This document shows, piece after piece, positions 1 to 4,300 of a stretch of DNA of 4,300 nt. The notes under the pieces are model-generated. The model searched no databases, had not been told where the DNA came from, and worked only from the letters and a program-made list of their open reading frames with translations. Origin of the DNA: a virus (taxonomy: Duplodnaviria > Heunggongvirae > Uroviricota > Caudoviricetes). A program made the translations under genes and the position numbers. Position 1 is the first letter of the stretch. The number at the start of each line of letters is the position of its first letter. The stretch lies in IMG/VR virus record IMGVR_UViG_2585427761_000013. The stretch is one strand, 5' to 3'.

Positions 1-579
1 GCGACGGAGGGTATCTCAGGGATGGTGAATAACATCACGGAGATGCTGAACGGAAATAAAGTGGAATGGCGCAGCTGGGCCTCATCAGTGCTGCAGGAAA
101 TATCAAAAGTTCTTATGAATGCCGCGATTGTCAACGGGATCAAGACGGCGGCAAACAGTATGTCCGGAGCGGGAGGATTTATCGGCAGTATTGGTAGCTG
201 GCTGGGCGGTGCGGTGGCCAATGCAAAAGGCGGGGTGTATACCTCGGCAAACCTGAGTGCGTACAGCAACAGTATTGTGGATACGCCCACGTACTTTGCC
301 TTTGCAAAAGGGGCGGGACTGATGGGGGAGGCCGGTCCTGAAGCCATTATGCCCCTGACCCGGGCGGCGGATGGCTCGCTGGGTGTGCGAGCGGTGGGCA
401 GTATGAACGGCAGTGCAGGTCTGGTGTATTCCCCGGTCTACCATATCGCCATTCAGAATGACGGGACTAATGGCCAGATAGGGCCGGAAGCTGCGGGCAG
501 CCTTGTGCAACTGATTGACCAGCGGGTGCAGGCGGTGATGCTGTCCATGCGACGTGACGGAGGAATGCTGAGTGGCTGA
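1..579 (+). CDS. H: Tail tape-measure protein, C-terminal part (lambda gpH-like); 5' end lies upstream of the window
   Basis: The frame is open from position 1 (no stop before the ATG at 22) and ends at TGA 577-579. The translation (…NGNKVEWRSWASSVLQEISKVLMNAAIVNGIKTAANSMSGAGGFIGS…) resembles the C-terminus of lambda gpH as I recall it. Its position directly upstream of M-L-K-I-J is the canonical gene order. Confidence 0.85.
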   Translation, partial: ATEGISGMVNNITEMLNGNKVEWRSWASSVLQEISKVLMNAAIVNGIKTAANSMSGAGGFIGSIGSWLGGAVANAKGGVYTSANLSAYSNSIVDTPTYFAFAKGAGLMGEAGPEAIMPLTRAADGSLGVRAVGSMNGSAGLVYSPVYHIAIQNDGTNGQIGPEAAGSLVQLIDQRVQAVMLSMRRDGGMLSG

Positions 580-913
580 GATAAAAACGCTGCATCTGGT
601 CCCGCGTGAAGGGATGCAGGTGAGTGAGAAACCGTCGGTGGCGAGGGTACGGTTTGGTGACGGTTATGAACAGCGCCGCCCGACGGGACTTAATGCCCGA
701 CTGAAGACGTTTCAGGCGGTGTTCCGGGTGACGGATGAGGCGACCCGGCGATGGCTGGAAGAGTTTTTATCGTGGCATGGTGGTTACCGTGCCTTTTTGT
801 GGCGACCGCCGAAACATAACCGGACGGTGAGGGTGGTATGCCGGGAGTGGAGCGTCACAGATAACGCCAGGTACAGTGATTTCAGTTGTACGATTGAGCA
901 GGTGGTGAACTGA
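572..913 (+). CDS. M: Minor tail protein M (lambda gpM-like), 113 aa
   Basis: The product contains VRFGDGYEQRRPTGLNA and ends in EQVVN, as lambda gpM does in my recollection. A GTG start at 572 is preceded by GGAGG (559-563) with an 8-nt spacer and overlaps the H stop. The exact start is uncertain, but an internal ATG would truncate the conserved N-terminus. Confidence 0.8.
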   Translation: MAEIKTLHLVPREGMQVSEKPSVARVRFGDGYEQRRPTGLNARLKTFQAVFRVTDEATRRWLEEFLSWHGGYRAFLWRPPKHNRTVRVVCREWSVTDNARYSDFSCTIEQVVN

Positions 914-1611
914 TGCAGGATATTCACGAAGAAAGTCTGAACGAGTCGGTTAAATCAGAGCAGTCACCGCGGGTGGTACTCTGGGAAATCGACCTGATGG
1001 TACAGGGCGGTGAGCGGTATTTTTTCTGTAATGAGCTGAATGAAAAAGGGGAGCCGGTCACCTGGCAGGGGCGTAAGTATGAGGCATACCCAATTGACGG
1101 CAGCGGCTTTGAGATGAACGGCCGGGGCAGCAGTGCCCGCCCGTCGCTGACGGTGTCCAATCTGTTTGGCCTTGTCACCGGGATGGCGGAGGACCTGCAG
1201 AGTCTGGTGGGGGCCACGGTGGTCCGCCGCCGGGTGTATGCCCGTTTTCTGGATGCGGTGAATTTCGTTGCGGGCAATCCGTCGGCGGACCCGGAGCAGG
1301 AGCTGAGTGACCGCTGGGTGGTGGAGCAGATGTCGCAGCTGACAGCCATGACGGCCTCGTTTGTGCTGGCCACACCGACCGAGACGGACGGGGCGCTGTT
1401 TCCCGGTCGCATCATGCTGGCGAACACCTGTATGTGGGATTACCGGGGAGATGAATGCGGGTATAACGGTCCTGCGGTGGCGGATGAGTTCGACAACCCC
1501 ACCACGGATATCCGTAAGGACAGATGCAGCAAGTGCATGCGCGGGTGTGAACTGCGCAGGAATGTCGGCAATTTTGGCGGTTTCCTTTCCATTAATAAAC
1601 TTTCGCAGTAA
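913..1611 (+). CDS. L: Minor tail protein L (lambda gpL-like), 232 aa
   Basis: The product (MQDIHEESLNE…VVLWEIDL…GGERYFFCNE…GEPVTWQGR…GNFGGFLSINKLSQ) closely matches lambda gpL as I recall it and is the same length. The start ATG at 913 overlaps the M stop (TGATG), and AGGTGG lies 7 nt upstream. Confidence 0.9.
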   Translation: MQDIHEESLNESVKSEQSPRVVLWEIDLMVQGGERYFFCNELNEKGEPVTWQGRKYEAYPIDGSGFEMNGRGSSARPSLTVSNLFGLVTGMAEDLQSLVGATVVRRRVYARFLDAVNFVAGNPSADPEQELSDRWVVEQMSQLTAMTASFVLATPTETDGALFPGRIMLANTCMWDYRGDECGYNGPAVADEFDNPTTDIRKDRCSKCMRGCELRRNVGNFGGFLSINKLSQ

Positions 1612-1621
1612 ATCCCGGTTT

Positions 1622-2365
1622 ATGACACAGACTGAATCAGCGATTCTGGCGCATGCCCGGCGGTGTGCGCCTGCGGAGTCGTGCGGCTTCGTGGTGAGAA
1701 CGCCGGAGGGGGAGCGGTATATCCCTTGTGTGAATATCTCTGCAGAGCCGGAGGCGTATTTTCGTATTGCACCGGAAGACTGGCTGCGGGCAGAGATGTC
1801 GGGGAAGATTGTGGCGCTGGTTCACAGTCATCCCGGTGGTCTGCCCTGGCTGAGCGAGGCTGACCGGCGGCTGCAGATAAAAAGCGCACTGCCCTGGTGG
1901 CTGGTCAGCCGGGGTGACATTCACAAATTCCGCTGTGTGCCACATCTGACAGGACGGCGCTTTGAGCACGGGGTGACGGACTGTTACACGCTGTTCCGGG
2001 ATGCTTATCATCTGGCGGGGACTGAAATGCCGGATTTTGAGCGTGAGGATGACTGGTGGCGCAACGGTCAGAACCTGTACCTGGACAATATGGAGGCGAC
2101 TGGTTTTTACAGGATTTCCCTGCCTTCCGCACAGCCTGGCGATATCCTGCTGTGCTGCTTTGGCGCATCGGTGGCCAATCATGCCGCCATATACTGCGGC
2201 AACGGTGAACTGCTTCACCATCTGCCTGAACAACTGAGTAAACGGGAGAGGTATTCCGAAAAATGGCAACGACGAACGCATTCTGTCTGGCGTCACCGCC
2301 ACTGGCACGCATCTGCCTTCACGGGGATTTGCAACGATTTGGCCGCCGCCTCAGCCTGTATGTGA
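1622..2365 (+). CDS. K: Tail assembly protein K: N-terminal JAB/MPN (JAMM) metalloprotease-like domain plus C-terminal NlpC/P60 cysteine peptidase domain, 247 aa
   Basis: The ATG at 1622 gives MTQTESAILAHARRC…. A JAMM-type motif H-S-H-x7-S-x2-D is present as HSHPGGLPWLSEAD (residues 68-81). NlpC/P60-like catalytic residues are Cys in GVTDCYTLF and His in ANHAAIY. The upstream part of ORF 1361..2365 overlaps L in another frame and is not coding. Confidence 0.9.
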   Translation: MTQTESAILAHARRCAPAESCGFVVRTPEGERYIPCVNISAEPEAYFRIAPEDWLRAEMSGKIVALVHSHPGGLPWLSEADRRLQIKSALPWWLVSRGDIHKFRCVPHLTGRRFEHGVTDCYTLFRDAYHLAGTEMPDFEREDDWWRNGQNLYLDNMEATGFYRISLPSAQPGDILLCCFGASVANHAAIYCGNGELLHHLPEQLSKRERYSEKWQRRTHSVWRHRHWHASAFTGICNDLAAASACM

Positions 2366-2943
2366 ACACGGCAGCGGAAGCCATCCGGGCGCTGTCGTTA
2401 CAGGTGCCCGGATTTCGCCGTCAGATGAACGAAGGGTGGTACCAGATACGTATTGCCGGTGATGACACGGCACCGGAGGCGGTGTACGCCCGTCTTCACG
2501 AACAGCTGGGTGAGGGAACGGTCATCCACATTGTGCCGCGACTGGCCGGGGCCAGAAAGGGTGGACTGCAGATTGTGCTGGGGGCGGCAGCCATCGTGGG
2601 GTCGTTCTTCACTGCCGGAGGCTCGATGGCGTTATGGGGTACAGCCCTGGCAGCCGGCGGTTTTTCTGCCACCACGATGCTGTTTTCACTGGGGGCCAGC
2701 ATGATACTGGGCGGTGTGGCCCAGATGCTGGCACCGAAGGCAAAAACACCGGATTACCGCGCAACGGATAACGGTAAACAGAACACGTATTTTTCCTCAC
2801 TGGACAATATGATTGCCCAGGGTAACCCGATGCCGGTGCCTTATGGTGAAATGCTGGTTGGCTCCCGCCGTATATCCCAGGACATCAGTACCCGTGATGA
2901 AGGCGGGGACGGAAAGGTCGTGGTTATCGGGCGGCAGGGGTAA
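2263..2943 (+). CDS. I: Tail assembly protein I: N-terminal ubiquitin-like (beta-grasp) domain ending in Gly-Gly, then a Gly/Ala-rich hydrophobic segment and a C-terminal domain, 226 aa
   Basis: The product (…ARICLHGDLQRFGRR…IHIVPRLAGARKGG LQIVLGAAAIVGSFF…QNTYFSSLDNMIAQGN…YGEML VGSRRISQDIST…VVVIGR) matches lambda gpI as I recall it. A GGGAGAGG stretch lies upstream of the ATG at 2263. The first 103 nt overlap the 3' end of K in a different frame, an overlap that lambda also has. Confidence 0.9.
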   Translation: MATTNAFCLASPPLARICLHGDLQRFGRRLSLYVNTAAEAIRALSLQVPGFRRQMNEGWYQIRIAGDDTAPEAVYARLHEQLGEGTVIHIVPRLAGARKGGLQIVLGAAAIVGSFFTAGGSMALWGTALAAGGFSATTMLFSLGASMILGGVAQMLAPKAKTPDYRATDNGKQNTYFSSLDNMIAQGNPMPVPYGEMLVGSRRISQDISTRDEGGDGKVVVIGRQG

Positions 2944-2944
2944 A

Positions 2945-2982
2945 AAGAATAAAAAAATCCCGCAGTGTTGCGGAACTGCGGG
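2945..2982 (-). terminator. Rho-independent terminator oriented for the minus strand (distal terminator of sodC)
   Basis: An 8-bp GC-rich stem (2959-2966 cccgcagt, 2975-2982 actgcggg) encloses an 8-nt loop. On the minus strand it is followed immediately by A-TTTTTTT-ATTCTTTTT (complement of 2945-2958). On the plus strand the hairpin is followed by agcgttacgaag, with no U-tract, so it is a poor plus-strand terminator. Confidence 0.6.
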
Positions 2983-3100
2983 AGCGTTACGAAGATTGAG
3001 TGTAAGGAATTATTCTTATGTCACGACAAAAACATTAACTCAGAGAGGGAGGATGTGCCGTTCTTTTCAGGGAGAAAGGATTTATCGTCCTGAGGAATAA

Positions 3101-3124
3101 AGGTAAGGGGCCCGCCCCTTACCT
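3101..3124 (-). terminator. Perfect 10-bp stem, 4-nt loop hairpin 6 nt downstream of the sodC stop; possible proximal terminator or 3' stabiliser
   Basis: The sequence aggtaagggg-cccg-ccccttacct is a perfect inverted repeat. On the minus strand it is followed by TTATTCC, a weak U-tract. No U-tract follows it on the plus strand. Confidence 0.4.
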
Positions 3125-3130
3125 GACTGA

Positions 3131-3658
3131 TTATTGAATGATGCCGCAGGCCATTCTCGCACCACCACCGCCCAGGGGCTCCGGATGGTCATGATGGTTA
3201 TCACCGCCAGCATGAAGCATGAGAGAACGCCCTTTAATCTCTTTTAATAAGTTCAGTCTCGGGGCCAGGACCGGGTAGTTCGCTTTTCCGTCATGCGTCA
3301 CGAACAGCGCAGGGAGGTCGCCCAGGTGTCCATCCGGAGACCAGGGGCCAAGATGTTTGCCGGTGTTTTTCGGGTCAAAGTGACCGCCAGCCGATAATGC
3401 TGCGACCGGTTTTCCGTCTTTCAGTGCCGGGGCGCAATTTCCTTTTTCGTGCACATGAAAACCATGAATGCCTTCAGACAGAGAGTGAAGGGCTGGTGTG
3501 AACAGCAGACCGTAGGGGGTCTCCTGAATGGTTATTTTTCCAATGCTGACTTCTTTTCCGTCAGCACTGACAAGGTTCATTGGGACTTCCTGTTCTGCTG
3601 CGTATCCGCATGATGCTGCTGTCAGCATGGCAATGGCAGCAATGATTTTACATTTCAT
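3131..3658 (-). CDS. sodC: Periplasmic copper/zinc superoxide dismutase precursor (SodC family), 175 aa, phage-borne cargo gene
   Basis: The minus-strand ATG at 3658 is preceded by GAGGG (complement of 3663-3667) and gives [24 protein letters not shown]…, a signal peptide. Cu,Zn-SOD hallmarks are present: [43 protein letters not shown] and [14 protein letters not shown], including both disulfide cysteines. The stop TAA is at 3131-3133. The longer listed ORF (3131..4165) is only an in-frame run lacking a stop. Confidence 0.9.
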
Positions 3659-3791
3659 AAAACCCTCATTAATTCCGTTAACAGACTGAGCTTGCTGGTT
3701 ACAGGGTAACAAACAGCGTTCTGATGATATCGCGCAATAGCTGTGCAATATCCTATCACTGCGATTAATAATACCAATTGAGAGGAACATT
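3659..3791. promoter_or_regulatory. Intergenic region between divergent sodC and J; presumed sodC promoter and operator region, also holding the J ribosome-binding site
   Basis: This 133-bp non-coding, comparatively AT-rich stretch is the only place a sodC promoter can sit. I could not find a clean sigma70 -35/-10 pair; TTGCAC and TATCAT-like hexamers exist but are badly spaced. The J RBS GAGAGGA is at 3780-3786, 5 nt before the ATG at 3792. Confidence 0.3.
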
Positions 3792-4300
3792 ATGGGTAAA
3801 GGTGGCGGCAGGGCGCACACGCCTCGAGAGGCGAAGGATAATCTCAAATCCACGCAGATGATGAGTGTGATTGATGCGATTGGTGAGGGACCGATAGAAG
3901 GCCCGGTGAAAGGCCTGCAGAGTATTCTGGTGAACAAAACCCCGCTGACGGACACGGACGGTAATCCCGTGATACACGGTGTGACGGCGGTCTGGCGCGC
4001 CGGGGAGCAGGAGCAGACACCACCGGAAGGCTTTGAGTCCTCCGGTGCTGAAACCGGACTGGGCGTGGAAGTGACGAAGGCAAAACCGGTGACGCGCACC
4101 ATTACGTCTGCGAACATTGACCGCCTGCGGGTTACCTTCGGGGTGCAGTCACTGGTGCAGACCACGTCAAAGGGCGACCGTAATCCTTCCTCTGTCCGGA
4201 TTCTGATTCAGTTACAGCGTAATGGCCGCTGGGTGACGGAAAAGGACGTCACCATTAACGGCAAGACCACCTCACAGTTCCTGGCCTCGGTGATTCTGGA
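3792..4300 (+). CDS. J: Host specificity / central tail fibre protein J, N-terminal part; continues beyond the window
   Basis: The ATG at 3792 follows GAGAGGA. The frame stays open to the window end, which is why the ORF track omits it. Hand translation gives [42 protein letters not shown]…[15 protein letters not shown]…[13 protein letters not shown]…TSKGDRNPS…, which matches the lambda gpJ N-terminus as I recall it. Confidence 0.9.

Follow-up and report, generated by a model that had tools for sequence, protein, structure and literature searches.

Genes K and I of the viral DNA analyzed here (a stretch of 4,300 nt, referred to as a whole as the window) very probably encode a protease and its substrate, I being a precursor whose ubiquitin-like (Ubl) head is removed by K as a checkpoint of tail-tip assembly while the plug remains. 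The motifs, folds, synteny and family-wide conservation behind this reading were observed in the analyses below, and the processing itself and its timing come from the literature. We infer that this copy behaves as its counterparts in lambda and F-pyocins do, and that the JAB rather than the NlpC/P60 domain of K cuts. The K/I feature is real, was correctly recognized in a first-pass annotation of the sequence, and is already known; the copy found here is ordinary and intact and has no feature that is absent from lambda.

Gene order and relatives of the window

The window is a tail-tip assembly block of a lambdoid prophage, closest to the Stx2a-converting phages of EHEC. The order across it is H (C-terminus), M, L, K, I, sodC (on the other strand) and J, with the tape-measure gene H represented by its last 192 codons on the + strand, in an open frame from base 1 to a stop at 577-579. 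The remaining genes are:

572-913, + strand: gene M (open reading frame)
913-1611, + strand: gene L (open reading frame)
1622-2365, + strand: gene K, predicted tail-tip assembly protease, 247 aa (open reading frame, translation, Pfam)
2263-2943, + strand: gene I, putative tail-tip plug protein precursor, 226 aa (open reading frame, match to lambda gpI)
3131-3658, - strand: sodC, Cu/Zn superoxide dismutase, a moron between I and J
3792 onward, + strand: start of gene J, past the gap after I

The tape measure-M-L-K-I-J synteny, and an I with both the Lambda_tail_I domain and a C-terminal plug, place the pair in the lambda-type K/I module. Among public records, the closest matches are to Stx2a-converting phages and prophages of EHEC O111, O26 and O145; they are 95.9% identical over the whole window and carry exactly the same annotation. 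A sodC moron between I and J is also found in Stx phages and EHEC prophages, and two strong terminator-like hairpins on the - strand (2958-2983 and 3101-3124) lie between I and the 3' end of sodC. Window-like DNA was found in 266 phage records and in 4345 of 5426 complete E. coli genomes (~80%); the E. coli genomes have 14,948 such places in total, and those with any have a median of three. In the translation of L, a cysteine cluster (C-x...-C-G-Y, C-S-K-C-x3-C) can be read at residues about 173-216 (window 1430-1560); in lambda gpL this cluster binds a 4Fe-4S cluster (PMC10721106).

K is a predicted two-domain protease

From its sequence and model, K is predicted to be a JAB/MPN+ metalloprotease followed by an NlpC/P60 cysteine peptidase. 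The features of K, all on the + strand, are:

1628-1936, + strand: K residues 3-105, predicted JAB/MPN+ (JAMM) metalloprotease domain (Pfam Prok-JAB, E=1.6e-15)
1676-1678, + strand: codon of E19 (in P-A-E-S-C-G), probable catalytic Glu of the JAMM site (alignment, conservation)
1823-1864, + strand: JAMM motif H68-S-H70-x7-S78-x2-D81, HSHPGGLPWLSEAD
1952-2293, + strand: K residues 111-224, predicted NlpC/P60 (C40) cysteine peptidase domain (Pfam NLPC_P60, E=7.9e-13)
1982-1984, 2180-2182 and 2216-2218, + strand: codons of the NlpC/P60 triad, C121, H187 and H199, respectively

The motifs of K that the first-pass annotation had quoted are all found where it placed them, namely the JAMM motif at residues 68-81, which is an exact fit to H-x-H-x7-S-x2-D, TPEGERY at 27-33, DCYTLF at 120-125 and NHAAIY at 186-191, and both domains were recovered by Pfam. 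Together with I, which matches Lambda_tail_I at E=5.9e-16, these domain matches put the quoted motifs far beyond chance.

Among 24 homologues of K with 65-95% identity, H68, H70, S78 and D81 are nearly invariant, and these residues are also present in divergent lineages. The upstream Glu of the JAMM site had been assigned to TPEGERY, an assignment that does not hold: E29 and E31 vary among the 24 homologues, whereas A16, P17, E19, S20, C21 and G22 are invariant, and E19 aligns with the catalytic Glu (N-E-A-C-G) of the JAB protein 2kks_A, the sole solved structure that matches the JAB part of K by sequence. The signature P-x-E-[AS]-C-G was found in every intact K of 15 divergent viral loci, which came from two single-protein scans (two further scans of this kind had no matches). 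The catalytic Glu of K is therefore probably E19, judging from these alignments. C121, H187 and H199 are invariant among the same 24 homologues and occur in the divergent loci as well; H199 completes the triad, and in an alignment the His pair of 8idc_E falls at H187 and H199. The invariance of the triad argues that the NlpC/P60 domain is under selection for catalysis. The view that K combines JAB and NlpC/P60 domains with all catalytic residues conserved is thus borne out.

The model of K has a pLDDT of 78.4, with values above 90 across much of the JAB domain. Its structural matches are NlpC/P60 peptidases and JAMM deubiquitinases, among them PfJAMM1 as solved with the Ubl SAMP2. K thus has the E...H-x-H-x7-S-x2-D motif and the predicted MPN fold of JAB/MPN+ proteins, as well as the Cys-His-His triad, in order, and the predicted papain-like fold of the NlpC/P60 family (MEROPS C40).

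Both the closest phage and resequenced lambda have a K of 744 nt in their annotation, as a tail assembly protein. In the lambda reference (J02459/NC_001416), it is annotated as a protein of 199 aa that starts with MSPEDW. Compared with the window, this reference lacks one base in GGAGGC-TATTT, which shifts the frame of the first ~46 codons of K, that of E19 included (the stretch affected is 1130-1290 of the NC_001416 locus compared, corresponding to window 1622-1790). PV340536, LC730321 (48,503 bp), KT232076, imm21, imm434 and DE3 have 302 bases where the reference has 301, and PV340536 annotates a K of 744 nt (247 aa). Since resequenced lambda and lambda-derived genomes have the extra base, the 199-aa lambda K is most likely an artefact of the 1982 sequence. 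Annotations of 199 aa lose part of the JAB domain of K, and those of 190 or 193 aa, discussed below, lose part of the Ubl domain of I. With the one-base error of the reference allowed for, lambda carries the same catalytic residues, and about 80% of complete E. coli genomes have the module; the suggestion that the copy in the window is a particularly useful test case is not supported.

I carries a ubiquitin-like domain, two hydrophobic helices and a plug

The features of I and of the region of its start, all on the + strand, are:

2244-2251, + strand: GGGAGAGG, Shine-Dalgarno-like, 11 nt upstream of the I start (function suggested by sequence)
2263-2365, + strand: K/I overlap of 103 nt, comprising the last 34 codons and stop of K and the first 34 codons of I, which is read in the -1 frame of K
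2305-2553, + strand: I residues 15-97, predicted ThiS/MoaD-type ubiquitin-like beta-grasp domain (Pfam Lambda_tail_I, E=5.9e-16)
2548-2553, + strand: G96-A97, family-invariant end of the ubiquitin-like domain
2554-2565, + strand: R98-K99-G100-G101, di-glycine junction
2566-2733, + strand: I residues 102-157, pair of uncharged hydrophobic helices rich in Gly/Ala, corresponding to H1 and H2 of lambda gpI (composition, hydropathy)
2734-2940, + strand: I residues 158-226, C-terminal plug domain (match to 9e7m, cryo-EM literature)

I matches lambda gpI (8iyk_I) over its full length with E=7.5e-95; lambda gpI is in five PDB entries, and the gpI modelled in 9e7m is matched by I residues 137-223 (E=3.1e-38). 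In lambda, the plug domain shares the lumen of the tail tip with gpJ, gpL and the gpH C-terminus (PMC10721106, PMC12617516), and H1 and H2 have been described as predicted membrane-inserting helices (PMC11101478). As had been noted from the sequence, R-K-G-G is found at residues 98-101 (nt 2554-2565) and is followed by a Gly/Ala-rich hydrophobic segment; the 56 residues of this segment are 39% Gly plus Ala, compared to 21% in the rest of I, and include no charged residue.

A link of the lambda-type I domain to ThiS/MoaD has been reported by iterated PSI-BLAST (Iyer et al., PMC1779556). The AlphaFold2 model of I residues 1-105 (mean pLDDT 70.7, 70-84 over residues 11-95, with disordered ends) has the element order beta-beta-alpha-beta-alpha-beta and matches MoaD, SAMP1, Urm1 and CysO-type proteins. 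A 42-sequence profile of the Ubl domain searched against the PDB sequences at E<=10 found only gpI homologues. From its model, the head of I is predicted to have the beta-grasp fold of ThiS/MoaD-type proteins, and it has a conserved glycine at its C-terminal end. Modelling had been proposed as a check on the first-pass annotation, to be counted against it if the folds were absent; the beta-grasp fold in I(1-105) and the JAB and NlpC/P60 folds in K were all present.

The 103-nt overlap of K and I is annotated identically in lambda and the closest Stx phage, and K/I overlaps of 58-151 nt were found in most divergent loci. Both reading frames of the overlap are conserved; its DNA identity to lambda is 81%, and outside the overlap the identity is 84-86% for K and 67-71% for I. 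In eight database proteins, I is joined to K or to just the NlpC/P60 part of K. A programmed -1 frameshift as the origin of such fusions was considered and rejected, because their junctions are scattered across the overlap, which points to sequencing or assembly frameshift errors or pseudogenes.

Start-site annotation of I varies. In many database entries and in one lambda record, I is 190, 193 or 210 aa long because its start is placed at a GTG at window 2362, which overlaps the K stop codon, or at an internal Met; the lambda record uses the GTG and has an I of 190 aa, and a 2020 review, in terming gpI a 190-residue protein, uses the short form. With such starts, the ubiquitin-like fold would lose its first beta-strands. 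Of the in-frame starts, only the ATG at 2263 retains the first beta-strand, also found in distant homologues, and the long form (226 aa) is supported since these homologues begin just before that strand.

The junction of I and the candidate scissile bond

A search of 1.84 billion cluster representatives gave 3178 relatives of I at E<=0.001, and positions were counted in 88 diverse, roughly full-length relatives plus the query. Among these 89 sequences, P92 is Pro in 85, G96 is Gly in 84 and position 97 is Ala or Ser in 76, whereas G101 is Gly in 68 and G100 in only 42. G96 is present at every divergent locus examined. Residues 100-101 are GG in all close relatives; in divergent loci they read AG, SP, SS, EG or WG, and the adjacent K always has a full JAMM site. 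The N-terminal domain of I had been said to end exactly in RKGG. While the motif does lie there, it marks one possible boundary; the Pfam Lambda_tail_I domain stops at residue 97, and the end defined by Pfam and the invariant glycine is G96-A97. Likewise, cleavage after the Gly-Gly had been attributed to earlier comparative work, but what the 2006 paper describes is a single C-terminal glycine of high conservation (PMC1779556).

In our own alignment of the tails, V-P-R-L-A-G-A of I would pair with F-P-P-V-T-G-G of MoaD and L-R-L-R-G-G of ubiquitin, so that G96-A97 would be the counterpart of the terminal di-glycine. As the profile search of the PDB gave only gpI homologues, this register rests on the fold matches and the tail-motif alignment. 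Given that G96 is invariant and that G100-G101 is replaced in lineages whose K has a full JAMM site, the exact bond cleaved by K probably lies within residues 96-102. Mutagenesis and mass-spectrometry designs for I need to cover both candidate bonds, G96-A97 and the one after the di-glycine.

Glycine pairs were also noted in the tape measure. In all lineages examined, R-x-G-G and then two hydrophobic residues lie within a few residues of the tape-measure stop (window 550-570); these ends (RRDGGML in the window, MRDGGLF in lambda, and RPGGML, RNGGIL and others) resemble the I junction. This end was rejected as a cleavage site, being intact in lambda cryo-EM (residues 818-849; PMC10721106, PMC12617516). 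A second K substrate at A-N-A-K-G-G-V-Y of the window tape measure (compare A-R-K-G-G-L-Q of I) was rejected as well: lambda H does not have this motif, which is therefore a chance match in a Gly-rich region.

Probable processing of I by K

Iyer, Burroughs and Aravind had put forward in 2006 that K combines JAB with NlpC/P60, that I has a Ubl domain and that K processes I (PMC1779556), and K and I are indeed the pair discussed by these authors, as the first-pass annotation had stated. Its remark that the biochemistry is still poorly characterized is out of date. A summary of an October 2025 bacteriophage conference (PMC12908700) reports, from a talk by A. Davidson, that gpK cleaves gpI in lambda, and assigns this cleavage to the "deubiquitinating domain" of gpK; no full paper or preprint on gpK cleaving gpI was found among the literature searched. 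In lambda virion and tail cryo-EM, gpI was modelled only from residue 135 (PMC10721106) or 134 (PMC12617516), and, according to PMC11101478, from residue 101 in 8IYK/8IYL. In the lumen of the tip, the C-terminal portion of gpI is present as a trimeric plug, and the gpH C-terminal helix is held by this plug. gpK was not detected in lambda virions by mass spectrometry (PMC10721106) and is in no cryo-EM map (PMC10721106, PMC12617516). In the F-pyocin, the N-terminus of PA0640 was found in stalled tips and was absent from mature particles, and deletion of the gpK homologue PA0639 led to tubes without tips; the authors did not assign the removal to a protease, and the N-terminus of PA0640 expressed alone was removed by host proteases (bioRxiv 10.64898/2026.02.24.707460).

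These observations are consistent with a mechanism in which I would be made as a four-part precursor, consisting of a ThiS/MoaD-like Ubl, a short Gly-containing junction, two hydrophobic helices and a C-terminal plug, with K as a non-structural assembly enzyme. The precursor would join J and L in the nascent tip, and the JAB/MPN+ zinc site of K (E19, H68, H70, S78 and D81) could bind the Ubl in the way that ubiquitin is bound by a deubiquitinase. When I has taken its place together with J and L, K would cut the junction between G96 and L102. The Ubl head would then be discarded and K would leave, with mature I as a trimeric plug holding the tape-measure C-terminus. Removal of the Ubl may thus act as an assembly checkpoint, upon which the tip docks to the tape measure and tube and the tube is nucleated.

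The role of the second domain of K needs separate consideration. K appears to be cytoplasmic and non-structural, which makes a peptidoglycan substrate for the NlpC/P60 domain unlikely. As the triad is strictly conserved, and K is never found in the virion or outside the cytoplasm, a second, protein-directed cleavage during tail assembly is suggested; that the triad serves such a cleavage, or that the Ubl is cut at G96-A97, is a tentative proposal that we regard as doubtful. [quoted passage not shown]

An improbable variant is that the NlpC/P60 domain frees the Ubl, leaving the JAB domain with Ubl binding alone or with a different role. Among eukaryotic deubiquitinases, those with a papain fold are the most common. 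C121, H187 and H199 are invariant in all homologues examined, the absence of K from virions leaves this domain with no obvious peptidoglycan substrate, and some phage K homologues have only NlpC/P60, which might process the Ubl (Iyer et al., PMC1779556). However, the JAMM site of K is equally invariant, JAB-Ubl pairs without NlpC/P60 recur in many bacterial operons (PMC1779556), and the conference summary credits the deubiquitinating domain (PMC12908700). Cleavage by the JAB domain is therefore the reading that we retain.

It is harder still to believe that I is unprocessed, its N-terminal domain being flexible and invisible to cryo-EM and K being only a chaperone. Cryo-EM alone cannot separate disorder from removal, both of which are raised by the F-pyocin authors, and the single gpI peptide (9.9% coverage) obtained by mass spectrometry of lambda virions is uninformative. 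By comparison, the F-pyocin peptide coverage shows the N-terminus in stalled tips and its loss in mature particles (bioRxiv 10.64898/2026.02.24.707460), cleavage in lambda is directly stated in the conference summary (PMC12908700), and the two full catalytic sites strictly conserved in K are hard to square with a pure chaperone. Least probable of all is a K whose NlpC/P60 domain is a cell-wall hydrolase used at infection, its adjacency to I being incidental: the best structural matches of this domain are the peptidoglycan endopeptidases CwlO, MepS and LytE, and the wall-cutting enzyme of lambda has been noted as unidentified (PMC11101478), but K has no signal peptide or membrane segment, and gpK, found in no virion mass spectrometry or cryo-EM map (PMC10721106, PMC12617516), cannot act at entry.

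Comparison with known systems

Removal of the Ubl head of I by K, as favored here, has its closest parallel in lambda gpK and gpI, with which the window shares the order H-M-L-K-I-J, the 103-nt K/I overlap, all catalytic residues and the G96-A97...G100-G101 junction. K is 83% identical to lambda over the 199 annotated residues, and I is 68% identical over its full length. The junction reads A-R-K-G-G in the window and A-K-S-G-G in lambda, and sodC lies between I and J in the window, unlike in lambda. The F-type pyocin of P. aeruginosa is a bacteriocin rather than a phage, and its PA0640 (PDB 25vf chain 9) is matched by the Ubl-domain profile (E=4e-12) and by full-length I (E=5.6e-14). The N-terminal domain of PA0640 is removed during assembly and PA0639 is needed for tip assembly; the junction of PA0640, G-S-K-Q-S-G, has no di-glycine.

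What is of interest is the family as a whole, known since 2006 and currently being worked out in lambda and F-pyocins, to which the window contributes a single further intact copy. The family would be a rare example of a virus that builds a checkpoint into its assembly from a ubiquitin-like domain and a protease of the deubiquitinase type, and it is relevant to the prokaryotic roots of ubiquitin signalling. P. furiosus JAMM1-SAMP2 (5lda), H. volcanii JAMM1-SAMP, Mec+/CysO and QbsD/QbsE likewise combine a JAB/MPN+ protein with a ThiS/MoaD-type beta-grasp protein that has a C-terminal glycine; going by the models, PfJAMM1 is the nearest structural match of the JAB domain of K, and MoaD, SAMP1 and CysO-type proteins are the nearest to the head of I. 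The Ubls of these prokaryotic pairs are free proteins used in sulfur transfer or E1 conjugation, whereas that of I is the N-terminal part of a structural precursor and appears to be discarded. No E1 or E2 gene was found in the window. Bil, with its deubiquitinase BilC, and CBASS Cap3 act in host anti-phage defence with E1 and E2 enzymes; in contrast, the K/I pair, without sign of conjugation, is encoded by the phage and appears to be directed at assembly.

Follow-up and report, generated by a model that had tools for sequence, protein, structure and literature searches.

A sodC gene of the SodC-F type as a probable moron between tail genes I and J of a lambdoid prophage

In the 4300-nucleotide stretch of viral DNA analysed here (the window; IMG/VR record IMGVR_UViG_2585427761_000013), a gene lies on the opposite strand between two tail genes. 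What is this gene, and is it a resident of the tail operon or cargo that was brought into it? We conclude, with a probability of about 0.93, that the spacer carries a self-contained moron gene, a sodC of the SodC-F type from prophages of Shiga-toxin-producing Escherichia coli. The spacer occupies exactly 848 bp (2944–3791), as tail assembly gene I ends at 2943 and the ATG of J is at 3792. Gene I (2263–2943, plus strand) is assigned from its ORF coordinates, a match to Pfam Lambda_tail_I (E = 5.9 × 10−16) and its annotation in relatives. The right flank (3792–4300, plus strand) is the 5′ part of the tail-tip/host-specificity gene; it matches Pfam FNIII-A_GpJ (E = 5.9 × 10−24) and is named J in relatives. 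The antisense location between I and J, as given in the original prediction, is thus borne out by the coordinates and by the profile matches of both flanks. Gene I has 226 codons for amino acids in the lambda-like reading, against a shorter, 193-residue start in RefSeq, and J continues past the end of the window.

The sodC coding sequence (3131–3658, minus strand; 175 amino acids plus TAA) encodes a SodC-F-type periplasmic Cu,Zn superoxide dismutase. The profile search suggested for it gave a full-length match to Sod_Cu (PF00080; E = 1.1 × 10−32, 113.7 bits against a curated cut-off of 28.9 bits, profile positions 3–133 of 133), and the product matched 143 superoxide dismutase sequences in the PDB (best E = 1.6 × 10−62). 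The top PDB relatives are from H. ducreyi (1Z9N), Y. pseudotuberculosis (2WWN) and Salmonella (SodCI; 1EQW), with E values of about 10−61 to 10−62; the H. ducreyi protein and SodCI score 209–214 bits, compared with 192 bits for the monomeric E. coli SodC (1ESO). The divergence from chromosomal E. coli SodC that had been noted amounts to 59% identity (99 of 168 positions to K-12 SodC). In an alignment of 122 sequences that includes K-12 SodC, His68, His70, His93, His102, His111, Asp114, His149 and Cys75 are invariant, and Cys171 and Arg168 are conserved in 121, the remaining row being a gap. By what is established for the family, His68, His70, His93 and His149 are the Cu ligands and His93, His102, His111 and Asp114 the Zn ligands, with His93 as the bridging histidine; Cys75 and Cys171 are the intrasubunit disulfide pair and Arg168 the catalytic arginine. 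The alignment thus confirms that the metal-ligand histidines and both cysteines are kept.

The H-H-D-H stretch near the C-terminus, which had been taken as a mark of this protein, is present (NHHDHP, residues 154–159) but is not distinctive, as H-x-D-H is typical of the clade. Among the 120 best homologues the variants include HADH (35), HSDH (28) and HHDH (five); His155, Asp157 and His158 are the clade norm, and His156 is lineage-specific (10 of the 122 sequences). We rejected the stretch as a special metal-binding feature and regard it as an ordinary variant of the electrostatic loop. Residue 112 is a leucine both in the window protein and in SodC-F1. The latter is dimeric (30.6 kDa by gel filtration), has an activity of 19 380 U mg−1 and resists protease and EDTA (PMC2569942); by analogy with these published proteins of the same type, the window protein would be an active dimer.

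Comparison with relatives set the limits of the inserted unit. In close relatives that lack sodC, I and J are 92–95% identical to those of the window, and the I–J gap ranges from 60 bp (lambda) through 240 bp (PhiR5_1) to 343 bp (CFT073), so that the intervals of the relatives differ from one another as well as lacking the gene. Only two of the 152 matching phage records contain sodC; the other 150 do not. Using blastn, homology to PhiR5_1 and CFT073 was found over window positions 2800–3046 at 92.5% identity, after which it ends; blastn and alignment together place the break at 3046/3047 and the resumption at 3791/3792. Aligning the junction against lambda and related phages, as had been recommended, thus gives a cargo module of 3047–3791 (not assigned to a strand), comprising the 3′ UTR, a proximal terminator, the coding sequence, the upstream region and the ribosome-binding region of J. 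The backbone spacer 3′ of I (2944–3046, likewise without a strand; GC 0.39) is common to the sodC-less relatives and is absent from two diverged sodC-bearing modules (L128 and L129).

The identity profile of the module is decoupled from that of its flanks. The 3047–3791 block matches that of O157:H7 86-24 at 744 of 745 positions, whereas the flanking tail genes are only 93–96% identical, showing that the same cargo sits in a different mosaic tail module. The comparison with strain cM8a has the reverse pattern: I is 95% and J 94% identical, and the cassette only ∼79%. That the cassette is nearly identical in tail modules that have diverged from one another shows recent lateral movement. The third-position GC content also sets sodC (0.51) apart from the tail genes (0.63–0.71). 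A moron is understood as an independently transcribed accessory gene that is expressed from a repressed prophage (PMC7380047, PMC7067206). The moron-type architecture that had been proposed is supported by the gene-less relatives, the GC3 contrast and the decoupled identity: as judged from sequence comparison, the element lies between genes that are adjacent in relatives, has a predicted terminator of its own and has a distinct composition and history. It resembles the lambda-type morons (lom and bor) in being an accessory gene inserted between genes adjacent in relatives, with its own terminator and atypical composition; nothing essential differs, the peculiarity here being that the module boundary falls at the start codon of J.

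The original prediction placed two downstream hairpins in the cassette. Both are present on the minus strand, but only the proximal one belongs to the cargo; the distal one is part of the tail-module backbone. The proximal terminator-like hairpin (3101–3124, minus strand) lies 7 nt past the sodC stop and has a 10-bp GC-rich stem followed by UUUAUU, with a folding energy of −17.4 kcal mol−1 (z = −3.3). Its stem is kept in the 79% and 87% alleles while the loops differ, and it is the predicted terminator of the cassette itself. The distal terminator-like hairpin (2958–2983, minus strand; −16.1 kcal mol−1, z = −4.1) has a 9-bp stem followed by U7. The sodC-less phages have the same stem, as do nearly all of the 17 downstream variants with both sodC and the hairpin; the loop differs by a 6-nt indel. 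As positions 2944–3046 and this hairpin are common to sodC-less phages, they lie outside the inserted unit; the hairpin could halt any antisense transcript short of gene I. The scan for terminator-like sites found five where 1.1 were expected, and we infer that transcripts actually terminate at both hairpins.

That a minus-strand hairpin is conserved beside I in sodC-less phages without an annotated antisense gene allows a different history, in which sodC is an old, ancestral occupant of the I–J interval, its absence from relatives is due to deletion or replacement and their distal terminator is a relic. Alleles of 87, 80 and 60% amino-acid identity, including that of Salmonella Fels-1, all lie antisense between I and J, and this interval contains sodC even in tail modules in which the identity of I falls to 62%. 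The junctions also differ between alleles: the part of the backbone spacer retained in cM8a is ∼55 bp longer than in the window. Against this, the short gap of lambda contains a different hairpin on the plus strand, and tblastn searches of the I–J gaps for sodC remnants found none in CFT073 or lambda and only a nine-residue chance match (E = 2.7) in PhiR5_1, leaving the gaps of PhiR5_1 and CFT073 free of any remnant. The third-position composition, clearly unlike that of the tail genes, and the near-identity across diverged modules, which indicates recent lateral movement, also speak against it. We consider ancestral occupancy to be rather unlikely, though well within consideration, and it would alter only the history of the element and not its nature or role.

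The spacer was also searched for other genes. A frame scan for a hidden plus-strand gene across it gave stop-free stretches of 40–92 codons with no conserved frame; such open stretches are usual opposite a coding gene, and a hidden gene was rejected. The plus-strand ORFs 2813–3100 and 2965–3093, which start before or inside the hairpin, were set aside as lacking support. The sole match in an Rfam scan of the window (E ≤ 1) was a weak one to STnc400 (3091–3167; 23 bits against a gathering score of 80 bits), which we ascribe to chance because the family is absent from the Gifsy-2, Fels-1, O157 and cM8a loci.

Returning to the reading of sodC as a moron, a promoter of its own would be expected in the 133 bp upstream of the gene (GC 0.40). 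A scan with the two-hexamer σ70 consensus found no promoter there, and a relaxed scan gave only weak −35 elements. Our own scan gave a candidate extended −10 element, TGgTATTAT (3768–3776, minus strand), as the predicted sodC promoter element; four alleles share the pattern TGnTATnAT without change (for which the reported identity or divergence figures range over 79–87%). In a published lacZ fusion, a 299-bp upstream fragment that also takes in 166 bp of J gave RpoS-independent activity (PMC2569942). The conserved motif and the published fusion are the grounds for placing a candidate sodC promoter at this position. Nothing alignable was found between this region and the upstream regions of the Gifsy-2 and Fels-1 genes, and the regulation of sodCI is therefore not transferable to the window gene.

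The Shine–Dalgarno sequence of J (GAGAGG, 3780–3785, plus strand, read from the sequence) lies within the cassette-linked segment and adjoins the candidate sodC promoter, which is within 25 bp of it. This segment covaries with the sodC allele and not with J; with the module boundary at the J start codon, J receives its ribosome-binding region together with the cargo. A wider and decidedly improbable possibility is that the I–J spacer is a dedicated, long-lived cargo slot, in which the backbone supplies an antisense terminator and the cargo supplies the translation-initiation region of J. Transcription of sodC (or binding of a regulator) and expression of J could then be coupled, and leaky antisense read-through might damp stray expression of the tail genes in lysogens.

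For its own translation, sodC has the Shine–Dalgarno sequence GAGGG (3663–3667, minus strand, read from the sequence), which lies 4 nt before the ATG and is invariant in four alleles. The signal peptide (residues 1–20; 3599–3658, minus strand) has n, h and c regions followed by AEQ, and contains an AASC lipobox (residues 14–17; 3608–3619, minus strand, read from the translation) and an alternative signal peptidase I site between Ala20 and Ala21. The N-terminus is the same as in the O157:H7 copy. The ribosome-binding site and signal peptide attributed to the gene are both in place. LipoP analysis and fractionation of SodC-F1 and SodC-F2 gave soluble and membrane-associated forms, the partial membrane association of SodC-F1 being via the AASC lipobox (PMC2569942). 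The window protein is, by comparison with these proteins, likely to be exported to the periplasm and in part lipid-anchored.

The closest known system consists of SodC-F1 and SodC-F2 of the O157:H7 lambdoid prophages CP-933R and CP-933V (EDL933; D'Orazio et al., 2008, PMC2569942). The SodC of O157:H7 86-24 and the Stx2a phages is 99.4% identical to the window protein (174 of 175 residues), with the same signal peptide and AASC lipobox; relative to it, the window protein carries a single substitution, S137L. In the 133 bp upstream of the gene and in its 3′ UTR, 86-24 and the window are 100% identical, and the gene occupies the same I–J slot. Fels-1 sodCIII (STM0924) also lies antisense in the I–J slot of a lambdoid tail operon, its stop only 53 bp from that of I, and its product, at 60% identity, keeps all the ligands and has the loop NHEDHP; unlike the window, it has neither the lipobox cysteine nor the backbone hairpin, and its upstream region cannot be aligned. 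Gifsy-2 sodCI (STM1044) is likewise a prophage sodC antisense to the tail operon; its product is 58–59% identical, has its cysteine in a lipobox-like LISC and is dimeric (PMC2569942), and it supplies one of the best PDB matches (1EQW). Its slot is a different one (M, a lom-like gene, sodCI, L), with an unrelated promoter region. The likeness to Gifsy-2 sodCI and to the O157:H7 prophage copies drawn in the original prediction is correct. The chromosomal E. coli SodC (b1646) belongs to the same fold family as the window protein, has the same ligands and disulfide and is likewise periplasmic, but its loop reads NMSDQP and its signal peptide is for signal peptidase I only. It is a monomer whose expression depends on RpoS and whose activity and stability are lower than those of SodC-F (PMC2569942).

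The window gene is therefore the known prophage sodC of SodC-F type of Shiga-toxin-producing E. coli and is not new; a biochemical characterisation appeared in 2008 (PMC2569942), it is annotated at the same position in O157:H7 86-24 and in Stx2a phages, and one further copy adds no knowledge beyond the established literature. What the present comparison adds is the precise boundaries, the near-identity across diverged modules, the constant I–J slot and the reassignment of the distal hairpin to the backbone. The nearest non-phage relatives of the protein are from Serratia, Pantoea and Pseudomonas (62–71% identity) and not from E. coli. A donor search using one genome per species gave Serratia and Pseudomonas as the closest chromosomal relatives (62–68%) and pointed to no particular donor.

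The S137L substitution was seen on one contig only, and residue 137 is always polar (Lys, Ser, Thr, Glu, Asn or Arg) in the 121 other sequences. The window is moreover a 4.3-kb draft contig, and its sodC might be a decaying or inactive copy, for example through S137L, carried passively in a defective prophage. However, no damage is seen in the reading frame, the ribosome-binding site, the signal peptide, the upstream region or the terminator, every catalytic and structural residue is present and the 745-bp module is one base from the O157:H7 copy, of a protein type that is active in EDL933 (PMC2569942); decay is very improbable. The window being an entire 4300-bp contig, broken inside repeated prophage genes and with a full-length match of 95.9% at best in complete E. 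coli genomes, the I–sodC–J arrangement could in principle be an artefact of a chimeric or collapsed assembly, a suggestion that has almost nothing left to it given that the same arrangement is found in 547 complete genomes, two Stx2a phages and every far-reaching IMG/VR locus.

These counts also define the distribution of the cassette. Of 5426 complete E. coli genomes, 547 contain it, with the gene annotated, and the same 547 have it together with its flanks; it is at least 99% identical in 542 E. coli records. The order, spacing and orientation of I, sodC and J recur in the two complete Stx2a phage genomes, and among the 44 IMG/VR loci all of those that reach far enough show J divergent upstream and I convergent downstream.

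As a moron, the gene would act while the late (tail) operon is silent in the lysogen: sodC would be transcribed antisense, starting at a promoter of its own within the AT-rich 133 bp that precede it, transcription would end at the hairpin 7 nt past the stop and the backbone hairpin before I would serve as a back-stop. The precursor would be exported via its signal peptide and become soluble in the periplasm after cleavage at Ala20 or lipid-anchored at Cys17; there it would bind Cu and Zn, dismutate exogenous superoxide and shield the host from oxidative attack. Homologous recombination in the conserved tail genes on either side is probably the route by which the module passes between lambdoid prophages. 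Published work is consistent with this scheme. Gifsy-2 sodCI is highly expressed in lysogens with the lytic genes silent, as seen by RNA-seq, and an antisense position has been described as typical of accessory loci (PMC7067206). Epitope tagging has demonstrated expression of SodC-F1 and SodC-F2 in O157:H7 lysogens; that of SodC-F1 does not require RpoS and, within Caco-2 cells, increases in relation to chromosomal SodC, and sodC-F mutants are more sensitive to H2O2 (PMC2569942). From these proteins of the same type, RpoS-independent expression of the window gene in a lysogen may be expected. A virulence role in mice has been demonstrated for Gifsy-2 sodCI, whereas for the E. coli genes the evidence is in vitro H2O2 sensitivity only (PMC2569942, PMC7380047), and the in vivo contribution of the sodC-F genes to EHEC virulence has been called speculative (PMC2569942). 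With a prophage SodC, pathogenic E. coli gains a periplasmic superoxide dismutase of higher activity and stability, part of which is anchored in the membrane. As this enzyme is made when the chromosomal one is not, it may plausibly contribute to fitness or virulence, in analogy with SodCI of Salmonella.

The window comprises the entire 4300 bases of the draft contig JOQE01000089.1 (assembly GCA_000713935.1). Its plus strand carries the distal portion of a lambda-type tail operon, every gene of which is clearly recognised by Pfam: H (tape-measure protein, C-terminus only, to 579), M (572–913), L (913–1611), K (1622–2365, with JAB and NlpC/P60 domains), I (2263–2943) and J (169 codons at its 5' end, starting at 3792). 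Public annotations conflict over the start of gene I: in lambda and the Stx2a phage it is placed at ATG 2263, giving 226 residues and a 103-nt overlap with K, whereas RefSeq places it at the K stop, giving 193 residues. The spacer between I and J is 848 bp long (2944–3791), exactly the interval in which the original prediction had placed an antisense sodC cassette, and the sodC coding sequence does lie there on the minus strand (3131–3658, 175 residues), with a ribosome-binding site, GAGGG, read 4 nt upstream of the ATG.

Comparison of the I–J junction with lambda and related prophages bears out a moron-type inserted unit, although a shorter one than predicted. The gap contains no sodC in lambda (60 bp), PhiR5_1 (240 bp) or the CFT073 prophage (343 bp). 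The window is 92.5% identical to PhiR5_1 and to the CFT073 prophage through I as far as 3046, where homology breaks, and it restarts at 3791/3792, at the start codon of J, which delimits the cargo module as 3047–3791. These boundaries are confirmed by segment-wise shifts in identity that are decoupled from the flanks: against Escherichia coli O157:H7 86-24 the module is identical at 744 of 745 positions and the tail genes at 93–96%, and against a prophage of E. coli cM8a the cassette is about 79% identical, with 95% for I and 94% for J. The GC3 of sodC is 0.51 compared with 0.63–0.71 for the tail genes, and the GC content of its upstream region is 0.40. This pattern of identity and composition appears to be the signature of a mosaic module swapped by recombination in conserved flanking genes. 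As the right edge falls at the J start codon, the Shine–Dalgarno region of J co-varies with the sodC allele and not with J. One sodC locus, IMGVR_UViG_2537562231_000026, departs from all of the others exactly at the left edge of the cassette, after ...GGCACATCC; gene I was not found on that contig, which suggests a rearrangement or insertion at the left junction. Among complete E. coli genomes the best match to the full 4300 bases is at most 95.9%, whereas hundreds of genomes have the module by itself at 99.9% identity; the contig either represents a mosaic tail module of its own or, possibly, merges several prophage copies into one consensus in the draft assembly.

Both of the hairpins predicted downstream of sodC are real, with T-rich tails on the minus strand and folding far better than shuffled sequence, but only the proximal one (3124–3101) belongs to the cassette. 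The distal one (2983–2958), just downstream of gene I, is terminator-like, with a 9-bp stem followed by U6–U9, and is also found in PhiR5_1 (about 3258–3290 of that locus) and CFT073 (about 2558–2590), prophages without sodC and without an annotated antisense gene. Its stem is unchanged across relatives (one base pair shorter in cM8a), while the loop varies and contains a 6-nt indel. Two diverged sodC-bearing tail modules lack 2944–3046, and with it the distal hairpin, and keep only the proximal one. Thus, 2944–3046 is part of the backbone, which sodC-less phages share. These relatives have different, GC-rich plus-strand hairpins with T runs just upstream of J: AAACCGCCTGCGGGCGGTTTTGT in the lambda I–J gap (1262–1290 of that locus), and others at about 3420–3455 in PhiR5_1 and about 2760–2800 in CFT073. 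In the window the sodC module takes the place of this segment. A two-hexamer scan found no sodC promoter; the strongest candidate, TGgTATTAT (3776–3768, minus strand), is of the extended −10 type, and its pattern TGnTATnAT recurs without change in four alleles (79–87% diverged).

The product is a Cu,Zn-SOD, as predicted: the Pfam Sod_Cu profile aligns to it along its entire length with 113.7 bits (cut-off 28.9; E = 1.1e-32). Among solved bacterial enzymes it matches those of Haemophilus ducreyi (PDB entry 1Z9N), Yersinia pseudotuberculosis (2WWN) and Salmonella (SodCI; 1EQW) with E values of about 1e-61 to 1e-62, and chromosomal E. coli SodC (1ESO) scores lower. The expected divergence from the latter holds, with 59% identity to K-12 SodC; the closest chromosomal relatives are from Serratia, Pantoea and Pseudomonas (62–71% identity) and not from E. 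coli. The N-terminus is a signal peptide with a predicted cut site before AEQ. The Cu/Zn-ligand histidines and both disulfide cysteines are kept: in an alignment of 122 sequences (the window SodC, K-12 SodC and the 120 top database homologues), His68, His70, Cys75, His93, His102, His111 and Asp114 are invariant, and His149, Arg168 and Cys171 are shared by 121, with a gap in the last row. The HHDH stretch is present (as NHHDHP) but had been given too much weight. It is part of the electrostatic-loop segment GGDN-x-x-D-x-P, and His155, Asp157 and His158 are the norm in the clade (HADH in 35, HSDH in 28 and HHDH in five of the 120 homologues), so that His156 alone is lineage-specific.

Between the window SodC and the O157:H7 86-24 copy there is one amino-acid difference, S137L, from a single nonsynonymous change in codon 137 (window 3249); the signal peptide, the upstream 133 bp and the 3' UTR are all identical. 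Leucine at this position, like the exact protein, is on record only on this contig, and the 121 other aligned sequences have a polar residue (Lys, Ser, Thr, Glu, Asn or Arg); a private variant and a sequencing error are both possible explanations. The protein belongs to the prophage Cu,Zn-SODs of the SodC-F group, of which SodC-F1 and SodC-F2, from the EDL933 prophages CP-933R and CP-933V, were studied by D'Orazio et al. (2008; PMC2569942). SodC-F is dimeric, whereas chromosomal SodC is monomeric; it is more active (19 380 versus 6290 U/mg), resistant to proteinase K and EDTA, and more thermostable. It occurs in two forms, one soluble in the periplasm and one associated with the membrane via an AASC lipobox, is expressed in exponential phase, anaerobically and independently of RpoS, and its mutants have reduced H2O2 survival (PMC2569942). 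Given the near-identity to the 86-24 copy, these properties can probably be transferred to the window SodC, with S137L as a caveat.

Of 5426 complete E. coli genomes, 547 contain the cassette, with 724 sites in total and as many as five copies in one genome, and it is at least 99% identical in 542 records; the same 547 genomes have it together with the I and J flanks. The hosts listed are mostly O157:H7, O26, O111, O145, O121 and O103 strains, and two Stx2a-converting phage genomes hold and annotate it. In all 44 IMG/VR loci (SodC 80–99% identical), as far as the contigs reach, J lies upstream in divergent and I downstream in convergent orientation. RefSeq and GenBank records annotate sodC at this same position; the gene is already known and its interest is therefore low. 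In Salmonella, Fels-1 sodCIII (60% identity) likewise lies antisense in the I–J gap, whereas Gifsy-2 sodCI (58–59%), antisense too, is flanked by a lom-like gene and L. A position antisense within the late operon has been called typical for accessory loci, and expression of Gifsy-2 sodCI is high when the lytic genes are silent (PMC7067206). On every criterion testable here the cassette qualifies as a moron, with promoter mapping and expression taken from the literature.

It is unlikely that the I–J spacer serves as a slot dedicated to cargo, in which the backbone contributes an antisense terminator and the cargo promoter is possibly coupled to translation initiation of J; the pattern is probably just a by-product of recombination. 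This operon has a second cargo slot between L and K: inserted there in the related tail module of the cM8a prophage, a P22 immI-like block (398–2423 of that locus) encodes a ClpP-like protease, an Arc repressor, YlcI and an antirepressor with a P22AR C-terminal domain, and matches the Rfam sar RNA (67.6 bits, 1427–1492). In Fels-1 the tail-fibre gene region beyond J contains another known non-coding cargo element, isrG (Rfam, 290 bits), with a second partial copy (385–663 and 747–928 of that locus).

Follow-up and report, generated by a model that had tools for sequence, protein, structure and literature searches.

A sodC moron probably joined to a promoterless PasB/EcOnc22-family sRNA gene in the tail-tip region of an Escherichia coli lambdoid prophage

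Background

In the concept of Juhala and Hendrix, the morons of lambdoid phages, such as lom and bor of lambda or sodCI of Gifsy-2, are extra genes lying between genes that are neighbors in related phages; they sit inside the late operon, possess a terminator of their own and are expressed in the lysogen. A second class of elements relevant here is that of the Hfq-binding small RNAs (sRNAs) derived from 3' untranslated regions, of which CpxQ and SroC are the type and which are promoterless, co-oriented directly behind a coding gene and ended by an Hfq-type terminator. Late transcription in lambdoid phages is antiterminated by Q. This antitermination has been documented for the late transcripts of Stx phages (PMC7547250).

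Three described systems come close to the locus studied in this work. The first is the pair of prophage-borne superoxide dismutase genes of O157 strains, sodC-F1 and sodC-F2, which are expressed in lysogens during logarithmic and stationary phase, anaerobically and independently of rpoS (D'Orazio et al. 2008, PMC2569942), and for which a 299-bp upstream fragment of sodC-F has been found to have promoter activity (PMC2569942). The subject of the sodC-F study is the enzyme together with its promoter; it addresses neither terminators nor a downstream sRNA module, and the word 'terminator' is absent from it (PMC2569942).

The second is PasB, an sRNA of prophage PP6 in enteropathogenic E. coli (EPEC) E2348/69, which spans 83 nt from 1466343 to 1466261 of NC_011601.1 (PMC8550237, Tables S2/S5/S6). 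Its 3' end has been mapped at a U-tract, it takes part in 37 RIL-seq interactions, its level changes by a log2 fold change of -6.8 in an hfq deletion strain, and its northern probe was AATCCCGCAGTGATCGCGGAGCT (PMC8550237). PasB sits inside a phage structural operon, and the site proposed for its seed is immediately 5' of the terminator hairpin (Zhu, Shabalina and Storz, 2026 preprint). The third is the set formed by EcOnc22, EcOnc23 and EcOnc24, which belong, respectively, to prophages Sp15, Sp14 and Sp11 of enterohemorrhagic E. coli (EHEC) Sakai (Tree et al. 2014, PMC4104026; Waters et al. 2017, PMC5286369); EcOnc22 measures about 85 nt by northern blot and is destabilized without Hfq (PMC4104026, Table S2). 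The equivalence of EcOnc22 and PasB is not noted in the PasB papers examined, in whose text the term 'EcOnc' does not occur.

Here we analyze a stretch of 4,300 nucleotides (the window) from the IMG/VR record IMGVR_UViG_2585427761_000013. None of the components is new, since the sodC moron, the PasB/EcOnc22 sRNA and intrinsic terminators acting in one direction have each been described before; the window brings them together in a single intergenic slot.

Results

Gene context of the window

The window contains the following genes, together with the region that separates the last two.

22-579, plus strand: C-terminus of the tape-measure protein (Pfam)
572-913, plus strand: gene M (open reading frame list, Pfam)
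913-1611, plus strand: gene L (open reading frame list, Pfam)
1622-2365, plus strand: gene K (open reading frame list, Pfam)
2263-2943, plus strand: tail assembly gene I, stop codon TAA at 2941-2943 (Pfam Lambda_tail_I, E = 5.9e-16; annotated homologues)
3131-3658, minus strand: sodC, periplasmic Cu/Zn superoxide dismutase of 175 aa, moron cargo (Pfam Sod_Cu, E = 1.1e-32)
3659-3791, no strand assigned: sodC upstream region, with the sodC promoter expected on the minus strand, and cassette-borne ribosome-binding site of J
3792-4300, plus strand: 5' part of the tail tip/host specificity gene J (Pfam FNIII-A_GpJ, E = 5.9e-24; annotations)

The window corresponds to the tail-tip region of a lambdoid prophage of E. 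coli, and over the 261 nt around the two hairpins analyzed below its identity with E. coli 2014C-3011 is 100%. The gene context assumed in the preliminary description of this DNA was correct, since Pfam places M, L, K, I and J on the plus strand and SodC on the minus strand, and so was its contention that late transcripts must cross sodC antisense, J being downstream of sodC and on the opposite strand.

Several traits mark sodC as a moron. The gene is absent between I and J in related phages, where the I-J gap without sodC amounts to about 60-340 bp (lambda, PhiR5_1, 569R3, E2348/69 PP6 and many IMG/VR loci), and it has its own terminator in hairpin 2 (HP2), which starts 6 nt after the sodC stop codon. 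Like other lambdoid morons, sodC is an extra gene between the neighbors of its relatives, terminated on its own, probably expressed in lysogens and embedded in the late operon; unlike them it is antisense to that operon, and it has replaced part of a resident sRNA gene, whereas they were added between coding genes. With respect to Gifsy-2 sodCI, identity reaches only 68.5% over the coding core and the flanks share nothing. Homologues are annotated as sodC in Stx2 phages, EDL933 and Sakai Sp4. O157 sodC-F1 and sodC-F2 represent the same cassette, with EDL933 and Sakai Sp4 sharing the junction and both hairpins, and the proposed expression of sodC in the lysogen finds support in these near-identical genes (PMC2569942). 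A consensus scan of the region upstream of sodC in the window gave no promoter match of 9/12 or better.

Two minus-strand terminator hairpins

Two hairpins occupy the interval between gene I and sodC.

2959-2982, minus strand (2951-2983 with the closing pair and U7): hairpin 1, HP1 (fold, terminator scan)
3101-3124, minus strand (3093-3124 with the interrupted U-tract): hairpin 2, HP2 (fold, terminator scan)

HP1 is made up of the stem CCCGCAGU/ACUGCGGG, an 8-nt loop and the closing pair U2958-A2983, and its minus-strand fold has a free energy of -16.1 kcal/mol (z = -4.3), which none of 200 shuffles equalled. HP2 has a 10-bp stem capped by a tetraloop (-17.4 kcal/mol, z = -3.1, with 1 of 200 shuffles as good). 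In a scan of the window, which contains 11 terminator-like sites against 3.4 +/- 1.9 in shuffles, HP1 and HP2 were the top two matches, both of them on the minus strand. On that strand each hairpin combines a stable, GC-rich stem-loop with a 3' U-tract, the two hallmarks of intrinsic terminators: HP1 is followed by U7 (2957 to 2951) and then by A-UUCUUUUU, and HP2 by the tail UUAUUCCUCA, the U-tract of which (UUAUUCCU) is interrupted. The plus-strand tails (GCGUUACGAAG for HP1, GACUGAUUAUUG for HP2) contain no U-tract, and neither hairpin has the second tail of a bidirectional terminator, the plus-strand sequences GCGUUACG and GACUGAUU being devoid of one. The formula of d'Aubenton-Carafa, applied here with modern energy parameters and hence yielding scores of which only the relative values count, returned +42 (minus) and -48 (plus) for HP1, and a borderline -0.8 to +9.8 (minus) and -42 (plus) for HP2. 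Folds and scores thereby confirm the position of both hairpins, the restriction of their U-tracts to the minus strand and the ranking of HP1 as strong and HP2 as weak.

HP2 travels with the sodC cassette and shows no variation among those sodC-linked variants of the survey that extend across it; it is the predicted intrinsic terminator of sodC itself, and a leaky one by the same prediction. The stem of HP1, CCCGCAG/CUGCGGG, is common to 91 loci, although the search pattern selected for it. All 7 bp are invariant in this set, where the pattern had required the stem, and covariation consequently lends HP1 no support; its structural support rests on thermodynamics and on experimentally mapped homologues.

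HP1 as the 3' end of a PasB/EcOnc22-family sRNA

The sRNA-related features of the window lie between gene I and the sodC cassette.

2951-3041, minus strand: PasB-family sRNA-equivalent region of 91 nt, from the predicted +1 at G3041 to the end of the U-tract (nhmmer)
2991-2997, minus strand: AAUCUUC motif, 8-14 nt 5' of the terminator (alignment)
3009-3017, minus strand: A-rich run AAGAAUAAU of the A-R-N type, with A columns invariant across variants (alignment)

The preliminary description had viewed the two hairpins as a stack assembled for sodC. HP1 and some 64 bp adjoining it are, however, resident in 79 surveyed loci without sodC, where they follow directly upon the gene I stop codon and are served by a promoter of their own; the sodC-less phages and prophages with this arrangement include PhiR5_1, 569R3, PhiR12_1, E2348/69 PP6, Sakai Sp15 and Sp14 and more than 70 IMG/VR loci. 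In these sodC-less loci the same terminator ends an sRNA body of about 90-100 nt on the minus strand, preceded by the near-consensus sigma70 promoter TTCACA-16-TATAAT, which matches the consensus at 11/12 positions in E2348/69 and 569R3 and at 10/12 in L027. In E2348/69 this resident element is PasB itself and in Sakai Sp15 it is EcOnc22, the two copies with documented expression and Hfq binding. The full promoter was scanned in three loci (L005, L003 and L027), and the -10-like hexamer of the 79 loci was detected by a lenient screen.

Together with its U7, HP1 is the predicted terminator and Hfq-type 3' module of an Hfq-dependent sRNA of the PasB/EcOnc22 family. The CCCGCAG/CUGCGGG stem followed by U7 has the composition of such a module (a hairpin and at least 6 U), and the copy in the window shares with PasB and EcOnc22-24 both sequence homology and the antisense position in the I-J slot. 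In nhmmer searches the 91-nt region matched PasB of E2348/69 with E = 2.5e-6, EcOnc22 with E = 1.8e-7 and a profile built only from 15 sodC-less variants with E = 4e-20. The two validated members themselves are no more than 62-65% identical to it. The link runs through intermediates and synteny. The region is 95.7% identical to the promoter-bearing locus L013 and presents 3 differences from L027; it extends from 3041 to 2951, ending 8 nt from the TAA of gene I, with the same geometry in E2348/69 and Sakai Sp15.

PasB resembles the copy in the window in its I-J slot, in its antisense orientation to the tail genes and in having its 3' end 6-8 nt from the gene I stop codon, and the two share the CCCGCAG/CUGCGGG stem, the U7, an AAUCUUC-type motif and the A-rich run. 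The northern probe of PasB, AATCCCGCAGTGATCGCGGAGCT, is the hairpin itself and matches the homologous stem of HP1, and the mapped 5' end of EPEC PasB falls at about 3028 in window coordinates. Body identity, on the other hand, is only 62%, with a different putative seed segment, and the copy in the window is located behind sodC and has no TTCACA-N16-TATAAT promoter. As regards EcOnc22, its identity can be taken as verified because an RNase E-CLASH hybrid read bearing that label contains GCCTGAAAAATAACTCCATAACGTTAATCTTCA, which is exactly L008 1353-1385; the implied offset from NC_002695.1 to NC_002695.2 (+135) agrees with the StxS tR' landmark. EcOnc22 and the window copy coincide in slot, strand and terminator at 65% identity, but their seeds differ, the EcOnc22 segment CCAUAACGUU being the one that pairs with ECs5028 in the hybrid read, and EcOnc22, EcOnc23 and EcOnc24 have, unlike the window copy, their own promoter, of the TTCCGG-17-AATAAT type by visual inspection of the sequence.

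Alignment of 26 distinct family sequences reveals a shared G.GUUA start, a U-run, an A-rich, A-R-N-like run, a UCC, the ATCTT core of an AAUCUUC motif placed 8-15 nt ahead of the terminator, the CCCGCAG/CUGCGGG stem and a U6-U7 tract. The ATCTT core is invariant and its flanking A and C nearly so, making this the best-conserved single-stranded motif of the family, while variability concentrates in the central body and in the terminator loop, which ranges from 8 to 16 nt. This shows a family wider in scope than the PasB set defined by BLAST, comprising at least 5 body/seed variants that share one promoter and one terminator; a wider sRNA family with several seed variants is not described in the papers examined. 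The A-rich run at 3009-3017 is a putative Hfq distal-face site, A-R-N motifs being given as Hfq sites in PMC4104026.

Other sRNA identities were considered. No Rfam family reached threshold on the window or on the sodC-less loci, and AgvB (RF02702) and AsxR (RF02703) gave no match in Rfam; a hit to STnc400 at 3091-3167, with E = 0.33 and 23 bits where the gathering score is 80, is noise. HnrS (EcOnc10-12) is also a multicopy sRNA of prophage late genes, but EcOnc11 lies downstream of the endopeptidase gene (Rz) and before terminase rather than in the tail region. EcOnc35, from Sp4, is found near the holin gene and is not a sodC-linked copy.

Boundaries and distribution of the sodC cassette

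Two further features define where the sRNA-equivalent region ends and the cassette begins.

3046/3047, no strand: left cassette junction, at -5/-6 from the predicted sRNA +1, with BLAST homology to sodC-less loci ending at 3046
3047-3100, minus strand: 3' tail of the cassette, 54 nt, between HP2 and the sRNA region, with no promoter recognized

Comparison with the relatives indicates that a sodC cassette of 745 bp (3047-3791) replaces the stretch running from just after the sRNA -10 hexamer to the start codon of J. In the relatives the segment replaced measures about 140-240 bp and includes the promoter of the sRNA, a terminator-like hairpin on the plus strand and the ribosome-binding site of J; the cassette contributes the 54-nt tail, HP2, the sodC gene with its upstream region and a new ribosome-binding site for J. 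The right junction is the J start codon itself, for the 110 nt preceding it bear no relation to sodC-less loci, whereas from the ATG onward the sequences are similar again. No residual homology above shuffles (p = 0.27-0.82) was found between the cassette tail or HP2 and the family promoter or plus-strand hairpin.

The preliminary description gave the length of the spacer between the hairpins correctly as 118 bp (2983-3100) and left it without an explained function. Of its length, the sRNA body takes up 59 nt and the initial region of the sRNA 5 nt, the other 54 nt being cassette tail. That it should instead encode a small protein, for instance through the 42-aa plus-strand open reading frame at 2965-3093, can hardly be believed. 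Open reading frames do exist on paper, PhiR12_1 has an annotated 32-aa 'hypothetical protein' in the homologous region and the gap in Sakai locus tags (ECs_1118, then ECs_1120) might reflect a former open reading frame call, but the family variants are set apart by unrelated segments and by indels of 1, 2, 5 and 6 nt, with no frame conserved, and in homologues this region is an experimentally Hfq-bound sRNA.

The left junction is identical in all 12 of the sodC-linked loci surveyed and, because it is shared in this way, points to a probable single ancestral event behind the sodC-linked arrangement. Over the cassette, identity to Stx2_EH2201 is 99.9%, and over the wider 2700-3900 stretch, flanks included, it is 97.5%. 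The sodC-linked loci display two types of terminator loop, one exactly equal to that of a sodC-less copy and the other one loop base away from its sodC-less counterpart, and this sharing or near-sharing of loop types indicates likely recombination within the sRNA. The arrangement is present in 539 of 5,426 complete E. coli genomes (~10%), including O157:H7 EDL933 and Sakai Sp4; in the latter the gene order is ECs_1118, sodC_1 (ECs_1120), ECs_1121.

Plus-strand termination and the passage of late transcripts

The poor plus-strand termination of both hairpins had been regarded as a requirement for late transcripts to reach J. Lambda and the sodC-less relatives contradict this, since they carry a terminator-like hairpin on the plus strand immediately before J. 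In lambda the I-J interval carries AAACCGCCTGCGGGCGGTTTTGTCATTT, a hairpin of this kind just upstream of J, and E2348/69 PP6, L027 and PhiR5_1 have at the equivalent position a plus-strand hairpin of 9-10 bp with a U-rich tail, which in E2348/69 and L027 reads UGUUUUUG. Plus-strand terminators would therefore appear to be tolerated directly upstream of J, and the antitermination of late transcription by Q further undercuts plus-strand leakiness as a requirement.

These observations bear on the reading first given to the locus, namely that of a unidirectional stack purpose-built for sodC, in which plus-strand weakness lets J be reached and antisense collision works as a switch between lysogeny and lysis. 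The minus-only orientation of both hairpins, the access to J through sodC in antisense and the expression of sodC-F in lysogens (PMC2569942) all speak for it. We nevertheless consider it improbable, given that HP1 predates sodC and terminates an sRNA in 79 sodC-less loci, that lambda and the sodC-less relatives have terminator-like hairpins on the plus strand before J, and that Q antitermination makes the orientation of terminators irrelevant for late transcription. A lifestyle switch through antisense transcription could arise with any antisense moron and is hypothetical in this one.

Residual output of the sRNA module

Since the cassette replaces the promoter region up to the J start, the sRNA module of the window is promoterless and co-oriented behind sodC. 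At the positions of the -10 and -35 hexamers the window reads CATCCT and TTTCTC, and the sequence directly upstream of the sRNA is unrelated cassette DNA, in which no sigma70 promoter of its own was found. A scan of the minus strand from 3200 to 3030, between sodC and the sRNA, returned no sigma70-like promoter of 8/12 or better. The best lenient match (7/12, GAGAAT-17-AATAAT) lies inside the 3' end of sodC, upstream of HP2, and is not credible for the sRNA.

The sRNA might still be an independent gene if an unrecognized promoter, dependent on an activator or on an alternative sigma factor, were hidden in the cassette tail (3047-3100). Consensus scans do miss many real promoters, and the junction falls exactly at the boundary between promoter and transcript, but with CATCCT and TTTCTC as hexamers, nothing reaching 8/12 and no similarity to the family promoter, we deem such an element very unlikely.

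A different route to a functional product would be processing. Transcripts reading through from sodC could be cut by RNase E in the AU-rich segment around 3028-3040, releasing an Hfq-binding sRNA of roughly 78-90 nt that would follow the sodC promoter. The module is placed as expected of a 3'UTR-derived sRNA, promoterless and co-oriented behind sodC, with HP2 intervening. The junction retains the whole transcribed region from -5, all 12 sodC-linked loci have body, AAUCUUC motif, A-rich run, stem and U6-U7 tract intact, and the U-tract of HP2 is interrupted and its score borderline. In addition, the 5' end of EPEC PasB, deduced from coverage, is found some 15 nt past the predicted +1, immediately behind the U-run, and is compatible with a processed form. 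Against this, the GC stem of HP2 is strong and may terminate efficiently, and the intactness of the sodC-linked copies is no proof of selection, given their youth (96-100% identity). No EcOnc is listed at the sodC locus of Sakai Sp4 in the Hfq-CRAC and CLASH tables examined, a weak negative in that the published filter dropped peaks <100 nt from annotated features, and ECs1119, ECs1120 and sodC are absent from the RNase E-CLASH supplements examined. A search for sodC 3' transcripts of Sakai Sp4 in the supplements and main texts of Tree et al. (2014) and Waters et al. (2017) likewise found no mention of ECs1119, ECs1120 or sodC. On balance, continued production of the sRNA by this route is a tentative proposition, on the doubtful side.

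Discussion

The evidence assembled here argues with good confidence for a composite origin of the region by cassette exchange in the I-J slot, HP2 being the terminator of sodC and the HP1 module an orphaned sRNA. Sequence comparison and the published experiments on homologues show what the parts are and where they come from. Under this composite model, the stacking of the terminators is incidental, resulting from an exchange of cassettes beside a resident sRNA gene.

For termination efficiencies, read-through and residual sRNA output at the window locus we infer the following course of events. Most sodC transcripts would stop at HP2, and some would read through it, because its U-tract is interrupted, to stop at the strong HP1 terminator before entering gene I in antisense. 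The orphaned sRNA module would thus act as a fail-safe terminator and would constitute the 3' end of a minor, long isoform of the sodC mRNA.

The promoterless copy of the sRNA behind sodC (12 loci; 539/5,426 genomes) appears to be undescribed. The PasB, Tree 2014 and sodC-F papers examined contain no description of sodC on a decapitated sRNA gene, and the term 'sodC' is absent from the PasB preprint and from the text and supplements of Tree et al. (2014). The closest analogs among 3'UTR-derived sRNAs, those of the CpxQ and SroC type, share with the window module the lack of a promoter, the location directly behind a co-oriented coding gene and the Hfq-type terminator end; the window module differs from them in the separate terminator, HP2, that stands between coding sequence and sRNA, and in having demonstrably been an independent gene once.

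The analysis connects three bodies of work that make no reference to one another in this respect, those on the O157 sodC-F morons, on EPEC PasB and on EHEC EcOnc22-24, and it portrays the I-J intergenic slot as a recombination joint at which sRNA, terminators and cargo are swapped. It is conceivable, if rather unlikely, that the sodC cassette has captured the resident sRNA and turned it into a read-through, 3'UTR-type product of sodC. Were this so, the output of the regulator would follow the sodC promoter (in logarithmic phase, under anaerobiosis and inside host cells) and would be adjusted by how leaky the sodC terminator is. Should read-through still yield the orphaned copy, the locus would provide a natural case of an independent sRNA gene becoming a 3'UTR-derived one.

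The sRNA family and other occupants of the I-J intergenic region

The EHEC sRNAs EcOnc22, EcOnc23 and EcOnc24 (Tree 2014, PMC4104026) and the EPEC sRNA PasB (Pearl Mizrahi 2021, PMC8550237) constitute a single family residing in the same phage slot, the intergenic region between tail genes I and J; no EHEC homologue of PasB is listed in the supplementary table of the PasB study (PMC8550237). Copies in two Sakai prophages are as follows:

L008 (Sp15), 1353-1385: EcOnc22
L009 (Sp14): related copy

The EcOnc22 segment CCAUAACGUU was paired with ECs5028 in a CLASH hybrid, and the seed is hence located in the variable body of the sRNA. The targets of variants such as that of the window probably differ.

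The slot harbors further arrangements. In one IMG/VR contig, L013 (3400-4650), the sRNA promoter region and J are separated by an IS3-family insertion with OrfA/OrfB-like ORFs of 115 and 248 aa, so that J starts 1,592 bp away from the sRNA terminator. A third type of intergenic cassette, present in L003 (1930-2000) and in loci of the 329-337-bp class such as L016, comprises some 100 bp of extra sequence between the sRNA promoter and J, with a further plus-strand hairpin (AAACCCCGGTATC...GATACCGGGGTTTCTCTTT); the 78-aa 'tail fiber protein' annotated in this region of 569R3 in GenBank looks spurious.

A plus-strand hairpin upstream of J

In lambda and in the short class of sodC-less relatives (227-235 bp), a hairpin that resembles a terminator and has a U-rich tail lies on the plus strand immediately 5' of J, within the late operon:

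L005, 1931-1954, plus strand
L027, 1195-1218, plus strand
L002, approximately 1925-1950
lambda-type loci (L096, L110 etc.), about 25 nt past the gene I stop

Compensatory changes distinguish its variants (GGCACC...GGUGCC versus GGCAUCC...GGAUGCC). The sodC cassette lacks this hairpin, which in lysogens might keep transcription that has not been antiterminated from entering J.

Annotation of sodC and gene I

A match to STnc400 (Rfam) at the sodC 3' end and its terminator hairpin (window 3091-3167, minus strand) was dismissed as noise: it scored 23 bits where the gathering score is 80 (E = 0.33), and this weak match is driven by the hairpin. The longest gene I ORF of the window shares 103 nt with the end of K (2263-2365), and the annotated length of gene I differs between records, being either 681 nt (Stx2_EH2201) or 582 nt (PhiR5_1, RefSeq). 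Among matches in genome contigs, gene I of lambda or E. coli-prophage type (66-97% identity) was also found on short contigs (L093, L096-L109, L111, L117-L121, L123-L127) filed under Streptomyces, Neobacillus, Pseudoxanthomonas, Enterococcus, Bradyrhizobium and other unrelated organisms, almost certainly reflecting contamination of the assemblies with lambda or E. coli DNA.

sodC in the I-J slot of another lineage

The I-J slot of another lambdoid lineage, with a gene I 60% identical, also bears sodC:

L114 (Citrobacter meridianamericanus NZ_JAJJVQ010000003.1), 3145-3800: region of the slot
L114, 3196-3726, minus strand: sodC, 176 aa

L114 lacks a PasB-type element, and the stretch that separates sodC from gene I holds no recognisable terminator. 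These features suggest that the I-J slot has been used for sodC independently and recurrently.

Follow-up and report, generated by a model that had tools for sequence, protein, structure and literature searches.

The closest described counterparts of the gene analysed here encode SodC-F1 and SodC-F2 of Escherichia coli O157:H7, which are carried by the prophages CP-933R and CP-933V (D'Orazio et al. 2008, BMC Microbiol 8:166; PMC2569942). Superoxide dismutase activity was measured for SodC-F1. SodC-F is dimeric, more active and more stable than the chromosomal SodC, and expressed in log phase and under anaerobic conditions, whereas the chromosomal enzyme is monomeric, fully soluble, restricted to stationary phase, less active and less stable (PMC2569942). 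The same study named an AASC lipobox in SodC-F, while the leader of the chromosomal enzyme has no lipobox Cys, and the LipoP program found cleavage by signal peptidase I (SPase I) at 20/21 and by signal peptidase II (SPase II) at 16/17 both compatible with the SodC-F sequence. Upon Triton X-114 partitioning, plasmid-encoded SodC-F1 with its native leader was recovered in the aqueous as well as the detergent phase; the mature protein fused instead to a pelB leader, a control in which the whole leader and not Cys17 alone was swapped, was entirely soluble (PMC2569942). Chromosomally FLAG-tagged SodC-F1 of O157:H7 was likewise present in both phases, and the chromosomal SodC was almost entirely soluble (PMC2569942). 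In this assay, a precursor that is cleaved slowly or not at all would enter the detergent phase just as a lipidated protein does. A precedent for a membrane-anchored SodC is the enzyme of Mycobacterium tuberculosis, which is lipid-modified via an SPase II-type leader according to D'Orazio et al. 2001, as cited in PMC2569942.

We analysed a DNA stretch of 4300 bases (hereafter the window), which its open reading frames and homologies identify as a lambdoid prophage tail region with a sodC gene in reverse orientation between gpI and gpJ. The features of the window and of the sodC leader are compiled in Table 1.

Table 1 Features of the 4300-base window and of the sodC leader; ↓ marks a cleavage position here and in the text.
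Feature	Positions	Strand	Remarks
End of tape-measure gene, then gpM-, gpL-, gpK- (C40 peptidase) and gpI-like genes	upstream part of window	plus	
Second terminator-like hairpin between gpI and sodC	2958-2983	minus	9-pair stem, then TTTTTTT
GC-rich hairpin directly 3' of the sodC stop	3101-3124	minus	terminator candidate; 10-pair stem, 6 GC pairs, weak T-tail
sodC coding sequence	3131-3658	minus	175 codons plus stop; Cu,Zn superoxide dismutase of prophage SodC-F1/F2 type
SPase I (-3,-1) site G18-Y19-A20↓A21	3596-3607	minus	soluble mature N-terminus AEQEVP...
Lipobox-like A14-A15-S16-C17	3608-3619	minus	Cys17 codon TGC at 3610-3608
Leader that SPase II would remove, residues 1-16	3611-3658	minus	n-region M-K-C-K, h-region IIAAIAML, then T-A-A-S
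sodC-gpJ intergenic region	3659-3792	minus	presumed sodC promoter region
Shine-Dalgarno GAGGG	3663-3667	minus	4 nt upstream of ATG; plus strand reads ccctc
gpJ host-specificity gene, start only	from 3793	plus	divergent from sodC

A scan of positions 2900-3850 gave no match to a sigma-70 consensus promoter in the sodC-gpJ intergenic region. Three further open reading frames were rejected as genes: a minus-strand frame of 344 residues (3131-4165), whose GTG start lies within gpJ on the other strand and which no homologue supports, and two plus-strand frames (3449-3613 and 3528-3689), which are antisense artefacts of the sodC frame. Within the tail genes, the open reading frame list shows an overlap of about 100 bases between the gpK-like and gpI-like frames (window 2263-2365). 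The Stx2a phage, Gifsy-2 and Fels-1 are annotated with the same overlap, and RefSeq uses a shorter start for gpI of strain ATCC 43894.

The product of 175 amino acids matched Pfam PF00080 (Sod_Cu) with 113.7 bits (E=1e-32; cut-off 28.9 bits) and, over residues 2-174, the NCBIfam SodC equivalog NF007628 with 216.1 bits (cut-off 165 bits). Residue alignment to 1Z9N showed that the metal-ligand His/Asp and disulfide Cys motifs, including MACG, are intact. The protein is exactly WP_032240523.1 of E. coli 3-475-03_S3_C2 and essentially the same as SodC-F1/SodC-F2 of O157:H7 (PMC2569942), whose genes occupy the same position in the lambdoid prophage tail region. The first 26 codons are those of SodC-F of the O157:H7 strain ATCC 43894, including Cys17 of the AASC motif and the SPase I 20/21 site. 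Judged by its sequence, the gene is thus sodC-F, a probable 'moron' of lambdoid/Stx prophages, and the identification of the product as a phage SodC in the preliminary description of the window is borne out by homology and by the tail-gene context. By analogy, the published properties of SodC-F, partial membrane association among them, should apply to the window protein as well.

Close copies of the gene are widespread. At 99.8% identity, the sodC region has counterparts in sodC of two Stx2a-converting phages and in 547 of 5426 complete E. coli genomes; O157:H7, O145, O111, O121 and O26 strains account for many of these genomes, and a single genome has up to four copies. Over sodC and the upstream intergenic region (3131-3792), a single difference in 662 nt separates the window from the O157:H7 chromosome and the Stx2a phage, with 100% identity in the intergenic part (3659-3792), whereas the spacer between gpI and sodC and the tail genes on either side (1-3130 and 3793-4300) are only 92-97% identical to the corresponding O157/Stx2a-phage versions. 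The one nucleotide difference lies at 3249 in codon 137, which specifies Leu in the window and Ser in the O157/Stx2a-phage copies (L137S; the context of Ser137 in the O157 and Stx2a-phage copies compared is APRLNSLKEIKG); this substitution in the mature domain is also the sole difference of the window protein from those of ATCC 43894 and the Stx2a phage, and the other closest sequences (P0001-P0003) have Ser there as well. Together with the two terminator-like hairpins 3' of sodC, this pattern fits a moron whose cassette is retained, or moves, without regard to the phage backbone around it.

Any statement about the leader depends on the start codon. We take the upstream ATG as the true start because GAGGG stands 4 nt upstream of it, because the 26 N-terminal residues of the window SodC align over their full length with the leaders of 115 homologues, and because the equivalog NF007628 covers residues 2-174. 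A second Met codon, Met27, lies at 3578-3580, and deposited annotations of 149 residues begin there (P0131, P0137 and P0166; one for EDL933). Were Met27 the true start, as the several deposited annotations that give the 149-residue protein (again including that for EDL933) would have it, the product would be made without a signal peptide and the codons discussed below would be untranslated. The Shine-Dalgarno sequence, the alignment of the 26 upstream codons with the signal peptides of 115 homologues and the span of the equivalog all speak against this reading. Furthermore, the protein cloned from the upstream ATG is exported, and Cu,Zn superoxide dismutases with a structural disulfide are periplasmic in Gram-negative bacteria (PMC2569942). 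We give a start at Met27 next to no credence; it is refuted in practice, and the database entries that use it are mis-calls. As the signal peptide is absent from such annotations, the question of a lipobox is hidden in them.

Positions 3596-3658 are exactly codons 1-21 (M1 to A21) of sodC on the minus strand, and both the translation and the coordinates agree with the T-A-A-S-C sequence with Cys17 that had previously been noted in this leader. In order to judge this motif, we used our own implementation of a PROSITE PS51257-type rule, which asks for K or R in the first 7 residues, six uncharged residues, Cys at 15-35 and, in the residues before Cys, the pattern [LIVMFWSTAG]2-[LIVMFYSTAGCQ]-[AGS]-C. 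The window SodC passes this rule at Cys17. The strict lipobox consensus is given as [LV] at -3, [ASTVI] at -2, [GAS] at -1 and C at +1 (PMC8689077), and the window sequence does not agree with the corresponding pattern [LVI][ASTVI][GAS]C, since position -3 is Ala; Ala at -2 and Ser at -1 fit. The motif is therefore a permissive SPase II pattern with Ala at -3, in agreement with the preliminary description. Since a Cys in a signal peptide rich in Ala, Ser and Thr fits the permissive rule almost automatically, the motif match alone is weak evidence. The leaders of lipoproteins range from 16 to 26 residues in length (PMC8689077), and the 16 residues of SodC-F lie at the short end. With the full protein and with the 33-residue N-terminus as queries, the Pfam models of lipoprotein attachment sites (LPAM), short models that are insensitive, gave no match at E<=10; the only match of the Pfam scan at that threshold was a meaningless one to DUF7070 (E=0.12). 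A second Cys of the leader, Cys3 (codon 3650-3652), lies in the n-region M-K-C-K outside a lipobox context; it is common to several close lineages (MKCK/MKCN), and R or Y takes its place elsewhere.

The alternative cleavage position has the features of an SPase I-type signal peptide with n-, h- and c-regions, in which G18 (-3) and A20 (-1) provide small neutral residues before A21. In the alignment, most of about 100 other SodC proteins have their A-Q/H-A↓A-S/T site in the columns of G-Y-A↓A. The site after G-Y-A, which had been called equally plausible on first inspection, is thus the homologous cleavage position of the family, and it also corresponds to the SPase I position of chromosomal E. 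coli SodC (1ESO), a member of the same family. Residue 22 of the window SodC aligns with residue 2 of mature 1ESO, and the alignment to homologous crystal structures places the start of ordered structure at about residue 25. The preliminary description also held that sequence alone could not decide between the two sites, which accords with the published finding that LipoP accepts both and that the protein occurs in both phases. The LipoP prediction and the fractionation that it proposed as checks had, in fact, been published, with SPase I and SPase II both compatible in the former and SodC-F split between soluble and detergent phase in the latter (PMC2569942). Its two-way reading of the leader is upheld by these data, but its novelty is not, as the same AASC motif had been printed in 2008 (PMC2569942). 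The AASC motif and the soluble/membrane split of SodC-F have been known since then. What is new here is minor, namely the retention of S-C-G-Y across mobile relatives, a lineage with Tyr17, and the conservation of the sodC cassette beyond that of the tail genes. In the literature searched for later work on SodC-F lipidation, only the 2008 paper (PMC2569942) was relevant, and it yielded no results from globomycin treatment, palmitate labelling, mass spectrometry or Cys17 point mutants of SodC-F.

The leaders of other SodC proteins provide useful comparisons. SodCI of Gifsy-2 (L012:2501-3034) belongs to the same family, is 58% identical to the window protein and is likewise encoded by a moron among lambda-like tail genes, although sodCI lies between gpL and Lom/gpM and the window gene between gpI and gpJ. 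In its leader, MKYTILSLVAGALISCSAMA↓E, a lipobox Cys precedes an A-x-A site by four residues, a layout shared with the window SodC, but the lipobox is canonical (L-I-S-C16, followed by S-A-M-A↓E) and passes both rules, whereas that of the window protein passes the permissive one only. SodCIII of Fels-1 (L013:2495-3019) is 60% identical, and its gene shares both the gpI/gpJ junction and the opposite-strand orientation with the window sodC; its leader, MNKKLMTLAVFLFSSAASA↓A, contains no Cys and offers an SPase I site only. The M. tuberculosis enzyme is distant, as the window SodC scores 59.6 bits on the NCBIfam model SodCMycob, for which the cut-off is 230. In addition, M. tuberculosis has no classical periplasm, and the anchor is the sole route there but would be one of two here.

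We propose that SodC-F undergoes dual processing by SPase I and SPase II from a Sec leader with two overlapping signals, a reading to which we assign a probability of roughly 0.6. On the first route, signal peptidase I (LepB) cleaves after G18-Y19-A20, as shown by homology and by the published LipoP and fractionation results; Cys17 is lost with the leader and a soluble enzyme starting with AEQEVP is released. The second route is suggested by the motif, the detergent partitioning and the need for the native leader. Here, Cys17 of the weak A-A-S-C lipobox would receive diacylglycerol from Lgt, LspA would cleave between S16 and C17, and Lnt would then N-acylate the new N-terminus. A tether of just about 8 residues, from C17 to E24, would hold the enzyme at the membrane, given that ordered structure probably begins at about residue 25 as in the homologous crystal structures. 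Because Cys17 is followed by Gly18 and not by Asp, the +2 sorting rule of E. coli predicts that the Lol system would deliver the lipidated fraction to the inner leaflet of the outer membrane. The poor residue at -3 and the competing SPase I site four residues downstream may explain why only part of SodC-F is membrane-bound. Dual processing is supported by the rule match at Cys17, the family SPase I site, the LipoP and partitioning results of 2008 and the conservation of S-C-G-Y, and, by analogy, by Gifsy-2 SodCI, in which a lipobox Cys likewise lies four residues before an A-x-A site. Ala at -3, the missing LPAM match, the short leader and the natural variants with Tyr17 or Asn17 count against it.

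The conservation of the Cys was assessed in an N-terminal alignment of 116 SodC sequences, i.e. the window SodC and 115 homologues. A Cys in a context of the lipobox class is present in 45 of these N-termini, and 12 of the 116 pass the full PS51257-type rule, ten of which are the window SodC and its closest relatives. Many chromosomal SodC leaders (homologues P0015-P0120) have a lipobox-context Cys at position 13-14, six to seven residues before A-Q-A↓A, such as 'GLMACGAAQA↓A' in Serratia and 'ALACATAAQA↓A' and 'LVACAGVQA↓A' in Pantoea; in these examples it is too N-terminal for the PROSITE rule (15-35). Cys residues thus recur in SodC leaders, with uncertain significance. Among the closest relatives, which are 76-85% identical (P0004-P0010 and cluster members), S-C-G-Y-A-A follows six different h-regions. 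The Cys of S-C-G-Y is kept in 40 of the 49 full-length clade sequences, and it is encoded by TGC as well as TGT. Its retention in this proportion, behind six h-region variants and with both codons, argues for some constraint. Position -3 is always A or T in the clade relatives, with L, V or I in none, so that the lipobox of the clade is consistently weak, and the SPase I site is consistently retained.

Clade members without the lipobox Cys include P0177, P0163, P0168, P0145, P0011 and P0141. In the lineage of P0177, TAT replaces TGT/TGC and encodes a Tyr17 that is followed by G-Y-T-A; this version is found on 346 contigs, and Tyr17 also occurs on the IncF plasmid pPSJ-22_1 (L014:3001-3528). 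Asn17 was seen in one sequence only, whose record is flagged UNVERIFIED_CONTAM. The existence of the Tyr17 lineage and of the Asn17 sequence suggests that the Cys is dispensable, and the natural Tyr17 variants could serve as ready-made 'soluble-only' controls.

These data also bear on the possibility that SPase I alone processes the leader. Cys17 would then be tolerated and lost with the leader, and the detergent fraction would consist of precursor or of enzyme associated non-covalently with the envelope. The conserved family cleavage site G-Y-A↓A, the non-canonical residue at -3 in every clade member and the natural Tyr17 and Asn17 variants are all in line with such a scheme, and the presence of a lipobox-context Cys in 45 of 116 SodC leaders, mostly too N-terminal for the rule, indicates that such a Cys is common and need not be functional. 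Tethering of SodCI has been attributed to non-covalent peptidoglycan binding and not to a lipid anchor. The Salmonella enzyme is described as 'tethered' in the periplasm in a passage of a preprint (bioRxiv 10.1101/274878), and the evidence for lipidation in the 2008 study of SodC-F is indirect (PMC2569942). On the other hand, the version with the pelB leader was entirely soluble, which shows that the mature domain is not membrane-sticky by itself, and partitioning was seen at native expression of the chromosomal tagged genes, too (PMC2569942). Together with the retention of the Cys across divergent h-regions, these observations make processing by SPase I alone rather unlikely in our view.

The exo-forms of Bacillus licheniformis penicillinase arise by clipping of the lipidated form. 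Similarly, all SodC-F molecules might be processed by SPase II first and lipidated, with the soluble pool generated afterwards through cleavage of the short tether by a periplasmic protease. The existence of both a soluble and a detergent-phase pool (PMC2569942) is compatible with this order of events, as is the tether C17-E24, which the structure alignment suggests to be short and probably exposed. However, a canonical SPase I site at the family cleavage position leaves no need for an extra protease, LipoP rates that site as compatible (PMC2569942), and complete lipidation is not to be expected of a weak lipobox. We regard this explanation as very unlikely.

The location of a periplasmic superoxide dismutase affects protection from host superoxide as well as loss of the enzyme upon damage of the outer membrane. 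A lipid-anchored pool under dual processing could therefore help to explain why EHEC keep extra phage-borne sodC genes, an idea that was raised and partly tested in 2008 (PMC2569942). More speculatively, the weak lipobox and the SPase I site together might be a selected 'split-destination' leader of a mobile SodC clade whose E. coli copies lie on phages, plasmids and islands; Gifsy-2 SodCI would have it in a stronger form. We consider such selection doubtful. [quoted passage not shown]

The S-C-G-Y block is present in phage, plasmid and other mobile relatives, and the clade copies are not all phage-borne. One lineage resides on plasmids of about 100 kb, e.g. CP024150.1 (L003-L005), where sodC is surrounded by genes for ParA/ParB, an IS3-type transposase, a NERD-UvrD helicase and RelE/MqsA-type toxin-antitoxin systems. 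Another clade sodC adjoins ABC transporter and IS/reverse-transcriptase genes, and a Salmonella relative adjoins genes for a ScsC-like thioredoxin and TraX. The relatives in such non-phage mobile contexts (L003-L005, L006 and L009) are 67-82% identical to the window SodC, and further copies of the clade are located on IncF plasmids.
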